Below are positions 1 to 64,000 of a stretch of 64,000 nucleotides of DNA, one piece after another. How positions within the stretch are numbered: the stretch's first letter is position 1; each line of letters opens with the position of its first letter. A model generated the notes under the pieces. That model made no database searches. It saw only the letters and a list, made by a program, of their open reading frames with translations, and was not told where the DNA came from. Origin of the DNA: an uncultured Spirochaetia bacterium (GTDB lineage Bacteria > Spirochaetota > Brachyspiria > Brachyspirales > Brachyspiraceae). The translations under genes were made by a program, and so were the position numbers. The stretch covers positions 4,623 through 68,622 of the forward strand of contig CAMRBQ010000007.1 in NCBI GenBank assembly GCA_947040495.1, given 5' to 3'.

Positions 1-504
1 TAATGCTTTGACATATTCAGGCTCATCATACATATCCATAAATATATCTGTACCACGTAAATGGCTTACAAGTGTAAATGGTCCTGTTATAAGTCCATAT
101 AAAGCTGTTTTATCTCCAACTTTATTTTTCATTTCTTTCATTACATCTAAAATTAAAGGAATTCTACCATCTGTTTTTTTTGGTAGGCTATAATTTTTAT
201 AAGCATCTTTATCATTAGCAAGTGGATGTGCTTTTACAGTAGGTGGTGCTTTTTCAGCCCATAGAAGCTCACAACCTAATATCTCTGCTTCAATTTGTAA
301 ATCAAATATTACAGGCTGTCCATCTGGTGAATAGAGTTCATTTGTAAGTAATAGACATTCTAAAAGTTTTTCTTTGCTTTTTAATAATGATGTAGCGTCA
401 TAATTTTTTAATGAACCGATATGCACACCTGTATATGGTATCCATGGTACTCTCTCAAGCTCTTCATGATTCAGACATTTAATAATTAATTCTTTACCAG
501 TCAT
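1..504 (-). CDS. Uroporphyrinogen-decarboxylase (URO-D) family protein, MtaA/CmuA-like; N-terminal 168 codons only, gene runs off the window start
   Basis: Own minus-strand translation from the ATG at 504-502: MTGKELIIKCLNHEELERVPWIPYTGVHIG...GLITGPFTLVSHLRGTDIFMDMYDEPEYVKAL. Open to position 1. Absent from the ORF track because no stop lies in the window. Confidence 0.55.
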   Translation of the reverse strand, partial: MTGKELIIKCLNHEELERVPWIPYTGVHIGSLKNYDATSLLKSKEKLLECLLLTNELYSPDGQPVIFDLQIEAEILGCELLWAEKAPPTVKAHPLANDKDAYKNYSLPKKTDGRIPLILDVMKEMKNKVGDKTALYGLITGPFTLVSHLRGTDIFMDMYDEPEYVKAL

Positions 505-745
505 AATTTCATGCTCCTTGTTTTATTTGAAATATAGTTTTATTGATTATTTTATATATTCATTATCTGAAGTATATTTATTTAGAAATATATAACTTGT
601 ATTATTTTATGATATTATTGCACTTTTTGATTAAAAGCATTTGTATGATTTATCTGTTTTTTTTTATACTATAATTTAATATTAATATGGGAACTTTTTT
701 GAAACTTGTTCGTCTAAATGTTGTACTTAAAAAAAAACAGGAGAA

Positions 746-1285
746 ATGAAAATGAAAAAAATATTTGTTTTAATTTTGGCGTTAGCTGTACTATCAACTG
801 GTAGTATCTATGCATATGAAAGAAGTGGTCACTATCAAGGGAATAATAATTCTAGTTATGACAATCATAATGGTTGTAGAGGATCTAGAAATGGCGGTAG
901 AGGATCTAGAAATGGCGGTAGAGGATATGGTCGCAATCATAGAAGTGGTTATGGTCGCCACAATATGAATGGTAGTAGAGGATATGGAAATCATTATAGA
1001 AATGGAGACAGAAACAATTATGCTGCTTTATTAACAGATGCTCAGGTGAAAGAAATTGATAATATTAGAGAAGAGTATTATGAAAGACTTTCAAATGCTT
1101 CATTAGATATGGAAAAACAAAACAATGCAATAAGAGCAGAAATGATGAAAGAAAGTCCTGACAAGGCTAAAATTGATGCTGCTATAGATGCAAAATTAGA
1201 GGCTCAAGGGCAAAGTCAAAAACTTAGAATAGAAATGAATTTGGCTATTGATAAGGTATTAGAAAAAACAGAGGCTACTAAATAA
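746..1285 (+). CDS. Secreted Spy/CpxP-like (LTxxQ motif) periplasmic protein with Gly/Arg/Asn-rich repeat linker
   Basis: Signal peptide MKKIFVLILALAVLSTGSIYA, RGSRNGG tandem repeats, an LTDAQ motif and a helical C-terminus. RBS aggag lies upstream. Confidence 0.5.
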   Translation: MKMKKIFVLILALAVLSTGSIYAYERSGHYQGNNNSSYDNHNGCRGSRNGGRGSRNGGRGYGRNHRSGYGRHNMNGSRGYGNHYRNGDRNNYAALLTDAQVKEIDNIREEYYERLSNASLDMEKQNNAIRAEMMKESPDKAKIDAAIDAKLEAQGQSQKLRIEMNLAIDKVLEKTEATK

Positions 1286-1318
1286 TAAAAATATTTGAAA
1301 TATAAAATTTTATTATAA

Positions 1319-1360
1319 GGCAGCAATTATATTATAAAGATATAGTTGTTGCCTTTTTTT
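1319..1360 (+). terminator. Rho-independent terminator candidate after the Spy-like gene
   Basis: Stem ggcagcaa / ttgttgcc (one G-T pair) followed by a T7 run. Confidence 0.5.
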
Positions 1361-1410
1361 ATATTTAAAATATAATTAGAGATATTATTTAATTATAAAG
1401 GAGAAATAAA

Positions 1411-1521
1411 ATGAAAAAAATATTTGCCTTAGTATTAATTTTGGTAGTATTGTCATTTGGTAGCATTTATGCGCATCATGAACAAGAGCCAGAACAAGAA
1501 ACTGAAACTGCTATATACTAG
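1411..1521 (+). CDS. 36-aa small ORF: paralogous signal peptide plus 15-aa acidic tail (possible remnant of a duplicated gene)
   Basis: Own translation MKKIFALVLILVVLSFGSIYAHHEQEPEQETETAIY with RBS aaggag. The N-terminus and the downstream hairpin-like sequence parallel those of the 746..1285 gene. Confidence 0.3.
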   Translation: MKKIFALVLILVVLSFGSIYAHHEQEPEQETETAIY

Positions 1522-1623
1522 AAAATAAAATTTTAATGGGCGGTAATTATACTTTAATGCTATAGTTGTAGCCTTGTTTTATATTTAGCGAATAAGAAAA
1601 AATTATACTTATGGTAAATATTT

Positions 1624-2313
1624 ATGCTTTACAGTAGCCTTGTCATTTTAATTGCGGGTAGCTCGACTAGATTTAATACGGGAGGTATTAAAAAGCAATT
1701 TCTCATTGTGGATGAAAGACCTGTCTTTATTCACACACTTCAAAATCTTACAAAATCAAATATATTTCAAAATGTTATAATCGTTTGTCAAAAAGAGTAT
1801 CTTAATGATGTAGATAAATATATAAAAGAATATTGTAAAAATATAGAAAATATAAGTATAGTATTGGGTGGAGATACTCGTGTTGATTCTGTCTATAATG
1901 CTATGAAATATTTAAAAAATAATTATAAAGTAGATTATGTTTTTATCCATGATGGGGTGAGACCAATAGTCGCCGAAAGCGAAATTAATATGCTTATGGA
2001 TAAAGTTATAGAGTATGATGCTGCTATCCTTGCCATAAAAATCAATGATACTATAAAAAAAATAGATTCAAATAATAAGATAGTAGAAACATTAAATAGA
2101 GAAATATTATATAGGGCAGCAACACCTCAGGCATTTTTGTTTGCGAAATACTATAATGCTATAGATAAATATATAAATATAGATAAGAGCAATATTGCTG
2201 TTACCGATGATGCAGAGATATATGCAAGATATGAAGGCGATGTTTATATCGTACAATGCTCAAGTAAAAATATAAAGATTACAACAGAAGATGATATACA
2301 TTTGCTTTTTTAA
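1624..2313 (+). CDS. ispD: 2-C-methyl-D-erythritol 4-phosphate cytidylyltransferase
   Basis: N-terminal IAGSSTRF...KQFL nucleotidyltransferase motif; HDGVRP and ATPQAF motifs typical of IspD; 229 aa. Confidence 0.85.
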   Translation: MLYSSLVILIAGSSTRFNTGGIKKQFLIVDERPVFIHTLQNLTKSNIFQNVIIVCQKEYLNDVDKYIKEYCKNIENISIVLGGDTRVDSVYNAMKYLKNNYKVDYVFIHDGVRPIVAESEINMLMDKVIEYDAAILAIKINDTIKKIDSNNKIVETLNREILYRAATPQAFLFAKYYNAIDKYINIDKSNIAVTDDAEIYARYEGDVYIVQCSSKNIKITTEDDIHLLF

Positions 2314-2383
2314 TATTGTATTAATGAATATATATATTTATAGTATAAATTGACAAAAAAAAAAATAACTATAAAATATCAAA

Positions 2384-3199
2384 ATGATAGGTAATCTAAT
2401 AGCTAAAGCAAAAAGCTACATAAATAAAAAAAATATATCAAATCAGCCAGAAATAATAGATATCGATGATGGCAATAATGAAATACGTACCGAGCATATT
2501 ACAAAGGTCTTTGGGAAAAGAACTGTTGTAAATGATGTTAGTTTTTCTGTTAAGCAGGGGGAAGTTGTAGGGCTTTTAGGTCCTAATGGGGCTGGAAAAA
2601 CAACAAGTTTTTATATGACTGTTGGTTTTATCAAGCCAACCAAAGGCAATATTTTTTTAAATGATATGGATATAACATCTTTGAAGATGCATGAAAGGGC
2701 ACAATGTGGTATTGGATATTTACCCCAAGAATCATCCATATTTCGTAAACTTAGTGTTGAAGATAATCTTATGGCAATTCTTGAATACAATAAGAGTATT
2801 ACAAAAAATGATAGAAAAGCTAAAGTTGATGAATTACTTGCAGAACTTGATATAATGCATATTAGAAAACAAAAAGCCTTTACATTATCGGGTGGAGAGC
2901 GGCGTCGTGCAGAGATAGCCCGTGCTCTTACAACAAATCCAAAATTTTTATTGCTTGATGAGCCATTTGCTGGTGTCGACCCTATAGCTGTTTTGGATAT
3001 TCAATCTATTATAGAAAAGCTGCGTCTTAAAGGGCTTGGTATACTTATAACTGACCATAATGTGCGTGAAACTCTTCGTATTACAAGTCGGGCATATATA
3101 ATGGGTGATGGAGTTATACTTGTAACAGGGACACCAGAAGAAATAGTTGCAAATCCCACGGCTAGAAAGGTATATCTTGGTGAATCATTTACCATGTAA
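2384..3199 (+). CDS. lptB: LPS export ABC transporter ATP-binding protein
   Basis: Walker A GPNGAGKTT, signature LSGGERRR, Walker B LLLDEP and an LptB-type C-terminus KVYLGESF. Carries a ~30 aa N-terminal extension. Confidence 0.85.
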   Translation: MIGNLIAKAKSYINKKNISNQPEIIDIDDGNNEIRTEHITKVFGKRTVVNDVSFSVKQGEVVGLLGPNGAGKTTSFYMTVGFIKPTKGNIFLNDMDITSLKMHERAQCGIGYLPQESSIFRKLSVEDNLMAILEYNKSITKNDRKAKVDELLAELDIMHIRKQKAFTLSGGERRRAEIARALTTNPKFLLLDEPFAGVDPIAVLDIQSIIEKLRLKGLGILITDHNVRETLRITSRAYIMGDGVILVTGTPEEIVANPTARKVYLGESFTM

Positions 3200-3235
3200 T
3201 ATAAAAATATAAATAATTTTAAGGATAGTGTATTT

Positions 3236-3799
3236 ATGGAAAACAAAATGTATTTGGCTTTAATAATAATAGGTGCACCAGGTAGCGGCAAGGGTACAAA
3301 TGCAACGGCTATAATAAATAAATATAATATAGCTCATATATCTACAGGTGATATACTTAGAGATAATGTTTCTAATAATACAGAGCTAGGGAAAAAAGCA
3401 AATGACTATATGCAAAAAGGGGCTCTTGTGCCAGATGAGCTTATCATATGTATGGTAGAGCAACGTATAAATAAAAGTGATTGTGAAAATGGCTTCCTTT
3501 TGGATGGATTTCCTCGTACAATAGAACAAGCTAATGCATTAGATAAACTATTAGATAGTAAGGCTAAGTCTATCGATAAAGTTATCAACTTGGTTGTAAG
3601 TGAGGATGAACTTATGGGAAGACTTTTAAAACGTGGAAGGGCTGATGATAATGAAGAAACGATTTCTAATAGACTATCTGTTTTTACAAATCAAACATCC
3701 CCTGTTATAGAATATTATAGTAAAGCAAATAAAATTATCAATATAGATGCTGTAGGGGATATTGAAAAAATATCTGATGATATTTTAAATAGTATTTAG
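3236..3799 (+). CDS. adk: Adenylate kinase, short-LID form
   Basis: P-loop GAPGSGKGT, then ISTGDILR and LLDGFPRT motifs. At 187 aa it has no Cys4 zinc lid. Confidence 0.85.
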   Translation: MENKMYLALIIIGAPGSGKGTNATAIINKYNIAHISTGDILRDNVSNNTELGKKANDYMQKGALVPDELIICMVEQRINKSDCENGFLLDGFPRTIEQANALDKLLDSKAKSIDKVINLVVSEDELMGRLLKRGRADDNEETISNRLSVFTNQTSPVIEYYSKANKIINIDAVGDIEKISDDILNSI

Positions 3800-3940
3800 A
3801 TAAATATATTATTTAAAATTTTATACCATGGTGTAATATTGAGTTATTTAAAGCTAACTAATAGGCACTAAAATGGGGCGGTTGACTTCTTTTATACATA
3901 TATATATACTATAATCTGTTTATTTTTTAAGGATAACAAT

Positions 3941-4576
3941 ATGGAATTGACTTCTGAAGACAACAAGATACTGCAATCATATATCAAAACAATTTCTAAC
4001 TTAGCTAAATTATTTGGTACAGGGTGTGAATTCGTTATTCATTCCTTAAGTAGCCTAGAAGAATCGGTAATGGCTATTGAAAATGGGCATGTGTCTGGGC
4101 GTAATATAGGCTCTCCAATAACAGACTTGGCACTTGAGATAGTTGAAAAAAGTAAAAATCAAGAAAATATGGAACCATATTATTCTATTAGTTATAAAGG
4201 TGAAAAACTTCGCTCTATTACAACCCCTATATATAATAAAGATAAATTAATTGGATTACTTTGTGTTAATATCAATCTCGATATGAAAGTTTCTGAGTTT
4301 GCTTCTATATTTGAGTATAATGATAAGATAACAGGCACTACTTCATCTGAATACTTGGGTAATTCTGTGGAAGATATGATAAAAAACTTGTTAGAAAAAG
4401 TAGAGCAAGAGGTACTATTAGATTCTAATATACCAAATCAAGATAAAAATAAAGTTATTATATATAAATTAGACGAAAAAGGTTTTTTCAAACTGAGGGG
4501 TAGTATAGAGACACTTGCGGAACATTTGAAAATATCTCCGCATACTATTTATGCTAATTTGCGTAAGAAAAATTAA
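3941..4576 (+). CDS. YheO-like PAS-domain transcriptional regulator with C-terminal HTH
   Basis: IHSL...AIENGHVSGRNIGSPITDLAL and LLCVNINLD blocks match E. coli YheO as I recall it. The C-terminal LKISPHTIYANLRK is HTH-like. Confidence 0.7.
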   Translation: MELTSEDNKILQSYIKTISNLAKLFGTGCEFVIHSLSSLEESVMAIENGHVSGRNIGSPITDLALEIVEKSKNQENMEPYYSISYKGEKLRSITTPIYNKDKLIGLLCVNINLDMKVSEFASIFEYNDKITGTTSSEYLGNSVEDMIKNLLEKVEQEVLLDSNIPNQDKNKVIIYKLDEKGFFKLRGSIETLAEHLKISPHTIYANLRKKN

Positions 4577-4644
4577 TTATTTTTAATAAATTCTAAATAT
4601 TTTTGATTTTTTAAAAAAAAATTATATTAAATTAAATATTTCTA

Positions 4645-4673
4645 TTGACAACACAGAATATATACATTAAAGT
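4645..4673 (+). promoter_or_regulatory. Sigma70-like promoter candidate for the dpaL operon
   Basis: TTGACA (4645-4650), a 17-nt spacer, then TAAAGT (4668-4673). Confidence 0.3.
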
Positions 4674-4714
4674 AGTGAAAGTTATTTAAATAACTATATA
4701 AAATACATTTATTT

Positions 4715-5941
4715 ATGGGGCTATATATGAGCGAAAATATCAAATGGAAAGGCAATACTATGCCAAAAGATAATAGTAGTTATTCATGGGAAGACCATCT
4801 TTCTTTAGAAGAAGTGAATAAAGCAAAAGAATTTCATGCAAGTTTTGAAGAATATAAAGAAACACCACTTGTCAATTTACAATCTCTAGCAGATAAAATT
4901 GGGATAGGTAGCTTATATCTTAAAGATGAATCATATCGCTTTGGACTGAATGCCTTTAAGGTATTGGGTGGTTCATTTGCTATGGGGAAATATATGGCAA
5001 AGTGTTTAAACAAAGATATATCTGATTTACCATATTCAAAAATAATATCACCTGAAATTAAAAAACAATTAGGTGACATAGTGTTTTATACAGCTACAGA
5101 TGGTAATCATGGTCGTGGTGTCGCATGGACTGCTAATAGACTTAATCAAAAATCTGTTGTATATATGCCAAAAGGCTCTTCAGAATATCGATTAAAAAAC
5201 ATACAAAAAGAAGGAGCAACAGCCTCTATTACAGATATGAATTATGATGATGCTGTAAGACTTGCTGCAAAAGATGCTCAAGAAAATAATGGGCTTATAG
5301 TACAAGATACAGCTTGGGAAGGCTATGAAGAGATACCACTTTGGATTATGCAAGGCTATGGTACTATGGCTTTGGAGGCGATTAAACAATTAAATGATTA
5401 TAATGTCGATAGTCCAACGCATGTATTTGTTCAGGCGGGTGTTGGTTCTCTTGCAGGTGGAGTACAAGGGGTACTACATTCATTCTATAAAGATAAATGC
5501 CCTATAACTACAATTGTCGAATCAGATTTGGCTGACTGTCTTTATAAATCTGCGTTGGCAAATGATGGTAAGCCTAGATTTGTTGGCGGCGATATGCAAA
5601 CTATCATGGCAGGTCTTGCATGCGGCGAGCCAAATACAATTAGCTGGGAAGTATTAAAAAAATATTCAAAGATGTTTGTATCATGTCCTGATTGGGTTGC
5701 TGCTGAGGGAATGCGTATACTTGCAAAGCCTACTCACGATGATAAAAAAGTTGTATCGGGTGAATCTGGTGCTGTAACTACAGGCTTAATTGTAGAGATT
5801 ATGATAAATGATGAATATAAAGCACTTAGAGAGGAATTAAAATTAGATAAAAACTCTAAAGTTTTGGTATTTAGTACCGAAGGTGATACTGACCCAGATA
5901 TGTACAAAAAAATTGTAGATGATGGGTTTTGTAAAAAATAG
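4715..5941 (+). CDS. dpaL: Diaminopropionate ammonia-lyase (PLP-dependent; YgeX/DpaL family)
   Basis: LKDESYRFGLNAFKVLGG carries the PLP lysine motif; also TATDGNHGRGVAW. Length 408 aa. An alternative start is the ATG at 4727. Confidence 0.8.
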   Translation: MGLYMSENIKWKGNTMPKDNSSYSWEDHLSLEEVNKAKEFHASFEEYKETPLVNLQSLADKIGIGSLYLKDESYRFGLNAFKVLGGSFAMGKYMAKCLNKDISDLPYSKIISPEIKKQLGDIVFYTATDGNHGRGVAWTANRLNQKSVVYMPKGSSEYRLKNIQKEGATASITDMNYDDAVRLAAKDAQENNGLIVQDTAWEGYEEIPLWIMQGYGTMALEAIKQLNDYNVDSPTHVFVQAGVGSLAGGVQGVLHSFYKDKCPITTIVESDLADCLYKSALANDGKPRFVGGDMQTIMAGLACGEPNTISWEVLKKYSKMFVSCPDWVAAEGMRILAKPTHDDKKVVSGESGAVTTGLIVEIMINDEYKALREELKLDKNSKVLVFSTEGDTDPDMYKKIVDDGFCKK

Positions 5942-5996
5942 ACTATTATTAAATTAATTAGATTAGTTCAGTTAATTTTCAAGGGGGAAAGTAAAC

Positions 5997-7307
5997 ATGT
6001 CAGAGCAACCGTATAAGTATTCCTTTTTGGGCAAGCCACCATTAGGGGAAGTATTATTATTAGGGCTTCAGCATATGATAGCAATGTTTATAGGTAATAT
6101 TACACCTATTCTTATTGTAGCACCACTTGCTGGAATAACAGATCCTGCAATGGTTACAGCCTTGGTACAAGGGGCAATGATTTCATCTGTTGTTGCGACA
6201 TTGGTACAGCTTTACCCAATTTCACTTGGAGCCAAGTTTCGTATAGGGTCAAGACTACCTGTTATTATGGGTACAAGTTTTGGCTTTATGTCTGTCAATA
6301 TGTCTATAGCGTCGCTATATGGTGTCCCAGGGATATTCGGAGCTCAAATAGTCGCTGGTCTTATAACCATACCAATAGGATTTTTGCTACCACGTATACG
6401 TAAATATTTTCCGCCGATTGTAACAGGTACGGTTATACTTTCAATAGGTCTATCACTTTTCCCTATTGCTATGAGAGATATTGCAGGTGGAGCGGGTGCA
6501 GCCGATTTTGGTTCTCTACAAAACATTGGATTAGGATTTTTTGTTCTTGTTCTTGTTATTTTCTTTTCTCAATATACAAAAGGGCTCTTGAAACTAGCAG
6601 CTATTTTTGCATCTGTTGTTATAGGTTATATTATTGCTATACCACTTGGTAAAATTAATTTAACCAGTGTAGGGGATGCTGCGTGGTTTTCACTCCCGGG
6701 TATATTAGAATTGGGTGTTACTTTTCATCTAGATTCAATAATTGCTATGACTGTTATGTATTTTGTAACAGCTTTACAGCTTATAGGTGATTTATCTGCA
6801 ACAACAATGGGTGGAATGGATAGAGAGGTTACAACAGAAGAACTATCAGGTGGGATTATTGGAAATGGGCTTAGTGCTGTGTTGTCTGCATTGTTTGGCG
6901 GGCTTCCTACAGCTACATTTAGTCAAAACGTAGGTATAGTAACATTAACAAAGGTAACTAGTCGTATAGTTATACTTGCTGCTATATGTGCTGTGGGGTT
7001 GGCAGGCTTTGTACCAAAAATGGCGGCTATTATTACATCAATACCAAGACCTGTTTTGGGTGGGGCTACAATAACTGTTTTTTCTATGATTTCATTGACA
7101 GGTATTAGAATCATAGCAAAAGAAGATTTATCATTAAATAGAAATGTTGTAGTTATTGGATTATCTCTAGCTATTGGTGGGGCTATACCTCAGGTTCCCG
7201 GTATACTTGCAAATGTAGACCCTAGCTTAAAAATTGTATTAGGCTCTAGTGTTGTTGTTTCATCGATGTTGGCAACTATTTTGAATCTAATTTTACCAAA
7301 AAAATAG
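5997..7307 (+). CDS. NCS2-family nucleobase:cation symporter (xanthine/uracil permease type)
   Basis: Polytopic 436-aa membrane protein with NCS2-like blocks GLQHMIAMF and ATFSQNVGIV. Confidence 0.8.
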   Translation: MSEQPYKYSFLGKPPLGEVLLLGLQHMIAMFIGNITPILIVAPLAGITDPAMVTALVQGAMISSVVATLVQLYPISLGAKFRIGSRLPVIMGTSFGFMSVNMSIASLYGVPGIFGAQIVAGLITIPIGFLLPRIRKYFPPIVTGTVILSIGLSLFPIAMRDIAGGAGAADFGSLQNIGLGFFVLVLVIFFSQYTKGLLKLAAIFASVVIGYIIAIPLGKINLTSVGDAAWFSLPGILELGVTFHLDSIIAMTVMYFVTALQLIGDLSATTMGGMDREVTTEELSGGIIGNGLSAVLSALFGGLPTATFSQNVGIVTLTKVTSRIVILAAICAVGLAGFVPKMAAIITSIPRPVLGGATITVFSMISLTGIRIIAKEDLSLNRNVVVIGLSLAIGGAIPQVPGILANVDPSLKIVLGSSVVVSSMLATILNLILPKK

Positions 7308-7359
7308 TAGATTTTATATAAAAGTATTTTGTAAAAATAAGAAATTTAAGGATATAAAA

Positions 7360-8685
7360 ATGACAACAATTGTAAATGCAAAAATATTAACACTTGATGA
7401 TAGTAATCCATATATTGATAACGGATATATTATTATTGACAATGGTGTAATTGTAGATATTGGTAGTGGTAGCCCATCTAAGATGGAGGGTGAAATTATC
7501 GATGCTAAAAATAAGTATGTTATGCCCGGTTTAATAAATGGACATCATCATGCTTATAGTTCATTTGCCCGTGGTAGTATGTTTGTTGCAGATAAATATT
7601 CTAATAATTTTGTTGAAGTGCTTGAAAATGTTTGGTGGAGATTAGACAAAGCCCTTACGCTAGAAAGTGTAAAATATAGTGCTTATGTTATGTTTATAGA
7701 GAGTATTAGAAATGGTGTAACTACAGTGTTAGACCATCATGCAAGCCCATATGCTGCTGCTGGTTCTCTTTTTGCGATGAGAGAAGCTGCTGATGATGTT
7801 GGTATTCGTTCATGCTTATGCTATGAAGTTTCTGACAGAGATGGCGATGCTATTTTAAAAGAAGGCATAAAAGAAAATGTTGATTATATAAATCATTGTA
7901 AAAAAAATAATCCTGAATATGGTTCTGGAATGTTTGGGATGCATGCTTCATTTACACTTTCTCAAAAAGCTATGGAAGAATGTGTTAGTGCAAATTCTAG
8001 TACAGGTGCTGGTTATCATGTGCATGTTGCAGAAGATATTAGAGACCAATATGACTGTATGAAGAAATATGGTAAACGCCTTGGACAAAGACTTTTTGAT
8101 TTAGGTATACTAAAGCCAAATACAGTTATCGGTCATGGTACATATAGTTCAGACCATGAACTTGAGATGTATAAAGAGGCTGATATTACAATGCTACATA
8201 ACCCAGAATCTAATATGGGTAATGCTGTTGGTGTTGTCAATGTTAATTATCTTGCAAAAAAAGGTATTAGAGTTGGTATCGGTACTGATGGCTATACATC
8301 TGATATTCTTGAATCTATAAAAGTAGCGAATGTTTTATTAAAGCATACTGCTGTAGATGTTAATGTTGGTTGGCCTGAAATCCCTGATATGCTTTATAAA
8401 AATAATAGAGAAGTTGTTAATAGAACTATGGGTATAAAAGCTGGAATATTAGAGAAAGGGGCAATGGGTGATATTATATTTATGAACTATACTCCATTCA
8501 CACCTTTGCATGCAGACAACTATATGGCTCATATTTTATTTGGTATGACAGGGCGTGCTGTATCTACTGTTATAATTGGCGGCAAAGTTATAATGAAAGA
8601 TTTTGAGATTGTTGCTTTTGATGACAAAGAAATTGCAGCAAAGTCTAGAGAAGTAGCACAAAAAATTTGGGATAAAATTAAATAA
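7360..8685 (+). CDS. ssnA: SsnA-family putative aminohydrolase (chlorohydrolase/deaminase superfamily)
   Basis: Amidohydrolase HxH (GLINGHHHAY), HVAE and GTDG motifs. At 441 aa its size and context match E. coli SsnA. Confidence 0.7.
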   Translation: MTTIVNAKILTLDDSNPYIDNGYIIIDNGVIVDIGSGSPSKMEGEIIDAKNKYVMPGLINGHHHAYSSFARGSMFVADKYSNNFVEVLENVWWRLDKALTLESVKYSAYVMFIESIRNGVTTVLDHHASPYAAAGSLFAMREAADDVGIRSCLCYEVSDRDGDAILKEGIKENVDYINHCKKNNPEYGSGMFGMHASFTLSQKAMEECVSANSSTGAGYHVHVAEDIRDQYDCMKKYGKRLGQRLFDLGILKPNTVIGHGTYSSDHELEMYKEADITMLHNPESNMGNAVGVVNVNYLAKKGIRVGIGTDGYTSDILESIKVANVLLKHTAVDVNVGWPEIPDMLYKNNREVVNRTMGIKAGILEKGAMGDIIFMNYTPFTPLHADNYMAHILFGMTGRAVSTVIIGGKVIMKDFEIVAFDDKEIAAKSREVAQKIWDKIK

Positions 8686-8739
8686 TAATTTTTTCTAAGT
8701 TTTCTATGATATATTTTTATAATTAAAGAGTCTTAATAA

Positions 8740-10077
8740 ATGATATTAAAAAATGCAAATGTTTTATATAATGATAAAATAGATAAATTAGATATCAAAA
8801 TAGAAAATGAAAAAATTATAAAAATAGATAGTAATATAGAAGCCAAAAAAAACGAAAGCGTACTTGACTATAAAGATAAATATATAATAGCCGGGGGTAT
8901 AGACCCTCATACACATTTTAATATTTTCACAAATACACAATCATCCGATGATTTTCATAGTGGTAGTATTGCTGCTTTACATGGTGGCACTACTACTGTT
9001 ATAGACCATCCCGGTTTTGGTCCAAAAGATTGTGCATTAAATCATCAAATAAATAAATATCATGAATATGCAAAACAAAGCCTATGCGATTATGCTTTAC
9101 ATGGGGTAGCCCAACATATAAATGAAAGTACATTTGATGAGATGAAATCTCTTAAACAAAGCGGTATACATAGCTTCAAAATGTATCTTACATATCTCTA
9201 TAGGCTAGAAGATAATGATGTTATAAAATTATTAAACTATGCCAAAGAATTAGACATCATAATATGCGTACATGCTGAAAATCATTTTGGCATTGAGTAT
9301 CTCAAAAAAATATATAAAGAGAGAACTGATTTACTCGAGCCTCTCAAGCATGCTTTATCTAGGGCGAATATATTTGAATCTGAGGCTGTATATAGGCTGC
9401 TATCATTTTGCGAGGCTATAAAATTTGATAAATTATATCTCGTTCATATGTCTGCCAAAGAATCATTTGATGTTATAAGGCTATTCAAAGATAGGGGCTT
9501 AAAATTTTATACAGAAACATGTATACAATATTTGTTTTTGGACGATTGCGTTTATTTAGAAGATGATGGATATAAATATATATTATCACCACCGCTAAGA
9601 AAAAAAGGCAATGAAAAATATATATATCAAGCTATCAAAGATGGGTTAGTCGATACAATAGGTACAGACCATTGTACATTTTCATTAGAGCAAAAGAGCA
9701 TTGGCAAAACTGATTTTTCTAGCTGTCCAAATGGTACACCGGGGGTAGAAGAAAGGATAGCATTACTTTTTACAGAATTTTTGAAAGGTACATTTACAGC
9801 AAAAGAGTTTGTCGATTTGAGTTCAAAAAATGCTGCCTCTATATTTCAATTAAAAAATAAAGGTTGTATAGACAAAGGTATTGATGCAGATATTATTGTA
9901 ATCGAAAAAGGCAAATATTATTTTGATAAGATACACTCCCTATGTGGATATACCTGCTATGATAAAATTGAATTACAAGCAAAAATAACAGATGTCTTCT
10001 TACGTGGAGAGCATGTGATAAAAGATGGGCAATGTATAAATAAAAAACAAGGCATTTATGTCAATAATATAGATTAA
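8740..10077 (+). CDS. Dihydropyrimidinase/D-hydantoinase-family cyclic amidohydrolase (HyuA/YgeZ-like)
   Basis: GGIDPHTHF metal motif, FKMY (carboxylated Lys context), VHAEN and GTDHC motifs; 445 aa. Confidence 0.7.
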   Translation: MILKNANVLYNDKIDKLDIKIENEKIIKIDSNIEAKKNESVLDYKDKYIIAGGIDPHTHFNIFTNTQSSDDFHSGSIAALHGGTTTVIDHPGFGPKDCALNHQINKYHEYAKQSLCDYALHGVAQHINESTFDEMKSLKQSGIHSFKMYLTYLYRLEDNDVIKLLNYAKELDIIICVHAENHFGIEYLKKIYKERTDLLEPLKHALSRANIFESEAVYRLLSFCEAIKFDKLYLVHMSAKESFDVIRLFKDRGLKFYTETCIQYLFLDDCVYLEDDGYKYILSPPLRKKGNEKYIYQAIKDGLVDTIGTDHCTFSLEQKSIGKTDFSSCPNGTPGVEERIALLFTEFLKGTFTAKEFVDLSSKNAASIFQLKNKGCIDKGIDADIIVIEKGKYYFDKIHSLCGYTCYDKIELQAKITDVFLRGEHVIKDGQCINKKQGIYVNNID

Positions 10078-10096
10078 AATAAGGGGAATAGCTTAT

Positions 10097-12691
10097 ATGT
10101 ATGAATTAATGATTAATGGTAAAAAATATAATTGTGAGACTAACAAAAATCTACTTTCTTATTTGAGAGATGATTTACATCTTACAGGTGCAAAAAATGC
10201 ATGTGGCAATGGTGCTTGTGGGGCATGCTCTATTATTGTTGATGAAAAATTAGTACGCTCTTGTGTATTTAAAGTAGAAAAAATGGTTGGTAAAAATATC
10301 ACAACTATAGAGGGCATTAGTCAAAAAGAAAAAGATACATATACATATGCCTTTGCACATGCTGGTGCTGTACAATGTGGATTTTGTATACCGGGTTTTG
10401 TAATTGCTTCAAAAGTGCTCCTTGATACAAATAGTAATCCTAGCGAAGATGAAATAAAAAATGCTATATCTAGTAATATATGTAGATGTACTGGATATGT
10501 AAAAATTATAGATGCGATTAAACTTGCAGCAAAAATATTATCTGGCGAAGAAAGTATTAAAACAGAAGAGTATAGTGGAAAGATTGGTACTCATATGCCA
10601 CGTCTTGATGCCAAAGAAAAAACTCTTGGAACAGGCTTATATGTTGATGACATGCATATTGAAGGGATGATATATGGTAGTGTTGTGCGTAGTAAATATC
10701 CACGTGCCCGTATAATTTCTATAGATACATCTAAAGCTAGTGCATTAGAGGGTGTCGAAACTGTTATGACTGCTGAAGATATACCGGGGGAGCGTTATAT
10801 AGGACATCTTGCTTTTCTTTCAGACTGGCCTGCTTTAATTGCGAAGGGAGAAATCACTCGCTATTTGGGTGATGGTATTGTTTTAATTGCTGCCAAAACT
10901 AAAGAGATATTAGAAGCAGCAAAGGCTTTGGTAGAGATTGAATATGAAGAGTTGCCACCTGTCGATAGTATAAAAACAGCATTAGATAAAAATTGTCCAA
11001 TAGTACAAGAGAGTAGCCCAAAAAATATTAAGACCAATATATTGGTAGAAAGACATCTTAAAAATGGAGATGTTGATGCGGCTATTAAAAACTCAAAATA
11101 TGTTGTAACAAATAAATATATCACACCAGCAACAGAGCATGCATTTATGGAACCTGAAAGTGCTATAGCAATATTGCAAGACGATGGCACAATGTTACTG
11201 TATACAGGTGCACAGGGTATTTATGATGAGCAAAGGGAAGTTTCATTGGTATTGGGATTTACTAAAGAGAAAGTAAGGGTTGTATCTCAATATGTTGGTG
11301 GTGGATTTGGTGGCAAGGAAGATATGAGTATACAACATCATACAGCTTTGCTTGCACTTAAATCAAAAAAGCCTGTAAAGATTACACTGACTAGAAGTGA
11401 AAGTATGATAGTGCATCCGAAACGTCATTTAATGGAAATGGAAGTTACAAGTGCATGCGATGAAAATGGTATGCTTACAGCTGTAAAGGCTGATATATAT
11501 GCAGATACAGGAGCCTATGCATCTTTAGGTGGGCCTGTTTTGGAGAGGGCTTGTACTCATGCTGTAGGTCCTTATATATGTTCAAATACTGAAGTTAATG
11601 GATATGCTCTTTATACAAATAATATGCCTGCGGGTGCTTTTCGTGGATTTGGTGTTTGCCAATCTAATTTTGCTACAGAGAGTAATATGAATTTGCTTGC
11701 TGAAAAAGTTGGTATATCTGCTTGGGATATACGCTATAAAAATGCTATTGTCGCTGGCAAATATATTTCGAATGGTCAGATTGCTGATGAGGCTACAGGA
11801 TTTGTTGAGACACTTTTGGCTGTCAAAGATGAATTTGAAAATAATAAATATGCAGGTATTGCTAGTGCCTTCAAAAATTCTGGTATTGGTATGAATCTTA
11901 AAGATACCGGTAGATGTCGTATTTTTATAAAAGATGGTAAAATAAATGTTGCTAGTAGTGCTGCTTGTATTGGGCAAGGTATTGCAACAGTTATGCTACA
12001 AATATGTTCTGAAATTCTTGATATGAAACCTGAAAACTTTATTATATTAGACCCAGATACAAGTGCTACACCAAATAGCGGTACAACAACAGCCTCAAGG
12101 CAAACTGTATTTACAGGCGAAGCAACAAGACAAGCCGCTTTACTTCTCAAAGAGGCATTAAAAAATAAATCACTTAATGAACTTGAAGGGCAAGAGTTTG
12201 CTACTGAGTTTTGTCCAGAGAGTGACCCACTTGATAGCGATAAAGAGAATCCTAAATTCCATGAGGCATATGGTTTTGCTACACATGTAGTAATATTAAA
12301 TGAAGATGGAACATTAAAAAAAGTTGTTGCCTCTCATGATGTTGGGCGTATTATAAATCCTCGTGCGATAGAAGGGCAAGTTGAGGGTGGTGTTGTGATG
12401 AGCCTTGGTTATGCTTTGACTGAAGATTTCCCACATGAAAAATCAGTCCCTACTATAAAAAAATATGCGGGGCTTAGATTATTCAAAGCAAATCAAGTAC
12501 CAGAGATTGTTACAACATTTGTAGAAAAAGGCGATATTAATTCAACTGCATTTGGAGCAAAGGGAATGGGTGAAATAGCATCTATACCTACTGCTGCTGC
12601 TGTGCAACATGCTTATTATAAATTGAATAAAGAGTTTGAAACAAAACTACCTTTGACAAATACTCCTTATGCAAAAAAGAAAACAAATTAA
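10097..12691 (+). CDS. Xanthine-dehydrogenase-family molybdenum hydroxylase with fused N-terminal 2x[2Fe-2S] domains (XdhD-like; selenium dependence inferred from context)
   Basis: N-terminal CGNGACGACS and CGFCIPG...CRCTGY Fe-S motifs, then a/b-hammerhead and molybdopterin-binding blocks (GGGFGGKE, FRGFG). Length 864 aa. Confidence 0.8.
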   Translation: MYELMINGKKYNCETNKNLLSYLRDDLHLTGAKNACGNGACGACSIIVDEKLVRSCVFKVEKMVGKNITTIEGISQKEKDTYTYAFAHAGAVQCGFCIPGFVIASKVLLDTNSNPSEDEIKNAISSNICRCTGYVKIIDAIKLAAKILSGEESIKTEEYSGKIGTHMPRLDAKEKTLGTGLYVDDMHIEGMIYGSVVRSKYPRARIISIDTSKASALEGVETVMTAEDIPGERYIGHLAFLSDWPALIAKGEITRYLGDGIVLIAAKTKEILEAAKALVEIEYEELPPVDSIKTALDKNCPIVQESSPKNIKTNILVERHLKNGDVDAAIKNSKYVVTNKYITPATEHAFMEPESAIAILQDDGTMLLYTGAQGIYDEQREVSLVLGFTKEKVRVVSQYVGGGFGGKEDMSIQHHTALLALKSKKPVKITLTRSESMIVHPKRHLMEMEVTSACDENGMLTAVKADIYADTGAYASLGGPVLERACTHAVGPYICSNTEVNGYALYTNNMPAGAFRGFGVCQSNFATESNMNLLAEKVGISAWDIRYKNAIVAGKYISNGQIADEATGFVETLLAVKDEFENNKYAGIASAFKNSGIGMNLKDTGRCRIFIKDGKINVASSAACIGQGIATVMLQICSEILDMKPENFIILDPDTSATPNSGTTTASRQTVFTGEATRQAALLLKEALKNKSLNELEGQEFATEFCPESDPLDSDKENPKFHEAYGFATHVVILNEDGTLKKVVASHDVGRIINPRAIEGQVEGGVVMSLGYALTEDFPHEKSVPTIKKYAGLRLFKANQVPEIVTTFVEKGDINSTAFGAKGMGEIASIPTAAAVQHAYYKLNKEFETKLPLTNTPYAKKKTN

Positions 12692-12754
12692 TTTATATAT
12701 TTATAAAAAAATATATAAATTAATTCTTATACAATATTAAATTAGAGATGTTTT

Positions 12755-14449
12755 ATGCAAGACATGTATCGTAAAATATATGATTTACAAAATAGTAGAT
12801 TAAATTTTGCTATAGCTACTATTGTCAGTAGTAAGGGTTCTGTCCCGAGAAATAATGCGAAGATGATTGTGCTAGAAGATAAAACTATATTTGGTACTAT
12901 TGGTGGTGGGTATTTAGAATTTTATACTATAGAAGAATCTGTAAAATCTATACAAAATAAAATATCGATGATGCTCTACTATAGACTCAATAGCGATGGG
13001 ACTAGTCACATCGCTTCAAATATTAATAGCGATAAAAAAAATATTGAAATGCTCTGTGGTGGTGAAGTTGATATATTTGTAGAATATGTGTCTTCTAAGC
13101 AGAATATATATTTAATCGGTGGTGGGCATGTAAATTTAGCATTGTCGGGATTGATTAATTTTTTGGGTCTTAATTATTATGTTGTTGAAGACAGAGAAGA
13201 TTTTCGTCTTAGAGATAAATATATAAATGCTAATTTTATTGTAGATAGTTCATTTGATAATGCTATTAAAAAAATAAAGTTTAATAAAAATGATATTGTA
13301 ATTATAGCCACATCAAAAAGTGATGAAGAGGCTTTTTTATCTATACTTAAAAATACTAAACGTATAGAAAATAGTCTTGCATTTTTTGGGATGATAGGCA
13401 GCAAAAATAAAGTATCAAGTTTAAGAAATAAGGCTATAAATACTGGCTTAATATCAAAAGATAGTTTAGATAAAATATTATCATCTCCTATTGGGCTTGA
13501 TTTGGGTGGAGAGAGCCCTGAATGTATTGCATTAAGTATCATGTCTCTTGTATTAATAAAAATAAATAATGCTAGCGGTAAAGATATAAGCCTTGGGGCT
13601 AAGTATAATAGTGAAAATAAAAATAAAAATGATAATATTATCGTAGTACGTGGTGCGGGTGATATTGCAACGGGTACTATTAAAGCATTAAAAGATTCTG
13701 GTTTTAATATTATTGCATTAGAGATAGAGGCTCCTACTGTTATAAGGAGTACAGTTTCTCTTGCTAGTGCTTTATATGAAAAAGAATATGAGGTTGAGCA
13801 TATAAAATCTATTTTGGTAGATACAGTAGTAGAGGCTATAAAGATATCCAAAGAAAAAAATATTGTGCCTATATTGATAGATAGAGAGATGTCGAGTATA
13901 AAAGAAATTAATCCTTTTGTACTAATCGATGCAACTATATCAAAAATTAATAGAGGGATAACTAAGGACTTGGCTGGTATTACTATTGCCTTAGGACCGG
14001 GCTTTGATGCTTCAAAAGATTGCCATTATGTTATAGAAACTATGAGAGGGCATACATTTGCAACTATTATAGATAATGGATATGCAATTCCAAATACTGC
14101 TGTGCCTGCTAATATTGGTGGGGAAAGTATTTTGAGGGTTATAAAAAGCCCAAAGACTGGCATAATTAAAAACAAAAAAAGTATAGGGGACATTATTTCA
14201 AAAGATGATGTCATTTGTACTATAAAATCTAATGATGATAAAGAATATCCTGTAAAGGCTCAAATTAATGGTGTGCTTAGAGGGATTATACGAGATGGCT
14301 TTGATGTTACAGAAAATTTAAAAATAGCGGACATTGACCCAAGAGGTCAAGTAGATAATTGCTTTACTATATCAGATAAATCTAGAACATTAGGTTATGC
14401 TGTACTTTCTTGCATATTAAAGCATGAAAATAAAATGAATGAAAAATAA
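12755..14449 (+). CDS. yqeB: YqeB-type molybdenum hydroxylase maturation protein (XdhC/CoxI-like N-terminal half fused to a YqeB-family C-terminal half)
   Basis: XdhC-like ATIVSSKGSVPR and a Rossmann GGGHV motif, followed by a second GAGDIATG domain. Length 564 aa; sits directly after the xdh gene. Confidence 0.65.
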   Translation: MQDMYRKIYDLQNSRLNFAIATIVSSKGSVPRNNAKMIVLEDKTIFGTIGGGYLEFYTIEESVKSIQNKISMMLYYRLNSDGTSHIASNINSDKKNIEMLCGGEVDIFVEYVSSKQNIYLIGGGHVNLALSGLINFLGLNYYVVEDREDFRLRDKYINANFIVDSSFDNAIKKIKFNKNDIVIIATSKSDEEAFLSILKNTKRIENSLAFFGMIGSKNKVSSLRNKAINTGLISKDSLDKILSSPIGLDLGGESPECIALSIMSLVLIKINNASGKDISLGAKYNSENKNKNDNIIVVRGAGDIATGTIKALKDSGFNIIALEIEAPTVIRSTVSLASALYEKEYEVEHIKSILVDTVVEAIKISKEKNIVPILIDREMSSIKEINPFVLIDATISKINRGITKDLAGITIALGPGFDASKDCHYVIETMRGHTFATIIDNGYAIPNTAVPANIGGESILRVIKSPKTGIIKNKKSIGDIISKDDVICTIKSNDDKEYPVKAQINGVLRGIIRDGFDVTENLKIADIDPRGQVDNCFTISDKSRTLGYAVLSCILKHENKMNEK

Positions 14450-15050
14450 AATCACAGCCATTATAATGATTGCAGGCTGTTCTTCTAGGTTTGGAAAAAA
14501 TAAACTTTTAATTCAATTTGGTGAAAAAAAACTCTGTGAATATATACTCGACTTGGTATATCATTTTAATTTTTATGATGTATTAGTTGTTTATAATAAT
14601 GATAAAATAAAATCTCTTGCCAAAGAACGTAAATTTAGATGCATCTATAACGCCTATGCAGAAAATGGTATGGGTACTTCTATAAAAATTGGCACTAAAA
14701 ATACAGATAGTAGTAGCGATGGATATTTATTTTTATCGGGTGATAGACCATTTCTAAATAGCGAACATTTGTATGCAATTGTAGAAAAGCATTTGGAAAA
14801 TAAAGATAAAATTATTGTGCCGTTTTTTAATGATAGAAGTTCAAGCCCTTGTTTATTTCCTAGTGTTTTTAGGCAAGATATACTTTTATTAGGCGACAAT
14901 GATGTTGGTAAAAAAGTAGTAAAGAGTAATTTGGATAAATATGTCAGAGTTGATTTTGATGATGATATTGCAGCATTAGATATTGATACAGAAAGTGATT
15001 ATCAAAATGCACTTCGCTATATAATACCTAATACTACAAAATCAGAATAA
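14439..15050 (+). CDS. MobA/MocA-like nucleotidyltransferase (YgfJ family, molybdenum cofactor cytidylyltransferase type)
   Basis: N-terminal IIMIAGCSSRFG..NKLL motif and a GDRP motif. The start overlaps the yqeB stop by 11 nt. Confidence 0.65.
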   Translation: MKNKITAIIMIAGCSSRFGKNKLLIQFGEKKLCEYILDLVYHFNFYDVLVVYNNDKIKSLAKERKFRCIYNAYAENGMGTSIKIGTKNTDSSSDGYLFLSGDRPFLNSEHLYAIVEKHLENKDKIIVPFFNDRSSSPCLFPSVFRQDILLLGDNDVGKKVVKSNLDKYVRVDFDDDIAALDIDTESDYQNALRYIIPNTTKSE

Positions 15051-15060
15051 TTAATATTTT

Positions 15061-16656
15061 CTATTTTGAATACTTAAGCACTTTACCATTAAGGCTGTCA
15101 GTATATTTTTTGCCATTAGAATATGCTATACTTCCATTTATTATAACATGCTCTATGCCATCTGGTGCTTGGTCTGGCTCCATAAATGTAGCTTTATCTA
15201 TAACAGTATCTGCGTCAAATATTGTTATATCAGCAAAATAACCTTCTTTGATAAGCCCTCTATCTTTAATTTTGAATATCTCTGCGGGCTTATTTGTCAT
15301 TTTAGATACAGCATCTTCAAGAGAGAAAACTTTCATATCTCTAGAAAATTTACCAAGAACACGTGGGAATGAACCAAATACTCGAGGATGTGGTTTGCCT
15401 GCTAGAAGACCATCTGTACAAAAACAGCATTCATCTCTTTGCATAAACTTAACCAAATGCTCATCTTTACCATAATAGTCATACATGCCGATAGCATTAT
15501 CTTCTTCATATAGTAAATCAAAAAGTGCTTCAAATGGTTCTTTGTTTTTAATTGCGGCTATTTCATTTAAGTTTTTGCCAATACAATCTTCATTTTTATT
15601 TGTTTTTACAGATGTTACATATATTCCATCAAAGCCCGCAAAATCAACAAAGTTATCCCAACCCGGTATACCATTTAATATATCATTTTTAATTTTTGCT
15701 CTGTCTTCTTTGTTGTTTAGTCTTTGAAGCAATTGGTCAGTTCCACCATTATGAACCCAAGGTGGTAAAAGAACACCAAGCATCGTGCTACCCGCAACAT
15801 ATGGATACATATCAAAACTCACAGGAATACCTGCTTCGTGGAATCTATCTACTTTTCTAAGTAAGTCATCAATTTTAGGCCAATTATTTTTACCACAAAT
15901 TTTGAAATGTGATATATGCATTTTTATTCCACTTTCACTTGAAATTTGGAATAATTCATCCATAGATTCCAAAATTCCATCGGCCTCAGAGCGTTGATGT
16001 ATAACAATAGGTACATCATATTTGGCAGCAATCTTAGATATCGCGATAACTTCTCTTGTATCTGAAGCAGCATGAGGGAAATATATTAAACCAGTTGAAA
16101 GTGCAAATGCACCATAACTCATTTCTCTTTCTACTACTTCGCACATTTTTTTGAGTTCATCATCGGTAGAAACTCGAGAATCAAGCCCCATTGCCTCCAT
16201 ACGGACATTACCATGTGGCACAAGATACATTACATTGCTAGCAGTACCATTTTTTTCTATTTGGTCTAGATATTTTTGTCCTGTAGTCCAATTCCAAGGG
16301 AATGCATCAGTATCGCCATCAAGACCTGCAAGGTTTTTTCTCCAAGGGCTTATATATTTTTCTGGCAATGGTGCTACAGAAAGTCCATCTTGGCATAATA
16401 TTTCTGTAGTTATACCTTGCATAATCTTTGGTGCAACATATTTATCTGTAAGTACAGCCAAATCAGAATGTGTATGTGTATCAATAAAACCGGGTGCAAC
16501 TATCTTGCCTTTAGCATCGATAATCTCTTCATTACCTTTTGGTTCTACTTTACCTATAGAAACTATTTTTCCATCTTCTATTAAAATGTCAGCATTATAT
16601 CTTTGTTTTTTACTGCCATCTATTATAGTTCCATTTTTTATAATTAATTTTTTCAC
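15061..16656 (-). CDS. N-acyl-D-amino-acid deacylase (D-aminoacylase) family amidohydrolase
   Basis: IIDGSK...DILIEDGKIVSIG...IVAPGFIDTHTHSD N-terminal architecture; 531 aa. Confidence 0.7.
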   Translation of the reverse strand: MKKLIIKNGTIIDGSKKQRYNADILIEDGKIVSIGKVEPKGNEEIIDAKGKIVAPGFIDTHTHSDLAVLTDKYVAPKIMQGITTEILCQDGLSVAPLPEKYISPWRKNLAGLDGDTDAFPWNWTTGQKYLDQIEKNGTASNVMYLVPHGNVRMEAMGLDSRVSTDDELKKMCEVVEREMSYGAFALSTGLIYFPHAASDTREVIAISKIAAKYDVPIVIHQRSEADGILESMDELFQISSESGIKMHISHFKICGKNNWPKIDDLLRKVDRFHEAGIPVSFDMYPYVAGSTMLGVLLPPWVHNGGTDQLLQRLNNKEDRAKIKNDILNGIPGWDNFVDFAGFDGIYVTSVKTNKNEDCIGKNLNEIAAIKNKEPFEALFDLLYEEDNAIGMYDYYGKDEHLVKFMQRDECCFCTDGLLAGKPHPRVFGSFPRVLGKFSRDMKVFSLEDAVSKMTNKPAEIFKIKDRGLIKEGYFADITIFDADTVIDKATFMEPDQAPDGIEHVIINGSIAYSNGKKYTDSLNGKVLKYSK

Positions 16657-16699
16657 TATTTTCTCCTAGTTTGAAATACTTTTTGAGAGAGTTTTAAAT

Positions 16700-18175
16700 T
16701 TATTCCTTACCAAAATCTATCGGAGGAAGGGCAGTCGCTCCCATTTTTCTATCAATTATAGAAACAACAAATATGCAAATAAATGCAACAGCACCGCCTG
16801 GAACAATCGCACTTATACCCCAAGGAGTACCAAATCCATAAATCCATATTGCAGCAACAACTGTACCCATAACAATTGAAATGAATCCACCACGCTCTGT
16901 AACATTTTTATAGAAGATACCACAAATAAATGCCGCAAATGGCCCAGCACTTCTTAAAGCAAATGCCCCCATCATAATGAAAATTATATTCTTAGAAACA
17001 AGAGCAATTATTAGCCCAACAAGACCAACAACAACCATTGCTATACGAGAAATCCAAATTTCTTTTTTATCATCTTTCATGCCATTATTTATATATGGTG
17101 TAAAAATATCATTTGTAAACATTGTTGCAGTTCCAATCATATTTCCTGATGCACTACTCATAGTAGCAGCAACTATAGAAGAAAGAACTAATCCTGCGAT
17201 AACAGGTGGTGTAAATGTTAGAGTTGCTTGTGCAAGTGCATTACTTTGATATTGATCGATATATCCATCTATACAAACATAAGCAATTAAACCAACCATT
17301 GCAGGAACAATAGCATAAACTGCTGAAAGAAGTCCCGCAATAATTGAACCAACTTTAGCAGATTTACCATCTTTAGCTGAACAATAAGTTTGAACAATTT
17401 CTTGACCTGTAGGAAATGTCATTGATAACATTATTACATAACCAAAAATAACAGGGAAGCCAATTTTTATCATTGATGTTAAATTCATTGGTGTGCCATC
17501 GGATGCTTTCATTTGCTCTGCCTTCGCAAACAGTGCAGAGATTCCACCAACAGCATTATTGTTAAGCATTATAAATAAAGCAATTGTCATCCCAACTGTT
17601 ATCATAATAACATGGAGTAAGTTTACAGAAGTTACTGCTTTATATCCACCGACCATTGTGTAAATAATAATTACTACAGTTGAAATTATTGCAGCAAGTT
17701 GGAAAGAGAACCCTGTTACAACATTAATTATAGTTGCGGTTGCAATAATTTGAACGCCAGTTGCCATAAACAAAGCACTTATAGATGTAATTGCTGTAAA
17801 AATATGAGAAGATTTACCATATCTCATGTTTATAATTTGAGGAACTGTATTTGCAGCAGCCCTTCTAAAATATGGTGCTATAAATGAAACAAGTACAAAA
17901 GCTACACCAGCAGCAATAACATACCAAGCTGAAGATAGACCATAAAAGAATACATTTGAGGCAACACCTGTTGTGCTTGCCCCACCTGTATTTGCTGCGA
18001 ATAATGTCCCAGCAAGAACAAAAGGCCCAATAGATTTACTTGCCATTAAGAAGTCGTCATTACTTTTCATTTTTGACTTTTTGTCTTGGTTATGTTTTAC
18101 CAAAAGACCAATGATAACTGTCAATGTCATATAAAGTAAAATAACAACCAAAGCAATAATTTGTGTATTATTCAT
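16700..18175 (-). CDS. Sodium:solute symporter (SSS) family transporter
   Basis: 491-aa polytopic membrane protein with SSS-like organisation (about 13 hydrophobic segments). Substrate unknown. Confidence 0.6.
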   Translation of the reverse strand: MNNTQIIALVVILLYMTLTVIIGLLVKHNQDKKSKMKSNDDFLMASKSIGPFVLAGTLFAANTGGASTTGVASNVFFYGLSSAWYVIAAGVAFVLVSFIAPYFRRAAANTVPQIINMRYGKSSHIFTAITSISALFMATGVQIIATATIINVVTGFSFQLAAIISTVVIIIYTMVGGYKAVTSVNLLHVIMITVGMTIALFIMLNNNAVGGISALFAKAEQMKASDGTPMNLTSMIKIGFPVIFGYVIMLSMTFPTGQEIVQTYCSAKDGKSAKVGSIIAGLLSAVYAIVPAMVGLIAYVCIDGYIDQYQSNALAQATLTFTPPVIAGLVLSSIVAATMSSASGNMIGTATMFTNDIFTPYINNGMKDDKKEIWISRIAMVVVGLVGLIIALVSKNIIFIMMGAFALRSAGPFAAFICGIFYKNVTERGGFISIVMGTVVAAIWIYGFGTPWGISAIVPGGAVAFICIFVVSIIDRKMGATALPPIDFGKE

Positions 18176-18250
18176 ATCTTAGTCCTTATTAATAAAATTA
18201 TAATCCACTCATGAATTATTCCATCTAGCAATCTATATAATTTTTTTATT

Positions 18251-19435
18251 CTATTTCAAAAATTCCTTAAAAATATAATAAAAACCATTACAAGTTTTAA
18301 ATAGCTGATCAAGTTCAACATATTCATCAATAACATGTGCTAAACTTTCTGTTGATGGTCCAAAACCAAATGTTTTAATATGTGCCTCTCCACCATAGTG
18401 AGAGCCATTTGTACAGAATGAATATTGTGTAATAGTTGGGTTAAGTCCAGATTCTTTTAAAGCACTTGCTGCCTTTTGTACGAATTCTTCATTTTCATCA
18501 TATATCCAACCGGGGAAAAATCTTTCTCCCTCTATTTTATTACCAGTATAGCAATCTTCTGTAGCCTTAGCATATGAAACAGTTGCTTTGAACTTTGGAT
18601 TTTCTTTAGTCATTATATCAATGAGTTCTTGTATAGGTTTTATGACCGATTCCATAGTTTCGCCAACAAGCAATCTTCTGTCATATGTAGCCCTACAATA
18701 TGATGGAACAACAGATGCACCAGGATATGGTGATGACTTTATATCTGTAAGTTCTAATATACCATCGCCAAGTTTTGGATGATTTGTAGGCTTTAATTCT
18801 TTTATACGCTTTATTAAATCAGCCATTAAATATACAGAATTCACACCTTTATGAGGGTTTGCAGAATGAGCAGGAACACCAAATGTTTCTACAACTATTT
18901 CTGCACGACCTCTTTGCCCAATTTTTAAATTTAATTCAGAAGCCTCTCCAATAAGTACATAATCAGGCTTTGTATATTCGCTTACTTTTCTAGCAGCAAT
19001 ACCTTCAAAACATTCTTCATGTACTACGCCTGCTACATGTAAAGTCCCTGCAAAGTCTTTTTTTGTATCTTCTGCAAAATAAGCACCCGCCATAATCATA
19101 GCAGCAACAGATCCTTTCATATCTGTTGTTCCACGACCATATAGTTTACCATCTGATACTTCGCCACCAAATGGGTCTTTCGTCCAATTATCATCTTTGC
19201 CTACTGGTACAGTATCTATATGTCCATCATAAAGGAATATAGGGCCAGGACGATTGCCTTTTATTGTTCCTATAATACTTCCATATTCATCAACATGAAC
19301 ATCATCGTATCCATTGGCTAAAAAAGCAGCCTTTATTTCAGATACAACTTTGCCCTCATTGCCTGAATAGGATTGAGCTTGTATCATTTTTTGTAAAACA
19401 CTAACTAATTTGTCTTCTCTTTCTTTTGCTAACAT
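18251..19435 (-). CDS. ygeY: YgeY-family M20 peptidase/deacylase (selenium-metabolism-linked hydrolase family)
   Basis: M20 motifs GHIDTV and GRGTTDMKG. The blocks RATYDRRLLVGET and FCTNGSHY...FGFGP align with E. coli YgeY as I recall it. Confidence 0.7.
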   Translation of the reverse strand: MLAKEREDKLVSVLQKMIQAQSYSGNEGKVVSEIKAAFLANGYDDVHVDEYGSIIGTIKGNRPGPIFLYDGHIDTVPVGKDDNWTKDPFGGEVSDGKLYGRGTTDMKGSVAAMIMAGAYFAEDTKKDFAGTLHVAGVVHEECFEGIAARKVSEYTKPDYVLIGEASELNLKIGQRGRAEIVVETFGVPAHSANPHKGVNSVYLMADLIKRIKELKPTNHPKLGDGILELTDIKSSPYPGASVVPSYCRATYDRRLLVGETMESVIKPIQELIDIMTKENPKFKATVSYAKATEDCYTGNKIEGERFFPGWIYDENEEFVQKAASALKESGLNPTITQYSFCTNGSHYGGEAHIKTFGFGPSTESLAHVIDEYVELDQLFKTCNGFYYIFKEFLK

Positions 19436-19498
19436 ATATACCCCTTAAAATGATTTAGTTATTAATAGATAAATTAAACTAATATTAAAAAACTTAAA

Positions 19499-19876
19499 TT
19501 AACTTAATTGTGCTATTGCATCTATTTCAACTAATGCATCTTTTGGTAGTCTAGCTACTTCTACAGTTGCACGAGAAGGGAATGGCTCTGAAAAGAATGT
19601 ACCATATACTTCATTTACAGAAACAAAATCATTCATATCTTTGACAAATATTCCACATCTTACAACAGCAGACATATCTACACCAGCTTCTTTTAATATA
19701 GCTTTGATATTTTCAAGACTTTGTTTTGTTTGTGATTTGATATCGCTAGGCATTTCAGATGTTTTTGGGTCTATAGGAAGCTGTCCTGAAACATATACCA
19801 TATTGCCACTTATAACAGCCTGTGAATAAGGACCTATGGCCTTTGGTGCATTTTCTGTGTTTATATTTTTTATCAT
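19499..19876 (-). CDS. ridA: RidA/YjgF-family reactive-intermediate deaminase
   Basis: [11 protein letters not shown]...SGQLP...[20 protein letters not shown] is the canonical RidA pattern; 125 aa. Confidence 0.9.
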
Positions 19877-20161
19877 TATTTTTCTCCTAAGAATTTATAT
19901 TGTGTATTATATTATATATATATATTTTCATATGTCAATTTTTTTTATAAAATAAAATTATTTTGATTATAGTTAAAAATATATGATTAATTATATTTTT
20001 TATATAGATTTTTATATCTAAATACTATATAAATCTAAATTAAAGTATATAAGTAGTATTATGTATGAAATAGTTCATTCAAATTTTATTTTATATATAT
20101 TATAATTATGACAAAACTAGGAATATGTTTTTAGAAATAGACATTTAATTTTAGTTTGAGC

Positions 20162-20189
20162 TTGACAAAATTATATTTAAATATATAAT
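20162..20189 (+). promoter_or_regulatory. Sigma70-like promoter of the rubredoxin/FDP/SOR operon
   Basis: TTGACA (20162-20167), a 16-nt spacer, then TATAAT (20184-20189). Confidence 0.5.
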
Positions 20190-20193
20190 AAAC

Positions 20194-20216
20194 TTATTAG
20201 TAACCATTACTAATAA
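20194..20216. promoter_or_regulatory. Perfect 10-3-10 palindromic operator candidate (Fur/PerR-family-like AT-rich box)
   Basis: TTATTAGTAA-cca-TTACTAATAA begins 5 nt after the -10 element and lies 24 nt before the rubredoxin ATG. Confidence 0.45.
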
Positions 20217-20239
20217 GAAAAAATTAAAGGAGCACTTTT

Positions 20240-20377
20240 ATGAAAAAATATGTATGTAATGTTTGTGGTTTTATTTATGATCCTGCTGCTAACGGCAATG
20301 TTGCATTTGAAGATTTGGTAGAAGATTGGATTTGTCCTGACTGCGGCGTTGGCAAATCTGAATTTTCAGTTATGTAA
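20240..20377 (+). CDS. Rubredoxin
   Basis: Own translation [45 protein letters not shown] contains CxxC...CPxC. RBS aaaggag. Too short for the ORF track. Confidence 0.9.
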
Positions 20378-20407
20378 ATAGGGATATTATTAAGAAGGTT
20401 TAAATTT

Positions 20408-21595
20408 ATGGTCACTATTAAAAAAAATATTTATTGGGTTGGTGGAGTTGATTGGAATATAAGAGATTTCCATGGCTATACTACCGAAGAAGGCTCGAGT
20501 TATAATGCATATCTCATAATAGATGAAAAGATAACTCTTATAGATACAGTAAAGGGCTATCTGTATGAGGAAATGCTCTCTCGTATATCTGAAATAATAG
20601 ACCCTGCCAAAATAGATAATATTATTTCTTTGCATACGGAGATGGATCATTCAGGTGCTCTACCAGAAATATATAAAGTTGCTAAAAATGCAAAGATATA
20701 TGCATCCCCTCAGGGAGTAATTGGATTAAAAAAACATTATCCAGAACTTAAAGAGATTGCAACATGTGAAGAGGGTTCTACTCTCAATACAGGCAAATAT
20801 ACATTTACATTTCATCTAGCACAGATGTTACATTGGCCTGATAATATGGCAGCATATTTAGGAGAAGAAAAAATATTATTTTCAAATGATGCTTTTGGAC
20901 AGCATATTGCTTCAAGTGTGCATTTTGATGATATGTATTCAGAAGGTATGTTCTTCAGACAGGCGATGAAGTATTATGCAAATATTGTTCAGTGTTATAA
21001 TGAGCGTGTAGTTGCTTTTGCTAAAAAGGCTGTTATGCCACATGATATAGAAATTATTTGTCCTTCCCATGGTATAATTATAAGGAAGTACACAAAAGAA
21101 ATAATTGCAAAGTATATAGAGTGGGCTACAAATACTGTGAAAAAAAAGGCACTTGTCGTTTATGATAGTATGTGGGAATCTACAGACAAACTTGCAAGAC
21201 AGATACAACGTGGTCTTGAAGATTCTGGAGTAGAGACCTCACTTTGTGATTTAAAGTATAATCATATATCAGATATTATGACAGATGTACTTGATTCTGC
21301 GGCTATTATTGTAGGCTCTCCTACATTAAATAGTAACATGCTTCCCAATGTGGCTGCTTTTTTATGCTATTTAAAAGGGCTTGCCCCAGTTAAAAGAATT
21401 GGTATGGCATTTGGTAGTTTTGGTTGGAATGGGCAAGGGCATAAACAGGTTCATTCTATATTGTCAGAATTGAAAGAATGGGATGTAAGTCTTGAGCCTT
21501 TGGGTGTAAAATATATTCCAACAGAAGAGGAGCTTGCAATGGTATATCAAAAAGGTAAAAGCATAGCCTCTCTTATAGAAAACACAGTAAAATAA
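20408..21595 (+). CDS. Flavodiiron protein (FprA-type O2/NO reductase): MBL-like domain plus flavodoxin domain
   Basis: Di-iron motif HTEMDHSGAL, a C-terminal flavodoxin-like ALVVYDSMWEST; 395 aa. Confidence 0.85.
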   Translation: MVTIKKNIYWVGGVDWNIRDFHGYTTEEGSSYNAYLIIDEKITLIDTVKGYLYEEMLSRISEIIDPAKIDNIISLHTEMDHSGALPEIYKVAKNAKIYASPQGVIGLKKHYPELKEIATCEEGSTLNTGKYTFTFHLAQMLHWPDNMAAYLGEEKILFSNDAFGQHIASSVHFDDMYSEGMFFRQAMKYYANIVQCYNERVVAFAKKAVMPHDIEIICPSHGIIIRKYTKEIIAKYIEWATNTVKKKALVVYDSMWESTDKLARQIQRGLEDSGVETSLCDLKYNHISDIMTDVLDSAAIIVGSPTLNSNMLPNVAAFLCYLKGLAPVKRIGMAFGSFGWNGQGHKQVHSILSELKEWDVSLEPLGVKYIPTEEELAMVYQKGKSIASLIENTVK

Positions 21596-21620
21596 AAATT
21601 ATAAAAAAGAAGGAACTAAT

Positions 21621-21950
21621 ATGTCATTTTCAAATTATGTAAAATCTAGCGATGGTGAAGGCAAAGAAAAGCATTTACCAGTTATTGAAGTAAAAGGTGA
21701 TACTGTAGTAGTTACAGTTGGTAAAGAGGTTGCGCATCCTAATACTGTAGAACATCATATAAAATGGATACGTCTTTATGGTATTAAAAAAGAGAATAAT
21801 ATGCCTGTTGATATAGCTTATCTAGACTTGGGACCTACACTAGCTTCTCCAAAGCTAACTGTAGAGCTTCTAGTAAAAGAATATAAAGAGATATATGCAG
21901 TTTCATATTGTAATGTACATGGCGTATGGGAATCTGCACTTCAGTGTTAG
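21621..21950 (+). CDS. Superoxide reductase (1Fe neelaredoxin-type desulfoferrodoxin family)
   Basis: KHLPVIE...HPNTVEHHIKWI...YCNVHGVWE supplies the His4/Cys iron ligand pattern; 109 aa. Confidence 0.8.
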   Translation: MSFSNYVKSSDGEGKEKHLPVIEVKGDTVVVTVGKEVAHPNTVEHHIKWIRLYGIKKENNMPVDIAYLDLGPTLASPKLTVELLVKEYKEIYAVSYCNVHGVWESALQC

Positions 21951-22038
21951 ATATCTTTACGGTAGTAATAAATAAAATTTAAGTTCTTATTTAGATATTA
22001 TTTAATAATAGATTCAAAATTTTTTAAAGGAGACAGTA

Positions 22039-22578
22039 ATGAAAGATTTAAAAGGTACAAAAACGGAAAAGAATTTATGTGATGCTTTTGCGGGCGAATC
22101 AATGGCAAGAAATAAATATACTTATTTTGCTAGTGTTGCAAGAAATGAAGGTTATGAGCAAATATCTGGTATTTTTCTTGAGACAGCTGATAATGAAAAA
22201 GAACATGCTAAAGTTCATTTCAAACATCTTGGAGGCATCGGTGATACTGCTGCTAACCTACAAGCTGCTTGGGAAGGTGAAAATGAGGAAACTACAGAGA
22301 TGTATCCTAGAATGACGAAAGAAGCTAAAGAAGAAGGTTTTGATGATATAGCTGAATCTTTTGAAAAGATTGGTGAAGTAGAAGCTGTACACAGAGGAAG
22401 ATATGCTGACCTTCTGAAAACTGTTAAAGATGGTAGTGTTTTCAAAAGAGCTACAACAGTTCAGTGGAAATGTAGAAATTGTGGATTCATTTCTGAAGGA
22501 ACAGAAGCGCCTGCTTTATGTCCTGCTTGTAAGCATGCTAAAAAATTCTTTGAAGTAAAAACAGAGTCTTATAAATAG
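22039..22578 (+). CDS. rbr: Rubrerythrin
   Basis: Ferritin-like di-iron ExxH motifs (EKEH, EAVH) plus a C-terminal rubredoxin-like CRNCG...CPACKH. Confidence 0.9.
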   Translation: MKDLKGTKTEKNLCDAFAGESMARNKYTYFASVARNEGYEQISGIFLETADNEKEHAKVHFKHLGGIGDTAANLQAAWEGENEETTEMYPRMTKEAKEEGFDDIAESFEKIGEVEAVHRGRYADLLKTVKDGSVFKRATTVQWKCRNCGFISEGTEAPALCPACKHAKKFFEVKTESYK

Positions 22579-22597
22579 TTAATAATTAAAAAATATA

Positions 22598-22650
22598 AAG
22601 CGTTAAGTTTATTAAATTGTAATTAAATTAATAAATTTAACGCTTTTTTA
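22598..22650 (+). terminator. Rho-independent terminator after rbr
   Basis: Long hairpin gcgttaagtttattaa / ttaataaatttaacgc followed by T6. Confidence 0.7.
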
Positions 22651-22831
22651 TTGCAACATTATCATATTTTTATACAAAATGTTATTAACATAACATTGGG
22701 ATTATATGCTTTTATTATAATTAAAATCATACAAACCATTAAAATTTTCAATAGCTAATACCGATTAATATAAACATAGACAATTGTATACATAAAATTT
22801 TTATAAAGAGAATTTTGTGGAGGATTAATTT

Positions 22832-23794
22832 ATGAAAAAGGTGATTTTATTTATAATGCTAATAGGCTTGGTATTTGTTATATCATGCGGAAGCAAAAAG
22901 GATGAAATAGAAGATAGTTATCTTATTGAACTAGAGAATCAGTATAATCAAGATGATGAAACAGATATACAAACTGAGATTCCAGATTCTCTTACAAATG
23001 AAGATAATGATTTTACAGGTAGTACAGTAATTGATAGTGGAAGTTCAGATAATTATATATCTACAACTACAGGTAATAAAACCTATAGCAATGATGGAAC
23101 GAGAACATCTAGTACTGATAGAAGACAAGTTGTTAGTGAAAAACCTACGAGTTCATATAGACCTGTAGAAAAAACTACAAGTTCATATAAGCCAAGTAAT
23201 GTACAGAAGGCTTCATATTCAAAACCAAGACAGTTTAGATCTGTTTGGGTAGATACAAAAGACTCTCAAGTTATAAAGGATATAAGACTACTTATAGCAG
23301 GTCAAAAGTATAAAGATGCTCAGGTATATATAGACAGACTTAATGTTGATAATTTACCAAGTACAGATGTCGGGCATTTATATCAATTCAAAGGTATCGT
23401 ACATTATTTCTTAGTACCAGAAGATTCTAGGGCTTTCTCTGTAGGTATAGAATCTTTTCAAAAAGCATATGAAGAAACAGATGTAGAGAAGTTTAAACCA
23501 CTTTCAATACTTTGGCTTGGTATGTTATATGAAAAATACTCAAATAATACAGTAGAACTACAGCAGGCTGTTAATTTATTTGATGAGGTAATCAATAGCT
23601 ACTCTAATACAAGATTTGTTAATGATGCTGTTTTCTATAAGGCTTTAACATTGCAAAAACTTGATAGAGATGATGAATATAATGAGTTAATATTATCTTT
23701 GAAAAATAATACATATCCAGATAATCTTATTTATTCTAAGTGGAATAATGATTATATAAAAACGGATATTCTTTTATCTAAATATGCAAATTAG
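22832..23794 (+). CDS. Lipoprotein with low-complexity Ser/Thr-rich linker and TPR-like helical C-terminal domain
   Basis: Lipobox FVISC after a signal peptide; tandem EKxTSSY(R/K)P motif; helical repeat-like C-terminus. No specific family recognised. Confidence 0.45.
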   Translation: MKKVILFIMLIGLVFVISCGSKKDEIEDSYLIELENQYNQDDETDIQTEIPDSLTNEDNDFTGSTVIDSGSSDNYISTTTGNKTYSNDGTRTSSTDRRQVVSEKPTSSYRPVEKTTSSYKPSNVQKASYSKPRQFRSVWVDTKDSQVIKDIRLLIAGQKYKDAQVYIDRLNVDNLPSTDVGHLYQFKGIVHYFLVPEDSRAFSVGIESFQKAYEETDVEKFKPLSILWLGMLYEKYSNNTVELQQAVNLFDEVINSYSNTRFVNDAVFYKALTLQKLDRDDEYNELILSLKNNTYPDNLIYSKWNNDYIKTDILLSKYAN

Positions 23795-23816
23795 TCAATC
23801 ATAATTTATTTCCCAT

Positions 23817-23855
23817 AACCCAGCCTCTCTAAAACAGAGTGGTTGGGTTTTTTTA
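23817..23855 (+). terminator. Rho-independent terminator candidate
   Basis: Stem aacccagcctctc / gagtggttgggtt (imperfect) followed by T7. Confidence 0.55.
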
Positions 23856-23882
23856 TTTTTTAAATTATATATAATACAAATT

Positions 23883-25751
23883 ATGGAACATCTTTTGAAA
23901 ACAAATAATAATAATTATGATGTAATAGTTGTAGGGGCAGGGCATGCGGGTATTGAAGCTGCTCTTGCTAGTGCAAAGCTTGCTTGTAATACACTTTTAA
24001 TAACTATCAATCTTGATAATATGGGCCAGCTATCTTGCAATCCATCTATTGGTGGCATTGCTAAAGGGCAAATCGTAAAAGAGATAGATGCCCTTGGTGG
24101 AATCATGGGACATGTAATCGACAATACCATGATGCAATTTCGTATGCTTAATAAAAGTAAAGGTAAAGCCGTATGGGCCCCACGTTCGCAGGCGGATAAA
24201 TATGCATATAAAGACTATGTAACAAATGTTTTATATGCTCAAAAAAATCTATCTATTATGCAAGATATAGTTATATCTTTATGTGTAGAAAATAAAAAAA
24301 TTGTTGGTGTAAAGACTGAGCGTAATAATATATATACAGCAAAATCTGTTGTTCTTACTACGGGTACATTTTTGAATGGGCTTATTCATATTGGGCAATA
24401 TCAAAAAGCCGCTGGTCGTATTGGTGAATTGCCTGCAGTTGGGCTGTCTGACAATCTTCTATCACTAGGTTTTTCTGTCGGTAGATTAAAAACCGGCACT
24501 CCTGCTAGAATAGACAAAGATAGTATAGACTATAATAAAACTGAAATACAACATGGCGATGATAAAATATATCCATTTTCATATGAAACTAATAGCATAG
24601 ATATAGAACAAACTCCATGTTGGTCTATATATACAAATATAAATATACATAAAATTATACAAGATAATATTCATCTTTCTCCATTATATTCTGGTCGTAT
24701 TACAGGTGTTGGTCCAAGATATTGCCCGAGTATTGAAGATAAGGTTGTTCGCTTTGCTGATAAGGATAGGCATCAATTGTTTTTGGAATTAGAATCGCTA
24801 CGTAGCAATGAAGTTTATATAAATGGATTTTCATCTAGCTTGCCCGAGCATGTTCAAAATCAAATGATTCATAGCCTAGTAGGTCTTGAGGAAGTAAAAA
24901 TATTAAAGCCTGCCTATGCTATAGAATATGACTATGTCAATCCAATAGATTTATATCCAACACTCGAAACAAAGATTATAGAAGGGCTCTTTCATGCTGG
25001 GCAAATCAATGGTACTAGTGGATATGAAGAGGCAGCAGCTCAAGGTTTAATAGCAGGCATTAATGCGGCATTAAAAATACAAGAGCGAGATAGTTTTATA
25101 TTAAAGCGTAGTGATGCATATATCGGTGTTCTTATCGATGACCTTACAACTAAGGGAACAACCGAGCCATATAGAATGTTTACATCTCAAGCGGAATATA
25201 GAATGATATTAAGGCAAGATAATGCTGATGAAAGGCTTACAAAATTATCATTTGATATTGGGCTTGCTAGCGAACATAAATATTTAAAAGTCGTAGAAAA
25301 AGTAAAACAGAGAGATAAACTTATTGCTTATCTTGGCGGATATTATCTATCAAAAGAAGAGCTACTTAATATTGGGCTTGAAAAAGAAGCAAACGAATAT
25401 AAATCTATTAATTTAGCAAATATAGTGAAGCGTCCACAATGCGGTATCGATTATATAAAAAATATTGGTGAAGTATCAAACTATAATGAAAATGTCATAG
25501 AGAGTGCTGAGATAAATATAAAATATGAGGGATATATTAAGCGGGCGCAAAATGATATTGAAAACATGAAAAAATATGAGAACATGAAAATCCCAATAGA
25601 TTTTGATTATGACCTTGTGCCAAGTATAAAAACAGAGGCAAAAGAAAAATTAAAACTGCATAGACCGCTTTCTATTTCTCAAGCAACTAGAATATCTGGA
25701 ATTGACCCATCCGTAATACAGGCTCTAATGATTCTACTGCGTAGGCTTTAG
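23883..25751 (+). CDS. mnmG: tRNA uridine 5-carboxymethylaminomethyl modification enzyme
   Basis: YDVIVVGAGHAGIEAA FAD motif and GQINGTSGYEEAAAQG; 622 aa. Confidence 0.95.
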   Translation: MEHLLKTNNNNYDVIVVGAGHAGIEAALASAKLACNTLLITINLDNMGQLSCNPSIGGIAKGQIVKEIDALGGIMGHVIDNTMMQFRMLNKSKGKAVWAPRSQADKYAYKDYVTNVLYAQKNLSIMQDIVISLCVENKKIVGVKTERNNIYTAKSVVLTTGTFLNGLIHIGQYQKAAGRIGELPAVGLSDNLLSLGFSVGRLKTGTPARIDKDSIDYNKTEIQHGDDKIYPFSYETNSIDIEQTPCWSIYTNINIHKIIQDNIHLSPLYSGRITGVGPRYCPSIEDKVVRFADKDRHQLFLELESLRSNEVYINGFSSSLPEHVQNQMIHSLVGLEEVKILKPAYAIEYDYVNPIDLYPTLETKIIEGLFHAGQINGTSGYEEAAAQGLIAGINAALKIQERDSFILKRSDAYIGVLIDDLTTKGTTEPYRMFTSQAEYRMILRQDNADERLTKLSFDIGLASEHKYLKVVEKVKQRDKLIAYLGGYYLSKEELLNIGLEKEANEYKSINLANIVKRPQCGIDYIKNIGEVSNYNENVIESAEINIKYEGYIKRAQNDIENMKKYENMKIPIDFDYDLVPSIKTEAKEKLKLHRPLSISQATRISGIDPSVIQALMILLRRL

Positions 25752-25772
25752 TTGCATATATAAAATGCATTA
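25734..25772 (+). repeat. Left arm of the inverted repeat bracketing RadC-like cassette 1 (overlaps the last 18 nt of mnmG)
   Basis: ctactgcgtaggctttagttgcatatataaaatgcatta matches the reverse complement of 26692-26730 at 32 of 39 positions by hand, with the first 15 nt identical. Confidence 0.75.
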
Positions 25773-25847
25773 TTGCATTGAAATGTGTTACTAGGCAAAG
25801 TGCTGCGGGGTATGCCTTGTTTTAGTTGTACATTATAAAGCTGTCTA

Positions 25848-26561
25848 TCATTTCAATTTGTCTATTTCTTTTTTTGGTATATTTGTAATTTTTATTATTT
25901 CTTCTATATTATAATTCATAGATAACATTTCTTTTGCTATTTCAATATTTCTTTTTTCGATACCAACTTTTTCACCTTCTTTTTTTCCATCAAGTTTATA
26001 ATCTTGCTTCTCTTTATCCAAAATATCTTTGACATCATCAACAGCCTGATAGGTTATATCTTGTTCGAAAAAATCTATATATTTTTCTACAAAAAAACTA
26101 TAGTAAATTGATTCTTCACTTTCTAAAGATGAGCGTGAAATTATTATATGGTCAATTAAATTTAGCCCCAAATATTTCGACCTATGATAAAATTTATTCG
26201 TAAAGTCTATATCATATTGTGAAGGCTCAGGATTTTTTCTACTTGTATGATTATGGGCAATAACAATATTTTTTGATTTATGTTTTACGGCTGTATCAAA
26301 AATATCTATGATAGGAAGCTTCACCATATTTTCAGTGCCCAAAGCCACAAGATAAATACAAACAACATATCCATCGCTGTCCATGCCCATTATCCAAAAA
26401 TGCTCTTTACTATATAAATCTTTATTCTCAATTTTTAACACATGGATAAACGCTCTATAATAATCTTCTACGCTGCTTATTTTTATAGATTTTTTTTTAA
26501 TATCTTTGACAGTTCTAATCAACATTTTTTTATTATCTTCAATTTTTTTCTTGCTTGCCAT
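25848..26561 (-). CDS. RadC-like JAB/MPN-domain protein, paralog 1 (C-terminal HTH-like tail)
   Basis: EHFW...AHNHTSRKNPEPSQYD fits the RadC-type E / HxH / SxxD signature. About two thirds identical to the 31078..31791 product by eye. Confidence 0.75.
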   Translation of the reverse strand: MASKKKIEDNKKMLIRTVKDIKKKSIKISSVEDYYRAFIHVLKIENKDLYSKEHFWIMGMDSDGYVVCIYLVALGTENMVKLPIIDIFDTAVKHKSKNIVIAHNHTSRKNPEPSQYDIDFTNKFYHRSKYLGLNLIDHIIISRSSLESEESIYYSFFVEKYIDFFEQDITYQAVDDVKDILDKEKQDYKLDGKKEGEKVGIEKRNIEIAKEMLSMNYNIEEIIKITNIPKKEIDKLK

Positions 26562-26691
26562 GAGATATACCTTTGTAATTATTTATTAGTTTTTTTATGA
26601 TTTTTTATTATATACAATATTTTATTATTTGCAGTACTTTTCCTAGTAGCACATACAAAATCAATATAATAAAATATATATTTAAATGTTA

Positions 26692-26730
26692 GAATGCAAT
26701 TATAATGTGCAACTTAAGCCTACGCAGTAG
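26692..26730 (-). repeat. Right arm of the inverted repeat of cassette 1
   Basis: The reverse complement reads ctactgcgtaggcttaagttgcacattataattgcattc. Confidence 0.75.
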
Positions 26731-26736
26731 TGTATT

Positions 26737-26758
26737 AAAATGTGCAACTAGGAAAACC
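26737..26758 (-). repeat. Additional copy of the repeat core next to cassette 1
   Basis: The reverse complement reads ggttttcctagttgcacattttaat. Further partial cores lie at 25782-25795 (-), 25822-25838 (+) and 26642-26659 (+). Confidence 0.6.
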
Positions 26759-26843
26759 AGCATTGTGGTTGCAGTATTATATATTATGGTATAGACTGAT
26801 ATGCGTTTAGTCAAATATTGAAATTACTCATTGGAGATTCGTC

Positions 26844-28199
26844 ATGGCAATAAAAAATGTTGGAAAAAGAAATCTTAATAAAGATTATTCTTTTATGTTA
26901 TCTATAGATAAGAATGATATAGATTTAACTGTAGATTATATAAAAAATAAGGTATCAGAAAATAATAGATTTATAATTTTAGAAATAAGAGATTTAGATA
27001 AAACTGAATATGCAGATGACGATTATAAAAAAGCAATATATGTTAAACTTCAATATCTTCCATTTATGAATGAAGATGGGGATGAACAGAGTGATAATGA
27101 TAATGAAGAAGCAAAGATATTAGAATTAAAGGTCGCATTAATGCCAACATCTAAAGTTAGTGATTTGGTTATGAATGCTTATATGAAAACGGATGTTACA
27201 CAAGATGATTGTGCTGCAATTTTTAAAAATGAACTTGCCTTAAATATTTCGACAATATATGAAAATTTTCCAATACAAGATTATCAAATACATTTGAAAT
27301 TGTTAAATCTATTGAGCCCAAGCTCATTACTTTTTATCGATATATCAGGCTTTTTGGTTAGAAGCGGTACATGGCTTAGATATACAGCAAACTTTGAATT
27401 GCCTCCATCATTAGATTATCTTTATGCCGTACATAGTATATTTGATGATGAGAGTGAAGTTCATGAATATTGGTTTCATACACATGGACTTAATAGACTT
27501 GGCTTGCCTGAGGTTGAAATCATGGGGCTTAATGATGATGAACTTGCATACCCTTGTTCTACTTTATTGACTACCGTGGCAAAGTATATTATAGAGAATG
27601 GAGCACCAAAGGAAAAAGACCCAGCTTTTGTAGAGGTTATGTATGAAACTCCTACTATACTTAAACCATTTTATGAAGCTAAGCAATATTTCACTGAAAA
27701 TACACTTGGTTTCACAAGGACTGATGGGGATATCGACCATCCAGTAGATTCTTTGATAGTTTTGGCAATGAAAGACGGTAATGTTGTGCCATTTAATGAA
27801 TATAAAGATAAGTTTATGGATAATCCAATATTTTCATTAAGCAATTTTGAAACGACACTTATGAGAGAGGCAGCTAGAGAAACTATCGAATATTTTATAA
27901 ATATTTTTGATGGGCATAAAGACAATGAAGATTTTGGTTTTTTGGTTAAACTTGGTTATGCTGAAAGGGATAAAGAAGAAGGCGAGACAGAGCATCTTTG
28001 GTTTGATGTGCATAATTTTGACAAAGAGACCATGCTTTTTGATGCAACACTTGTTAATAAGCCATATTATGATATAGGCATTACAGAAGGGCAGAGAGGT
28101 TCTTATGAATTGGCTAGACTTACAGATTGGATTGTCCATATAGAAGATTATAGTTATAATTCAGCAAATATTTATATGCTTTTTAAGACTGAAGACTAA
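26844..28199 (+). CDS. Hypothetical protein with DUF2314 (YegJ-like) C-terminal domain
   Basis: C-terminal EHLWFDVHNFDKETMLFDATLVNKPYYDIGITEGQRGSYELARLTDWIV fits the DUF2314 pattern as I recall it. The N-terminal ~350 aa is unassigned. Confidence 0.5.
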   Translation: MAIKNVGKRNLNKDYSFMLSIDKNDIDLTVDYIKNKVSENNRFIILEIRDLDKTEYADDDYKKAIYVKLQYLPFMNEDGDEQSDNDNEEAKILELKVALMPTSKVSDLVMNAYMKTDVTQDDCAAIFKNELALNISTIYENFPIQDYQIHLKLLNLLSPSSLLFIDISGFLVRSGTWLRYTANFELPPSLDYLYAVHSIFDDESEVHEYWFHTHGLNRLGLPEVEIMGLNDDELAYPCSTLLTTVAKYIIENGAPKEKDPAFVEVMYETPTILKPFYEAKQYFTENTLGFTRTDGDIDHPVDSLIVLAMKDGNVVPFNEYKDKFMDNPIFSLSNFETTLMREAARETIEYFINIFDGHKDNEDFGFLVKLGYAERDKEEGETEHLWFDVHNFDKETMLFDATLVNKPYYDIGITEGQRGSYELARLTDWIVHIEDYSYNSANIYMLFKTED

Positions 28200-28204
28200 G
28201 TTAT

Positions 28205-28837
28205 TTACATAATACCTAGAGATTTTCTTTTGCCTAGCATTGCCCCATATTTTTCATGCCCTGGGTAGAATAAAGTCTCATCTGGTAGTTCAAATATTTT
28301 TTCAATACTATTTTTTATTGTATTGCCATCGCCATGTGGAAAATCCGTTCTGCCGACACCCATATAAAAAAGTGTATCCCCTGTAAAGAGATGGCCGTCT
28401 GTATAATAACAAACTGAACCATTGCTATGACCGGGTGTATGCATAACTTCGAATTTAATGCTGCCGATATTAAAAGTTTCACCACTTCCTTTGAACATAA
28501 AGTCGGCACTATGATATGTGATAGGGTCTCCAAAATATCCTGTGAGGTTTTCATTTGCATCTGTAAACATGATATTATCTTTTTTATGTATATATTGTGG
28601 TATGTTTTTATAGTGTTCTCGAGCTTCATCAGAGCCTTGTATATGGTCAAAATGCCCATGTGTATAAACTATACGTGATAATGTTCTACCACCTATAGAT
28701 TTGTCAATTAGCATTAAATCATCTTTTGTGGCGGGCATATCTATAATCATAACTTCTTTGTTATCGCCTACAATATATGTGTTTACAGCATAAGGGCTAA
28801 ATACAAATGCTTCTATGTAAATATTATCTTTTATCAT
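28205..28837 (-). CDS. MBL-fold metallo-hydrolase (glyoxalase II-like)
   Basis: THGHFDH zinc motif, later HTPGHS and GDTLF motifs; 210 aa. Confidence 0.8.
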   Translation of the reverse strand: MIKDNIYIEAFVFSPYAVNTYIVGDNKEVMIIDMPATKDDLMLIDKSIGGRTLSRIVYTHGHFDHIQGSDEAREHYKNIPQYIHKKDNIMFTDANENLTGYFGDPITYHSADFMFKGSGETFNIGSIKFEVMHTPGHSNGSVCYYTDGHLFTGDTLFYMGVGRTDFPHGDGNTIKNSIEKIFELPDETLFYPGHEKYGAMLGKRKSLGIM

Positions 28838-28862
28838 GAAATAAAATACCTGCCTTATAAAA

Positions 28863-29348
28863 TTAAATATTCTCCTCTTCCTCTTCCTCTTCTTCTTCCT
28901 CTAGCAGCTGTGATAATTCAAGTATAACTAAAAGTTTTTCATCCAACTTAGCTACCCCTCTAATATATTTATGCCCAACACCTGAAAACATATGAGGTGT
29001 TGCTTGGATATTTTCATCGTCAATTGAAACAACTTTAGATATACTATCTATAATTATACCCATATCAATGCCATGAACATTAACGATAATAATACCAGTA
29101 TTTTTTTCGCCATCTGATTCTTCAAGTACAAATCTTTTTTTAAGATCAACGATAGGTATCACATTACCACGCAAATTTATAACCCCTTCCACATATTCGG
29201 GGGCATTAGGTATAATTGTAATTTTTTCCATTTTGATTATTTCTTTAGCCTGCATGATATCTATACCATATTCATTAATACCAAGCCTAAAAGTCACCAG
29301 TTGCATATTAGAATTTTCTTCAATAGTGTCTATTTGTCTAGCGTCCAT
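28863..29348 (-). CDS. cheW: Chemotaxis coupling protein CheW with poly-Glu C-terminal tail
   Basis: LVTFRLGINEYGIDI...VINLRGNVIPIVDLKKRF is the CheW core. The protein ends in E11-like LLEEEEEEEEEENI. Confidence 0.85.
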   Translation of the reverse strand: MDARQIDTIEENSNMQLVTFRLGINEYGIDIMQAKEIIKMEKITIIPNAPEYVEGVINLRGNVIPIVDLKKRFVLEESDGEKNTGIIIVNVHGIDMGIIIDSISKVVSIDDENIQATPHMFSGVGHKYIRGVAKLDEKLLVILELSQLLEEEEEEEEEENI

Positions 29349-29384
29349 ATTTACTCCTTTAACATATACCGTTTAAATATAATT

Positions 29385-29858
29385 CTACTTTACTTCAGAG
29401 TTTTGCATCTTTGCTTTTATCATAGCGGCACATTCAGATACAAGTTTTTTGTCGGATTCTGCTATATGATTTAAGAGCCATGATTTTAAGAATATCATAA
29501 CTCTTCTACTTAAAAATCTCATATTTGGATTTTCGGTAGATTTAAAGCTTTCAAGAGATTTTTCTATTTGTTTTTCAAATGCCCTATGTTCTTTTATATG
29601 AGCATGTTTACCCGCATAGTTTAAGGCATGCATTATTTTTTCTTCTGTGGAAAAATGATAATCTACATATTGAGTGGTTTCATTAAGGCTTTTTAAAAAT
29701 GCCTCAGATAGAGAATTGTTTTTATTATTAAGTGAAGCGATGTATAAAGCATTTAATATAGTAACTAGACTTTTATGCTGATTATCTATTTCATGATGTC
29801 CTGTATTAAAGAAGTCATCATCCCATTTTATAAATTCTTTTATTATTTTTTGCGACAT
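29385..29858 (-). CDS. Hemerythrin-like metal-binding protein (bacteriohemerythrin)
   Basis: WDDDFFNTGHHEIDNQHKSL, HFSTEE, HIKEH and WLLNHIAESDKKL provide the His/Glu/Asp ligand pattern. Confidence 0.8.
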   Translation of the reverse strand: MSQKIIKEFIKWDDDFFNTGHHEIDNQHKSLVTILNALYIASLNNKNNSLSEAFLKSLNETTQYVDYHFSTEEKIMHALNYAGKHAHIKEHRAFEKQIEKSLESFKSTENPNMRFLSRRVMIFLKSWLLNHIAESDKKLVSECAAMIKAKMQNSEVK

Positions 29859-29918
29859 ATAAATTTTTCCTATTATTAAATCAAACCAATATATTTGAAA
29901 TACATTAGAAGAACAATT

Positions 29919-30707
29919 CTATTCCTTTTCCATTACATAAGCCGAGACACGCATAGGCTTTTCTATAACATAACTTTTTGCAATACATACATGCTTGCTT
30001 TCATCATTTTTATATATTACATGGTTGTATATTTCAGCATCAATATTCTTTTCAAAGGACACTGAGGATGATACTGTATCTTTATAATTACATTCCTTAC
30101 GAAACTCAATAATAAATTTATTTATCATTTTGTCTGTATAAACATTTTCAGGAAAGACTTCATTTATCCATGAAACAAATTTAGTATTATTAACATGCTG
30201 ATTAATATCCAAATCACTTCTTCTTACATGAAAATCTATTTTATTAATTATCTGTTCTTTGTCAGGAGATTTAAGTTTTTCTATATTATTAATATCGATA
30301 AAAGGTTCTTTATCTTTAGAAAAATGCTTAAATTTTTCTGATATAAGAGTGGGTGCCATGTTTTTCAAATTTATCATCATCCATGTTGTTGTTGATTGGG
30401 CGATAATTTCTTCTTTGGCATTATATATAATAAAATCCCTGTAGGCATAATATCTATCTGTCGCTGATGGGTATGTTTTTATAGTTATATATTCTCCAAT
30501 TATAGGATAATCATTTATATGAAGTTCTACCCTAGTTAATACCCATGTCATACTTTCTTTTATAATAAAGCCAATACCAAATTCTAAAACATCCGCATGA
30601 AGCATTGCCATTTCTTGAAGATAATTGCATATAGATTCTATAGTTGTTTGACCATATCTATTTGTTTCATAGCCTTTAACTTGATATGTTTTTATATATT
30701 CCTTCAT
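29919..30707 (-). CDS. Acyl-ACP thioesterase (FatA/B-like double hot-dog)
   Basis: The N-terminal YQVKGYETNRYGQTTIESICNYLQEMAMLHA and the internal RRSDLDINQHVNN are typical of acyl-ACP thioesterases. Confidence 0.75.
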   Translation of the reverse strand: MKEYIKTYQVKGYETNRYGQTTIESICNYLQEMAMLHADVLEFGIGFIIKESMTWVLTRVELHINDYPIIGEYITIKTYPSATDRYYAYRDFIIYNAKEEIIAQSTTTWMMINLKNMAPTLISEKFKHFSKDKEPFIDINNIEKLKSPDKEQIINKIDFHVRRSDLDINQHVNNTKFVSWINEVFPENVYTDKMINKFIIEFRKECNYKDTVSSSVSFEKNIDAEIYNHVIYKNDESKHVCIAKSYVIEKPMRVSAYVMEKE

Positions 30708-30779
30708 AGATATTTGATTTTAACTTAACATATACTTAAATCAAGCTATTTTTATAAAAGAATTATAAAAATTAAAAGT

Positions 30780-30808
30780 TTGCAAAAATAATTTAATTAT
30801 GATATCAT
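30780..30808 (+). promoter_or_regulatory. Sigma70-like promoter candidate for the tRNA pair
   Basis: TTGCAA, a 17-nt spacer, then TATCAT, ending 20 nt before the tRNA 5' end. Confidence 0.35.
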
Positions 30809-30827
30809 GAAAATGCATTTAATTAAT

Positions 30828-30901
30828 GTGCCTGTAGCTCAGCTGGATAGAGCGTTAGATTGCGGTTCTAAAGGCCGGAGGTTCGAATCCTCTCAGGCAC
30901 A
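30828..30901 (+). tRNA. tRNA-Arg, anticodon read as GCG
   Basis: Hand-folded cloverleaf: acceptor GTGCCTG/CAGGCAC, D stem GCTC/GAGC, anticodon stem TTAGA/TCTAA with loop TTGCGGT, and T arm GGAGG-TTCGAAT-CCTCT. No encoded CCA. Confidence 0.8.
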
Positions 30902-30910
30902 ATTGCTACT

Positions 30911-30997
30911 GGAGAGATGTCCGAGTCTGGTTTAAGGAGCACGATTGGAAGTCGTGTGTGCGGCAACGTACCGTGGGTTCGAATCCCACTTTCTCCG
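30911..30997 (+). tRNA. tRNA-Ser, anticodon GGA (class II, long variable arm)
   Basis: Acceptor GGAGAGA/TTTCTCC, anticodon stem CACGA/TCGTG with loop TTGGAAG, a 17-nt variable arm and T arm GTGGG-TTCGAAT-CCCAC. Confidence 0.85.
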
Positions 30998-31006
30998 ATT
31001 CTTTCC

Positions 31007-31055
31007 CTAAGTTGCACATTGTAATATTCATATTAACATACAAATATATTTGACT
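31007..31055 (+). repeat. Conserved non-coding flank (repeat core plus 21-nt block) downstream of RadC-like paralog 2
   Basis: ctaagttgcacattgtaatattcatattaacatacaaatatatttgact differs from 53701-53749 at about 6 of 50 aligned columns (hand alignment). Confidence 0.75.
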
Positions 31056-31077
31056 ACATCATGCTTGCAATACCAAA

Positions 31078-31791
31078 TTATATTTTTAAATTTTTAATTT
31101 CTTTTTCAGTTAACCCAGTTGCTTTAATAATAGTTTCTATATCTAAATTAAGATTTAATAATTTTTTTGCTATAGATATTTTCTCTTCATGTTTCCCTTC
31201 AACTTTGCCATCTTTTTTTCCGTCAAGTTTATAATCTTGTTTTTCTTTATCCAAAATATCTTTAACATCATCTACTAATTTATAACTTAAATCCTGCTTA
31301 AAAAAATCCATTAATCCTGTTACCAAAAAACTATAATAAATTGATTCTCTACTTTCTAAAGATAAAGCTGAAAGTATTATATGGTCGAGTACATTAATAT
31401 TTAAATATTGCGAAACATGAGAAAGCTTGTTTGTGAAATCAATATCAAATTGTGAAGGCTCAGGGTTTTTTCTCGTTGTATGATTATGAGCCACTACTAT
31501 ATTTGTTGCTTTCGATTGAACTGCTATGCCAAAAACATCGGTCATGGGAACTTTCACCATATTCTCGCTACCCAAAGCTACTAAATATAGACAAACAGAA
31601 TAGCTGTCATTATCAATACCCATTATCCAAAAATGTTCTTTACTATATAAAGATTTAGGTTCTCTTTTGAAAAAATCAAGAAAAATTTTATAGTAATCTT
31701 CTACGGTATTAATTTTACTAGCTTTTAATTTGAAACCCTTAATGGTTTGAACTTCCATTTTTTTGACTTCAGTTTTTTTCTTGCTCACCAT
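31078..31791 (-). CDS. RadC-like JAB/MPN-domain protein, paralog 2
   Basis: EHFW...AHNHTTRKNPEPSQFD signature. The C-terminal tail IAKKLLNLNLDIETIIKATGLTEKEIKNLK is HTH-like. Confidence 0.75.
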   Translation of the reverse strand: MVSKKKTEVKKMEVQTIKGFKLKASKINTVEDYYKIFLDFFKREPKSLYSKEHFWIMGIDNDSYSVCLYLVALGSENMVKVPMTDVFGIAVQSKATNIVVAHNHTTRKNPEPSQFDIDFTNKLSHVSQYLNINVLDHIILSALSLESRESIYYSFLVTGLMDFFKQDLSYKLVDDVKDILDKEKQDYKLDGKKDGKVEGKHEEKISIAKKLLNLNLDIETIIKATGLTEKEIKNLKI

Positions 31792-31860
31792 AAAATATAC
31801 CTTTATAATTATTTATTAGTTTTTATTATTATATATAATAAAATATATATTTAAATGCTA

Positions 31861-31886
31861 GAATGCAATTATAATGTGCAACTAGG
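31861..31886 (-). repeat. Inverted copy of the repeat core upstream of RadC-like paralog 2
   Basis: The reverse complement reads cctagttgcacattataattgcattc. It is nearly identical to the inner part of 26692-26730. Confidence 0.75.
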
Positions 31887-31975
31887 AAAAAACTTGATTT
31901 TTAATCGGTTAGTTGTATTATCATATTTATATTAGTATTTACTATAAAAAAATAATATTTAAGGCGGTTGTTATT

Positions 31976-33157
31976 ATGAATTTTATTGAAAACACAAGCC
32001 CTTATTGGGCTGAAGATGTATCTATATGCTTGAGAGAGGGCGAGAACCCAGCCGAGTATTATGGCTCTATAAATCCCCCTGTGATTATGTCAAGCCTATT
32101 TACTTTCCCTAGTTATACGGATATGAGTACAAGATTTCATGATATAAAAAAAGAATATATTTACTCTCGTGGTAGAAACCCGACTGTTGATTTTTTAGAG
32201 AGGAAGTTAGCTCGACTTGAAAGAGGGGAGTATTGTAAATGTACATCATCGGGTATGGGCGCTATAACAGCAACTTTATATTCTTTGCTATCATCAGGCG
32301 ACCATGTTTTATTGGTTAATAATATTTATGGGCCTGTAATACAATATTTAGAGGATGCTAAAAGAAATAATATTAGCTTTTCATATATCACAGATAATTT
32401 TGATATGGATTTTATAGAGAGCCAGATTAAACCAAACACGAAGATGATATATTTTGAATCACCTGCTACTATGACTTTCAAAGAACTTCATATTAAAAAA
32501 TTATGTGAATTGGCTAAGAAAAAAGGGATTATAACTGTTTGTGATAATACATGCACAACACCTCTTTTTCAAAAACCTATAACTTTTGGTGTTGATGTAG
32601 TGCTACATTCTTTATCAAAGTATATAGGTGGTCATAGTGATTTGATAGGTGGAGCATTGATAACAAGTGAGGCTATATATGAAAAGATATATGCTTTAGG
32701 CTATCTTTTACAAGGCTCTGTAATGTCAGCACAGGATGCTATTTTGTTTATCAGAGGGCTGCGTACATTGCCAACAAGACTAAAACAGCATGAGATTAAT
32801 GCTATAACTGTGGCTGAGTATTTGTCCGCTCATCCAAAGGTGAAAAAAGTTAATCATCCAAGATGTCTTGGAACATTTAATCAATATGGCGAAAATTATG
32901 GGACATCGGGTTTATTTAGTTTTGAAATAGACACAGAAGATTTAAAACTTGTAGGAAAAGTGCTTGATAGATTAAAGAAATTTTATTTTGGTGTTAGTTG
33001 GGGCGGTTTTGAGAGTCTCGCTTTATCACCACATTTTGGTAAGTTCGACCCAGTAAAGAATAATGGTATACCACTCAGTATAATTAGGCTTTCAATTGGG
33101 CTTGAAGATTCAAACTCTCTAATAGAAGATTTAGAGCAGGCATTGTCTATACTTTAA
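31976..33157 (+). CDS. Cys/Met-metabolism PLP-dependent enzyme (cystathionine beta-lyase/gamma-synthase family)
   Basis: YSRGRNPT and the PLP-lysine motif HSLSKYIGGHSD. I moved the start to the ATG at 31976 (RBS aaggcgg); the 21 upstream track codons are AT-rich promoter-like sequence. Confidence 0.8.
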   Translation: MNFIENTSPYWAEDVSICLREGENPAEYYGSINPPVIMSSLFTFPSYTDMSTRFHDIKKEYIYSRGRNPTVDFLERKLARLERGEYCKCTSSGMGAITATLYSLLSSGDHVLLVNNIYGPVIQYLEDAKRNNISFSYITDNFDMDFIESQIKPNTKMIYFESPATMTFKELHIKKLCELAKKKGIITVCDNTCTTPLFQKPITFGVDVVLHSLSKYIGGHSDLIGGALITSEAIYEKIYALGYLLQGSVMSAQDAILFIRGLRTLPTRLKQHEINAITVAEYLSAHPKVKKVNHPRCLGTFNQYGENYGTSGLFSFEIDTEDLKLVGKVLDRLKKFYFGVSWGGFESLALSPHFGKFDPVKNNGIPLSIIRLSIGLEDSNSLIEDLEQALSIL

Positions 33158-33212
33158 TCATTAAAATTTACTATCCCATATAGCAATATATTTTTTATGA
33201 GATTATGATAAA

Positions 33213-33247
33213 CCCCTAGTTTTTATTAATTCTAGGGGTCTTGTTTT
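33213..33247 (+). terminator. Rho-independent terminator
   Basis: cccctag...ctagggg hairpin followed by a T-rich tail. Confidence 0.6.
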
Positions 33248-33434
33248 AGTATAATTGTTTTGGTTAATTAGAAAAATTGTCATAGGAGATATTTATATTT
33301 AATTCATATTGCTTAAAATAAATCTTGTATTTATTATGTTATTATGATAGAATAGTCCTCAGTTGTAGGTATATCTATAAAATGCTATATTTAAATAGTT
33401 GATTATTGGATAAAAATATTTTTTAAAAAATCGC

Positions 33435-33462
33435 TTGCGTTATTTCTTAAAGAATGTATACT
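33435..33462 (+). promoter_or_regulatory. Sigma70-like promoter candidate for the str operon, implying a ~170-nt leader
   Basis: TTGCGT, a 16-nt spacer, then TATACT. Confidence 0.3.
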
Positions 33463-33636
33463 GCTGCAACTTCCAAATTGCTGAAGAAAGCTTTGTGTAT
33501 ATTTTATTCAACAAGGCTCGTTCATTGTTTACAGTGTTCGATTCGGTTTTTTTATTTTGAGTATATTTTTAATTCCTTTTTTAGGAAATAAAACTAGAAG
33601 AGATTTATTCTCGTATTAATAAATGAAGAGGTATTT

Positions 33637-34011
33637 ATGCCCACAATTAATCAGTTGGTCCGTAAGGGACGTAAGAAGTTGAAGAACAAGACAAAATCTC
33701 CTGCATTGCAGAGATGTCCTCAGAGAGAAGGTGTTTGTACTCGTGTTTCGACTACAACGCCAAAAAAACCTAACTCGGCTATGCGTAAAATTGCCCGTGT
33801 TAGACTTACAAATGGTTTAGAAGTTACGGCTTATATACCAGGTATTGATCATACATTGCAAGAACACCATAGGGTTTTAATACGTGGCGGTCGTGTAAAG
33901 GATTTGCCAGGATGTCGTTATCATATAATTAGAGGGACGAGGGAAGCTACTGGCGTTGAAAATAGAAAGAAATCTCGTAGTAAATACGGTACTAAAAGAC
34001 CAAAGGCATAG
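33637..34011 (+). CDS. rpsL: 30S ribosomal protein S12
   Basis: [12 protein letters not shown]...[10 protein letters not shown] signature. Confidence 0.98.
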
Positions 34012-34021
34012 GTGAATTTTT

Positions 34022-34492
34022 ATGGCAAGAAGAAGAAAAGCACAAGTTAGAAAAGTTGCGGGCGATCCTATTTATGGGAGTGTTGTTGTAAGTAAGTTTA
34101 TTAATAAGCTTATGTATGATGGCGAAAAAAGTAAAGCAGAGACTATTTTTTATAAAGCTATAAAAGTTGCTAGTGAAAAATCTTCTAAAGATGCTGTTGA
34201 TTTATTTTCTGAGGTTTTGGAAAATATTAAGCCTCGAGTAGAGGTGAAGTCTCGTCGTGTTGGTGGTGCTACATATCAGGTGCCTGTAGAGGTTCGGCCT
34301 GATAGGCAGAATTCATTGGCTTTTAAATGGCTTATAAATGCTGCACGTTCACGTGGTGGTAAGAGTATGGCTGAAAAATTAGCTAATGAGATGATTGATG
34401 CACTTAACAATACAGGTAAGGCTATCGGTCAAAAAGAGGCTGTTCATAGGATGGCCGAAGGTAATAAAGCGTTTGCTCATTTCCGTTGGTAG
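34022..34492 (+). CDS. rpsG: 30S ribosomal protein S7
   Basis: MARRRKAQVRKV...RVGGATYQVPVEV signature. Confidence 0.98.
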   Translation: MARRRKAQVRKVAGDPIYGSVVVSKFINKLMYDGEKSKAETIFYKAIKVASEKSSKDAVDLFSEVLENIKPRVEVKSRRVGGATYQVPVEVRPDRQNSLAFKWLINAARSRGGKSMAEKLANEMIDALNNTGKAIGQKEAVHRMAEGNKAFAHFRW

Positions 34493-34519
34493 TAATAGTT
34501 ATAAAAAAGGGTTATATTT

Positions 34520-36604
34520 GTGGCTAGAGAATATTCATTAGAAAATACACGTAATATAGGTATTATGGCTCATATTGATGCTGGTAAAACAACACTTAGT
34601 GAGCGTATACTTTTCTTTACAGGTAAAACATATAAAATTGGTGAAGTCCATGAAGGTGCTGCCGAAATGGATTGGATGGAGCAAGAAAAAGAGCGTGGTA
34701 TCACTATTACTAGTGCTGCTACAACTTGTTTTTGGAAAGATGTTAGAATTAATGTTATAGATACACCGGGGCACGTAGACTTTACTGCAGAAGTAGAGCG
34801 TTCTCTTAGGGTGTTAGATAGTGCTGTTGGCGTTTTTTGTTCTGTTGGTGGGGTTCAACCTCAAAGTGAAACAGTATGGCGTCAAGCGAGTGATTATTTT
34901 ATTCCTCGTGCTATCTTTGTAAATAAGATGGACAGAGTTGGTTCGGACTTTTTTTCTGTTCTTGAGCAAACTAGAGATAGACTTAAGGCAAATAGTCATC
35001 CAGTTGTTCTTCCTATCGGTGCTGAAGACAGATTTGAAGGCGTTATTGACCTTGTACAAATGAAAGAGATTATTTGGCCAGTAGATACAAAGGATGGTCT
35101 TGATCTTAAAGTTGTTGATATACGTGATGAATTAAAAGATATAGCCAGTGAATATAGAGAGAAGTTAATTGAGGCTATTGTCGAATTCGATGATGAAATT
35201 ATGCATAAATATCTTGAGACAGGAGAAATACCTCAAGAATCTATGATGCCTCTTATACGTAAAGCTACTTTATCGGCTAAGTTTTTTCCAGTATTTTGTG
35301 GCACTGCATTTAAAAACAAGGGTGTTCAGCCTTTGCTTGATGGTGTTATAAGTTACCTTCCATCTCCTGTCGATGTGCCGGAAATTGATGGTGTAGATAT
35401 GGATGGAAATCCTATTACTCGTAAGGCTTCCGATGATGAGACATTTAGTGCCTTGGCATTTAAGATTATGAGTGATACATATGTTGGAAAAATTGCCTTT
35501 TTTAGAGTTTATTCAGGTAAACTAGAATCAGGTTCTTATATATATAATTCGACAAAAGGTAAAAGAGAGAGAATTGGTCGAATATTACAAATGCATGCTA
35601 ATAAACGTGAAGAGATAGATACTGTTTATGCGGGTGATATCGCAGCGGCTGTTGGATTAAAAGATACAATAACAGGTGATACGCTTTGTGCTGAAGATAA
35701 TCCTGTTATCTTAGAATCTATGAATTTTCCTGAGCCTGTTATATCTGTGGCTATAGAGCCAAAGACTAAGGCTGATAGAGATAAAATGGGGATAGCACTT
35801 TCGAGATTGGCAGAGGAAGACCCAACCTTTAAAGTAAGTTATAATGAAGAAACAAGTCAAACTATTATCGCTGGTATGGGCGAGTTGCACTTAGAAATTA
35901 TCTGTGATAGAATGTTGCGTGAATATAAAGTTGAAGCAAACATTGGTAAACCACAGGTTTCATATAGAGAAGGTATTAGAAATAGTGTAGAAGCAGAGGG
36001 TAAATTTGTTCGTCAGAGTGGTGGACGTGGTCAATATGGTCATGTTTGGCTTAGGGTTGAACCGAATGAGTCAAATGCGGGCTTTAAATTTACTAATGAA
36101 ATTGTTGGTGGTGTTATTCCAAAGGAATATATATCTTCTATAGAAAAAGGTTGTTTTGAGGCTATGAGTACAGGTATTCTAGCTGGTTATCCAATCCTTG
36201 ATGTTAAAGTTTCATTATTTGATGGGTCATATCATGATGTCGACTCTTCTGAGATGGCATTTAAGATTGCGGGTTCTATAGGATTTAAAGAAGGTTGTAG
36301 AAAGGCTGGTGCTTATTTACTTGAGCCGATGATGAGTGTAGAAGTTGTAACGCCAGAAGATTTTATGGGAGATGTTATTGGTGATTTATCTAGTAGGCGT
36401 GGACAGGTTCATGGATTTACAGATAGGTCTGGTTATAAAGTTGTAAATGCTACTGTGCCTTTGGCTCATATGTTTGGTTATACAACTAGCATAAGAAATA
36501 TTTCTCAGGGAAGGGCTGATTATACAATGCAGTTCTCTCATTATCAAGAAACACCAAAGACAATATCTGAAGAGATAATAGGTCTTAGAACTGGAACGAA
36601 GTAA
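34520..36604 (+). CDS. fusA: Elongation factor G
   Basis: [17 protein letters not shown] and NKMD GTPase motifs; 694 aa. The start codon is GTG. Confidence 0.97.
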
Positions 36605-36684
36605 ATTAGTATAATATAGTAGAAATCCTGCTATATTATAGTATAAATAAAAAAAATTAATTTCCTGTTAGGAGGGAGATCAAA

Positions 36685-37908
36685 ATGGGTAAAGCAAAAT
36701 TTGAAAGAACGAAACCACATGTTAATGTAGGTACAATAGGTCACGTTGACCATGGTAAAACAACATTGACTGCATCAATTACAGCTGTGGCAGAAAAAGC
36801 ATACGGTGGTCCAAAATATATTAGATATGATGATGTAGCAAAGGCTTCTGAAAGTCAAGGTCGTAGAGATTCTACAAAGATTATGACTATAGCAACTTCA
36901 CATGTTGAATATGAATCATCAATTAGACATTATGCTCATGTTGACTGTCCTGGTCACGCTGATTATATTAAAAATATGATTACAGGTGCGGCTCAGATGG
37001 ATGGTGCTATACTTGTTGTTTCTGCAGAAGACGGTGCTATGCCTCAAACAAAAGAGCATGTTCTCCTTTCAAGACAAGTAGGTGTTAACTATGTTACTGT
37101 TTTCCTAAACAAATGTGATAAAGCTGATGCTGACATGATAGACCTTGTAGAGGCTGAAATAGTAGATATATTGAATGATGCTGGTTTTGAAGGTGATAAA
37201 TGTCCTATTATTAGAGGTAGTGCCTTAAAAGCTATTCAGGCAATTGAAGCTGGTAAAGATGCTTTGACAGACCCTGATTGTAAATGTATTATTGATTTAT
37301 TAGCAGCATTAGATACATATATACCTGAACCACAGAGAGAAATTGACAAAGATTTCTTGATGCCAATAGAGGATGTTTATTCAATCCCTGGGCGTGGTAC
37401 TGTTGTAACAGGTCGTATCGAGCGTGGTGTTATTAAAAGAGCTGATGAAATTGCTATTGTTGGAATTAGAGACACTCAGATTACTATATGTACTGGTGTT
37501 GAAATGTTTAAAAAAGACCTTGATGAAGGTATCGCAGGTGATAATGTTGGTTGTCTACTTCGTGGTGTTGAGCGTAAAGGTGTTGAGCGTGGTCAGGTAT
37601 TGGCTAAGCCTAATACAATTACTCCTCATAAAAAATTCCAGGCTGAAGTATATATATTAACAAAAGCAGAAGGTGGTAGACAAAGTGGATTTGTAACAGG
37701 TTATCGTCCACAGATGTACTTTAGAACAACAGATGTAACAGGTATTATTGAATTACCTGCTGATATACCAATGATTCAACCGGGTGATAATGTTAATATA
37801 GTAATAACACTTATAACACCTATTGCTATGGAAGAAAAGCAACGTTTTGCTATCCGTGAAGGTGGAAAAACAGTTGGTCGTGGTGTTGTAACAAAGATCT
37901 TAGAGTAA
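36685..37908 (+). CDS. tuf: Elongation factor Tu (divergent switch I region, 407 aa)
   Basis: [17 protein letters not shown] and NKCD motifs, with domains 2/3 conserved. The effector loop is atypical (see findings). Confidence 0.93.
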
Positions 37909-37987
37909 GTTTTTTAAAATTGGATAGAAAGTTGATATATGAGAAGATGTCAACTTATGTATAAATAATTAAAGCGAGTAGCAAATT

Positions 37988-38296
37988 ATGCAACAAGAAG
38001 AGAGAATACGAGTAAAATTAAAGTCATTTGATGCAGAAATTATAGATCAGGCTGCACAATCGATTGTTATGAATGTAAAAAAAACTGGGGCGAAGGTTTC
38101 TGGACCTATACCTCTTCCAACACGTATTAGAAAGGTTACAGTTTTGAGAAGCCCTCATGTTAATATTAAATCGAGAGAACAGTTTGAGATGCGTATACAT
38201 AAAAGACTAATTGATATACTTGATGTTACTGCTCAGACTATGGATTCGCTAAAGAGACTTGATTTACCTGCTGGTGTTGATGTTCAGCTGAAGTAG
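37988..38296 (+). CDS. rpsJ: 30S ribosomal protein S10
   Basis: [10 protein letters not shown]...PLPT...SPHV pattern. Confidence 0.97.
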
Positions 38297-38367
38297 TTTG
38301 GCTATAAAGTCGACACGGTTAGTAGATGAAAGTATCTACATCAAATTTACTTATAGAGGATAAGCCT

Positions 38368-39021
38368 ATGAAAGGCATAATTGGTAGAAAATTAGGAATG
38401 ACGACCATATACGATGATAATGGTGCTGCTATTGTTGTAACAGTTGTAGAGGCTGGTCCTTGTACTGTTACTGAAATAAAAAATCTTGAAAGAGATGGTT
38501 ATAGTGCATTACAATTGGGCTATGGTTTTGTCAATGAAAAACATCTTAAAAAACCACAGATTGGTAAGTTTAAGAAAACAAATATAGAGCCTAAAAAATA
38601 TTTGCGAGAGTTTAGAATAGAGGATATATCTAATTATACTCTAGGTCAAGAACTCAAAGCGGATGTTTTTGAAAAGGGTGATTATATAGATGTAAGTGCT
38701 TTATCGAAAGGTAAAGGATTTTCCGGGGTTATGAAGCGTCATAATTATCATGGTGGACCTATGTCACATGGTAGTAATTTCCGCCGTAGAGCTGGTTCTA
38801 TCGGTTCTAACACATATCCTGCTAGGGTATGGAAAGGAAAAGGTATGCCGGGTCATATGGGAGATAGCAAGGTAACTATACAAAGCCTTAGGGTTATTGA
38901 GATTAGATCTGAAGATAATCTCATAATGATAAGTGGTGCTATACCGGGTGCGGTTAATGGCATAGTTAAACTTACTGTTGCTATGAAGAAAAAAAATAAG
39001 AAAATCACTCAGGCAGGGTAA
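38368..39021 (+). CDS. rplC: 50S ribosomal protein L3
   Basis: MKGIIGRKLGMTTIY is the canonical L3 start, with RBS gagga 8 nt upstream. The track ORF begins 14 codons earlier at 38326. Confidence 0.93.
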   Translation: MKGIIGRKLGMTTIYDDNGAAIVVTVVEAGPCTVTEIKNLERDGYSALQLGYGFVNEKHLKKPQIGKFKKTNIEPKKYLREFRIEDISNYTLGQELKADVFEKGDYIDVSALSKGKGFSGVMKRHNYHGGPMSHGSNFRRRAGSIGSNTYPARVWKGKGMPGHMGDSKVTIQSLRVIEIRSEDNLIMISGAIPGAVNGIVKLTVAMKKKNKKITQAG

Positions 39022-39023
39022 AT

Positions 39024-39683
39024 ATGGATATTACAGTATTGAATGAACAGGGTGTATCCTCAGGCAGTATAGAGGTCTTAGATACTTTACTTGGTTCTGA
39101 TGTAAATATGAATGTTTTGTATGAAGCTATAAAAAATGAGCTTGCCAATAAAAGACAGGGTACACATTCCACAAAAACACGTGGTGAAGTTTCTGGTGGT
39201 GGTAGAAAGCCTTGGAGACAGAAAGGTACAGGTCGTGCGAGGGCTGGTTCTATACGTTCACCTATTTGGGTAGGTGGTGGTAAGGTATTTACTCCAAAGC
39301 CACGAGATTATAGTTATAGATTACCAAAAAAAGTAAAACGTAAGGCATTGTTATCTGTTCTGTCACTTAAGTATGGAAATAGTGTCTTAAAGATTATAGA
39401 AGACTTATCGTTTGATCTTCCAAAGACTAAGAGAATGGTAGAGTTTTTAGGTAAAGTTAAATTAGAAGCATCTAGACGTATTGTTTTTGTAGTTGCTAAG
39501 GATGAAACACTTGGTGATAACTATAGAAATTTAATAATGTCTTTAAGAAATATTAAAGATGTAAAATTAGTAAATGCTGATAGTATGTCTATTCATCCGT
39601 TATTTTATGCTGATGAGATATATTTCACAAAAACAGCTATAAAAAAAGTGAATACTATAGTATCACAGAATATTAAAGGGTAA
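39024..39683 (+). CDS. rplD: 50S ribosomal protein L4
   Basis: GGGRKPWRQKGTGRARAGS signature. Confidence 0.97.
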   Translation: MDITVLNEQGVSSGSIEVLDTLLGSDVNMNVLYEAIKNELANKRQGTHSTKTRGEVSGGGRKPWRQKGTGRARAGSIRSPIWVGGGKVFTPKPRDYSYRLPKKVKRKALLSVLSLKYGNSVLKIIEDLSFDLPKTKRMVEFLGKVKLEASRRIVFVVAKDETLGDNYRNLIMSLRNIKDVKLVNADSMSIHPLFYADEIYFTKTAIKKVNTIVSQNIKG

Positions 39684-39688
39684 TAATT

Positions 39689-39994
39689 ATGGAAAAAAAT
39701 GCATATTCACTTATTATAGAACCAATATTGACGGAAAAGACAAATATTCTTAGAACGAATCCTCATAATACAGAAAAACGTTATTACGTATTTAAAGTTC
39801 ATAAGGATGCTAATAAACCTGAAATAATGAAGGCTATAAATACCTTGTATCAAGTAAATCCGCTTGATTGTAAAATAATCAATGTTAAACCGAGAAAGAA
39901 AAACAGAAGAATGAGTAAGCGTGGATATACACGTAGCTATAAAAAGGCGATAATCGTACTTGATGGTAAAGAAAAAATAGAAATAATAAAGTAG
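39689..39994 (+). CDS. rplW: 50S ribosomal protein L23
   Basis: Position between rplD and rplB; L23-like [10 protein letters not shown]...YVFKV pattern. Confidence 0.93.
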
Positions 39995-40007
39995 GTGGAG
40001 AAAAAAA

Positions 40008-40841
40008 GTGGCTGTAAAAAAGTTTAAACCAACAACACCAAGTTTAAGATATCGCACGGTCCCAAGTTTTGATGAGATAACTGATAGTAAACCGTGTAAA
40101 AAATTAACTAAAGGTAAGAGAAGAATTAGTGGACGTGGTTCTGACGGTCGCATTACTATGCGTAGACGCGGCGGCGGACATAAGAAATCTTATAGAGAAA
40201 TAGATTTTAAAAGGGATAAATACGGTATCGAGGCAAAAGTAATCTCTGTGCAGTATGATCCAAATAGAAGTGCAAGAATAGCTTTGCTTAACTATACAGA
40301 TGGTGAAAAAAGATATATCTTGTGGCCTACAGGTTTAAATGTAGGTGATCATGTTGTTAGTGGTGAAAATGCTAGGGTTAGAATAGGCTGTGCATTGCCA
40401 TTATCAAAGATACCAACAGGCACTATAATACATAATATAGAATTACACCCTGGTCGCGGCGGTCAATTGGTGCGTGCAGCGGGTGGTGGTGCACAAATAA
40501 CTGCAAAAGATGAAAAATATTGTGTTATACGCTTGCGTTCTGGCGAAGAAAGACGTATACTAGTACGCTGCTATGCCACGGTTGGTGCAGTCGGTAATGT
40601 CGAACATTTTAATACGACTGATGGTAAAGCAGGTGTTACAAGATGGAAAGGACGTAGACCAAAAGTTCGTGGTGTAGTTATGAATCCTGTAGATCACCCG
40701 CATGGTGGTGGGGAGGGTAAATCAGGTCAAGGTAATCCTCATCCTGTTTCTCCTACTGGTGTGCCAGCTAAGGGTTATAAAACTAGAAAGAAACATAAGT
40801 ATTCAGATAGATTAATTGTTAAAAAGAGAGGGAAGAAATAA
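40008..40841 (+). CDS. rplB: 50S ribosomal protein L2
   Basis: [10 protein letters not shown]...[13 protein letters not shown] signature. The start codon is GTG. Confidence 0.98.
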
Positions 40842-41113
40842 TGTCTCGTTCAATAAAGAAAGGGCCTTTTGTGGATAAGAATCTTTTTAAAAAGATTCAA
40901 ACACAAGGTAATGACAAAAAAAATCCCATTAAAACTTATAGCCGTGCATCGACTATAATACCTGAGATGATTGGGATAACAATTAATGTACATAATGGAA
41001 AAGCATTTATTCCGGTATATGTACAAGAAAATATGATAGGTCATAAGCTTGGCGAGTTTTCCCCGACTAGATTATTTAGAGGGCACTCTGGTTCTAAGGC
41101 TGATAGGAAATAA
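40841..41113 (+). CDS. rpsS: 30S ribosomal protein S19
   Basis: [12 protein letters not shown]...GHKLGEF signature. Confidence 0.98.
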
Positions 41114-41125
41114 AAGGATAGAGTA

Positions 41126-41590
41126 ATGGATTATAAAGTAAAAACACGTTATATTCGTATAGGAAGAAGGAAAATTTCCAGACTATTTACTTTTGTGGAA
41201 GGTTTATATGTTCAAAGAGGGATTGCTAACCTCATGACTATGCCACAGGAGTCCTCAAAAGTTTTAAGGGCTGCTATTAAAAGTGGAATAGCGAATGCAT
41301 TGTTTACAACAAGAACAATAAACCCAGATACTTTATGGGTTAAAGAAGTACAATGTACGGATGGACCTAGATTGAAAAGAATAAAGGCTGGTAGTCGTGG
41401 TAGTGCTGATAAGATTATAAAACCTTATTCGCATCTAACAGTAGTGCTTACAGATGAGCCTATGCCTGAAAAGAAGAAAAACATAAAAAAAGGTGGGCCT
41501 AAGAAGACTAATGCTAAGCCATTAATTCTAGAAAATGAAGTGCCAGCATTAGAAAATCAAGAAACTACCGATAGTAGCAACAAGGAGTAA
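41126..41590 (+). CDS. rplV: 50S ribosomal protein L22 with ~45-aa Lys-rich C-terminal extension
   Basis: Operon position and an L22 core (RRKISRL...VLRAAIKSGIANA). At 154 aa it is longer than the usual ~110 aa. Confidence 0.9.
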   Translation: MDYKVKTRYIRIGRRKISRLFTFVEGLYVQRGIANLMTMPQESSKVLRAAIKSGIANALFTTRTINPDTLWVKEVQCTDGPRLKRIKAGSRGSADKIIKPYSHLTVVLTDEPMPEKKKNIKKGGPKKTNAKPLILENEVPALENQETTDSSNKE

Positions 41591-41595
41591 AGTAT

Positions 41596-42330
41596 ATGGG
41601 TCAGAAAGTACACCCTATCGGATTTAGACTTGGGGTTAATAAGACTTGGAGTAGCAGGTGGTTTAAGAATAAAGCCGCTTATGCTGATACTCTTCATGAA
41701 GATTTATCTATAAGAAGAACGATAAATAACTATTACTACAAGACTCTAAAAACAGAACAGAGAAGAGTTGGTGGTCGTAGGGAAATGTATGATCCTTCTA
41801 TTTCTGAAGTAGAGATAGTTCGTGGTCCTGATAGAGTTACTGTTTTTATAAATACATCACGTGCTGGTATTGTTATCGGCCCAAAGGGTGTTAGAGTAGA
41901 AGCATTGAAACTCATGCTTCAAAAAATTGTGAAAGAACCTATACAGGTTAATATAAAAGAAGTTAAAGATAGCGAAACAACAGCTTCTTTAGCCGCACAA
42001 AATGTAGCAAGACAGCTTGAAAATAGGGTTTTGTTTAGACGTGCTATGAAAACGGTTATTACTTTGGCTATGAAAAAGGGTGCTAAGGGAATAAAAGTTA
42101 TGTGTTCTGGGCGTCTTGGTGGTGCTGATATGTCTAGAATGGAGCAGTATAAACAGGGTTCTGTTCCACTACATACGCTTAGGGCGGATATTGACTATGG
42201 CACTGCAGAAGCACAAACAACATTTGGAATAATTGGCGTGAAGGTTTGGATATATAAAGGTGAAATTTTTGATAAGCGCGATAAAGTTCAAGATGATGCT
42301 GGAAAAGTCATCAGCGCTAAAGGAGAATAG
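41596..42330 (+). CDS. rpsC: 30S ribosomal protein S3
   Basis: [13 protein letters not shown] signature plus a KH domain. Confidence 0.98.
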
Positions 42331-42332
42331 AT

Positions 42333-42743
42333 ATGCCTCCGGCAAGAACAAAATTTAGAAAACAGCATCGTGGTAGATTATCAGGTAAGTCTAAGAGAGG
42401 CAGTAATTTGTCGTTTGGAGACTTCGGTCTTATGGCATTAGAGCCAGTATGGCTTACTGAAAGACAAATTGAAGCAGCAAGACGTGCTATAGCAAGATAT
42501 ACAAGACGTCTTGGTAAAATTTGGATAAAAGTATATGCGGATAAACCTTATACAAAGAAACCAGCTGAAACTAGAATGGGTAAAGGTAAAGGTAATCCTG
42601 AGTATTGGGTAGCTGTAGTAAAGCCAGGTAGAATATTATTTGAATTGGCTGGTGTTTCTGAAGAAATAGCTACAGAGGCATTTAGACTTGCTGGGCATAA
42701 ATTGCCTATAAAAGCAAAGTTTATAAAGCGAGAGGAATTGTAA
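42333..42743 (+). CDS. rplP: 50S ribosomal protein L16
   Basis: KFRKQHRGR...RMGKGKG signature. Confidence 0.98.
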
Positions 42744-42744
42744 T

Positions 42745-42954
42745 ATGGCTAGTAAGAAAGATGTATTTTTACGCGATTTGGATGCTGAGCAGTTAAAAAG
42801 TAAATTAACAGAGCTAGAAAAAAGTCATCAAGAGGCGCGTTTTAATAAGATAAGTGGTGATAGTGCTCAATCTAATAAGATAAAAGAGGCTAGAAAAGAT
42901 ATAGCACGTGTGAAAACGTTTTTGCGTCAGTATGAACTTGAGATAAAGAAATAG
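42745..42954 (+). CDS. rpmC: 50S ribosomal protein L29
   Basis: Operon position, 69 aa, L29-like LRDLDAEQLKSKLTEL. Confidence 0.93.
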   Translation: MASKKDVFLRDLDAEQLKSKLTELEKSHQEARFNKISGDSAQSNKIKEARKDIARVKTFLRQYELEIKK

Positions 42955-42966
42955 AGAGGGCATGTT

Positions 42967-43338
42967 TTGAGCAATAATAATACAATTAAAAAACAAAAGA
43001 AAGTATTAGAGGGCACTGTTGTTAGTAATAAGATGGATAAAACAGTTGTTGTACGTGTTGATAGTAGGATTAAACACCCTCTATATGGAAAAACGATTAC
43101 ACGCAGTAAGAATTTCAAGGCTCATGATGAAAAAAATGAGTGCAGAGAAGGTGATACTGTTAGAATAATCGAATGTAGACCTCTTAGTAAAGATAAGTCT
43201 TTTAGATTATTTTCCATTACAAAAAAATCTGTTTCCTTAGAAAATGATGATTTAGATTCATCTGTAAAAGATATGTTAGTGGAAGATAAAAAAGAAGAGC
43301 CTAAGGTAGAAGTAGAATCTACTAGTACTACGGAATAA
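42967..43338 (+). CDS. rpsQ: 30S ribosomal protein S17 with acidic C-terminal extension
   Basis: [18 protein letters not shown]...HPLYGK core. TTG start with RBS gagaggg. At 123 aa it is longer than the usual ~85 aa. Confidence 0.9.
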
Positions 43339-43359
43339 TAAGGCAGGAGTTTAGATTAT

Positions 43360-43728
43360 ATGATACAGGTAATGACAAGATTAAATGTTGCTGATAACAC
43401 TGGTGTAAAGAGGCTTAAGTGCATCAAGGTACTTGGTGGAAGTAAGCGTCGATATGCTACACTTGGCGATATAATTGTATGTTCGGTAACAGATATTATA
43501 CCTAGCTGTAGCATTGAAAAAGGTAAAGTTGTTAAAGCCGTTGTAGTTAGAGTGAAAAAAGAAGTTCGTAGAAAAGATGGTTCTTATATACGCTTTGATG
43601 AAAATGCTGCTGTTATTATTGATGATAAAAAAGAACCAAGAGGAAGACGTATATTTGGTCCTGTTGCGAGAGAATTACGCGATAGTGGATTTATGAAAAT
43701 AGTTTCTCTTGCGCCTGAAGTAATATAG
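43360..43728 (+). CDS. rplN: 50S ribosomal protein L14
   Basis: [15 protein letters not shown] signature. Confidence 0.98.
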
Positions 43729-43739
43729 GAGTATTTGTT

Positions 43740-44063
43740 ATGGATAAAGTGAAATATAAAATCAAAAGAGGCGATACCGTAGAGGTTATAACAGGCAATG
43801 ATAGTGGTAAGCGTGGTGAAGTATTGTCTGTTGTTAGAGATAAGGGTAGGGTTGTTGTTCAGGGAGTCAATTTGGTGAAAAACACATTACCAAAGAGCCA
43901 AGAGCGTCCAAGTGGTGGAATTGTTAAAAACGAAGTAGCTATACATATGTCAAATGTTGTGCTAATTGATAAGAGTGGCAATAGAACCAAGGTTGGAAGA
44001 AAGATTGATAATGGTAAATTAAAAAGATATTCAAAGAAATCTGGTACTATACTTGATAAATAA
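43740..44063 (+). CDS. rplX: 50S ribosomal protein L24
   Basis: [18 protein letters not shown] is the KOW motif. Confidence 0.96.
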
Positions 44064-44080
44064 TTAGGAGCGAGGGTTTT

Positions 44081-44623
44081 ATGCCGGTATTAAAAGAGAA
44101 ATATAAACAAGAAGTAAAACAAGATCTAATAAAAGAATTGAATCTTGAATCGTCTATGGCTGTACCTCGTATTGAAAAGATTGTTATAAATATGGGTATA
44201 TCATCTGCTGTAACTGATAAGAAACATGCAGAAAGTGCTGTGGAAGAGCTTACAATGATAGCTGGTCAACATGCGGTGGTTACAAAAGCGAGAAAATCTA
44301 TAGCTAATTTTAAATTACGTGAAGGGATGCCTATCGGTTGTAGGGTAACATTACGCAATGAAAAAATGTATGATTTTTTGGAGCGTTTAATATTTATAGC
44401 ATTGCCTCGTGTTCGTGACTTTCAAGGAGTTCCTCTAAAGGGATTTGATGGAAGAGGTAATTATAATCTTGGTGTAAAAGAGCATACAATATTTCCTGAA
44501 ATTAGTTTTGATAAAACTGATAGTGTGAAAGGTATGAACATAACGATAGTTACAAGTGCAAACGATGATAATATGGCAAGAGAGCTATTGAAAAAAATAG
44601 GTCTTCCTTTTAGAAAACGTTAA
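44081..44623 (+). CDS. rplE: 50S ribosomal protein L5
   Basis: L5 pattern EKIVINMG...[11 protein letters not shown]. Confidence 0.97.
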
Positions 44624-44659
44624 ATTTGTTGATACATAGATACTAAGGAGTATAAAAAG

Positions 44660-44845
44660 ATGGCACGATTAGCAATGAGAGTGAAGGCTGTCAAAAAACA
44701 AAAATATAAGACTCGAGCTTATAACCGCTGTCCTATATGTGGTAGAGCGAGAGCGTATATACGTCAATATAAAATGTGTCGTATATGTTTTAGAAAACTT
44801 GCATCTGAGGGTTTAATACCAGGTGTAACAAAATCGAGTTGGTAG
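44660..44845 (+). CDS. rpsN: 30S ribosomal protein S14, zinc-binding type Z
   Basis: 61 aa with CPICG...CRICFR. Confidence 0.96.
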
Positions 44846-44857
44846 GAGAAAAGTTAA

Positions 44858-45259
44858 ATGAGTATACATGATCCTGTAGCTGATGCTCTAACTATTGTAA
44901 GAAATGGCAGTTCAGCTAAGAAAAAATTTGTTGAATTAAGATTTAGCAATAAAATTATGGACATACTTTCTATTTTGAAAGAAGAAGGTTATATTCGTAA
45001 TTTCAAGAAAGAAGATATCAAAGGTAAAAAGTTTTCTAGAGTAGTTGTAGAATTAAAATACTATGAAAACAAACCTGTAATTGATACTTTGAAAAGAATA
45101 TCTAGCCCTGGACTTCGCGTATATACAAGTGTTGATACACTTCCACGTGTAAGAAATGGATATGGTGTTGCTATTATATCGACAAGTAAGGGTGTTATGA
45201 CAGATAAAAAAGCAAGAGTAGAAAAGATTGGCGGCGAAGTGCTTTGCCATGTTTGGTAA
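44858..45259 (+). CDS. rpsH: 30S ribosomal protein S8
   Basis: DPVADALTIVRNG signature. Confidence 0.97.
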   Translation: MSIHDPVADALTIVRNGSSAKKKFVELRFSNKIMDILSILKEEGYIRNFKKEDIKGKKFSRVVVELKYYENKPVIDTLKRISSPGLRVYTSVDTLPRVRNGYGVAIISTSKGVMTDKKARVEKIGGEVLCHVW

Positions 45260-45282
45260 GAAATGATTAAAGGATTACTTTT

Positions 45283-45858
45283 ATGAGTAGATTAGCTAAT
45301 AAACCAATTGCTTTGCCGAGTGGCGTCAGCTTAAATATTGACAAAGGCCATGTTGTTGTAAAAGGTAAGCTTGGTGAATTGACAAGAGATTTTTTTGACT
45401 ATATAATAATAAGCCAAGATGACAAAGGTGTATGGGTTAAGGCTCCTGAAGCAACTAATGTCACTAAAGAAGAGGCTAGAAAAATATTTAAAAAACAATA
45501 TTCTGCAAGTGTAGGACTTTCTTTTAGACTTTTATCTAATATGATTGAAGGTGTAAGTACAGGTTATAAAAAGGTTCTTTTACTTGAAGGTGTTGGATAT
45601 AGAGCAAACATTCAGGGTAATATATTGACATTGCAGCTTGGTTTTTCTAGTGATATAAAGCTTACTGTACCAGAAGGGCTAAAGATTAGTATAGAAAAAG
45701 ATACTAAGATTACAATTGAAGGTATAGATAAAGAGGTTGTTGGTCAGTTTGCTATAGTTATAAAGAAGAAGAGACCTGTAGAGCCTTACCAGGGTAAAGG
45801 TGTTCGTTTTGAAGGTGAGAAAGTAAGACGTAAAGAAGGTAAGAAAGCATCTAAATAA
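45283..45858 (+). CDS. rplF: 50S ribosomal protein L6
   Basis: MSRLANKPIALPSGV...PYQGKGVRF signature. Confidence 0.96.
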   Translation: MSRLANKPIALPSGVSLNIDKGHVVVKGKLGELTRDFFDYIIISQDDKGVWVKAPEATNVTKEEARKIFKKQYSASVGLSFRLLSNMIEGVSTGYKKVLLLEGVGYRANIQGNILTLQLGFSSDIKLTVPEGLKISIEKDTKITIEGIDKEVVGQFAIVIKKKRPVEPYQGKGVRFEGEKVRRKEGKKASK

Positions 45859-45882
45859 TAGAGTTTTATTAGGAGATAGTAA

Positions 45883-46239
45883 ATGGGTTTGCAAGATGTG
45901 ATGAAAAATCAGCGTGCTAGAAGAAAGAGAAGTATAAGAATAAAAATAACAGGTACAGCTGATAAACCAAGACTTAGTGTTTATAGAAGTTTGAAATATA
46001 TTTCAGCTCAGCTGATAGATGATGATAGAGGTATAACAATCGCTGCTGCTAGCTCACAAGAAAAAGATATGAAGAGTGGAAAAAATCTTGATGTAGCTAA
46101 AGAGGTTGGTAAACTTCTTGGAACTAGAGCCAAAGAAAAAAATATAAATGAAATAGTTTTTGATAGAAACGGTTATCTGTATCATGGCAAAATTAAATCT
46201 CTTGCCGATGGTGCTAGAGAGTCGGGACTTAAGTTTTAA
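45883..46239 (+). CDS. rplR: 50S ribosomal protein L18
   Basis: RLSVYRSLKYISAQLIDD...FDRNGYLYHGKIKSLADGARE signature. Confidence 0.96.
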   Translation: MGLQDVMKNQRARRKRSIRIKITGTADKPRLSVYRSLKYISAQLIDDDRGITIAAASSQEKDMKSGKNLDVAKEVGKLLGTRAKEKNINEIVFDRNGYLYHGKIKSLADGARESGLKF

Positions 46240-46250
46240 GGAGAATATCA

Positions 46251-46769
46251 GTGGCTTATTACGAAGATAAAAATAAAGAAGATAATCAATTTGAAGAGAA
46301 ATTAATAAAACTGAGTAGGGTTGCCAAGGTTGTAAAAGGTGGCCGTAGGTTTAGTTTTTCTGCTTTAATGGTGCTTGGTGATAAACAAGGCAATGTTGGA
46401 CTTGGATTTGGTAAAGCAAATGAAGTTCCTGATGCTATAAGAAAAGCTTTAGAGCAGGCAAGAAAAAACATGGTGCATTTGAATCTCAGAGGAGATACAA
46501 TACCTCATGATACAGTTGGCTATTTTAGAAGTAGTAAAATTATATTAAAACCAGCTTCAAAAGGTACAGGTGTTATAGCAGGTGGGCCTGCTCGTGCGGT
46601 ACTTGAAGTTGCTGGCGTAAAAAATATACTTTCAAAATCACTTGGCAATAACAATGCTTTGAATTTAGCTAAGGCTACATTGGAAGGATTAAAAACTTTA
46701 GAAAATATAAAGGATATTGCTAAAAAACGAGATAAAACGGTAGATGAAATATATGGGGTTTCTAAATGA
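46251..46769 (+). CDS. rpsE: 30S ribosomal protein S5
   Basis: [22 protein letters not shown] signature. The start codon is GTG. Confidence 0.97.
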
Positions 46770-46945
46770 ATAAAATAAAAATACACTTAGTAAAATCTCC
46801 TATTGGATATGATAAAAGTCAAAAGGCTACAGTTGTCGCTCTAGGTTTTAAAAAACATAAACGTATTGTAGAGCATGATGATAATCTAGTGATTAGAGGA
46901 ATGATTAACAAGATTTCACATTTAGTAAAAGTAGAAGAAAAGTAA
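46766..46945 (+). CDS. rpmD: 50S ribosomal protein L30
   Basis: Own translation [59 protein letters not shown]. It overlaps the rpsE stop by 4 nt and is too short for the ORF track. Confidence 0.9.
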
Positions 46946-46956
46946 GGATTTTATAG

Positions 46957-47442
46957 ATGGGACAAGAGAATAAAAATATTATTAAAGCTCCTCAAGGTAG
47001 TTCAAGAAAACTAAGACGTGTTGGTCGTGGTACTGGTAGTGGCTGGGGTTGTACTGCTGGCCGTGGTAATAAAGGTGCACAATCACGTTCTGGATATAGT
47101 AGAAAGGTTGGTTTTGAAGGTGGACAGATGCCGCTTGTTAGGCGTATTCCTAAGTATGGATTTACTAATGGTGCTTTCAAAAAAGATGTTGAAATTATAA
47201 GTATTTCTCAGTTAGTTTCATTATTTAATGATAATGAAGTTACAAGAGAAATGCTAATAAAAAAAGGCATGCTTAGAAATCTTACTGGATATATAAAATT
47301 ATTATCTGATGGCGAAGTAACTAGACCAATTACTATTACAGTTGATATGGCAAGTAAGTCTGCTATTAAAAAAATAGAATCTGCTGGCGGTAAAGTTATT
47401 ATAATAGAGCGAAAGAAATGGCTTCGCGAAAAAAAATCATAG
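46957..47442 (+). CDS. rplO: 50S ribosomal protein L15
   Basis: RVGRGTGSGWGCTAGRGNKGAQSRSG signature. Confidence 0.96.
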   Translation: MGQENKNIIKAPQGSSRKLRRVGRGTGSGWGCTAGRGNKGAQSRSGYSRKVGFEGGQMPLVRRIPKYGFTNGAFKKDVEIISISQLVSLFNDNEVTREMLIKKGMLRNLTGYIKLLSDGEVTRPITITVDMASKSAIKKIESAGGKVIIIERKKWLREKKS

Positions 47443-47455
47443 GTATATATAAATA

Positions 47456-48799
47456 ATGTCAACTACAGTTACAAATATATTTAGAGTAGCCGAACTAAGA
47501 AGGCGTCTTTTGTTTCTTTTAATGGCTATAGTAGTCTATCGAATTGGTAGTCATATACCTACACCTGGTATCGACCCTACGGCCTTATTTGGCTTTTTGA
47601 ATGATGCCCAAGGTAGTGGTGGTTTATTAACAATAATGGATTTGTTTTCAGGTGGAGCTCTTTTTAGATTTTCTGTTTTGGCACTAGGTATAATGCCTTA
47701 TATATCTGCCTCGATTATAATGCAGTTGCTTACAATAGTATTGCCTGCACTTGAGAGATTACAAAAAGAGGGTGATACTGGGCGTAAAAAAATAAATCAG
47801 TATGTACGTTATTTGGCATTGATTTTATGTGTGGTACAGTCTGCTGCTATGGCAAGTTGGATACAGAGTATTCAAGATGGTGCTATGATATTTATGGAAC
47901 CTGGATTTGGCTTTATAGTGCTTGTTGTACTGACAGCAACAGCTGGTACAATGTTCCTAATGTGGTTGGGAGACCAGATAACAGAGTATGGAATAGGTAA
48001 TGGTATATCAATGATAATATTTGCGGGTATTGTTGCAAGAATTCCTGCCGGTGTTATTGATATTTTTGCAAAAAGAAATACAGATTATATGAACTCACTT
48101 GTAATAGTGTTGTTCTTTATGATATTTGCCGTTGTTATTTTCTTCGTAGTGTATGAGGAAAGTGGACAGAGAAGAATACCAGTTCAATATGCTAAGCGTG
48201 TTGTTGGTAGAAAGGTTTATGGAGGCCAAGCAACACATATTCCTTTCAAGATTAATCCATCTGGTGTTATTCCAATAATATTTGCTTCCGCTTTGATAGC
48301 GATACCAAGCCAAGTGGCAAGTGTTACTCGTACTATGGAATGGGGATGGCTTGATGCGATACTCAGATTTTTCTCTTATGGTAATTGGGCATACATAATT
48401 TTGTATTCTCTACTTGTAATATTTTTTGCTTACATGTATACTTCTGTTCAGTTTAATCCTAATGATATAGCTGAGAATTTAAAGAAGAGTGGTGGATTTA
48501 TTCCGGGTTATAGGCCTGGTACTCAGACAGCCGATTATTTAAAAGGTGTATTATCTAGAGTGACTATAGGTGGTTCATTCTTTTTGGCTGCGATAGCAAT
48601 TTTTCCAGATTTAATGACAAAGATACCGGTGTTTACGGCTTTTAGAGGTTCGCAATCATCTTTGGTATATCTGATGGGCGGTACGTCTATGCTGATCAGT
48701 GTAAGTGTTGCAGTTGAGTTAATTAAGCAAATAGAGTCACATCTACAGATGCATAATTATGATGGCTTTTTGAAAAAGAGCGGTAAGGCTCGGAGATAA
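47456..48799 (+). CDS. secY: Preprotein translocase subunit SecY
   Basis: 447-aa polytopic protein with LGIMPYISASII and GDQITEYGIGNGIS blocks. Confidence 0.97.
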   Translation: MSTTVTNIFRVAELRRRLLFLLMAIVVYRIGSHIPTPGIDPTALFGFLNDAQGSGGLLTIMDLFSGGALFRFSVLALGIMPYISASIIMQLLTIVLPALERLQKEGDTGRKKINQYVRYLALILCVVQSAAMASWIQSIQDGAMIFMEPGFGFIVLVVLTATAGTMFLMWLGDQITEYGIGNGISMIIFAGIVARIPAGVIDIFAKRNTDYMNSLVIVLFFMIFAVVIFFVVYEESGQRRIPVQYAKRVVGRKVYGGQATHIPFKINPSGVIPIIFASALIAIPSQVASVTRTMEWGWLDAILRFFSYGNWAYIILYSLLVIFFAYMYTSVQFNPNDIAENLKKSGGFIPGYRPGTQTADYLKGVLSRVTIGGSFFLAAIAIFPDLMTKIPVFTAFRGSQSSLVYLMGGTSMLISVSVAVELIKQIESHLQMHNYDGFLKKSGKARR

Positions 48800-48805
48800 T
48801 TTATA

Positions 48806-49024
48806 ATGTCAGAAAAAGAAAGTATTGAGATTGAGGGAAAGGTAAAAGAACATCTACCAAATGCTATGTTTAAGGTAGAATTAGAGAATGGTCATACGAT
48901 ATTGGCTCATATATCGGGTAAAATGAGAATGAATTTTATTAGAATATTACCTGGTGATAGAGTTACGGTGGAATTGTCTCCTTATAATTTGACCAAAGGA
49001 CGCATTATTTATAGATATAAGTAG
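48806..49024 (+). CDS. infA: Translation initiation factor IF-1
   Basis: [24 protein letters not shown]...SGKMR signature. Confidence 0.97.
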
Positions 49025-49036
49025 TTGGAGAATAAA

Positions 49037-49153
49037 ATGAAAGTAAGAAGTTCGGTTAAAAAACGCTGTAATGATTGTCAAATAGTCAAGCGTAAGGGTA
49101 TAGTAAGGGTTATATGCAAAAAAAACCCACGCCATAAGCAAAAACAAAAGTAA
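49037..49153 (+). CDS. rpmJ: 50S ribosomal protein L36 (zinc type)
   Basis: Own translation [38 protein letters not shown]. Too short for the ORF track. Confidence 0.93.
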
Positions 49154-49166
49154 GGAGCAGTGATAA

Positions 49167-49556
49167 ATGGCACGTATAATGGGAATTGAATTACCAAATA
49201 ATAAGCGTATAGAGATTGCTTTAACTGCTATATACGGTATTGGTAGGTCTATTGCACATACAATTTGTAATAAAGCTAATATTGATTATTCTGTTAAAGC
49301 TAAAGATTTAACGGATCTCCAGATAACAGCTTTGCGTGATGCGATTGAAGCAACGACTAAGGTTGAAGGTGATCTCCGAACAGAGATACATATGAATATT
49401 AAACGTCTTAAAGATATTAAGGCTTATAGGGGTATTCGGCATATAAGAAGATTGCCAACAAGAGGTCAGCGTACACATACTAACTCTAGAAATGCTAGGG
49501 GTGGTGGGGCTAGAAAATCTATCGCAGGCAAGAAAAAAGCACCTGGTAAAAAATAA
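49167..49556 (+). CDS. rpsM: 30S ribosomal protein S13
   Basis: MARIMGIELPNNKR...YRGIRH signature. Confidence 0.97.
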   Translation: MARIMGIELPNNKRIEIALTAIYGIGRSIAHTICNKANIDYSVKAKDLTDLQITALRDAIEATTKVEGDLRTEIHMNIKRLKDIKAYRGIRHIRRLPTRGQRTHTNSRNARGGGARKSIAGKKKAPGKK

Positions 49557-49575
49557 TTAAATAAGGAGAATATCT

Positions 49576-49986
49576 TTGTCTACTTCAAAAGGTAAAAAAA
49601 CGATAAAAGAAAAAAAGGTAAAAAAGGATCGTAAAGTAGAAGCTTTTGGGCTTGTTCATATTAAAGCTACCTTTAATAATACTATAACAACGATTACAGA
49701 TAAAAATGGAAATACAATATCTTGGGCTAGTGGTGGTTTTGACGGAGAATTTAAGAGTTCTAGAAAGTCAACTCCATTTGCTGCGCAGGTCGCTACTGAA
49801 AAGGCTGCCAAGAAGGCGTATGCAATGGGAATGCGTGAGGTAGAAGTTTTGGTAAAAGGGCCTGGTATGGGTCGTGAAAGTGCAATAAGAGCAGTTGAAG
49901 GTGGTGGTCTTAAAGTTAGAATGGTAAAGGATGTTACTCCTATGCCACATAATGGTTGTAGACCTAAAAAAAGAAGAAGAGTTTAA
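49576..49986 (+). CDS. rpsK: 30S ribosomal protein S11
   Basis: [16 protein letters not shown]...[15 protein letters not shown] signature. TTG start after RBS aaggag. Confidence 0.97.
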
Positions 49987-50022
49987 ATTTAAAAGTATAA
50001 TTATTTTAGAGGATTATTATCT

Positions 50023-50649
50023 ATGGCAAGATATAGAGATGCTGTTTGCAGGCTTTGTAGAAGAGAAAGAGTGAAACTTATGCTAAAAGGGGAGCGTTGT
50101 CTTACAGCTAAGTGTCCTATTATTAAAAAAAGGGATGTTCCTGGTCCTCAAAGTAGAAAGAGGAAGCAGTTAAGTGAACACGGAGTACAGCTGCGTGAAA
50201 AACAAAAAGTAAAAAGATTTTATGGAATATTAGAAAAACAATTTAGATTGTACTATCATGAGGCTACAAGATTAAAAGGTGTTGCAGGTGATAACCTCCT
50301 ACGTCTTCTTGAAATACGCCTTGATAATGTTGTTTATAGATTAGGCTTTGGAAAAAGTAGAGCTCAAGCTAGACAATTTGTCTCACATGGTCATATCGCT
50401 GTAAATGGAAGAAAATTGACTATACCATCTTATAAAGTTAAAGTTGGTGATGAAATAACATTGACAGAGCAAGGTAAAAATATTGGTAATGTTAAAGAAA
50501 TCGCAGAAGCACTTAAAAACGAATATATACCAGAGTGGTTAGACCTTGATGTTTCTAACAAGAAAGGTAAAGTAGTGTCATTACCTTTGAGAGAGCATGT
50601 TGAATACCCTATAAATGAGCAGCTAATCATTGAACATTATTCTAGATAA
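50023..50649 (+). CDS. rpsD: 30S ribosomal protein S4
   Basis: MARYRDAVCRLCRRE... plus an S4 RNA-binding domain (LDNVVYRLGF). Confidence 0.97.
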   Translation: MARYRDAVCRLCRRERVKLMLKGERCLTAKCPIIKKRDVPGPQSRKRKQLSEHGVQLREKQKVKRFYGILEKQFRLYYHEATRLKGVAGDNLLRLLEIRLDNVVYRLGFGKSRAQARQFVSHGHIAVNGRKLTIPSYKVKVGDEITLTEQGKNIGNVKEIAEALKNEYIPEWLDLDVSNKKGKVVSLPLREHVEYPINEQLIIEHYSR

Positions 50650-50679
50650 ATATATGATAGAAAAAAAGAGGAATAATTC

Positions 50680-51657
50680 ATGGCATTGAAAGATATATTA
50701 GAGTCTACAAAGAAACCCCATAATGTAACATTTGAGGCAAAAGATGTTACTAATAATTATGGTAAGTTTATTGCCCAACCATTTGAACGTGGTTATGCTA
50801 CAACAATAGGGAATGCACTTAGACGGGTACTTCTGTCTTCTATTCCTGGTTATGCTATTAGTGTTGTTAGGATAGAAGGTGTTACAAATGAATTTGAAAA
50901 TCTAGACGGAATGAAAGAAGATACAATTCTTATGCTAATGCATTTAAAAAGTATTGTAGTCTCTTTACCAGAAGAACTTGAAGTTAAAGAAATACATGTA
51001 AAAAAGACGGGACCATGTGTTATTACCGCAAAAGATATAGCAGATATTGATAGCGAAATAACTATTTATAATCCAGATCATTATATAGCTACTCTTTCAG
51101 AGGGCTGTATTTTGGAGATGGATATTCAAATTGATGCAGGATATGGTTATGTCCCATCAGAAATGAGTGCCGATTTAATACAAGATATAAATATAATTAG
51201 CCTTGATACGGTATATTCTCCTATAATTGGAGTGAAGTTTGATGTTGAAGATATCCGCATTGGACAGCGTATTGATTATGGAAAGCTTATATTTGAAATA
51301 GAGACGGACGGTTCTATTTCTCCTGAAAAATCTTTGTCATATGCTGCAAAAATATTAAGAGATAATTTATTTGCATTCCTGGCCCCAGAAGAGGCAGATA
51401 GTGCAAGTAATGTTGTAAAAGAAAGTAGTAAAGATAATGAATTAGACAAAATTAGAGATTTGCATGTAGAAGAAGTTGAATTTTCTGTTCGTACTGCAAA
51501 TTTTCTTACTAGTGTAGACTTAAAAACACTTGATAAAGTTGCTGTAAAGACAGAAACTGATTTACTTAGACTCCCTGGTGCCAATGAGATGATTGTTGGA
51601 GAAATTAAAAGTAAGTTAGAGCAGTATGGTGCTAAACTTGGTATGAAAAATAATTAA
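50680..51657 (+). CDS. rpoA: DNA-directed RNA polymerase alpha subunit
   Basis: GNALRRVLLSSIPG and the C-terminal-domain motif EFSVRTANFL. Confidence 0.97.
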   Translation: MALKDILESTKKPHNVTFEAKDVTNNYGKFIAQPFERGYATTIGNALRRVLLSSIPGYAISVVRIEGVTNEFENLDGMKEDTILMLMHLKSIVVSLPEELEVKEIHVKKTGPCVITAKDIADIDSEITIYNPDHYIATLSEGCILEMDIQIDAGYGYVPSEMSADLIQDINIISLDTVYSPIIGVKFDVEDIRIGQRIDYGKLIFEIETDGSISPEKSLSYAAKILRDNLFAFLAPEEADSASNVVKESSKDNELDKIRDLHVEEVEFSVRTANFLTSVDLKTLDKVAVKTETDLLRLPGANEMIVGEIKSKLEQYGAKLGMKNN

Positions 51658-51676
51658 TGTTTGAGGATGAGAAAAA

Positions 51677-52057
51677 ATGAGACATAGAGTTACAACTAAA
51701 AAATTAAATAGAACGAGTGCACATAGAAAAGCGATGATTAGTAATATGCTTGTTTCATTGGTTAAACATGAAAAAATTACAACTACAAAAGAGAAAGCTA
51801 AACTATTAAAACAATGTGCTGATAGCATGATACATAAAGCTAAAACTGACACTGTACATAGTAGACGTGTTGTAGCTAAATATTTGAAAGATCCCAAGGC
51901 TCTTTCAAAATTATTTAATGATATAGCACCACGCTATAAAGAAAGAAATGGTGGTTATGTAAGAAAACTTTTGTCATACAAAAGATATGGTGATAATGCT
52001 GATATGTGTGTAATTATGCTTTGTGTTGCTGATGTTACTTCTGACAAAAAAAATTAA
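51677..52057 (+). CDS. rplQ: 50S ribosomal protein L17
   Basis: MRHRVTTKKLNRTSAHRKAM signature. Confidence 0.97.
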   Translation: MRHRVTTKKLNRTSAHRKAMISNMLVSLVKHEKITTTKEKAKLLKQCADSMIHKAKTDTVHSRRVVAKYLKDPKALSKLFNDIAPRYKERNGGYVRKLLSYKRYGDNADMCVIMLCVADVTSDKKN

Positions 52058-52236
52058 ATAAGTGTATTTTGGACTACTTTTATAGTGTTTTATTTATATT
52101 AGTAATGCTATAAAATATAGATCGATGAATCTTTTAATTCATTTCCGTTTGATAGGTATAAAAAATTGTTCTTAAATAAAGTTTTTTTAATCTCTTGTCA
52201 GACTATAATTAATAATATATAAATTTCGAGGTCAAT

Positions 52237-53688
52237 ATGAAAGAAGACTCTCAATCTAGGGTTAAAGTGAGAAAAAGGGTATTGCATGTATCTAAAAAAT
52301 CTGTTAACTCAAAAACACCAATAAAGTCTAATAGAGAAGAAAAAGCTATTTTTAAAAATGAAAATAGTTTGGAAGAAAATACTTATAATGGAATAACAAC
52401 CACAGAGGCAATAGATAAAGATACTATTAATGATATACTTCATGTTAGCCAACTTAGTCAATTAACTTTGGATGGACTTATTTCTATTGGTGTTAAATAT
52501 GGTATTGCCTATGAAGGCAGCATCAAAAGACAAGACCTTATGCATGCTATTTTACGTAGCCAGATTTCAAATGGTGGTAAAATTATAGCTGATGGTACAT
52601 TAGAAATATTACCTGATGGATATGGATTTTTGCGTTCAAAGATGTCGAACTATCTACCTGGTTCAGATGATATATATATATCGCCATCACAGATAAGGCT
52701 TTTTGCTCTCAGAACAGGCGACCTTGTATCTGGTGAAGTACGCCCACCAAAAGATAATGAACGATTTTTTGCTCTACTTAGAATAGATACTGTAAATGAA
52801 GATACTGCTGATAATTCATTTAAACGACCGGTATTTGAAAGCCTCACACCAATATTTCCAAATGAAAGAATGGATTTAGAATTCTCTCCTTCAAAAATTG
52901 CAACACGTGTTATAAATCTTGTTTCACCTATTGGTAAAGGTCAGCGTGGTTTAATTGTTGCCCCGCCAAAAGCTGGAAAGACTATGATACTTCAAGAGAT
53001 AGCCAATGCTATAAGCTCAAACTATTCCGATGTGAAATTATTTATTTTACTTATAGATGAACGTCCTGAAGAAGTTACAGATATGGCTCGTCATGTTCGT
53101 GCTGAAGTTATTGGCAGTACATTCGATGAACCGCCTGAGAAGCATGTACAGGTGTCTGAGATGGTGCTTGAAAAGGCAAAACGACTTGTAGAAAAAGGCC
53201 ATGATGTTGTTATCATGCTCGATTCTATAACAAAACTCGCACGTGCTTATAACCTTGTTGTGCCTGCTAGTGGAAAAATATTGACAGGTGGTATCGATTC
53301 AAATGCACTTCATAAACCAAAGAGATTTTTTGGTGCTGCTCGAAATATTGAAGAGGGTGGCTCTCTAACTATTATTGCGACAGCCCTTGTCGATACAGGT
53401 AGTAGAATGGATGAGTATATATACGAGGAATTCAAGGGTACTGGTAATATGGAATTACACCTTGAAAGAAAACTTGCAAATAGAAGACTTTTCCCTGCTA
53501 TCAATATAAATAATTCTTCGACAAGAAAAGAAGAAATGTTGCTTACTGAAGAAGAAATGAATAAGATGTGGGCATTTAGAAAATTCATACAGAATCAAAT
53601 GGACGAAAGCGAAGTTATGGAACTTGTTATTGATAAAATGAATTCTACTAAAGATAATATGAGTTTCTTAAAGCTTATGAATGGCTAG
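52237..53688 (+). CDS. rho: Transcription termination factor Rho with ~65-aa N-terminal extension
   Basis: GFLRS..., Walker [18 protein letters not shown] and LARAYN blocks; 483 aa. Confidence 0.96.
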
Positions 53689-53749
53689 GTACGGCGTACG
53701 CTTAAGTAGCACATTATAATATTGGTATAACATACAAATATATTTGACT
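53689..53749 (+). repeat. Conserved non-coding flank (repeat core plus 21-nt block) downstream of RadC-like paralog 3, starting 1 nt after the rho stop
   Basis: gtacggcgtacgcttaagtagcacattataatatt... The first 27 nt resemble the cassette 1 repeat arms (21 of 27 vs the right arm, 19 of 27 vs the left). 53701-53749 parallels 31007-31055. Confidence 0.7.
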
Positions 53750-53780
53750 TCCTCTGTCTACTAAATTATAAAGATGTCTA

Positions 53781-54461
53781 TCATTTTAATTTGTTTATTT
53801 CTTTTTGACTTAGACCTGTATGTTTAGAAATTATATTAATATCAATGTTATCAGCTAACATACTTTTTACTATTTCAATATTTCTTTTTTTAATCATATC
53901 ATAAGCATAATCTTTTTTTTCTTCTTCCAACATCGGTTTTAATTCTTCATAAGGCGTATAAGAAATATCTTCATGTATACTTTTCATAACATGCATTTCT
54001 TTATAGCTATAATAAATTGCTGTTTCGCTTGTTAGGCTTTTTGTAGAAATAATAATATGGTCGAGCAATGTTAGCCCCACAATACTTGCCATATGATAAA
54101 CTTTATTTGTGAATAGAACATCTTCATCTGATGGAATAATCTCACTTACATCTGGATGATTATGAGCGAGTATAACCCTTTGGCAACTATGATTAATAGC
54201 AGTTTTAAATAAATCATGTGCTGTTAAATTTACAAAATTGCCACCACCCAAAGCGACTATATATGCACAAACTGTGTAGCCTTTATCATTCACACCGATA
54301 AGCCAAGCATGTTCTTTTTGCTCTAATTCTTTATCTTCACTTTTAAGTAGATTTACAAAGATACGATAATAGTTTTCTATCTTTTCTATTCTAACTCTTT
54401 CTTTTTTTATTTTTTTGATAGTATTAATTATCATCATATCTTCTACTTTTTTCTTTACCAT
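53781..54461 (-). CDS. RadC-like JAB/MPN-domain protein, paralog 3 (divergent)
   Basis: EHAW...AHNHPDVSEIIPSDED signature. The C-terminal tail IVKSMLADNIDINIISKHTGLSQKEINKLK resembles that of paralogs 1 and 2. Confidence 0.7.
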   Translation of the reverse strand: MVKKKVEDMMIINTIKKIKKERVRIEKIENYYRIFVNLLKSEDKELEQKEHAWLIGVNDKGYTVCAYIVALGGGNFVNLTAHDLFKTAINHSCQRVILAHNHPDVSEIIPSDEDVLFTNKVYHMASIVGLTLLDHIIISTKSLTSETAIYYSYKEMHVMKSIHEDISYTPYEELKPMLEEEKKDYAYDMIKKRNIEIVKSMLADNIDINIISKHTGLSQKEINKLK

Positions 54462-54645
54462 AATGTTACCTTTTATGTTAGTAATATTTTCTTGTTGTTA
54501 TAATTTTTATTATATATGATTTTTTATTCTTTTCTACTATTGTGGTGTTCTGTATAAAACGATATGTATATTTATACTAGTTTACATATTAGTTTATTTG
54601 TTTATAATACAGACGATAAATTAATATATGGTGTAATAAATACTT

Positions 54646-55860
54646 ATGGATAAAAAAATACCGTTTTCTCCTCCAGATATAAATGAAGATGATATACAAA
54701 GTGTAGTTGAAACATTGCGTAGTGGCTGGATAACAACAGGCAAAAAATGTAAAGAATTTGAAACTCTGCTTAGAGAATTTACAAATACAAAAAATTGTAG
54801 CCTAATGTCAAGTGCAACTGCTGCTATGGAACTTGCTTTGAGGCTATATGATATAGGTGCTGGTGACGAGGTAATAACGACACCTTATACATATGCAGCA
54901 ACGTCCAATGTGATACTACATACAGGGGCTAAGGCTGTATTCGTTGATACGATAAAAGATAGTTTTTCTATAGACCCAAATAAAATTGAAAATGCTATTA
55001 CAGAAAAAACGCGTGCCATTATACCTGTAGATTTTGGTGGCTACCCTGTCGACTATGATGATATAAAATATATAGCCAATAAAAAATCTAATATTTTTAA
55101 ACCAAATAGTGCCAGCAGTATTCAAAATAAATTAAACAGAGTGTTACTTATTCTTGATGCTGCTCATTCGTTGGGGGCAAAATATAATAATAATTTTATT
55201 GGTAGTGAACTCGATTTTTCAGCATTTTCATTTCACGCTGTCAAAAATCTGACAACGGCAGAGGGTGGTGCTTTAGTTTATAATGATATAGATTCTATAG
55301 ATAGTAATATTATATATAAAGAATTAGCAAAGTGGATGTTGCATGGCCAAGACAAGTCCGCATTTGAAAAGACTGTGGGTAGCTATAAATATTCTATAGA
55401 CCTTATAGGTTATAAATTTAATATGAGTGACATTCATGCTTCACTTGGGATAACGCAGCTACTTCGCTATGATAAAATGCTTGAAAAACGAAAGAGCATT
55501 TTTGATTTATATAATAGTATATTTTCACAATATGATGATTTTATAATCCCACCATTTAATGAGCATAGTAAAAAAAGCTCTTATCATCTATATCCTTTGC
55601 GTATTAAAAATTATGAAGAAAGTGATAGAGATTTGCTTATAGAAAAAATTGGAAAAAAGGGTGTATCACTGAATGTACATTTTATGCCTGTTCCTATGCA
55701 TAAGGCTTATAGAAATTTAGGCTATGATATAAAAGATTATCCAAATGCTTATAATATGTATAAAAATGAAGTGAGCCTGCCTCTCTATAGTACATTAGAT
55801 TTGGAAGATGCTTCGTATGTTGCAAAATCTATAGTTGACTATTGTCATAAAAATAAGTAG
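54646..55860 (+). CDS. DegT/DnrJ/EryC1/StrS-family PLP-dependent sugar aminotransferase
   Basis: SSATAAMELAL, DAAHSLGA and FSFHAVKNLTTAEGG (PLP lysine) motifs. Confidence 0.85.
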   Translation: MDKKIPFSPPDINEDDIQSVVETLRSGWITTGKKCKEFETLLREFTNTKNCSLMSSATAAMELALRLYDIGAGDEVITTPYTYAATSNVILHTGAKAVFVDTIKDSFSIDPNKIENAITEKTRAIIPVDFGGYPVDYDDIKYIANKKSNIFKPNSASSIQNKLNRVLLILDAAHSLGAKYNNNFIGSELDFSAFSFHAVKNLTTAEGGALVYNDIDSIDSNIIYKELAKWMLHGQDKSAFEKTVGSYKYSIDLIGYKFNMSDIHASLGITQLLRYDKMLEKRKSIFDLYNSIFSQYDDFIIPPFNEHSKKSSYHLYPLRIKNYEESDRDLLIEKIGKKGVSLNVHFMPVPMHKAYRNLGYDIKDYPNAYNMYKNEVSLPLYSTLDLEDASYVAKSIVDYCHKNK

Positions 55861-55870
55861 GCTATTATTG

Positions 55871-57199
55871 ATGGACTATAAAGATTGTATCGATTATGTC
55901 TATTCTTTTATAAATTATTATAGTAGTAATACAGAAGAATTAAAAGATAAGTATTGCCAAAATCTTGAGCGGATGAAAATAATTCTTGATAATCTAGGTT
56001 ATAAACAGACATTCAAAGTAGCTCATATTGCGGGTACAAAAGGCAAAGGCTCAACAACATTAGTATTATCAAAATTGCTCATCTCAAGTAATTACAATGT
56101 TGGCAGGATAGTATCCCCTCATCTAATTGATTTTAGAGAGCGTATTACAATAAATGATAAATGGATTGAAGAGAGTGATATTGTAGATATAGTTATAAAA
56201 ATAAAATCTATAATTGTTAAGCAAAACATAATACCAACAACATTTGAAATTATAACTTCTATTGCTTTATATTATTTTTATTTACAAAAAGTTGACTATG
56301 CCTGTATAGAAGTAGGGCTTGGTGGTCGGCTTGATAGCACAAATATTGTAGAGCCTAGCATCACAATTATTACTTCAATTTCATATGACCATATGGATAG
56401 ATTGGGCTATACATTAGAAAGTATTGCTCGTGAAAAATCTGGTATTATAAAAGATAATGTCCCATGTGTTTTGGCAAATCAGAATGAGGCAATTGTTAAT
56501 GTTATAAGTGAAGTTGCAAAAGGAAAAAGTTCAAAGCTATATTTTTATAAAAAAGATTTTGATGCCTCCATGATAGAAAATAAAATAGACAATATAATAT
56601 TTAACTATAGCGAAAAAAATAATTATAATATTGAAATACAAAGTGCTCTTGCTGGAAGTTACCAGGCAGAAAATATATCTATAGCATTTAAGGCATATCG
56701 TATACTGCTTGAAAATAAAATTAATATTCATATAGATAATATACTCAGAGAATTGAAGAATATAAAAATTAATGGCAGGCTTTCTGTACTGGCAAAAAAT
56801 CCAGATATAATAGTAGATGGTGCTCATAATGCTTATTCAATAAATTGCTTGCTTGAAAATATAACAAAGTGGTATACTAATATTGTTTTGCTTTTTGTGC
56901 CGCTTAAAGATAAAGATATAAATGGAATGGCTCTTTCTATAAAGCATTATGAAAATTATATAGATAAAATTATCATAGCAAATTCTATATTTGTACATGG
57001 ATTAAAAGAGACAGATGGTATGCTTTTGCATGAGCGAATGCTTTCATATGATATTAAAACAGAGTATTATAATGATTTTAAAACTGCTGCAAACTATGCT
57101 ATAGAATACTCTAGGCAAAATAATTATGCCTTACTTATTACAGGTTCTCTTTATACTGCGAGTAGTTTTTTTGATTTATATAGTCAAAAAATGCAATAA
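55871..57199 (+). CDS. folC: Folylpolyglutamate synthase / dihydrofolate synthase
   Basis: HIAGTKGKGST P-loop and Mur-ligase-like GLGGRLDSTN. I moved the start to the ATG at 55871, which avoids an overlap with the upstream gene. Confidence 0.85.
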   Translation: MDYKDCIDYVYSFINYYSSNTEELKDKYCQNLERMKIILDNLGYKQTFKVAHIAGTKGKGSTTLVLSKLLISSNYNVGRIVSPHLIDFRERITINDKWIEESDIVDIVIKIKSIIVKQNIIPTTFEIITSIALYYFYLQKVDYACIEVGLGGRLDSTNIVEPSITIITSISYDHMDRLGYTLESIAREKSGIIKDNVPCVLANQNEAIVNVISEVAKGKSSKLYFYKKDFDASMIENKIDNIIFNYSEKNNYNIEIQSALAGSYQAENISIAFKAYRILLENKINIHIDNILRELKNIKINGRLSVLAKNPDIIVDGAHNAYSINCLLENITKWYTNIVLLFVPLKDKDINGMALSIKHYENYIDKIIIANSIFVHGLKETDGMLLHERMLSYDIKTEYYNDFKTAANYAIEYSRQNNYALLITGSLYTASSFFDLYSQKMQ

Positions 57200-57322
57200 C
57201 TATATATATATTTAAATTGGTAGTAAAATAGTCTATTTTTTATTGTTTTTTTTTTCTTTTTGTTTTTGTTGTTGTTATTATTGTTGCGTTAGAAATTAAA
57301 AATATTACTTAGGAGAAAAACA

Positions 57323-57919
57323 ATGACTAAAAAAATCGTATCGTTAGCGATCTTTTTGATTGCTTCATTTCAAATTCAGGCTCAAGACCAAAAAATGAGT
57401 GAGTCTATTATGGATGCCATGCATCAACCTATGATGGAAGTTCCATTCCAAAAAACAGATAATCCTGATTTAGATTATTTGGTAAATATGGTTCCTCATC
57501 ATCAAGGTGCTATTGATTCTGCAGAACAAATTTTGAAGGTTAGTAAAAGTGCATCTGTAAAAAAACTTGCAAAGAATATTATCACTGCTCAAAAAAAAGA
57601 AATAGCAATGTTTAATAAAATCATAGCAAAATTACCAAAAACATCGGATTATGATAGTGCAAAAATAAAAACTTATATTTCTGATTCAGAAAAAGCAATG
57701 ATGATGATGATGAAAGCAATGATGGCTGTTAAATTAACAGGAAATAATGATAAAGACTTTCTAGAAGGGATGATTATTCACCATCAAGGGGCAGTTGATG
57801 CATCAAATATTTTGCTTAAAATTTGTACAAATGACCAAACAAAAAATATCGCAAACACTATAATTCGCGATCAAAAAAAAGAAATTAGTGAAATGCAAAA
57901 AATGCTGAAATCTTTATAA
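57323..57919 (+). CDS. Secreted DUF305-family protein with a Met-rich segment
   Basis: Signal peptide, two HHQGA(I/V)D motifs characteristic of DUF305, and a MMMMMKAMMAV stretch. Confidence 0.7.
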   Translation: MTKKIVSLAIFLIASFQIQAQDQKMSESIMDAMHQPMMEVPFQKTDNPDLDYLVNMVPHHQGAIDSAEQILKVSKSASVKKLAKNIITAQKKEIAMFNKIIAKLPKTSDYDSAKIKTYISDSEKAMMMMMKAMMAVKLTGNNDKDFLEGMIIHHQGAVDASNILLKICTNDQTKNIANTIIRDQKKEISEMQKMLKSL

Positions 57920-57938
57920 TTATAAAAAATTATTATTA

Positions 57939-57990
57939 AATACTGTAATTTAAAAGGCTTAATAAACTTTTTTTATTACAGTATTTTTTT
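57939..57990 (+). terminator. Rho-independent terminator
   Basis: Perfect 11-bp stem aatactgtaat / attacagtatt followed by T7. The loop is long. Confidence 0.55.
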
Positions 57991-58013
57991 ATAATTTATG
58001 AGTGGCATTCAAG

Positions 58014-58123
58014 CCCATGCACATATCTTCCCATTTCTATATTAAATATCAATCTAGCAGCAATAGAGTAACTCCAAATAGAAGACCTTCCACTACTTAT
58101 AAAAGGCAATGTAAGACCTGTTA
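58014..58123 (-). pseudogene. Displaced 3'-terminal fragment of a rodA-like gene (last ~36 codons)
   Basis: 110 nt aligned without gaps to 60191-60300 with 12 mismatches by hand. It would encode TGLTLPFISSGRSSIWSYSIAARLIFNIEMGRYVHGLECHS. Confidence 0.8.
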
Positions 58124-58191
58124 TAACAGTAACTTTTTTCCTTTTAAAGAAAATAATTGTTCTAAATAATTTCGAAATTTATACAGATTGA

Positions 58192-59236
58192 TTATATTTT
58201 TATAATAGACTTTACAATGTTTGATTTGTCTTTTAAGCTTTCATCCATAGCATTTTGGATATCATTAAAATCAAATATATTTGTTACAATACTTTTTATA
58301 TTTATTGAACCATGCTGAACAGCACTTATGCATAATGGATATATATGTCTATATCTAAAGACAGTTTTAAATGTTAGCTCTTTATTCAAAGCGATACTTA
58401 TATTTATATCAGCATTTCCACTTTCAGGATATCCAACGAACACGATAGTAGAACCCATTTTGGCAAAATTGATTGATTGGTTCATCGCTATTTGCATTCC
58501 CGATGTTTCTATTGTAAGGTCAGAGCCTTTTCCATCAGTTAATTCTAATGTTCTTTCTACGACATTTTCTTTGGATGCATCAATTACTCCAGTAGCACCA
58601 ATCTCTAATGCTTTATTAAGTCTGTTTTTTACGACATCTATGACATAAACTTTTGAGACACCACAAGATTTTAAAGATAGCATAGAACATAAACCTATAC
58701 ATCCTGCCCCTGTAATAAATGCTGTTTGTCCTATATGGGATCCCCTTGTCTAGCAGCATGCATTCCAACAGATAAAGGTTCAATTAAAGCACCTTCAAGT
58801 GTAGTTAGTTGTTCAGGAAGTTTGAAAGATAAATACTCAGGATGTGCCACATATTCTTGAAAGACACCATCAATAGGGGGGGGGCAAAAAATATTACATC
58901 TGGACATAAGTTATATTTACCATTTCTACAAAAATAGCAGTTCCCACAAGTTTTACCGGGTTCAAGTGCTATTTTGTCACCAACTTTTAAACTTTTGACA
59001 TCTTTACCAATTTCGACAACAATACCTGCTGCTTCATGACCTAAAACAAAAGGTGGTTTCACTATATAATCGCCTATAGCACCAGTTTTATAATAATGTA
59101 AATCTGAACCACATATACCAACATATTCAATTTTTACTAAGACTTCGTCATCACAAGGTTTTGGTATATCCTTTTCTATTATCTTCATTTGTTCAATATC
59201 TGTCATAACAGCAACTTTCATTTTAGAATTTTTCAT
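58192..59236 (-). pseudogene. Zinc-dependent sorbitol/L-iditol dehydrogenase-like gene, disrupted by at least two frameshifts
   Basis: The N-terminal ORF (58805..59236: GICGSDLHY, GHEAAG) and the C-terminal ORF (58192..58683) lie in different frames. A third frame in between reads PIDGVFQEYVAHPEYLSFKLPEQLTTLEGALIEPLSVGMHAARQG. Confidence 0.8.
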
Positions 59237-59430
59237 AAATACACCTTTTTAATAATATACTTTAACTTACACAAGCTACTTTAATAAAATATATGGCAAA
59301 AAAAAGCATAGTCAAGTTTTTTAGTATTTTTTAAATTGTACTTATAAATTTTTTAATATGTTTTAAGGCAGCTCCCAAATAAGTTGTTTTTAAATGGTAT
59401 TTACATACATTTAGGTATTGAGCATTTTTC

Positions 59431-60141
59431 TCAATTTGGAACTATTGTTATATGACAAAATTCACCACTACGTATATTGTCTCCTTCATATAGTTTTCTA
59501 TCAAATAGTATTGCACCGCCAATGCCATTACTCATAGAAAGATATATAGCGTTATTATTTAGTAAATTAAGTTTTGCAAATAGAGCAGCATTTACATCGT
59601 TTATAAAAATACATGGAAAGTTTATATATTTTCTAAAATCACCATATGGTACTTTTCCAAATCCCAAGACATGGGAAGAAGATATATATTTATTTGATTT
59701 ATCAATAATACCCAGTATAGAAATGCCAACTCCAAGTATTATATATCTATCTACCTTAGATGCATCTATAAAAGTTTCTATGCTAATCGTAATGTTTTTA
59801 AAATATGAATCTTTATATTCAAATTTTTTTCTATTTTAATATGCTCTTTAATTTTTCCAATTAAATTGACAAGGCTACGTTGATATTATTTTTGGTTATA
59901 TCTAATCTTAAAGCAAAGTGTGCATTTCTATTTACAGATAAAGATTGGGCTTTACATCCACCACTAGATTCTAATTCGCCAACTTTGTCTATGAGGTTTT
60001 ATTTTAAAAGCTCATTTGTATTTTGTAATACAGTTGGTATATTCATTTTTAAAGCGTCTGCTATATTTTGTTTGGATAATTTATCATTTTTTAGAATATA
60101 TATCAATATACTATTTTTATTTATTTTTTTATGTCTATGTT
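59431..60141 (-). pseudogene. ROK-family regulator/kinase gene remnant (in-frame stop, several frameshifts, no start)
   Basis: Own minus-strand translation: HKKINKNSILIYILKNDKLSKQNIADALKMNIPTVLQNTNELLK*NLIDKVGELESSGGCKAQSL. The distal part equals track ORF 59431..59667. Confidence 0.6.
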
Positions 60142-60184
60142 ATTACTTCTATTATATAGCTGGATATATTTTTATATTGTGAAA

Positions 60185-61510
60185 TTAAACCCCATGCACA
60201 TATCTTCGGATTTCTATATTAAATATTAATCCAACAGCAATAGAGAAAGTCCAAATGGAAGAGCCCCCACTACTAATAAAAGGCAATGTAAGACCTGTTA
60301 CAGGCATCATTCCTAATACCATACCTATATTTATGACGATATGGAATAAAAACATAGTTGCAATACCAGAAACCATTATAGATCCTAGTCTATCCTTTGA
60401 GCGGTACGCTATAATGCAGGCTGAGATAAGGATTATAGCATATGCTAGTAATACTAGACTACTACCAAGGAATCCCCATTCTTCACTTATATTTGAAAAG
60501 ATAAAGTCATTGACCTGTTGCGGTATAAAATTTAATTGAGATTGACTTCCTTGAAGAAAGCCTTTGCCAAAGAAGCCACCACTACCAACCGCTATTAATG
60601 CTTGAATAATATTATATCCAGATGACAGCCTTTTTAAATCGGGATTTATAAAAACGAGTAGCCTTTGTTTTTGATAATCATGAAGTCCTTTATCAAGTAC
60701 AATGGCAGAAACCATGCCTAAAAATAGAACAAAAAATATGAATGTTATAAATGCTATACGTGAATTGTTCATATAAAAATTTATTATAAAAAGAAGTAGT
60801 GATATAAAAAAGAACATGCCAGCAAGGTATGCTATATATGAACTATGAGAGAAAAAAGCGAACAATATATTATCTACAGATTCTGATATACGAGAATGCT
60901 CTAAAAACATTGGTATTGAAAGCCCAATAATACCAATAAAAGCAATCGATATTAAATATTTAAGTTGTGCACCTGCTACAAATAACATTGTTAATACTAT
61001 TGCAATATAAACCAAAGTCGTTCCCAAATCAGGTTGCATAAGTATTAAACCCATAGGTATGCCAGCTATTACAAATGACAAAAACAAATATTTAAACGAT
61101 TTAATTTTATCGCCTATATCATTAAGATATCCTGCTAAAATAACAATAAGTGCTATCTTACCAAACTCTGATGGCTGTACAACACCAAATAGCCAACGAT
61201 TACTACCATTTATAGTTTTTCCAAAGAAGGGTAGTAATACTAGTATTAATGATATAACCATAGGGATATATAGCATCATTTTATGTTCTGCTATTTTTGT
61301 ATAATTTATAAATACAGTAAGCCCCATAATAATAAGACCAGTAGAACAAAAAAATATATATTTTAAAAATAACCAATTTAAATTTTCTGCATCAGCATTA
61401 TATGTACTTGAATATATAGCAGTAGCACCTGTGACCATAAGAAATAATATACATATTAATATTTTGAAATCAAAGATAAAAAGTCTTCTATTTTTTTTAT
61501 TTTCTGACAT
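60185..61510 (-). CDS. rodA: SEDS-family peptidoglycan glycosyltransferase RodA
   Basis: 441-aa polytopic FtsW/RodA family protein (QPSEFGK, LMQPDLGT, PFISSGGSS). It lies directly downstream of mrdA. Confidence 0.9.
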   Translation of the reverse strand: MSENKKNRRLFIFDFKILICILFLMVTGATAIYSSTYNADAENLNWLFLKYIFFCSTGLIIMGLTVFINYTKIAEHKMMLYIPMVISLILVLLPFFGKTINGSNRWLFGVVQPSEFGKIALIVILAGYLNDIGDKIKSFKYLFLSFVIAGIPMGLILMQPDLGTTLVYIAIVLTMLFVAGAQLKYLISIAFIGIIGLSIPMFLEHSRISESVDNILFAFFSHSSYIAYLAGMFFFISLLLFIINFYMNNSRIAFITFIFFVLFLGMVSAIVLDKGLHDYQKQRLLVFINPDLKRLSSGYNIIQALIAVGSGGFFGKGFLQGSQSQLNFIPQQVNDFIFSNISEEWGFLGSSLVLLAYAIILISACIIAYRSKDRLGSIMVSGIATMFLFHIVINIGMVLGMMPVTGLTLPFISSGGSSIWTFSIAVGLIFNIEIRRYVHGV

Positions 61511-61602
61511 AATTTATTATTATATCCTTATGTTTTTTATAATATCATTAAAATCGTCAATCTCAATTATACTCTAGTAAATTATAATTTTAGTATTTAT
61601 AA

Positions 61603-63603
61603 TTAGTTTTGAGTTTCTAACTTTTGAGCTTCTAATTTCTGAGCTTCTAACTTCTGAGCTTCTAACTTCTGAGCTTCTAACTTTTCTTGAGCTTTTTGTA
61701 TTTGTAGATTCTGCAATGCCCTTTGCTCTCTACCTCTTTGTCTAATTGTGTTCATACGACTATATATAGAATCCCTAACATCTACAGGGTCTTCTTCAAG
61801 AAATATTGACCTTAACATAGCAGTCGCAATAGGGGCAGCATTTAGTCCACCACCACCACGGTGTTCAAGTAAAACAGTAACCGCTATAATTTCATCATTT
61901 GGTCCATCGCTATATGGCGCAAATGCTGTAGTCCATGAATGGTCACGTCCTTGGTCATTTTCTGTAGTTCCAGTTTTTGCTGCTATTCGTAAATTTGGAG
62001 ACCATGCCCCTGTTCTTGCAGTTCCACTCTCAACAACTAAACGCATCCCTTTTTTTACAATACGGTATATGTATGGATCTATTTGGGTGTCATTTACTAG
62101 TATGCCATCATTATTAAGAATAATTTCATCTGTTTGAGAGCTTCTTATTTCCTTTACAACATGTGGTTTATATAGTGTCCCTTCATTTACGATAGTAGAA
62201 GTCATATTATGTAAAGCGATAGGTGTTACATTTATATAGCCCTGTCCCATAACATATTGTATAGTATCTCCATCCCACCAGTATTCACCGATACGTCTTC
62301 GTTTCCAATCTGCCGAAGGTATTGTACTCAGTTTTTCACCGGGCAAATCTACACCTGTGTAATCCCCAATGCCTAATATTTCAGAATATTTTTTTAAGAA
62401 GTTAGGACCAACTTCATAACCAAGCTCATAAAAATATGTATTACAAGAATATTGTATTGCTTTATATATATTTAGACTCCCATGTCTGCCTGTACATCGA
62501 TAAAATCTATTTTCTAATAACATACCACCATTACAATATTTATATGTTTTGCTATTTATTTTGCCCTCATGTAATGCCCCTACAGCACTTACAAGTTTAA
62601 ATGTAGAACCAGGTGCATATCTACCTCGTATTGCTTTATTCCAAAATGGGTGATTGGGGTCATTTATAAGCTTAGAGTATTCATTCTTGTTTATTCCACC
62701 AATAAATATATTAGGGTCATACCAAGGGGAACTCACCATAGCTAGTATTTCACCAGTAGCGGGTCTTGATACTATAATAGTACCATTTATATCTCTAAGT
62801 AAATTTTCTGCATCGCGTTGTATTTTTGAATCTATAGTAAGTATAAGTTTTTTGCCCGGCACAGGATTTCCAGAGGCTGGTGTTAAAACTTGTTGTACTC
62901 GACTTCTTGAATCTACTATCCATTGAACATATCCATCTATACCTCGAAGCTCTTTATCATAAAATAGTTCAACACCCTCTTTACCAACAAGACTGTCATG
63001 TCTATAGCCTTCTTCTCTTTTTGCTTCATATTCATCAGGGGATATATTACCGACATATCCAAGTACATGTGTCATTGTATCGCCTAATGGATATCGTCTT
63101 ATTGCCTTACTGCCATAATAAACACCGGGATATAAATGTGAATTTTCTGCCAAAAATGATATTTCTTTCATAGTTATATCGTCTGTAATTTCAATAGTTT
63201 CATAACTATAATTACCAACTTTTTTGACAGCATTTTTTATATAACCCAAGTCTAGTGAAAACTCTTTTGCTACTCGATGTAAAAGCTCTTCCCTTTCAAA
63301 GTAATTTTTTGGCAGATATACGGGAATAATACTTAATGTATAGGTTTTTATATTCTCTACAACAGGGATACCATTTCTGTCATAGACCTCTCCACGGAAT
63401 GCCGTTACAGGGACAATTTGTTCTTTATTATTTCTTGCAAGTTTATCATAATATTGATTTCTTATTATCTGTAAATAAAATAGTCTAATAGTAAATATTG
63501 AAATAGCCAATGAAACAGCTATAATCAGTACTATTATTTTCTTTTTGATGGACATATCATCATTTGATTTATTGTCCTTTTTATTTAATTCTAAATAACT
63601 CAT
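61603..63603 (-). CDS. mrdA: Penicillin-binding protein 2 (elongasome transpeptidase) with a C-terminal (KLEAQ)n repeat tail
   Basis: Transpeptidase motifs STFK, SCN and KTGT; N-terminal membrane anchor; 666 aa. Confidence 0.92.
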   Translation of the reverse strand: MSYLELNKKDNKSNDDMSIKKKIIVLIIAVSLAISIFTIRLFYLQIIRNQYYDKLARNNKEQIVPVTAFRGEVYDRNGIPVVENIKTYTLSIIPVYLPKNYFEREELLHRVAKEFSLDLGYIKNAVKKVGNYSYETIEITDDITMKEISFLAENSHLYPGVYYGSKAIRRYPLGDTMTHVLGYVGNISPDEYEAKREEGYRHDSLVGKEGVELFYDKELRGIDGYVQWIVDSRSRVQQVLTPASGNPVPGKKLILTIDSKIQRDAENLLRDINGTIIVSRPATGEILAMVSSPWYDPNIFIGGINKNEYSKLINDPNHPFWNKAIRGRYAPGSTFKLVSAVGALHEGKINSKTYKYCNGGMLLENRFYRCTGRHGSLNIYKAIQYSCNTYFYELGYEVGPNFLKKYSEILGIGDYTGVDLPGEKLSTIPSADWKRRRIGEYWWDGDTIQYVMGQGYINVTPIALHNMTSTIVNEGTLYKPHVVKEIRSSQTDEIILNNDGILVNDTQIDPYIYRIVKKGMRLVVESGTARTGAWSPNLRIAAKTGTTENDQGRDHSWTTAFAPYSDGPNDEIIAVTVLLEHRGGGGLNAAPIATAMLRSIFLEEDPVDVRDSIYSRMNTIRQRGREQRALQNLQIQKAQEKLEAQKLEAQKLEAQKLEAQKLETQN
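61609..61683. repeat. Five tandem 15-bp units (tgagcttctaacttc) encoding the KLEAQ pentapeptide repeats of PBP2
   Basis: Read directly from the sequence. The two central units are identical and the outer units differ by 1-2 nt. Confidence 0.9.
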
Positions 63604-63764
63604 TTTTTATTCTTCTAATCGAAATATATTTTTATATTATATAATATCGTTTATTTTAATGTAAATCAACATATATATATTATTTTTTATCTTATTTATT
63701 CAAAACCGAGTATATAGTATAAGTGTAAAATAAATAGGAATCTAAATTAAAAATTATGTTTATT

Positions 63765-64000
63765 TTAAGATTTTTTTTGATAGTACCAGTTAGCATCTTC
63801 AAGCATTTGCCATGCTTTGTTTGGTGTCAATCCTCTGCTTGTTTCTGTGTTGCTCGATGTATCCCTAGGGTTTGAGCCATACTCTGCATACAATTGATTT
63901 ATACCAGCAAGCAATGACATCTGTATAGACTCATGGGCATTCATAGAAAGACTAGGTTTTACTATTATATTTGTAGCAGCGGCTATTTTTGTAAGCTCTA
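63765..64000 (-). CDS. C-terminal 77 codons of an unidentified protein (5' part beyond the window end)
   Basis: Own translation ...ELTKIAAATNIIVKPSLSMNAHESIQMSLLAGINQLYAEYGSNPRDTSSNTETSRGLTPNKAWQMLEDANWYYQKKS with its stop at 63767-63765. No family recognised. Confidence 0.35.
   Translation of the reverse strand, partial: ELTKIAAATNIIVKPSLSMNAHESIQMSLLAGINQLYAEYGSNPRDTSSNTETSRGLTPNKAWQMLEDANWYYQKKS

Follow-up and report, generated by a model that had tools for sequence, protein, structure and literature searches.

Mobile insertion cassettes (MICs), such as MIC231 of Bacillus cereus and the qnrD 'mic' of Proteeae, share their ends with a resident IS, are moved by its transposase, and make target duplications. 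The Correia elements of Neisseria, which are abundant and have no gene of their own, insert at TA and make a duplication there. The Rpn (YhgA-like) nucleases are encoded by multi-paralogue, horizontally moving genes (PMC5350276; PMC10400941), and the JAB domain of RadC has been predicted to be a nuclease on the basis of domain displacement (PMC3239186). Inverted repeats around rpn genes are not mentioned in PMC5350276 or PMC10400941, and a search of the literature on RadC with inverted repeats, Brachyspira or transposase returned nothing relevant.

The DNA analyzed here, referred to as the window, is a stretch of 64,000 nucleotides from an uncultured Brachyspira-like spirochaete. Three minus-strand RadC-JAB genes lie in the window, and two more were found elsewhere in the same organism. 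All sequence data were short-read metagenome assemblies. The segment 25734-26730 probably belongs to a small family of cassettes, specific to this lineage, that measure about 0.8-1 kb and each hold a single gene between bounding repeats.

An inverted repeat at the 3' end of mnmG

An earlier note, made from the letters of the window, described a 39-bp inverted repeat around the first RadC-like gene. Its hand count is exactly confirmed, with 32/39 ungapped matches and the first 15 nt (CTACTGCGTAGGCTT) identical. A repeat search of the window gave arms of 51 nt (25734-25784 and 26680-26730; 80% complementary, spacing 895 nt), and the local alignment score of the pair is 55, compared to 18.0 +/- 2.5 (maximum 27) in 300 shuffles. 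The bare count of 32/39 is unexceptional in AT-rich DNA, where mononucleotide shuffles of 25500-27000 go up to 34. Therefore, weight is placed on the perfect 15-mer, which contains G+C, on the gapped 51-nt extension, and on the recurrence of the ends at other loci. The features of the site, referred to as cassette 1, are as follows.

23883-25751, plus strand: mnmG, 622 aa, its last 18 nt (LLRRL and TAG) inside the left arm (ORF, Pfam GIDA domains, tail comparison, translation)
25734-25784, plus strand: L1, the left 51-nt arm, an 'A-type' end in which CTACTGCGTAGGCTT precedes the core TAGTTGCATAT (repeat search, alignment score, translation)
25742-25807, plus strand: segment of about 65 nt, the remainder of L1 and the inner copy L2 (25777-25806, minus strand) (sequence, comparison with contig L086)
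25803-25839, plus strand: relic of an older mnmG 3' end with core copy L3 (TAGTTGTACATTATAAA) (BLAST, alignment, terminator scan)
25848-26561, minus strand: RadC-like JAB gene, 237 aa, its C-terminal helical tail of Rpn type (Pfam, fold match, model)
26562-26630, minus strand: RBS and promoter-proximal region, conserved across cassettes (...AAAAACTAATAAATAATTAYAAAGGTATAT...ATG) (alignment, promoter-like sites)
26631-26730, minus strand: upstream terminal unit, inner copy R1 (26631-26660, plus strand) and outer copy R2, the right arm (26680-26730) (BLAST, repeat search)
26734-26758, minus strand: outermost copy R3, a 'B-type' end (TTTTCC and TAGTTGCACAT) (motif search, BLAST, alignment)

As seen in this list, the structure is nested. 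Each terminus is a unit of about 70-95 nt with an outer and an inner core copy, and two extra copies, L3 and R3, are present. The four partial core copies noticed earlier were all recovered, at 25777-25793 (minus), 25823-25839 (plus), 26644-26660 (plus) and 26734-26750 (minus). The A-type end of L1 is also found at both ends of the copy located between purA and argS, and it holds stop codons in all three inward frames (TAG at nt 9-11, TAG at nt 16-18, and TAA at nt 28-30). The segment 25742-25807 provides the present stop codon of mnmG, is missing in strains that lack the RadC-like gene, and is bracketed by CTGCG (25737-25741 and 25803-25807). The region of L3 (25803-25839) is homologous to the mnmG end and left core of these RadC-less strains (by BLAST, L086 3125-3144 against window 25819-25838, 95%). 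A weak terminator-like hairpin was reported by the terminator scan at 25805-25820, and a copy resembling L3 follows the stop codon of cassette 3.

A structured RNA or strong terminator was ruled out for the small units, whose folding is no better than that of shuffles (z -1.75 to +0.1). At the gathering threshold Rfam reported two tRNAs only, with nothing relevant at E <= 1 across the cassette. A DDE-type 5'-TG...CA-3' terminus does not fit either; the ends read 5'-CA...TG-3'.

The left arm had been described as the 3' end of mnmG. It does hold the last five codons and the stop of the gene, translating as LLRRL* (the reverse complement of the right arm translates as LLRRLKLHIIIAF*). The 15-mer, however, is not simply the gene's 3' end but an element end: the purA/argS copy has it at either end, and a variant of it comes after the rho stop codon. 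The suggestion that the element now supplies the MnmG terminus was upheld: the protein ends in RRL* here and in RVR* in RadC-less strains, while a 78%-identical outgroup ends in ...VLRASSK* and the core motif was not found in its mnmG. The exact boundary between element and gene is ambiguous because the left arm opens with 8 nt (CTACTGCG, LLR) that align to native codons of the outgroup mnmG (GTATTGCG, VLR). A reading of CTACTGCG as mere mnmG flank was ruled out by its recurrence at three other ends; as purely element sequence it is weakened by the outgroup GTATTGCG at the same codons.

Five cassettes at unrelated loci

Two further cassettes are located in the window.

30999-31890, minus strand: cassette 2, RadC-like gene 31078-31791 (minus), inverted ends 31002-31049 and 31845-31890
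53689-54640, minus strand: cassette 3, RadC-like gene 53781-54461 (minus), left end GTACGGCGTACGCTTAAGTAGCACATTATAAT, right end decayed

Cassette 2 begins immediately 3' of tRNA-Ser (30910-30998), and its inverted repeat scores 42, compared to 20.0 +/- 3.4 in shuffles. The left end of cassette 3 begins at the base that directly follows the rho stop codon (53686-53688), and no significant inverted repeat was detected there by alignment score. Cassette 2 is also present in other strains and cassette 3 in another strain (L095); both are fixed in the strains sampled. Cassette 4 lies between purA and argS (contig L002), with a repeat score of 41 against 17.9 +/- 3.2. Its arms, ACTACTGCGTAGGCTTTAGTTGCACAT and the inverted copy ACTACTGAGTAGGCTTTAATTGCATAT, hold the TAG stops of the convergent purA and argS, and the ArgS tail (...MWVTTE*) diverges from those of relatives (...MYVDEK, ...MW, ...MWNED) exactly at the arm start. 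Cassette 5 lies upstream of purD (contig L100). Cassettes 3 and 5 have each kept just one recognizable or decayed end.

Most cassettes are bounded by inverted copies of the core TAGTTGCACATTATAAT, with an outer extension of either CTACTGCGTAGGCTT or TTTTCC, and their ends adjoin or overlap the 3' ends of mnmG, purA, argS, rho and tRNA-Ser. Homology between cassettes stops at the repeat ends, and the five loci are unrelated housekeeping loci, which suggests that the cassettes were inserted as discrete units. The upstream ends of cassettes 1 and 2 are near-identical over about 50 nt, compared to a CDS identity of 72%; the upstream end, which also carries the promoter region, is thus much better conserved than the genes.

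The motif is linked to RadC-like genes rather than scattered, as 8 of its 10 matches (up to 3 mismatches, 83 kb of the organism) lie within 175 nt of the end of a RadC ORF; only 0.75 matches are expected from shuffles. The units of about 65-95 nt (25734-25806, 26631-26730 and L086 3128-3210) are all at RadC sites, with none elsewhere in the 83 kb. Among 79 RadC loci in other bacteria no flanking inverted repeat was seen (maximum z 3.7, median 0.12), compared to z values of 13.1, 6.7 and 5.0 here.

The observation that cassette 1 holds no transposase or recombinase was borne out, and those large ORFs of the 64-kb window that were checked gave none either. Over 83 kb of the organism no such enzyme and no IS turned up, and an IS with matching ends was not found. 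No target-site duplication was seen outside the ends of cassette 2 or 4, and only the piece of about 65 nt at mnmG is bracketed (CTGCG). A profile scan of genome contigs with the RadC alignment gave distant RadC genes only (up to 39% identity); exact 25-mer motif scans of metagenome and viral collections gave no match, a viral-contig scan for relatives gave 3 distant matches only, and tblastn against plasmids and phages gave remote JAB domains only. A gapped palindrome pattern was tried and rejected, returning more than 120 unrelated matches that included a recurrent 75-nt hairpin inside IS982-like elements with different ends.

Comparison with strains lacking the RadC-like gene

In three assemblies of strains with MnmG 98-99% identical, this RadC gene is absent; cassette 1 is a discrete repeat-bounded unit that near-identical strains lack. 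These strains carry 78 nt in place of window 25742-26739; their flanks, 94-95% identical to the window, are collinear with it up to 25741 and again from 26740. In the 78 nt, the upstream unit of the cassette reappears in inverted orientation (by BLAST, L086 3130-3207 against window 26714-26638, minus strand, 88%). Of the proposal that the element inserted at the extreme 3' end of mnmG, the absence of the cassette from relatives stands; the RadC-less site is not a clean empty one, however, and retains the inverted piece.

When 25839-26699 was inverted in silico, the two forms became collinear and overlapped by 17 nt where the deletion is joined. It can be seen that one inversion and one insertion or deletion bounded by a 17-nt direct repeat reconciles the two forms. 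Repeated recombination at the mnmG site, suspected earlier from the partial core copies, is supported. The idea of an invertible segment survives in part: one inversion is required between the haplotypes, but nothing points to ongoing or programmed inversion. The required inversion can be placed at the inner pair 25821-25838 and 26700-26717 as well as at the arms described in the earlier note. The RadC-less site is probably more simply read as a deletion derivative. This sole polymorphism is explicable by deletion and inversion and requires no new insertion.

The encoded protein

The 237-aa protein has PF04002 as its sole match in the Pfam search (E 2e-22) and matches PDB 2qlc in sequence (E 3e-17) and fold (TM 0.82). 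The metal site is intact (E53, H103, H105, S114, D117); E53, H103, H105 and D117 are invariant and S114 is almost invariant across paralogues. No N-terminal HhH or UPF0758_N module was matched in Pfam even at E <= 10, and the NCBIfam RadC equivalog model scores 68-72 bits against a cut-off of 180. TIGR01784 matches the tail at E 1.8e-9 to 9e-6 over its last ~70 positions only (about 195-273 of 273), with 26-38 bits against a cut-off of 52; its PD-(D/E)XK/transposase_31 catalytic domain was not matched. Precomputed Pfam annotation places PF27070 (HTH_Rpn_C) on the tail, whose helices in the structure model are 199-214, 219-226 and 230-236, and variable tetrapeptide repeats of the GKKE/GKVE type precede it. 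PADLOC gave no match.

The five paralogues are 41-87% identical, with dN/dS of 0.18-0.56 and dS of 0.4-1.1, and each is under purifying selection. The architecture of JAB domain and Rpn tail is found in more than 100 clusters at 50% identity, and one family member from another organism, P0010, has no flanking repeat. Judged from sequence, the protein is most likely a DNA-directed metal hydrolase, predicted to dimerise via the Rpn-like tail. Its role may be in defence or toxin-like, or it may act on its own ends; a self-mobilising role is possible.

Origin of the cassettes

The family is probably closest to mobile insertion cassettes, with repeated ends that recombined later. Each cassette would have inserted at its locus as a discrete unit between its repeats, moved in trans by an enzyme whose gene lies elsewhere. 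Essential genes may tolerate such insertions at their extreme 3' ends only, where the element would end the interrupted ORF after a few codons. At mnmG, oppositely and directly oriented core copies may later have recombined, giving one inversion and one deletion or insertion, the latter bounded by the direct repeat ATGTGCAACTAGGAAAA. Such recombination between core copies would make the RadC-less form probably a secondary deletion. Contigs of other strains break inside RadC genes, as is expected for dispersed repeats.

Several observations count against a mobile family. The copies are old and under purifying selection, which fits genes resident in their host better than it fits an active selfish element; cassettes 2 and 4 show no target duplication, 83 kb of the organism yielded no transposase, and cassettes 2 and 3 do not vary in position among the strains sampled. 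The same observations favor a second explanation, in which an old paralogous family is not mobile and has flanking palindromes with a regulatory function (operator, promoter or terminator), to which a regulator or the proteins' own tail binds. The inverted repeat would then stem from use of one such site on either side of the gene, and strain differences from ordinary homologous recombination. The upstream arm does overlap promoter-like sites, the core contains repeated TGCA half-sites, and the 78-nt piece could be a gene upstream region remaining after deletion. However, the five copies lie between unrelated single-copy genes, with homology ending exactly at the repeat ends. Moreover, the downstream arm repeats about 35-50 nt of the upstream end in inverted and diverged form and is not a terminator, its folding being unremarkable. 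In mnmG, purA and argS, arm sequence has replaced the last codons, which would not be expected three times of a regulatory site. This explanation is considered unlikely.

The third explanation is an autonomous element, IS-like or homing-type, whose RadC-JAB/Rpn-tail protein recognizes ends of the TAGTTGCACATTATAAT type, cuts or recombines them, and moves or rearranges its own cassette. All full-length repeat-bounded units carry the RadC-like family alone, a pattern of transposase genes and not of variable passengers. The conserved, intact metal site and the predicted nuclease nature of the RadC JAB domain (PMC3239186) agree with such a role, as does the JAB domain's occupying the position of the PD-(D/E)XK nuclease of Rpn, joined to the same C-terminal tail and preceded by variable tetrapeptide repeats as in RpnS (PMC10400941). 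The promoter region lies inside the upstream end, as in many IS. Against this, the paralogues, at 41-87% identity and with dS near saturation under purifying selection, are unlike recently transposed copies, and the JAB domain of RadC proteins is not known to have any biochemical activity. In Rpn proteins, which are not conventional transposases, the tail serves as a dimerisation or antitoxin module and is not proven to bind DNA. P0010 lacks the repeat in its own organism, and the more than 100 clusters sharing the architecture gave no evidence of repeats. Self-mobilisation is thus regarded as improbable.

A programmed switch is more doubtful still. In such a switch, a site-specific recombinase encoded elsewhere would flip 25.75-26.70 kb and alternate the MnmG tail (RRL* or RRLKLHIIIAF*) together with the RadC orientation. 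The 51-nt arms with their perfect 15-mer, the opposite orientation of the 78-nt unit in other strains, and the open reading of the predicted alternative MnmG tail fit this idea. However, the window holds no nearby recombinase gene, all contigs with the cassette 1 RadC protein show the same neighbors, and the same ends bracket fixed cassettes at other loci. The promoter of the RadC gene lies inside the segment, and inversion would therefore not switch the gene. Orientation also differs between diverged strains (about 5% nucleotide divergence) and not within one population.

Finally, a chimeric mnmG-RadC join, produced in assembly by repeats common to the RadC paralogues, is very improbable: contig L096 from another sample does join the 5' part of the cassette 1 gene to the 3' end of the purD-linked copy, several contigs break inside RadC-like genes, and one contig has adapter sequence at its end, but the right junction (DUF4026, R3, R2, R1, RadC) is identical in the independent sample of L096, 4 contigs encode the exact MnmG...RRL protein and 3, with the same neighbors, the exact RadC protein, and the left side holds a diverged relic of the older mnmG end (25803-25839), which is beyond the invention of an assembler.

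Significance

The MIC-like family described here provides a natural example of mobile-type DNA that rewrites the last codons and stops of mnmG, purA and argS without inactivation, and the rewritten ends vary between strains. It also ties the RadC JAB domain to an Rpn C-terminal module and to a defined repeated DNA motif, a candidate substrate for a RadC-type protein. Were the protein to act on the ends of its cassette, the cassettes would be autonomous mobile elements of a new class, with a JAB-fold nuclease as their driver, and the enigmatic RadC family would gain a concrete DNA substrate. To our knowledge, a JAB catalytic fold is unreported for any transposase or homing enzyme. If the protein does not act on these ends, the cassettes would form a MIC-like family with a mobilising enzyme yet to be found. 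For metagenome assembly, the cassettes are points of breakage and chimera formation.

Comparison with known systems

Invertons and Xer 'dif modules', like the cassettes, are gene-sized modules between inverted recombination sites. Compared to these and to integron cassettes, the present cassettes have no nearby recombinase, and the core fits neither an 11-6-11 Xer site (by eye) nor the R''/R' boxes of attC (GTTRRRY). Xer/dif-like and attC-like readings of the core were dropped by eye, with a poor arm-spacer-arm fit and no GTTRRRY box at the ends. In contrast to integron cassettes, they are dispersed and not arrayed, with promoter-like upstream regions and repeats at both ends.

The small units resemble MITEs such as the Correia elements in being palindromic (about 65-95 nt), with inverted ends, in lying at gene boundaries, in being promoter- or terminator-like, and in their ability to alter the ends of neighboring ORFs. 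Unlike Correia elements, they are few and always beside a RadC cassette or a site that lost one, and they may be cassette termini.

With Rpn proteins the cargo shares the character of multi-paralogue, horizontally moving genes and a homologous C-terminal three-helix tail after variable tetrapeptide repeats; the N-terminal domain is a PD-(D/E)XK nuclease in Rpn and a RadC JAB domain here. Canonical RadC/YicR and prophage RadC-like proteins (PDB 2qlc; PMC3239186) have in common with it the JAB fold and the HxH...S..D metal site. Compared to canonical RadC, the cargo lacks the N-terminal HhH/UPF0758 module, has an added Rpn-type tail, and is encoded in a single-gene repeat-bounded cassette.

For the cassettes, in contrast to MICs, no cognate IS or target-site duplication was found; they are old, their cargo is always of the same family, and their ends extend over the stop codons of essential genes. 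Apart from these differences, the cassettes are like MICs in being short, with terminal inverted repeats (cassettes 1, 2 and 4), a passenger gene without a transposase, and several copies at unrelated sites, here five loci, of which the mnmG copy varies in presence between strains.

Cassette family and termini

The data are best read as a family of single-gene cassettes, repeat-bounded, low in copy number and specific to this lineage, that were put in as discrete units. Three RadC-like genes of 237, 237, and 226 aa, all on the minus strand, exist in the window (PF04002, E about 1e-22), and further copies are located on other metagenome contigs.

Cassette 1: window, after mnmG
Cassette 2: window, directly after tRNA-Arg/tRNA-Ser, tRNA-Ser/metC interval
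Cassette 3: window, rho/degT interval, its first base being the base that follows the rho stop codon
Cassette 4: contig L002, purA-argS interval, same metagenome as the window
Fifth copy: contig L100, upstream of purD, SSF/purD interval, another strain

The termini have a 17-nt core in common, TAGTTGCACATTATAAT. With 3 or fewer mismatches allowed, 10 matches were found in 83 kb of the window organism, compared to 0.75 expected from shuffled windows, and 8 of them are no more than 175 nt away from one end of a RadC ORF. The outer extension is CTACTGCGTAGGCTT in A-type ends (GTACGGCGTACGCTT in the rho variant) and TTTTCC in B-type ends. Cassettes 1, 2, and 4 have significant inverted ends; those of 3 and 5 have decayed. 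A 4-bp stem, CTAC-TGC-GTAG, can be seen within A-type ends; the rho copy is altered on both sides to GTAC-GGC-GTAC.

According to the earlier note, cassette 1 is enclosed by an inverted repeat whose left arm is the 3' end of mnmG. The repeat search recovered arms at 25734-25784 and 26680-26730 (51 nt, 80% complementary), and the ungapped count of 32/39 positions, with the first 15 nt identical, was reproduced. The left arm codes for the mnmG terminus LLRRL*, and the right arm, read backwards, translates to LLRRLKLHIIIAF*. All four additional partial core copies are present, and the ORF inside the repeat, 25848-26561 (-), encodes a JAB protein of the RadC type. A match of 32/39 alone is unexceptional in AT-rich DNA here, where shuffles reach 34; what makes the repeat significant is therefore that the 15-mer is perfect and contains G+C, that the match extends further with gaps, and that the ends recur at other loci. 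In local alignment, the cassette 1 ends score 55 versus 18.0 +/- 2.5 in shuffles (maximum 27). A weak terminator-like hairpin at 25805-25820 (+), GCGGGGTATGCCTTGT then TTTAGTTG, is made by a displaced relic of an older mnmG end.

A recurrent 75-nt hairpin, AGTTGCACAT-N55-ATGTGCAACT, was observed in gut metagenomes at L110 2938-3012 and about 30 other loci (including L101, L102, L104, L105, L118, and L126-L128). At L110, it is found just inside an IS982-like element, on the left; this element carries DDE_Tnp_1 and has the true ends ACCCGTTGGCGGAATTAA. The hairpin has only a 10-mer in common with the RadC-cassette motif.

Stop codons of the flanking genes

An element end coincides with the exact 3' boundary of four protein genes and one tRNA. 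The mnmG stop is in frame 1 of the element end, and the rho stop immediately precedes it. In cassette 4, each of two A-type arms holds the TAG of one convergent neighbour, with purA ending in ...ACT ACT GCG TAG and argS in ...ACT ACT GAG TAG. The ArgS tail, ...QNMWVTTE*, departs from its relatives (...SMYVDEK, ...ERMW, and ...ERMWNED) at the start of the arm. On the best-supported reading, the cassettes entered as whole units at the far 3' ends of housekeeping genes. All three inward reading frames of the A-type end meet a stop within 30 nt, which would explain why such insertions are tolerated.

The cargo protein

Identity among the five paralogues is 41-87%, and dN/dS values of 0.18-0.56 indicate that all are selected. 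The JAB metal site is intact, and a structure model (pLDDT 77) matches the RadC structure 2qlc, with a C-terminal three-helix bundle. The tail matches the last ~70 positions of TIGR01784 (Rpn family; E 1.8e-9 to 9e-6) and is annotated as PF27070 HTH_Rpn_C in precomputed tables. Just ahead of the helical bundle, at residues ~188-205, variable numbers of GKKE/GKKD/GKVE-like tetrapeptides occur (noted in window genes 25848-26561, 31078-31791, and 53781-54461), and the C-terminal tails are mosaic among paralogues. This architecture is not unique, being found end to end in at least about 100 clusters at 50% identity.

One rival that remains is an autonomous element with the JAB protein as driver. 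Another is that the paralogues form a non-mobile family whose palindromes are regulatory. Flanking inverted repeats were found neither at 79 other RadC loci nor at P0010 (L098 1473-4342, GCA_021777105.1), the most distant full-length member (31% identity). The neighbours of P0010 are defence/toxin-antitoxin-like genes (AAA_14/DUF4143, PIN toxin pair).

Strain comparison at mnmG

The window belongs to ENA metagenome scaffold ERZ28618971, scaffold_14 (116 kb); all datasets are short-read metagenome assemblies. Its MnmG is ~68% identical to that of Brachyspira, and the organism is therefore an uncultured Brachyspira-like spirochaete. Every large ORF examined in the window proved to be a housekeeping gene, with no transposase or recombinase among them. 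A zinc-type alcohol dehydrogenase at 58192-59236 (-) is split into ADH_N (58805-59236) and ADH_zinc_N (58192-58683) ORFs by a stop within ...GGGGATCCCATATAGGAC...; the gene may be a pseudogene, or the stop may come from an assembly error.

In three assemblies from other samples, MnmG is 98-99% identical and ends ...LLRVR*; mnmG is followed by 172 nt and then the DUF4026 gene, without a RadC gene between them. The flanks are collinear with the window to 25741 and again from 26740 (BLAST, 94-95% identity). The 78 nt between them, in place of 998 nt in the window, match 26714-26638 on the opposite strand (88%), and an additional 20 nt match 25819-25838. After in-silico inversion of 25839-26699, the two forms become collinear, differing by a ~65-nt piece between CTGCG copies, and the two alignment blocks share 17 nt (ATGTGCAACTAGGAAAA), which form a direct repeat where the deletion is joined. 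Downstream of cassette 1 lies a gene, 26844-28199 (+), for a protein of unknown function with the domains DUF4026_N, DUF4026_C, and DUF2314; 26759-26843, upstream of this gene, is the same in RadC-carrying and RadC-less strains.

The outgroup mnmG (78% identical) has the tail ...VLRASSK* and no core motif downstream, which indicates that the RRL* and RVR* tails both lie in element-derived sequence. At CTACTGCG, it is ambiguous exactly where the gene ends and the element begins, since the outgroup carries GTATTGCG at the same codons. The RadC-less form is more readily taken for a deletion derivative than for a virgin site. The repeated ends at this site probably recombined after insertion, giving one inversion and one deletion. 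A programmed invertible switch is a further rival that remains.

The other strains do carry cassettes 2 and 3, and their contigs tend to break within the RadC genes there. Contig L085 ends (5662-5682) in the Illumina adapter AGATCGGAAGAGCGTCGTGTA within the 78-nt repeat unit, a repeat-induced break that carries adapter contamination. In L096 4337-5544 (ERZ28618731 scaffold_905), the 5' two-thirds of the RadC gene and its upstream flank are identical to cassette 1, and from there on, at the 3' end and in the downstream gene purD, the sequence is that of the fifth copy. Either two cassettes have truly recombined here, or the contig is an assembly chimera. Assembly error as the source of the whole structure is unlikely, because the right junction was found again in an independent sample (L096), exact proteins recur on several contigs, and a diverged relic of an older mnmG end lies inside it.

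Comparison with known systems

Overall, the RadC cassette family resembles mobile insertion cassettes; however, it differs from them in two features, target duplication and a cognate IS, neither of which was found for RadC cassettes. In the Rpn nucleases of E. coli, RpnS is the dimerising antitoxin tail, and its layout of tetrapeptide repeats and tail has been described (PMC10400941). The cargo tail with its preceding tetrapeptides has this same layout, but the RadC JAB domain takes the place held there by the PD-(D/E)XK domain. For the RadC JAB domain, Iyer et al. (PMC3239186) predicted a nuclease function on the basis of domain displacement.

Follow-up and report, generated by a model that had tools for sequence, protein, structure and literature searches.

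The question raised by this locus was whether a RadC-like gene beside tRNA-Ser, bracketed by inverted copies of one repeat core, is a mobile cassette or an ordinary gene with conserved regulatory flanks. The starting DNA (the window) was a single stretch of 64 kb. It carries three RadC-like paralogs, cas1, cas2 and cas3, all on the minus strand, and cas2 is the one next to tRNA-Ser (Table 1). The source DNA has ~30% G+C and contains flagellar and CheX genes, features that would suit a Brevinema-like spirochaete. At cas2, the core AGTTGCACATTGTAAT on the plus strand and its inverted counterpart AGTTGCACATTATAAT on the minus strand, which differ at one R position, bracket the 237-aa minus-strand ORF. 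With up to two mismatches allowed, the core matched 8 times in the window, where 0.39 matches are expected; none of 100 shuffles reached 8. The inverted similarity at cas2 exceeded the 16-nt core and covered ~58 nt (31002-31059 vs 31833-31890), with a local alignment score of 55 against 24.4 ± 4.5 for shuffles, none of 1000 of which reached 55. The ~58-nt inverted repeat of cas2, with the 16-nt core in its middle, is a member of a family of ~60-70-nt units. A reading made earlier from the letters of the window (the sequence-only reading) had described an inverted core with one mismatch around this gene; by the 58-nt alignment and the shuffles that repeat is real and was even understated. The best explanation, to which we assign a probability of about 0.5, is that the RadC-like gene and its two inward-pointing end units form a module like an insertion sequence or a mobile insertion cassette.

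Table 1. Window coordinates of the three RadC-like genes, their end units and the tRNA genes beside cas2.
Feature	Position	Strand	Remarks
cas1 downstream end unit, type A, ACTGCGTAGGCTTTAGTTGCA...	25733..25796	+	nhmmer E 5e-14; contains mnmG stop TAG 25749-25751
Outward-facing type-B unit fragment	25783..25812	-	with 25733-25796 forms a gene-less face-to-face doublet
cas1 second, short downstream unit	25802..25864	+	runs into cas1 stop codon; core 25824-25839; nhmmer E 1.9e-7
cas1 gene, 237 aa	25848..26561	-	JAB plus Rpn-type tail; PF04002 E 2e-22; protein 63% identical to cas2
Outward-facing type-B fragment upstream of cas1	26632..26665	+	doublet with 26665-26732; weak, nhmmer E 0.37
cas1 upstream end unit, type A	26665..26732	-	nhmmer E 2.6e-18
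Extra partial unit, type B, outside cas1 upstream unit	26734..26753	-	nhmmer E 0.019
tRNA-Arg(GCG)	30827..30902	+	ARAGORN; Rfam RF00005, 69.5 bits; context only
tRNA-Ser(GGA)	30910..30998	+	ARAGORN; Rfam RF00005; 3' end 3-9 nt from outer edge of cas2 downstream unit
cas2 downstream end unit	31002..31059	+	points into gene; core 31010-31025; outer variant TTTCCCTAAGTTGCAC; nhmmer E 1.4e-9
cas2 gene, 237 aa	31078..31791	-	PF04002 E 5e-22; JAB ~residues 30-160, RpnS-like tail ~177-237
cas2 best promoter-like site (TTTAAA, 16 nt, TATAAT)	31828..31855	-	10/12 consensus match; consensus match only
cas2 upstream end unit	31833..31890	-	points into gene; core 31868-31883; outer variant TTTTTTCCTAGTTGCAC; nhmmer E 3.5e-11
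cas3 downstream end unit	53687..53754	+	nhmmer E 1.4e-15; starts at rho stop TAG 53686-53688
cas3 gene, 226 aa	53781..54461	-	JAB plus Rpn-type tail; PF04002 E 1.4e-21; TIGR01784 tail E 9e-6

The RadC-like genes occupy at least nine loci in the window, the same metagenome assembly and sister samples with the same strain, each as a lone gene among unrelated housekeeping genes. Beyond the window, paralog P0002 (L120) lies between purA and argS, P0003 (L122) between a DegT-type gene and fliE, and P0009 (L131) between an EamA gene and an ABC permease; additional paralogs are P0004 (L130), P0011 (L124) and P0012 (L123). L120 and L121 were 100% identical, as were L124 and L125. Among 5.8 billion proteins, only 16 close homologs of the RadC-like protein were found, nearly all of them from the same lineage.

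Alignment of 12 flanking copies gave a unit length of ~60-70 nt. The outer part of the unit reads (A/G)CTAC(T/G)GCGTA(G/C)GCTT(A/T), or has the variant TTTTCCT; it is followed by the core AGTTGCACAT(T)ATAAT, in many copies by TGCA, and by an AT-rich inner part (...ACATTTAAATATAT....). An nhmmer profile of the unit found at least 17 significant copies in ~146 kb of the organism's DNA, all adjoining RadC-like genes, and no solo units away from such genes; the 13-nt outer segment was likewise confined to the flanks of RadC-like genes in the DNA sampled. Of 18 significant copies, 17 faced inward, their outer end being the one farther from the gene. Inverted units stand on both sides of cas1, cas2 and the L120, L122 and L131 modules, and at these five they define both ends in the manner of terminal inverted repeats. 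DNA homology between copies extends no farther than the outer edge of the units, so that module ends coincide with the limits of paralogy, in support of the earlier notion of a discrete one-gene cassette with inverted ends. As to whether core copies always pair around RadC-like ORFs, a check proposed in the sequence-only reading, their location beside such genes held throughout the ~146 kb, and pairing failed at cas3, where the unit is on the downstream side only and the profile detected none upstream. L130 has a degenerate unit, and the profile found no unit at the L123 and L124 paralogs. The lack of one or both units at cas3, L130, L123 and L124 counts against reading these genes as insertion modules. 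Two tandem copies of the 23-nt end are present downstream of both L122 and L131, and gene-less face-to-face doublets were found at cas1 (25733-25812 and 26632-26732) and L122 (9297-9393); both arrangements resemble deletion derivatives and multi-site transposon ends.

Databases were searched for the unit beyond this organism. JGI metagenomes, searched with a 22-nt end pattern and by protein alignment, gave nothing relevant. Two IMG/VR matches to an 18-nt end pattern were judged to be chance, one lying inside a 1098-aa ORF (L127) and the other in unrelated GC-rich sequence (L126). In blastn searches against plasmids and phages, the AT-rich inner part alone matched, at E 0.01 or worse; one such match, in a Borreliella cp32 plasmid, was intergenic and unrelated. 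A search of 596 Gb of genome contigs with the 15-nt core returned single matches in unrelated taxa among the matches listed (81 of 118), and this search was uninformative because hundreds of chance matches to so short a pattern are expected in 596 Gb.

The products of cas1, cas2 and cas3 scored 79.8, 78.5 and 77.1 bits against PF04002 (gathering cut-off 22.1). The JAMM-type metal site E...HxH...S..D is conserved among 16 family members, with E52, H102, H104 and D116 invariant and S113 nearly so. By sequence, cas2 matched the PDB entry 2qlc at E 1.7e-21; its AF2 model (pLDDT 80) was matched to the same entry by Foldseek (E 2.5e-9, TMt 0.88), and the fold so predicted is the RadC-type JAB fold of the solved RadC structure 2QLC. 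Against the canonical RadC/YicR models (NF000642, TIGR00608) the score was 68 bits for a cut-off of 180, over model positions 108-201 only. The last ~70 residues of cas2 matched the C-terminus of TIGR01784 (Rpn family recombination-promoting nuclease/putative transposase) at E 1.8e-9, which is below the family cut-off; this match was limited to model positions 203-272 of 273, the N-terminal domain being JAB and not the Rpn nuclease. Residues 196-233 also matched RpnA in the PDB (7th0, E 6e-4). The assignment of the tail to PF27070 (HTH_Rpn_C) came from precomputed matches, beside the NCBIfam and PDB evidence; PF27070 was not reported for the tail by a local Pfam search. The linker carries KEGK- or VEGK-type four-residue repeats, their number varying among paralogs, and an in-frame Met ~28 residues before the repeats is common, not universal, in the family alignment. 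Variable four-residue repeats are a hallmark of RpnS tails, which are oligomerization domains and intragenic antitoxins of the toxic, phage-defensive Rpn nucleases (PMC10400941). The JAB domain and an RpnS-like tail with variable repeats therefore make up an Rpn-like architecture in which JAB replaces the PD-(D/E)XK nuclease.

A profile of the JAB/Rpn-tail protein retrieved 218 clusters at E <1e-30, mostly full-length proteins of 200-250 aa; the architecture exists beyond this organism, and it appears to be undescribed in the literature searched. Relatives in IMG/VR covered the JAB domain only, and so did those returned by tblastn from plasmids and phages, none of which had the full architecture; PADLOC gave no match. 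By analogy with Rpn, the cargo is probably a protein of toxin, defense or addiction type, and a cargo of this kind would explain why old copies have stayed intact under purifying selection.

The junctions of the modules with their neighbors were then compared. Where the 3' end of a neighboring gene faces a module, the distance to the unit is 0-9 nt or the two overlap. Both mnmG and EamA end at the TAG of ...CTTTAG, which has one and the same position in the unit and is read in the same frame; for purA and argS the stop is the TAG in GCGTAG or GAGTAG of the unit. In these four cases the module supplies the neighbor's stop codon; rho, DegT, fliE and the permease have stops that adjoin the unit. 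PurA of this organism ends in ...ETFTTA*, of which TTA* is encoded by the unit. PurA proteins of relatives (77% and 71% identical) end in ...TFNR* and ...TFFR*; no module lies downstream of their genes and synteny differs. As far as the aligned C-termini can tell, this comparison shows that the native last codons of PurA were overwritten by the unit, i.e. that the module was inserted. The window has four convergent gene pairs, three of which are separated by spacers of 2, 5 and 10 nt. Permissive sites in so compact a genome are tiny, and the tight fit of the modules is thereby explained without special targeting; the adjacency of cas2 to tRNA-Ser is incidental, the tRNA being one more 3' end.

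Two results count against insertion. No target-site duplication was found at five well-defined modules (the cas2, L120, L122 and L131 junctions among them), and no transposase, recombinase or integrase was found in the sizeable ORFs of the window or in the neighboring flanks, which bears out for the module and its surroundings the earlier remark that the cassette encodes no recognizable mobility enzyme. Six nucleotides common to the outside of both cas2 units, CCGATT, were judged to be chance. For an empty-site comparison, homologs of the neighboring PLP enzyme were of no use because the nearest one outside, in a Brevinema sp. MAG, is merely 63% identical. At tRNA-Ser the comparison covered strains 98-99% identical to that of the window; no empty site or presence/absence polymorphism was found there, and the one contig of such a strain to reach the locus, L132, ends inside tRNA-Arg.

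Pairwise dS between paralogs ranged from 0.4 to >2 and dN/dS from 0.16 to 0.6, so the copies are old and individually maintained. Their DNA is 40-89% identical, which excludes a recent burst and counts against insertion. Over 51 nt, the upstream unit of cas1 shares 98% identity with that of cas2, vs 74% for the coding sequences, with a dS of 1.13; on this comparison, conservation is higher in the unit than at synonymous sites. Conservation of ends in place across old paralogs would also be expected from a regulatory site or from gene conversion. Between cas2 and P0002, the coding sequences are 89% identical and the units 72%. Sliding comparison resolved cas2 into a three-part mosaic of a cas1-type unit, a P0002-type start (100% identity to P0002 through the proximal promoter and the first 150 nt) and a P0011-type tail (90-94% identical to P0011). 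Judged from these identities, the paralogs are mosaic and segments have been exchanged by recombination. Contigs L132 and L133, both of the strain 98-99% identical to that of the window, switch partner inside the tail region, through either real recombination between paralogs or assembly chimerism.

Taken as insertion modules, the genes and their units would have spread within one spirochaete genome. The conserved outer 23-30 nt, (TAC)TGCGTASGCTTWAGTTGCACAT, would be a putative end site for protein recognition, and the AT-rich inner part of the upstream unit would supply the promoter of the module. Movement would be enzymatic, through a mechanism that leaves no target duplication; mobilization of cas2 in trans is what we infer from this arrangement. 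The modules are found in the very short spacers beside the 3' ends of neighboring genes or of tRNA-Ser, and copies also exchange segments by recombination.

A purely regulatory origin of the flanks, which we consider unlikely, would make the unit an operator and promoter common to a family of paralogous genes whose products may be toxic, with the downstream inverted copy serving convergent or antisense control or looping, and with dispersal by ordinary duplication and rearrangement. It is favored by the conservation of the unit relative to synonymous sites and by a TGCA-N9/10-TGCA dyad in 6 of 12 units. The inner part of the upstream unit contains the best -35/-10 pair, suitably spaced from the ATG, and from this consensus match it probably gives the cas2 promoter. 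To that extent the sequence-only reading was right to consider a promoter architecture; the part that is universally conserved, however, is the outer 23-30 nt, which occurs at both ends, sometimes in tandem, and is not promoter-like. The cas3 downstream unit carries TTGACT, a 17-nt spacer and TATAAA facing the 3' end of the gene. An antisense promoter in the downstream unit fits cas3 only, and several downstream copies consist of the short outer segment alone, with no space for a promoter. Nor would symmetric ends at paralogy boundaries, tandem and face-to-face gene-less copies or overwritten C-termini of neighbors be expected of a promoter or operator. The terminator architecture that had been proposed as another possibility is not supported: no intrinsic terminator (hairpin plus T-run) was predicted at the units, RNA fold z-scores on both strands of the units were -1.2 to +1.05, and an Rfam search of the window returned two tRNAs and nothing else.

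It is quite improbable that the modules are autonomous, with the JAB/Rpn-tail protein, dimerized via its tail, recognizing and cutting or joining its own 23-nt ends as a new kind of recombinase in a REP/RAYT-like or IS-like element. One ORF between inverted ends is the classic signature of an insertion sequence, and the units are confined to sites in cis to these genes, an arrangement like that of REPs around RAYT genes. We know of no JAB enzyme that catalyzes DNA strand transfer. The copies are old and diverged, some intact paralogs have no units, and more than 200 clusters of like architecture occur elsewhere, with no evidence here of repeats around them. The RadC-type JAB domain was earlier proposed to be a nuclease from domain displacement (PMC3239186), and here it displaces the PD-(D/E)XK nuclease of Rpn; the tail is of a kind capable of oligomerizing and could bridge two ends, but Rpn proteins themselves have been judged not to be transposases (PMC10400941).

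In a further account, which we hold to be highly doubtful, the flanks would mainly serve, or result from, a reshuffling of JAB and tail segments among paralogs by gene conversion, in a defense-type family that diversifies rapidly. The mosaic structure of cas2, the discordance between unit and coding-sequence similarities and the partner switch in L132 and L133 all speak for it. However, the two contigs may be chimeras produced in assembly, exchange points are not limited to the flanks but also fall within the gene, and the inverted symmetry, the initial dispersal and the gene-less doublets are left unexplained. The tRNA landing site put forward by the sequence-only reading, i.e. a classic tRNA-targeted integrative element or its remnant at tRNA-Ser, has next to no chance of being correct in spite of the few nt between the module and the tRNA 3' end, since eight other junctions are at protein-gene stops, no integrase is present in the window or neighboring flanks, the tRNA 3' end is not directly repeated at the far end as an att site, and the flanking repeats are inverted and not direct.

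Rpn-type genes are widespread. To our knowledge, decades have passed without an established biochemical role for RadC-type JAB domains. The occurrence of JAB in the nuclease's place is a further non-homologous domain displacement and supports a nucleic-acid role for the RadC JAB domain, and the 23-nt unit (TAC)TGCGTASGCTTWAGTTGCAC constitutes a testable DNA site for binding or cutting by the RadC JAB/Rpn-tail protein. Were the modules autonomous after all, they would be a new class of insertion element and would provide the first concrete DNA substrate for the RadC JAB domain. As insertion modules, they bear on how single-gene defense or toxin units move and reshape a compact symbiont genome.

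Among known systems, dif (pdif) modules of Acinetobacter plasmids likewise have inverted sites around one- or two-gene modules, often toxin-antitoxin genes, which are moved in trans without target duplication (PMC6449649). Unlike these, none of the 12 units here contains an Xer-type core (CATAA-N6-8-TTATG with at most one mismatch, or an 11-6-11 layout), and the modules are chromosomal and dispersed and not in plasmid arrays. REPtrons (a RAYT, i.e. Y1 HUH transposase, plus inverted REPs) share the single gene between inward-facing short repeats, the inverted doublets and the lack of target duplication. The similarity is one of flanking geometry alone: the protein here is a JAB metalloenzyme and not HUH, its genes are many paralogs and not one, and no units lie away from genes in ~146 kb, whereas REPs number hundreds genome-wide. 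Mobile insertion cassettes (MICs) and MITE-like elements (MIC231, qnrD mics; PMC3913671) resemble the modules in their short passenger gene, inverted ends, lack of an internal transposase, multiple copies and gene-less deletion derivatives, for which the doublets are the counterpart here. They differ in that the modules have no target-site duplications and, in the 64-kb window and its flanks, no cognate IS with the same ends, and in that the copies here are far more diverged and their ends include tandem and nested units. The canonical RadC/YicR proteins (UPF0758) have the same JAB fold and E...HxH...S..D metal site, but the proteins here have no N-terminal HhH domain, carry an Rpn-type tail instead and are multi-copy.

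The Rpn genes (YhgA-like; COG5464/TIGR01784) are likewise single-gene, multi-copy units, gained or lost like insertion sequences (PMC10400941, PMC5350276), and their products share with those of the modules a homologous C-terminal tail and variable four-residue repeats. RpnAS is a three-helix bundle (PMC10400941); the tail here is predicted by AF2 to form one long helix plus three short helices. The modules have a RadC-type JAB domain instead of the PD-(D/E)XK nuclease, and whereas rpn genes are reported to be without identifiable inverted terminal repeats, target duplications or defined ends (PMC10400941), the modules do have inverted, defined ends. At these loci the ends are inverted, conserved and sharply defined, and the protein encoded between them is built like Rpn except that JAB takes the place of the nuclease.

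P0011 and P0012 are two further members of the RadC/Rpn-tail family. P0011 (contig L124) does not carry the ~60–70-nt unit that caps RadC modules; a different inverted repeat, 26 nt long, flanks it instead. The two arms are 77% complementary and share a perfect 12-nt core, AAAAAATTGAGT, a similarity only marginally beyond what AT-rich DNA may give by chance. P0012 (286 aa, contig L123, 6001–9201 region) is the most divergent paralog and has two tail copies. It lies in defence-type surroundings, with a DNA methylase and a MwoI-like restriction enzyme encoded ~400 nt downstream. The sequence just after the P0012 stop codon (L123 6990–7045) is unusually GC-rich.

Contigs L132 and L133, both from sample ERZ28618731 and 98–99% identical to the reference strain, each change inside a RadC tail to the 3' end of another paralog (L132 4900–5544; L133 2351–3396), and continue into a different downstream gene, purD in L132 and a radical SAM gene in L133. 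Paralogs may have recombined here, or else the contigs are assembly chimeras. Contigs of 73 kb and 146 kb carry relatives of the L132-type protein. L132 starts within tRNA-Arg, and the sister-sample contig L121 ends within a repeat unit (L121 1–43), 43 nt upstream of the P0002 paralog gene; both contig ends are consistent with assembly breaks at the repeat units.

The genome is very compact, and spacers of 10, 5 and 2 nt between convergent gene pairs in the window are too small for intrinsic terminators. A zinc-type alcohol dehydrogenase gene is split in two ORFs, probably a pseudogene that has been frameshifted or interrupted. Three ORFs (320, 120 and 100 aa) matched no Pfam family at a cut-off of E 1e-5.

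Coordinates of gene spacers, repeats and other genes
Feature	Location	Strand	Length
Convergent gene-pair spacer	window 15051–15060		10 nt
Convergent gene-pair spacer	window 28200–28204		5 nt
Convergent gene-pair spacer	window 60183–60184		2 nt
Inverted repeat around P0011	L124 5834–5859 and 6581–6606		26 nt
Split zinc-type alcohol dehydrogenase	window 58192–59236	(-)	
ADH_N ORF	window 58805–59236	(-)	
ADH_zinc_N ORF	window 58192–58683	(-)	
Regions of the Pfam-negative ORFs	window 22832–23794; 59477–60182	(+)	

In the protein alignment of the family (A3), four-residue repeats (KEGK, VEGK, KKDG) in the linker at columns 224–260 range from none to ~6, a wide spread among paralogs. The variable number of linker repeats agrees with the reported strain-to-strain variation in RpnS tails (PMC10400941).

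Follow-up and report, generated by a model that had tools for sequence, protein, structure and literature searches.

A gene of 237 codons in the window (the whole 64,000-nt stretch of DNA analysed here) raises the question of what kind of protein results when a RadC-like core is joined to a tail of a different family. The original prediction had proposed a triplicated, repeat-flanked family in which a Lys-rich N-terminal region of ~55 residues precedes a RadC-type JAB core and a repeat-bearing, HTH-like tail that recalls Rpn (YhgA-like) proteins. We assessed this proposal using profile searches, structure prediction and comparative genomics. The obtained results demonstrate that the gene product consists of two modules, namely a short zinc-hydrolase core of the RadC-type JAB kind and, behind it, the Rpn (YhgA-like) C-terminal module. 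The proposed architecture was thus upheld, while the length of the N-terminus, the copy number and the extent of repeat flanking had to be corrected. The features of the gene are listed below.

31078..31791, minus strand: the whole gene of the RadC-JAB/Rpn-tail fusion (P0001), 237 codons plus stop, from the ORF list, the translation, and the Pfam and NCBIfam matches.
31711..31791, minus strand: Lys-rich N-terminal extension, residues 1 to ~27, with no family match.
31312..31710, minus strand: RadC-type JAB (MPN) domain, residues ~28-160, from PF04002 and the Foldseek match to 2qlc, with pLDDT ~90.
31636..31638, minus strand: codon of E52 (in KEHFW), the JAMM catalytic Glu, aligned to the Glu of 2qlc.
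31444..31488, minus strand: codons of the metal-binding motif H102-N-H104 ... P-S113-x-x-D116, from the 2qlc alignment, the conservation in alignment A1 and the paralog alignment.
31153..31275, minus strand: first and longest tail helix (helix 1, residues 173-213), from DSSP on the AlphaFold model.
31183..31230, minus strand: four 4-residue repeats, KLDG KKDG KVEG KHEE, residues 188-203, within helix 1, from the paralog alignment.
31084..31140, minus strand: the two short tail helices, 2 and 3 (residues 218-236), with which the Rpn C-terminal module ends in an HTH-like manner, from 7TH0 and TIGR01784.

The RadC Pfam domain PF04002 matched residues 31-145 with an E-value of 5.1e-22 and a score of 78.5 bits, compared to a cut-off of 22.1. 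The sole match of the target in a PDB sequence search was RadC of Chlorobium tepidum (2qlc), and the same structure was by far the best Foldseek match of the core (E 5e-9, TM 0.90 normalised to target, rmsd 1.9 Å), followed by the weaker matches BubCD, BRCC36 and CSN5. The AlphaFold model of the target, built on 27 family members, has a mean pLDDT of 83 and a confident core spanning residues ~20 to 160. The alignment of the query with 2qlc pairs KEH with KEH, HNH with HNH and PS..D with PS..D, and the query carries one extra residue between HNH and PS relative to 2qlc (HNHPSG). By this alignment, E52, H102, H104, S113 and D116 are intact in the target; E52 is conserved in at least 90% of alignment A1, and the paralog alignment confirmed that all three window paralogs keep the metal-binding residues. 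The predicted RadC-type JAB core is therefore borne out by the Pfam score, the 2qlc alignment and the fold match. The canonical RadC/YicR models scored far below their cut-offs (65.7 bits vs 133.85 for TIGR00608 and 68 vs 180 for NF000642) and matched the target through their C-terminal half only, the target having no HhH N-terminus. The short RadC-like proteins of E. coli prophages, YeeS, YkfG and YfjY, resemble the fusion in this respect, being likewise without the HhH N-terminus.

The N-terminal region of ~55 residues that had been regarded as unknown turned out to belong for the most part to the JAB fold, supplying its first helix and strand. The Pfam RadC match begins at residue 31, which is position 5 of the profile, and residue 23 of 2qlc aligns with query residue 50, leaving an extension of only ~27 residues. 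Residues 1-20 of this extension are poorly modelled by AlphaFold (pLDDT 45-53).

Residues ~170-237 are assigned by homology to the Rpn C-terminal module, as represented by RpnS. Target residues 164-234 matched positions 203-272 of the 273-position NCBIfam model TIGR01784 (E 1.8e-9). The score of 37.8 bits stays below the whole-protein cut-off of 52.1 because the nuclease part is absent from the target, in which no Pfam match for the N-terminal PD-(D/E)XK nuclease (PF04754/PF12784) was found. The same end of TIGR01784 was matched by 13 of 13 tails (best E 2e-11), and a profile of alignment A2, composed of the last 75 residues of 13 paralogs, retrieved the crystal structure of E. coli RpnA-S (7TH0_A) as its top match in the PDB (E 1e-5). 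In the full AlphaFold model, the tail forms a long helix (173-213) followed by two short helices (218-225 and 229-236), and a model of the tail only has a pLDDT of ~84 across the last 35 residues and low values before them. The top Foldseek match of the tail-only model was again 7TH0 (probability 0.99, TM 0.84, rmsd 0.8 Å, 41 columns), with an E-value of 0.56, the weakness of which reflects the very small size of the domain; the subsequent matches were HTH domains of serine recombinases, TrpR-like proteins and IS21 transposase. In addition, a 99% identical homologue bears the precomputed Pfam family PF27070 (HTH_Rpn_C), for which our literature search found no paper. Three independent kinds of test thus agree on an Rpn-like, repeat-bearing, HTH-like tail, and 7TH0 came first in both the profile search and the structure search. 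The 'transposase' labels encountered (ISNCY, phrog_3300) cover the Rpn-type tail only, and Pfam detected no transposase or recombinase domain in the target, only RadC.

The published properties of this module are informative for the fusion. The Rpn tail is a three-helix bundle that dimerises via its long first helix (Zhong et al., PMC10400941). This helix contains hypervariable 4-residue repeats, each with one hydrophobic and three charged or Gly residues, and the number of repeats decides which RpnS (the short antitoxin form) pairs with which RpnL (the long toxic nuclease); the tail was accordingly published as an oligomerisation and antitoxin module (PMC10400941). The tetrads KLDG, KKDG, KVEG and KHEE of the target sit exactly at the Rpn repeat position, and its helix 1 corresponds to the dimerising helix of RpnA-S. 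The number of tetrads varies from 0 to ~8 across the 19 complete paralogs in this genome, and runs of Gly at every fourth residue (at least 2 Gly) occur in 80 of the 150 aligned proteins and are up to 15 long. At the DNA level, a tandem-repeat search of the tetrad region of the target yielded a faint period of 24 when the threshold was set low and nothing at a score of 30, so the repeats are visible at the protein level and not as fresh DNA slippage. Binding of DNA by the tail is treated here as hypothetical, since the relatedness of the tail to HTH motifs in PMC10400941 comes from HHpred only.

We also searched the 19 complete copies for an internal start that could yield a free tail corresponding to the S-form. 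Met161 is present in 13 of them, and an SD-like motif precedes it in the target copy alone (AGGA, 3 nt upstream), compared to about half of the annotated starts that have AAGG or GGAG 7-10 nt upstream; the sequence thus gave no clear sign of an internal start. A promoter-like match inside the gene (31376-31405) was rejected as a by-product of the codons of the conserved DHII motif.

The extent of the family was determined by searching the whole genome assembly (2.55 Mb, 165 contigs, 30% G+C). Besides the target, two paralogs are located in the window.

25848..26561, minus strand: window paralog 1, 237 aa, 62% identical to the target, with a tail of another type.
53781..54461, minus strand: window paralog 3, 226 aa, ~39% identical, without tetrad repeats.

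The description of the family as triplicated is correct inside the window but not genome-wide, where 28 family matches, including 19 complete genes and 8 contig-end pieces, represent ~24 copies. A separate RadC encoded on contig C101 gives the best full Pfam domain match and has no Rpn-type tail. The sole Rpn gene of the genome is interrupted by a stop codon, and its one RadC-DinG helicase gene adjoins a fusion copy (contig C37, locus L067). The catalytic residues are intact in ~12 of the 19 paralogs, and all five are kept in 101 of the 150 aligned proteins; about a third of the copies, in this genome as well as family-wide, have degenerate active sites.

Comparison of the paralogs revealed that the tails belong to a few types that are swapped between paralogs as modules, with sharp breakpoints at or near the tetrad region. 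This conclusion is based on the lack of correlation between the identities of the core and of the last 34 residues across 171 paralog pairs (Spearman 0.11) and on abrupt jumps in nucleotide identity. Between the target and the copy on contig C34, nucleotide identity rises from ~50% in the core to 98% in the tail, whereas between the target and the C1 copy it falls from 80-96% in the core to 62-69% in the tail, and window paralog 1 shows the opposite pattern when compared to C1. The JAB cores are under purifying selection, with core dN/dS values of 0.08-0.18 in ten close pairs. Copies with lost catalytic residues are included: in the pair C64/C23_10422, the Glu and both His residues are replaced, yet the core dN/dS is 0.16.

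Scanning 1.84 billion cluster representatives with HMMER yielded 206 matches at E<=1e-30, and the target was aligned with the best of these to a total of 150 proteins, in 139 of which the tail is aligned. The fusion is therefore shared by at least 139 clusters at the 50% identity level and is no peculiarity of this genome. The same architecture, at ~30% identity over residues 27-235, was found in Snodgrassella, Gilliamella, other Orbaceae, Zophobihabitans and a Neisseria species, so that bee-gut Orbaceae and Neisseriaceae are among the carriers, as well as in Bacteroidota and an uncultured Spirochaetia MAG. Members are named 'JAB domain-containing protein', 'DNA repair protein RadC' or 'hypothetical' in the databases. 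A linker motif that is common to the members ahead of the tail suggests a single origin of the fusion. The collections of phage and plasmid sequences that we searched contain matches to the RadC core or to the tail separately, including the small tail-only phage families phrog_5416 and phrog_12274, and the fusion was found in no record.

We further compared 30 relatives using the whole-protein profile and the Rpn model. Nine of the ten genomes searched in the sister genus g3 contain 4-31 full-length Rpn genes, whose tails closely resemble the fusion tails, and zero fusions. Weak fusion-like matches in g3 were rejected because they span two genes, that of the canonical RadC (227 aa) and, after it, a separate one of the XRE-type HTH class. 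Conversely, Rpn genes number 0-1 in the present genome (G000, genus g1) and in the two genomes of genus g2 (G001 and G003), and the fusion profile finds ~24 matches in G000, up to 13 in G001 and 4 in G003. These patterns come from few related, non-independent genomes and provide a lead that the fusion family stands in for the Rpn genes that have expanded in the sister genus. At locus L063 of one further genome, a true PD-(D/E)XK Rpn gene lies 4 nt downstream of a fusion gene in the same orientation, and the two encode closely similar tails. A RadC-DinG helicase gene lies upstream of this tandem pair in divergent orientation, repeating the helicase-fusion pairing on C37 of the present genome. 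In other phyla, the fusion genes are accompanied by genes for a P4-like integrase, a KAP NTPase, putAbiC, HNH, PemK and PIN proteins.

In the window, the target is placed between the tRNA-Arg/tRNA-Ser genes (30827-30998, with tRNA-Ser(gga) at 30910-30998) and a divergent gene for a PLP enzyme. The gene is bracketed by inverted copies of a short repeat core, one of them within a longer upstream repeat.

31873..31883, minus strand: upstream copy of the repeat core AGTTGCACATT (minus-strand reading), 92 nt before the ATG.
31010..31020, plus strand: downstream inverted copy of the core AGTTGCACATT, 58 nt past the stop codon, with tRNA-Ser 11 nt away.
31828..31855, minus strand: promoter-like site TTTAAA-16 nt-TATAAT in the upstream repeat, from a consensus scan (10 of 12 matches).

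The 51-nt upstream repeat (31833-31883) is 98% identical to 26664-26714, located upstream of window paralog 1, and the TTTAAA-16-TATAAT site in it is a putative promoter, inferred from its sequence only. The core AGTTGCACATT occurs 34 times in the genome compared to an estimated ~2 expected by chance from base composition. Repeat flanking, as originally proposed for the family, is clear at the target copy but holds for just ~7 of the 19 complete copies. About 20 cores are located away from any family copy, beside unrelated ORFs or none, and no common gene class was found beside them; one of these distant cores is upstream of a 444-aa housekeeping-type gene. In another metagenome sample, a gene 99% identical to the target follows purA, and in a third sample an allele of 83% identity is found at the same purA-argS site. 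The allele differences between samples fit cassette mobility and recombinational allele exchange alike. The copies examined in this genome are single, located among housekeeping genes and outside defence islands.

One explanation of this arrangement is a self-mobilising mini-cassette of ~0.9 kb, for which the protein would serve as the dedicated recombination factor: the HTH-like tail would bind the inverted AGTTGCACATT ends, the JAB core would cut or process DNA, and the solo repeats would be non-autonomous relics. The inverted cores that bracket the target and ~6 other copies, the excess of the core over chance expectation and the occurrence of the nearly identical gene after purA elsewhere and beside tRNA-Ser here, with a different allele at purA-argS, would all be expected of such an element, as would the resemblance of the tail model to the HTH of serine recombinases and IS21 transposase and the position of many copies at contig ends, which is typical of repeats. 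However, ~12 of the 19 complete copies are without clear inverted cores, and the ~20 cores far from copies, together with the promoter-like site, suggest that the sequence may be a general regulatory or intergenic repeat. To our knowledge, no JAB protein acts as a transposase. Moreover, rpn genes have been shown to be non-autonomous (PMC10400941), and the tail breakpoints reflect homologous recombination or gene conversion, which could shift alleles between loci without transposition. We regard self-mobilisation as improbable. The resemblance to mobile insertion cassettes (MICs) and other small cassettes bounded by inverted repeats lies in the ~0.9-kb single-passenger unit between inverted repeats at some copies and to the differing alleles at one site in different samples. 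In contrast to MICs, the fusion has no known trans-acting transposase, most copies have degenerate repeats or none at all, further repeats are located at a distance from any copy, and the exchange seen among the fusion copies is explained by homologous recombination.

The explanation that we favour, and to which we give about an even chance, is that the fusion is an Rpn-like conflict protein in which JAB has replaced the PD-(D/E)XK nuclease, the tail mediates pairing, and the core acts on nucleic acid. By analogy with RpnL/RpnS, the tail would be a self-association and partner-specificity module, and the number of tetrads (that is, the helix length) together with the tail sequence type would decide which copies pair. 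The JAB core would be the effector acting on nucleic acid, and RadC-JAB would represent a non-homologous displacement of the PD-(D/E)XK nuclease, in agreement with the Iyer/Aravind nuclease hypothesis for RadC. The catalytically dead copies may be pairing partners or inhibitors of active copies. The family would thereby serve genetic conflict, as an abortive-infection or toxin-like defence or through selfish persistence, rather than housekeeping repair. This reading is favoured by the modules identified by domain and fold homology, the variation in tetrads, the copy number, the complementarity of Rpn and fusion genes among the relatives, the L063 tandem, the tail swapping and the selection on the cores, all of which the analysis shows; the pairing, the substrate and the biological role we infer from the experimental work on Rpn proteins (PMC10400941) and from the domain-displacement argument (PMC3239186, PMC5512222). 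The integrase, KAP NTPase, putAbiC, HNH, PemK and PIN neighbours elsewhere argue for the conflict role, and RadC is likely a nucleic-acid enzyme because it displaced an exonuclease in DinG helicases (PMC3239186, PMC5512222). The points against the favoured reading are that PADLOC-DB 2.0 returned 0 families for the three window paralogs, that the copies show no clear sequence sign of an internal start, that they are located among housekeeping genes, and that RadC chemistry could be that of a peptidase rather than a nuclease.

A second alternative, which we consider distinctly unlikely, is that the core is a JAB peptidase, like Cap3 and other prokaryotic deconjugating enzymes, and that the tail docks onto tail-bearing partners, which are cleaved or regulated. 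The characterised JAB domains are isopeptidases (PMC5512222), BubCD, BRCC36 and CSN5 were among the weaker Foldseek matches, and the E/HxH/S..D motif is complete in the target. On the other hand, the groove that accommodates a ubiquitin-like tail is reported to be missing from the RadC clade (PMC5512222), genes for ubiquitin-like, E1 or E2 proteins do not adjoin the copies examined, and RadC itself is well ahead of all other fold matches.

According to a third alternative, for which the chances appear similarly low, the fusion is a counter-defence or decoy protein, the tails of which pair with and neutralise the Rpn nucleases of an invader or of the host, with the JAB core being secondary or degrading the partner. 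Such a role is suggested by the inhibition of RpnL by pairing with RpnS-type tails (PMC10400941), by the presence of RadC domains in anti-restriction contexts such as ArdC fusions and polyvalent proteins of conjugative elements (PMC5512222, PMC3239186), by the third of the copies that are catalytically dead yet conserved, and by the existence of the tail-only phage families. However, a stop codon interrupts the single Rpn gene of this genome, which leaves a decoy little to act on; the fusion was in none of the phage and plasmid records searched; and most copies have an intact active site under purifying selection.

The fusions are very unlikely to be ordinary housekeeping RadC paralogs or HTH transcription regulators with no conflict role, a possibility that is raised by the names of the homologues and the location of copies among housekeeping genes and is already disfavoured by the separate RadC on C101, by scores far under the full-length RadC cut-offs and the missing HhH N-terminus, and by the ~24 copies with their tail mosaicism, variable tetrads, lost catalytic residues and patchy distribution.

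The favoured reading of the fusion as an Rpn-like conflict protein can be placed relative to known systems. The E. coli RpnA-E proteins (RpnL/RpnS; 7TH0; PMC10400941, PMC5350276) have a C-terminal module homologous to the fusion tail, and both families are composed of single-gene units with many copies per genome and a patchy distribution. They differ in that the fusion has a RadC-type JAB where Rpn has its N-terminal PD-(D/E)XK nuclease, that inverted repeats flank some fusion copies but not rpn genes, and that the fusion genes show no evident internal start from which a short form could be made. RadC/YicR (PF04002; 2qlc) has the JAB fold and the E/HxH/S..D motif in common with the fusion, whereas the Rpn-type tail, the multiple copies with mosaic tails and the third of copies with degenerate active sites are particular to the latter. 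In the RadC-DinG/Rad3 helicases (Iyer et al. 2011, PMC3239186), a RadC JAB is found where close relatives have a nuclease; the same logic carries over to the fusion with PD-(D/E)XK as the replaced domain, and such a helicase adjoins a fusion gene at both L067 and L063. The partner module there is a helicase, whereas in the fusion it is the putative pairing tail.

None of the characterised families accounts for the whole protein: the full-length RadC and Rpn models of NCBIfam all score under their cut-offs on the target, and PADLOC gave no match. The tail, for its part, has clear Rpn similarity, and the original interpretation holds except that the architecture is not peculiar to this genome. 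We found no paper describing the fusion in the literature on RadC with Rpn/YhgA or Brachyspira; the domain pair, however, is already captured in databases under generic names, so the protein itself is no new kind. What appears to be undescribed in the literature searched is an Rpn-type system with a displaced effector, its lineage-wide replacement of Rpn, the swapping of tails and the conservation of dead copies.

The function of RadC has been open since the 1980s. The hypothesis that it is a nuclease has so far been based on one domain displacement, that in DinG helicases, and the fusion appears to provide a second, independent one, with RadC-JAB exactly at the position of the Rpn endonuclease, joined to the same repeat-bearing tail, in a lineage where fusions have replaced Rpn. 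This suggests that RadC is able to take the place of a DNA-cutting toxin domain. A bolder extension, which we put forward as a rather long shot, is that pairing through the Rpn tail is portable and 'addressable', the partner being specified by the number of tetrads and the sequence type, so that unrelated effectors can carry the tail; the ~24 proteins of this genome would then form a RadC-JAB network in which dead but conserved copies act in trans like antitoxins on active copies whose tails match, new specificities arise by tail swapping in the repeat region, and the RadC JAB is a toxic nucleic-acid hydrolase. If true, a function would thereby be assigned to the RadC JAB domain for the first time. 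The family offers a simple system for studying RadC chemistry, how general the Rpn 'tail as specificity code' idea is, and the diversification of conflict families by module swapping.

An intergenic repeat of approximately 50 nt with the core AGTTGCACATT is dispersed over the genome of this Spirochaetia bacterium, where it occurs 34 times, compared with about 2 occurrences expected by our own estimate. Many of the copies are preceded by ACTACTGCGTAGGCTTA. Approximately 20 of the copies genome-wide have no RadC-tail gene, that is, no gene for the fusion of a RadC-type JAB domain to an Rpn-type C-terminal tail, nearby. The repeat is exemplified in the window by three copies:

26734-26756, intergenic repeat with the core
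31008-31025, intergenic repeat with the core
31868-31890, intergenic repeat with the core

At locus L067 on contig C37 of the same genome, an 850-aa protein (940-3492, minus strand) in which an N-terminal RadC-JAB domain is fused to a DinG/Rad3-type helicase is encoded divergently from a fusion copy (3674-4375) across a gap of 181 nt, and the same pair was also found in another genome (locus L063). In the sister genus (locus L061; 315-734 and 738-1421), the canonical radC gene (227 aa, HhH and JAB) is followed 3 nt on by an XRE-type HTH gene (139 aa), the HTH of which aligns weakly to the fusion tail.

At locus L063, the fusion gene (5001-5741) is followed 4 nt on by a true PD-(D/E)XK Rpn gene (5745-6578), the two having closely similar tails that differ in the number of tetrads, the four-residue repeats of the first tail helix. 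The sole full Rpn-type gene in the genome of the window (contig C148, 51-776, minus strand) carries an in-frame TAA and is therefore probably a pseudogene.

The tail of the studied protein (residues 166-232) is weakly similar to the model of the Wolbachia male-killing protein Wmk (E 0.003), which was matched by 6 of the 13 aligned paralog tails (best E 1e-4). Within the same residues, a Wolbachia phage WO "transposase" is 52% identical to the tail over 50 residues. These two likenesses probably reflect common Rpn-type or HTH tails.

In a Bacteroidota MAG (locus L060), a 47-aa ORF (1997-2140) duplicates the final two helices of the adjoining fusion's tail, from which it is separated by a PemK-toxin gene pair; an insertion or duplication seems to have left this ORF behind as a remnant of a tail. 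Two small phage families of unassigned function, phrog_5416 (66 positions, E 9e-7) and phrog_12274 (138 positions, E 4e-9), match the Rpn-type tail only, and these free-standing tail-like phage proteins could be decoys for Rpn-type systems.

Follow-up and report, generated by a model that had tools for sequence, protein, structure and literature searches.

The noncoding block that follows rho in the window (the whole 64,000-nt stretch of DNA that we analyzed) is very probably one arm of a dispersed palindromic repeat that resembles MITEs and REP elements and is restricted to this lineage. The repeat is a new lineage-specific one, and it is tied to a family of RadC-like paralogs with an Rpn-type C-terminal tail. 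The genome pairs this young palindromic repeat, which has no identifiable transposase, with its second-largest paralog family, about 27 RadC/JAB proteins with recombining Rpn-type tails.

A first-pass annotation had pointed out that the flank of the third RadC gene (cassette 3) is more similar to the flank in cassette 2 than the encoded proteins are to each other, and this observation is confirmed. In a global alignment, 53701-53749 and 31007-31055 are identical in 44 of 50 columns (88%), with 2 gaps. When we compared the block to the whole 2.55-Mb genome with blastn-short, the match in cassette 2 was 89.6% identical over 48 nt (E = 7e-7). The two proteins, RadC3 and RadC2, had been judged by eye to be about 40% identical; they are 39% identical by BLASTP and 40.3% identical by pairwise alignment. 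Their coding sequences are 56.5% identical, with 47.8% identity at third codon positions and identity at 8 of 17 four-fold sites, so their synonymous sites are saturated. At 88%, the flank is far above these synonymous sites. The 27 nt that follow the stop codon of rho also resemble the arms of cassette 1: 23 of 27 positions match its right arm (21 had been counted before), and about 20 of 27, by hand count, match its left arm at 25734-25760 (previously 19). A candidate third copy of the block, which is a 19-nt match on contig C43, falls within a coding gene and is due to chance.

Cassettes 1 and 2 are on contig C7 (C-numbers refer to contigs of the same genome assembly). The features of cassette 3, from rho to the leader of RadC3, and the partner copy of the arm in cassette 2 are as follows, in window coordinates:

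52237..53688, plus strand: rho, 483 amino acids, with the Pfam domains Rho_RNA_bind, ATP-synt_ab, and Rho_N
53686-53688, plus strand: rho stop codon, TAG; the repeat arm begins at the next base
53689..53699, plus strand: tip of the outer arm, an 11-nt self-complementary mini-palindrome (GTAC-GGC-GTAC)
53700..53715, plus strand: 16-nt core of the outer arm, GCTTAAGTAGCACATT (family consensus, GCTTAAGTTGCACATT)
53716..53749, plus strand: inner half of the outer arm, which reaches just beyond the palindrome center AAATATATTT (53736-53745)
53746..53767, plus strand: decayed inner arm, with a mini-hairpin (GAC-TTCCTCT-GTC) and then a shortened, degenerate core, TACTAAATT
53768..53780, plus strand: canonical 13-nt junction from the arm to the RadC stop codon, ATAAAGATGTCTA
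53781..54461, minus strand: RadC3 gene, encoding a 226-amino-acid RadC/JAB-domain protein with an Rpn-type C-terminal tail
54462..54540, minus strand: conserved leader and promoter region of RadC3, the right-hand limit of cassette 3
31006..31055, plus strand: outer arm of cassette 2, the partner copy, which lacks the mini-palindrome tip and begins 8 nt after tRNA-Ser

The 49-nt block of the first-pass annotation corresponds to most of the outer-arm core plus the inner half (53716..53749). Both ends of this outer arm have counterparts in elements elsewhere in the genome: 53689-53718 is 93% identical over 30 nt to the terminal repeat of a complete element on C47, and 53728-53745 is 94% identical over 18 nt to the center of an element on C51. 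The next stretch, 53746..53767, can be aligned, column by column, with inner arms that are intact in C111, cassette 1, C1, and C23b, and the same type of hairpin (GAC/GAT-TTGCT-GTC) is present in C111, C21, and C23. In C1, cassette 1, C23b, C37b, C85, and C111, the stop codon is linked to the core of the arm by the same 13 nt, with a sequence like ATAAAGCTATCTA. The double-arm arrangement is also found at C111 and in cassette 1; cassette 2 has no recognizable inner arm. In cassette 3, an intact arm that starts exactly after the TAG of rho lies outside an older, decayed arm by the stop codon of RadC3.

No inverted partner had been found upstream of RadC3, and we found none either: there is just a 7-nt stub of an arm in the same orientation, CTACTAT at 54534-54540, which is oriented like a left arm and ends the leader. 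The last 32 nt of the leader (54509-54540) are 100% identical to the cassette on C37, and the two leaders diverge at the same base, inside the arm tip; the leaders on C34 and C1 run on into a full arm. Cassette 3 is probably no longer a complete unit, with its upstream end reduced to the stub.

The anatomy of the repeat and its copy numbers are clear from the genome, which is a 2.55-Mb draft (30% GC) of an uncultured spirochete in 165 contigs and is 96.6% complete. The 16-nt core GCTTAAGTTGCACATT has 61 copies with up to 2 mismatches, as compared to 1 for a reversed control, and 110 sites with up to 3 mismatches; a profile search with nhmmer found 83 arms. Each arm has an 11-nt self-complementary tip, then the core, and then about 34 nt up to the center AAATATATTT. 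Most of the tips are CTAC-TGC-GTAG or GTAC-NGC-GTAC. As the first-pass annotation had suggested checking, the genomic copies covary: across 61 arms in the same register, the stem pairs of the tip vary between CG (25 arms) and GC (14), between TA (35) and AT (11), and between AT (32) and CG (9). Positions 1 to 3 of the stem are paired in 72 to 85% of the arms, versus 13 to 75% (mostly 30 to 50%) in shifted registers, and the four-pair stem is complete in 24 of the 61 arms, versus 0 to 4 in shifted registers. Pairing of inward-facing arms gave 16 complete gene-free elements of 85 to 120 nt, mostly 100 to 108 nt, which fold as a single long hairpin (-10 to -48 kcal/mol). A whole element, of about 100 to 105 nt, consists of two inverted arms, each with a tip, GC, TTAAGTTGCACATT, and about 25 nt, that join at the center.

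The lineage restriction of the repeat is equally clear. With up to 2 mismatches, the core has just 0 to 3 matches in each of 30 relatives. More than 120 metagenome contigs contain the 16-nt core, but with one match each, and nhmmer and tblastn did not identify any true member of the family, or any RadC, among them. A search of a plasmid collection gave no match, and neither the region of cassette 3 nor the loci with complete elements matched Rfam. We also did not find any consistent direct repeat (that is, a target-site duplication) in the flanks of the 16 complete elements. The arms are often at the ends of genes: 27 of 60 arms sit right at the end of a long open reading frame, and 12 of these 27 are within 1 nt of the stop codon. 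The stop codon at these 27 ends, which include the rho junction, is TAG in 19 cases, as compared to 24% TAG across the genome.

Many of the roughly 27 RadC paralogs are bracketed by the same two arms, held 0.8 to 0.9 kb apart by a RadC-like gene and its leader. In particular, arms that are 807 to 904 nt apart bracket RadC genes on C1, C7 (twice, in cassettes 1 and 2), C23, C37, and C64. One gene-free element has a right half that matches the right end of cassette 1 (87% over 54 nt); the interior of such an element therefore corresponds to the two ends of a cassette brought together. Overall, 24 of the 83 arms are within 450 nt of a RadC gene, in zones that make up about 2% of the genome, and this is a roughly tenfold enrichment. 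The other 59 arms are away from RadC, for instance beside genes for phosphoglucomutase (PGM), Maf, FtsJ, or PadR. This corrects the notion of a private arm for RadC cassettes, as the majority of the arms are not at RadC genes.

The biochemical role of RadC-like proteins is unsettled. The N-terminal domain has a genuine RadC/JAB fold. RadC3 matches PF04002 with 77 bits, and the range for these proteins is 77 to 80 bits (the cutoff is 22). Its AlphaFold2 model (pLDDT of 78.6) matches a RadC structure, 2qlc, with a target TM-score of 0.83, and its HNH...PSxxD motif is intact; the HxH...PSxxD metal-binding motif is present in 12 of 15 full-length paralogs. These proteins are not canonical RadC: they score 68 to 72 bits against the full-length equivalog model NF000642, whose cutoff is 180, and only positions ~73-205 of that profile align. 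A separate, canonical RadC is encoded on C101. In the tails, the last 70 to 85 residues match positions ~194-273 of TIGR01784 (Rpn) with E values of 1.8e-9 to 9e-6, which is below the cutoff for the whole protein; for RadC3, the tail has E = 9e-6, also below the cutoff. Pfam gave nothing significant for the tails alone, and the Rpn nuclease domain PF04754 (Transposase_31, of the PD-(D/E)XK type) is absent from the proteins and from the genome. PADLOC gave no matches.

The family is unusually large in this genome. We found about 30 RadC-like loci by tblastn, several of which are cut by contig ends, and all-against-all clustering of open reading frames placed 27 members in the family, which makes it the second largest in the genome. 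Pfam matches to RadC number 25 here, versus 5 to 8 in a sister genus (g2) and 2 in 16 genomes of another genus (g3); in the large sister genus among the relatives, there is one true RadC per genome. The roughly 27 RadC/JAB paralogs are under purifying selection, with dN/dS of 0.17 to 0.36 and dS of 0.4 to 0.6 for the closest pairs. Comparison of the paralogs shows that their C-terminal tails have been swapped. Paralogs whose N-terminal domains are 93% identical have tails that are just 53 to 58% identical, and conversely, the tail of RadC3 is 81% identical to that of C2_1 with N-terminal domains that are 39% identical. Another protein, P0005, is a mosaic with a RadC2-like N-terminal domain and body and a RadC3-like tail.

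How, then, can the flanks of cassettes 2 and 3 be so much more alike than their genes? Over the same 49 nt, arms across the family have a mean pairwise identity of 67%, and the median identity of an arm to its nearest neighbor is 80% (interquartile range, 76 to 84%). By the nearest-neighbor measure, the pair from cassettes 2 and 3 has 86% identity and ranks 15th out of 61. Thus, their identity of 86 to 88% is high but not exceptional, and it is within the range of the family. A flank that is more conserved than its gene is an ordinary property of a repeat family, and there is no paradox. The earlier interpretation is partly supported: flank and gene do evolve under different regimes, and one of the causes that were proposed, namely gene conversion or a site of the recombination type, agrees with our results. 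What does not hold is that this flank is specific to the RadC pair and has outlasted its coding divergence, as it is an arm of a genome-wide repeat with about 100 copies, most of which are away from RadC.

The arms of cassettes 2 and 3 are very probably alike because arms have a much more recent ancestry in common than the RadC paralogs do, which would come from amplification of the repeat, from gene conversion between the 3' ends of cassettes, or from both; the RadC paralogs predate the repeat. That the flank was instead inherited vertically along with the genes since the duplication of RadC2 and RadC3, and was simply conserved, is extremely unlikely. Both copies do lie 3' of a RadC gene in the same orientation. 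However, in the protein tree, RadC2 groups with its nearer relatives C95, C1, RadC1, and C5 (support of 100/98), none of which has the arm type of the block, and RadC3 lies outside of this group. The 5 to 8 paralogs with RadC tails in the sister genus do not have arms, flanking repeats, or shared flanks, and arms occur at many sites without RadC. The trees of flank and gene are discordant, which already contradicts vertical inheritance with the genes. Because the closest paralogs of RadC2 lack the arm and the tails have been swapped, the flank and the gene have separate histories; and because the closest paralogs have dS of 0.4 to 0.6 and the sister genus has paralogs but no arms, the genes are old and the arms are young. 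Repeat amplification and conversion of cassette ends both fit these data, and vertical coinheritance does not. We infer that the arm spread by transposition-like insertion or by conversion.

A more specific proposal is that cassettes 2 and 3, which are 22.7 kb apart and in the same orientation, had their 3' flank copied from one to the other by an event of gene conversion or ectopic recombination. We consider this possible, although it is not what we would bet on. The two arms are each other's nearest neighbors and have common subtype features, which favors a specific event between them over random membership in the family, and the inner part of the arm is identical at 32 of 36 positions, as compared to at most 28 of 36 for any other arm. 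The swapped tails and the mosaic P0005 also make it evident that RadC genes recombine at their 3' ends. On the other hand, the shared tract ends at TTGACT; from there to both stop codons the sequences are unrelated, and the tails next to them are different. A conversion tract would thus span only about 50 nt, and an identity of 86 to 88% implies that the event was not recent. Such an event is compatible with the block being an arm of the dispersed repeat, and it would then be the immediate reason for the likeness between cassettes 2 and 3. It is very unlikely that purifying selection maintains the block for a function confined to these cassettes, for example as an antisense promoter or as a small RNA directed into the 3' end of RadC. 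The first-pass annotation had proposed a promoter from TTGACT (53744-53749), 17 nt, and TATAAA (53767-53772). This sequence is indeed present in cassette 3, and regulation at the 3' end is conceivable, since the tail region of rpn encodes an intragenic antitoxin (PMC10400941). But the 17-nt spacing is unique to cassette 3, the -10 element and this spacing are absent from cassette 2 and C111, a promoter scan found 10 sites versus an expectation of 9.4 from shuffled sequences, there is no match in Rfam, and folding energies are as in shuffled sequences (z-scores of 0.09, 0.23, -0.38, and 0.21). Also, the same type of sequence occurs about 100 times, mostly not near RadC. TTGACT is where the palindrome center meets the next mini-hairpin, and TATAAA belongs to the canonical ATTATAAAG junction.

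The position of the arm in cassette 3 coincides with a change in gene order. In five relatives from two genera, rho ends with TAA at the same codon, and an Smr-like gene follows 7 to 20 nt downstream. Here, this adjacency is interrupted exactly at the rho stop codon, and the homolog of smr is on a different contig. The arms mark a break in a rho-smr order that is otherwise kept in the five relatives examined, and they may drive rearrangement.

Copy number, lineage restriction, and position suggest that the arms are mobile. To identify what might move them, we considered the enzymes encoded in the genome. Y1_Tnp (PF01797), DDE_Tnp_1, DDE_3, OrfB_IS605, and Transposase_31 are absent from this 96.6%-complete draft of 165 contigs, in which an insertion sequence could have gone unassembled, and rve is present only as fragments. 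There are 8 matches to Phage_integrase (tyrosine recombinases), and one full-length integrase gene, at C2:37916-38425, is about 60 nt from a variant of the arm. This raises the question of whether a site-specific recombinase uses the arms as its sites, in the manner of Xer/dif modules or of integron attC sites, with the RadC genes as the modules that are moved between them. Inverted sites that bracket single genes, the lack of target duplications or of any transposase that we could find, and the fact that homology between two cassettes breaks off at one and the same base of the mini-palindrome would all agree with this. Still, we think it is quite unlikely: the arm does not have the 11-6-11 architecture of dif on inspection, and a fuzzy search of the draft gave no convincing dif site for comparison. 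Furthermore, the RadC paralogs are old and are each in their own place, with no array and no integron integrase context.

Another unlikely, though slightly more probable, idea is that the RadC/JAB proteins with Rpn-type tails are themselves trans-acting nucleases, which would recognize the hairpin-tipped arms and act on both the RadC cassettes and their gene-free derivatives of 100 nt, by moving or recombining them. Such an activity would explain why arms are roughly tenfold enriched at RadC genes and why the interior of gene-free elements matches the ends of cassettes, as well as the swapping of tails and the break in synteny at rho. If true, this would be a mobile or recombination system whose basis is a nuclease with a JAB fold, unlike any known transposase or recombinase. 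More broadly, if the repeat and the RadC family are functionally linked, then the repeat would offer a testable DNA substrate for RadC-like proteins. Our literature searches for RadC in connection with Brachyspira or with repeats gave nothing about the repeats and cassettes described here.

Returning to the repeat itself, which we consider to be MITE- or REP-like, it shares features with several known systems and matches none of them fully. Bacterial MITEs such as Correia/NEMIS of Neisseria and RUP of Streptococcus pneumoniae (PMC3184786, PMC11602168) are likewise noncoding, about 100 nt long, and bounded by terminal inverted repeats, and they also have tens to hundreds of intergenic copies in one lineage, often at the ends of genes. 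As with MITEs, there is a longer version that has a gene between the same ends. Unlike MITEs, the 16 complete elements lack a target-site duplication, and the gene in the longer version encodes a RadC/JAB protein and not a recognized transposase. Also, the RadC genes are old, divergent paralogs (dS of at least 0.4) and not near-identical copies of an insertion sequence. REP sequences and BIMEs are similar in being short extragenic palindromes with a covarying stem (many of the tips here contain GTAG), in forming clusters and inverted pairs, and in having an associated gene, RAYT, that is flanked by inverted copies. However, this assembly lacks the Y1_Tnp gene that would be expected for REP/RAYT (a Y1 HUH system); a REP is far shorter than the arm, whose 16-nt core is conserved and nonpalindromic; and the flanked gene has about 27 paralogs instead of one.

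We know of no description of flanking palindromic repeats as a feature of rpn genes. Otherwise, the RadC family is reminiscent of the Rpn (YhgA-like) proteins, which are multicopy recombination-promoting nucleases with variable tails (PMC5350276, PMC10400941); the tail region of rpn encodes a small intragenic antitoxin, RpnS (PMC10400941). In both cases, there is a multicopy, nuclease-like family with a homologous C-terminal tail, and the tails are variable and exchanged, but the N-terminal domain here is RadC/JAB and not PD-(D/E)XK. Mobile insertion cassettes (MICs) and the pdif modules of Acinetobacter also carry single nontransposase genes between inverted repeats or sites; here, we found no cognate transposase of an insertion sequence and no Xer-site architecture, and the cassettes are only putatively mobile. 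Among spirochetes, there is a precedent for orphan, hairpin-type ends of mobile elements that are dispersed beside genes: Borrelia plasmids contain IS605-type stem-loops, without a transposase, by lipoprotein genes (PMC2775950). Judging from the description of those stem-loops, the arms differ in that they form inverted pairs and palindromes of 100 nt, in a genome with no IS200/IS605 genes.

Finally, exact-protein look-ups with RadC3, Rho, L17, and DegT identified the same strain (at 99.985%) and one contig, ending inside RadC3, from a strain that is 98.8% identical. RadC3 is beside DegT in that strain as well.

Across five relatives from two genera (L013-L017), a gene for an Smr-like protein lies 7-20 nt after rho. 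In the genome studied here, this adjacency is lost exactly at the rho stop (window 53686-53700), and the smr homologue (C108:190-781; C numbers are contigs of the draft assembly) is on a different contig, behind an unrelated ORF. Since the break falls at the stop codon itself and the smr homologue is elsewhere, the repeat arm and the RadC cassette after rho mark a synteny breakpoint.

Throughout the genome, the C-terminal tails (about 32 amino acids) have been swapped among the RadC paralogs independently of the N-terminal domain: for instance, tails are just 53-58% identical where the N-terminal domains are 93% identical. The paralogs are a mosaic family whose 3' ends recombine. Examples of tail exchange are as follows.

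RadC paralogs that exemplify tail exchange
C2:75346-76161, RadC paralog
C34:12106-12798, RadC paralog
C5:34710-35393, RadC paralog
window 25848-26561, RadC paralog

A tail can also stand alone: C5:53338-53421 is a 27-codon ORF that encodes only a tail of the type found in RadC3 (the protein of the cassette after rho), is 84% identical to residues 196-226 of RadC3, and has an arm 83 nt upstream. This ORF could be a remnant, or it could encode a small tail-only protein, by analogy to RpnS, the small intragenic antitoxin of Rpn genes.

Nine contigs end within RadC paralogs, so this family is a main cause of breaks in the assembly. The real number of RadC genes is somewhat lower than the 30 loci that we counted.

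Contigs that end inside RadC paralogs
C37:1-385
C55
C56:1-398
C58:3-374
C111
C116
C129
C160
C162

The arms themselves include unusual copies. Two copies of a variant arm (C2:37816-37856 and C2:24252-24308) have a stretch of about 30 nt in common, TTTCCTAGTTGCACATT followed by TGAATGCATTAA; a full-length gene for a tyrosine recombinase (C2:37916-38425, on the minus strand) has its 3' end about 60 nt away from one of the two. At the start of another contig, C29:13-76 is a tandem array with a period of 21 nt, built from the arm's tip and the initial 10 nt of its core. Similar nested or tandem partial arms are present on C1, C6, C8, C21, and C52. Their arrangement suggests slippage, or else insertions that recurred at one fixed position in the core.

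Outside this genome, a 1437-nt ENA scaffold from another metagenome (L019) encodes a homologue of RadC3 (77% identity) with a different neighbour. An arm lies at the 3' end of this gene in the opposite orientation, with its tip towards the stop codon, so the orientation of arms at RadC 3' ends is not fixed. In a search with the KEHxW motif, the closest RadC relatives from beyond the spirochaetes were from bee-gut bacteria (Snodgrassella, Gilliamella, and Orbaceae; L153-L172), at 30-34% identity, with some alignments continuing into the tail; none of these genes had repeat arms nearby. A short hairpin (CCAT...ATGG) followed directly by CTTAAGTTGCACATT occurs as a single copy in an unrelated AT-rich metagenome contig (22-27% GC) that was found in two samples (L086:697-750 and L108:7944-7997), with no RadC gene near it. 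This match may be due to chance, or it may be a distant relative of the arm.

Downstream of the operon of DegT, the neighbour of RadC3, a strain with 98.8% identity has 10 nt (L031:4012-4021) in place of 42 nt (window 58120-58161); this difference lies inside a decayed islet.
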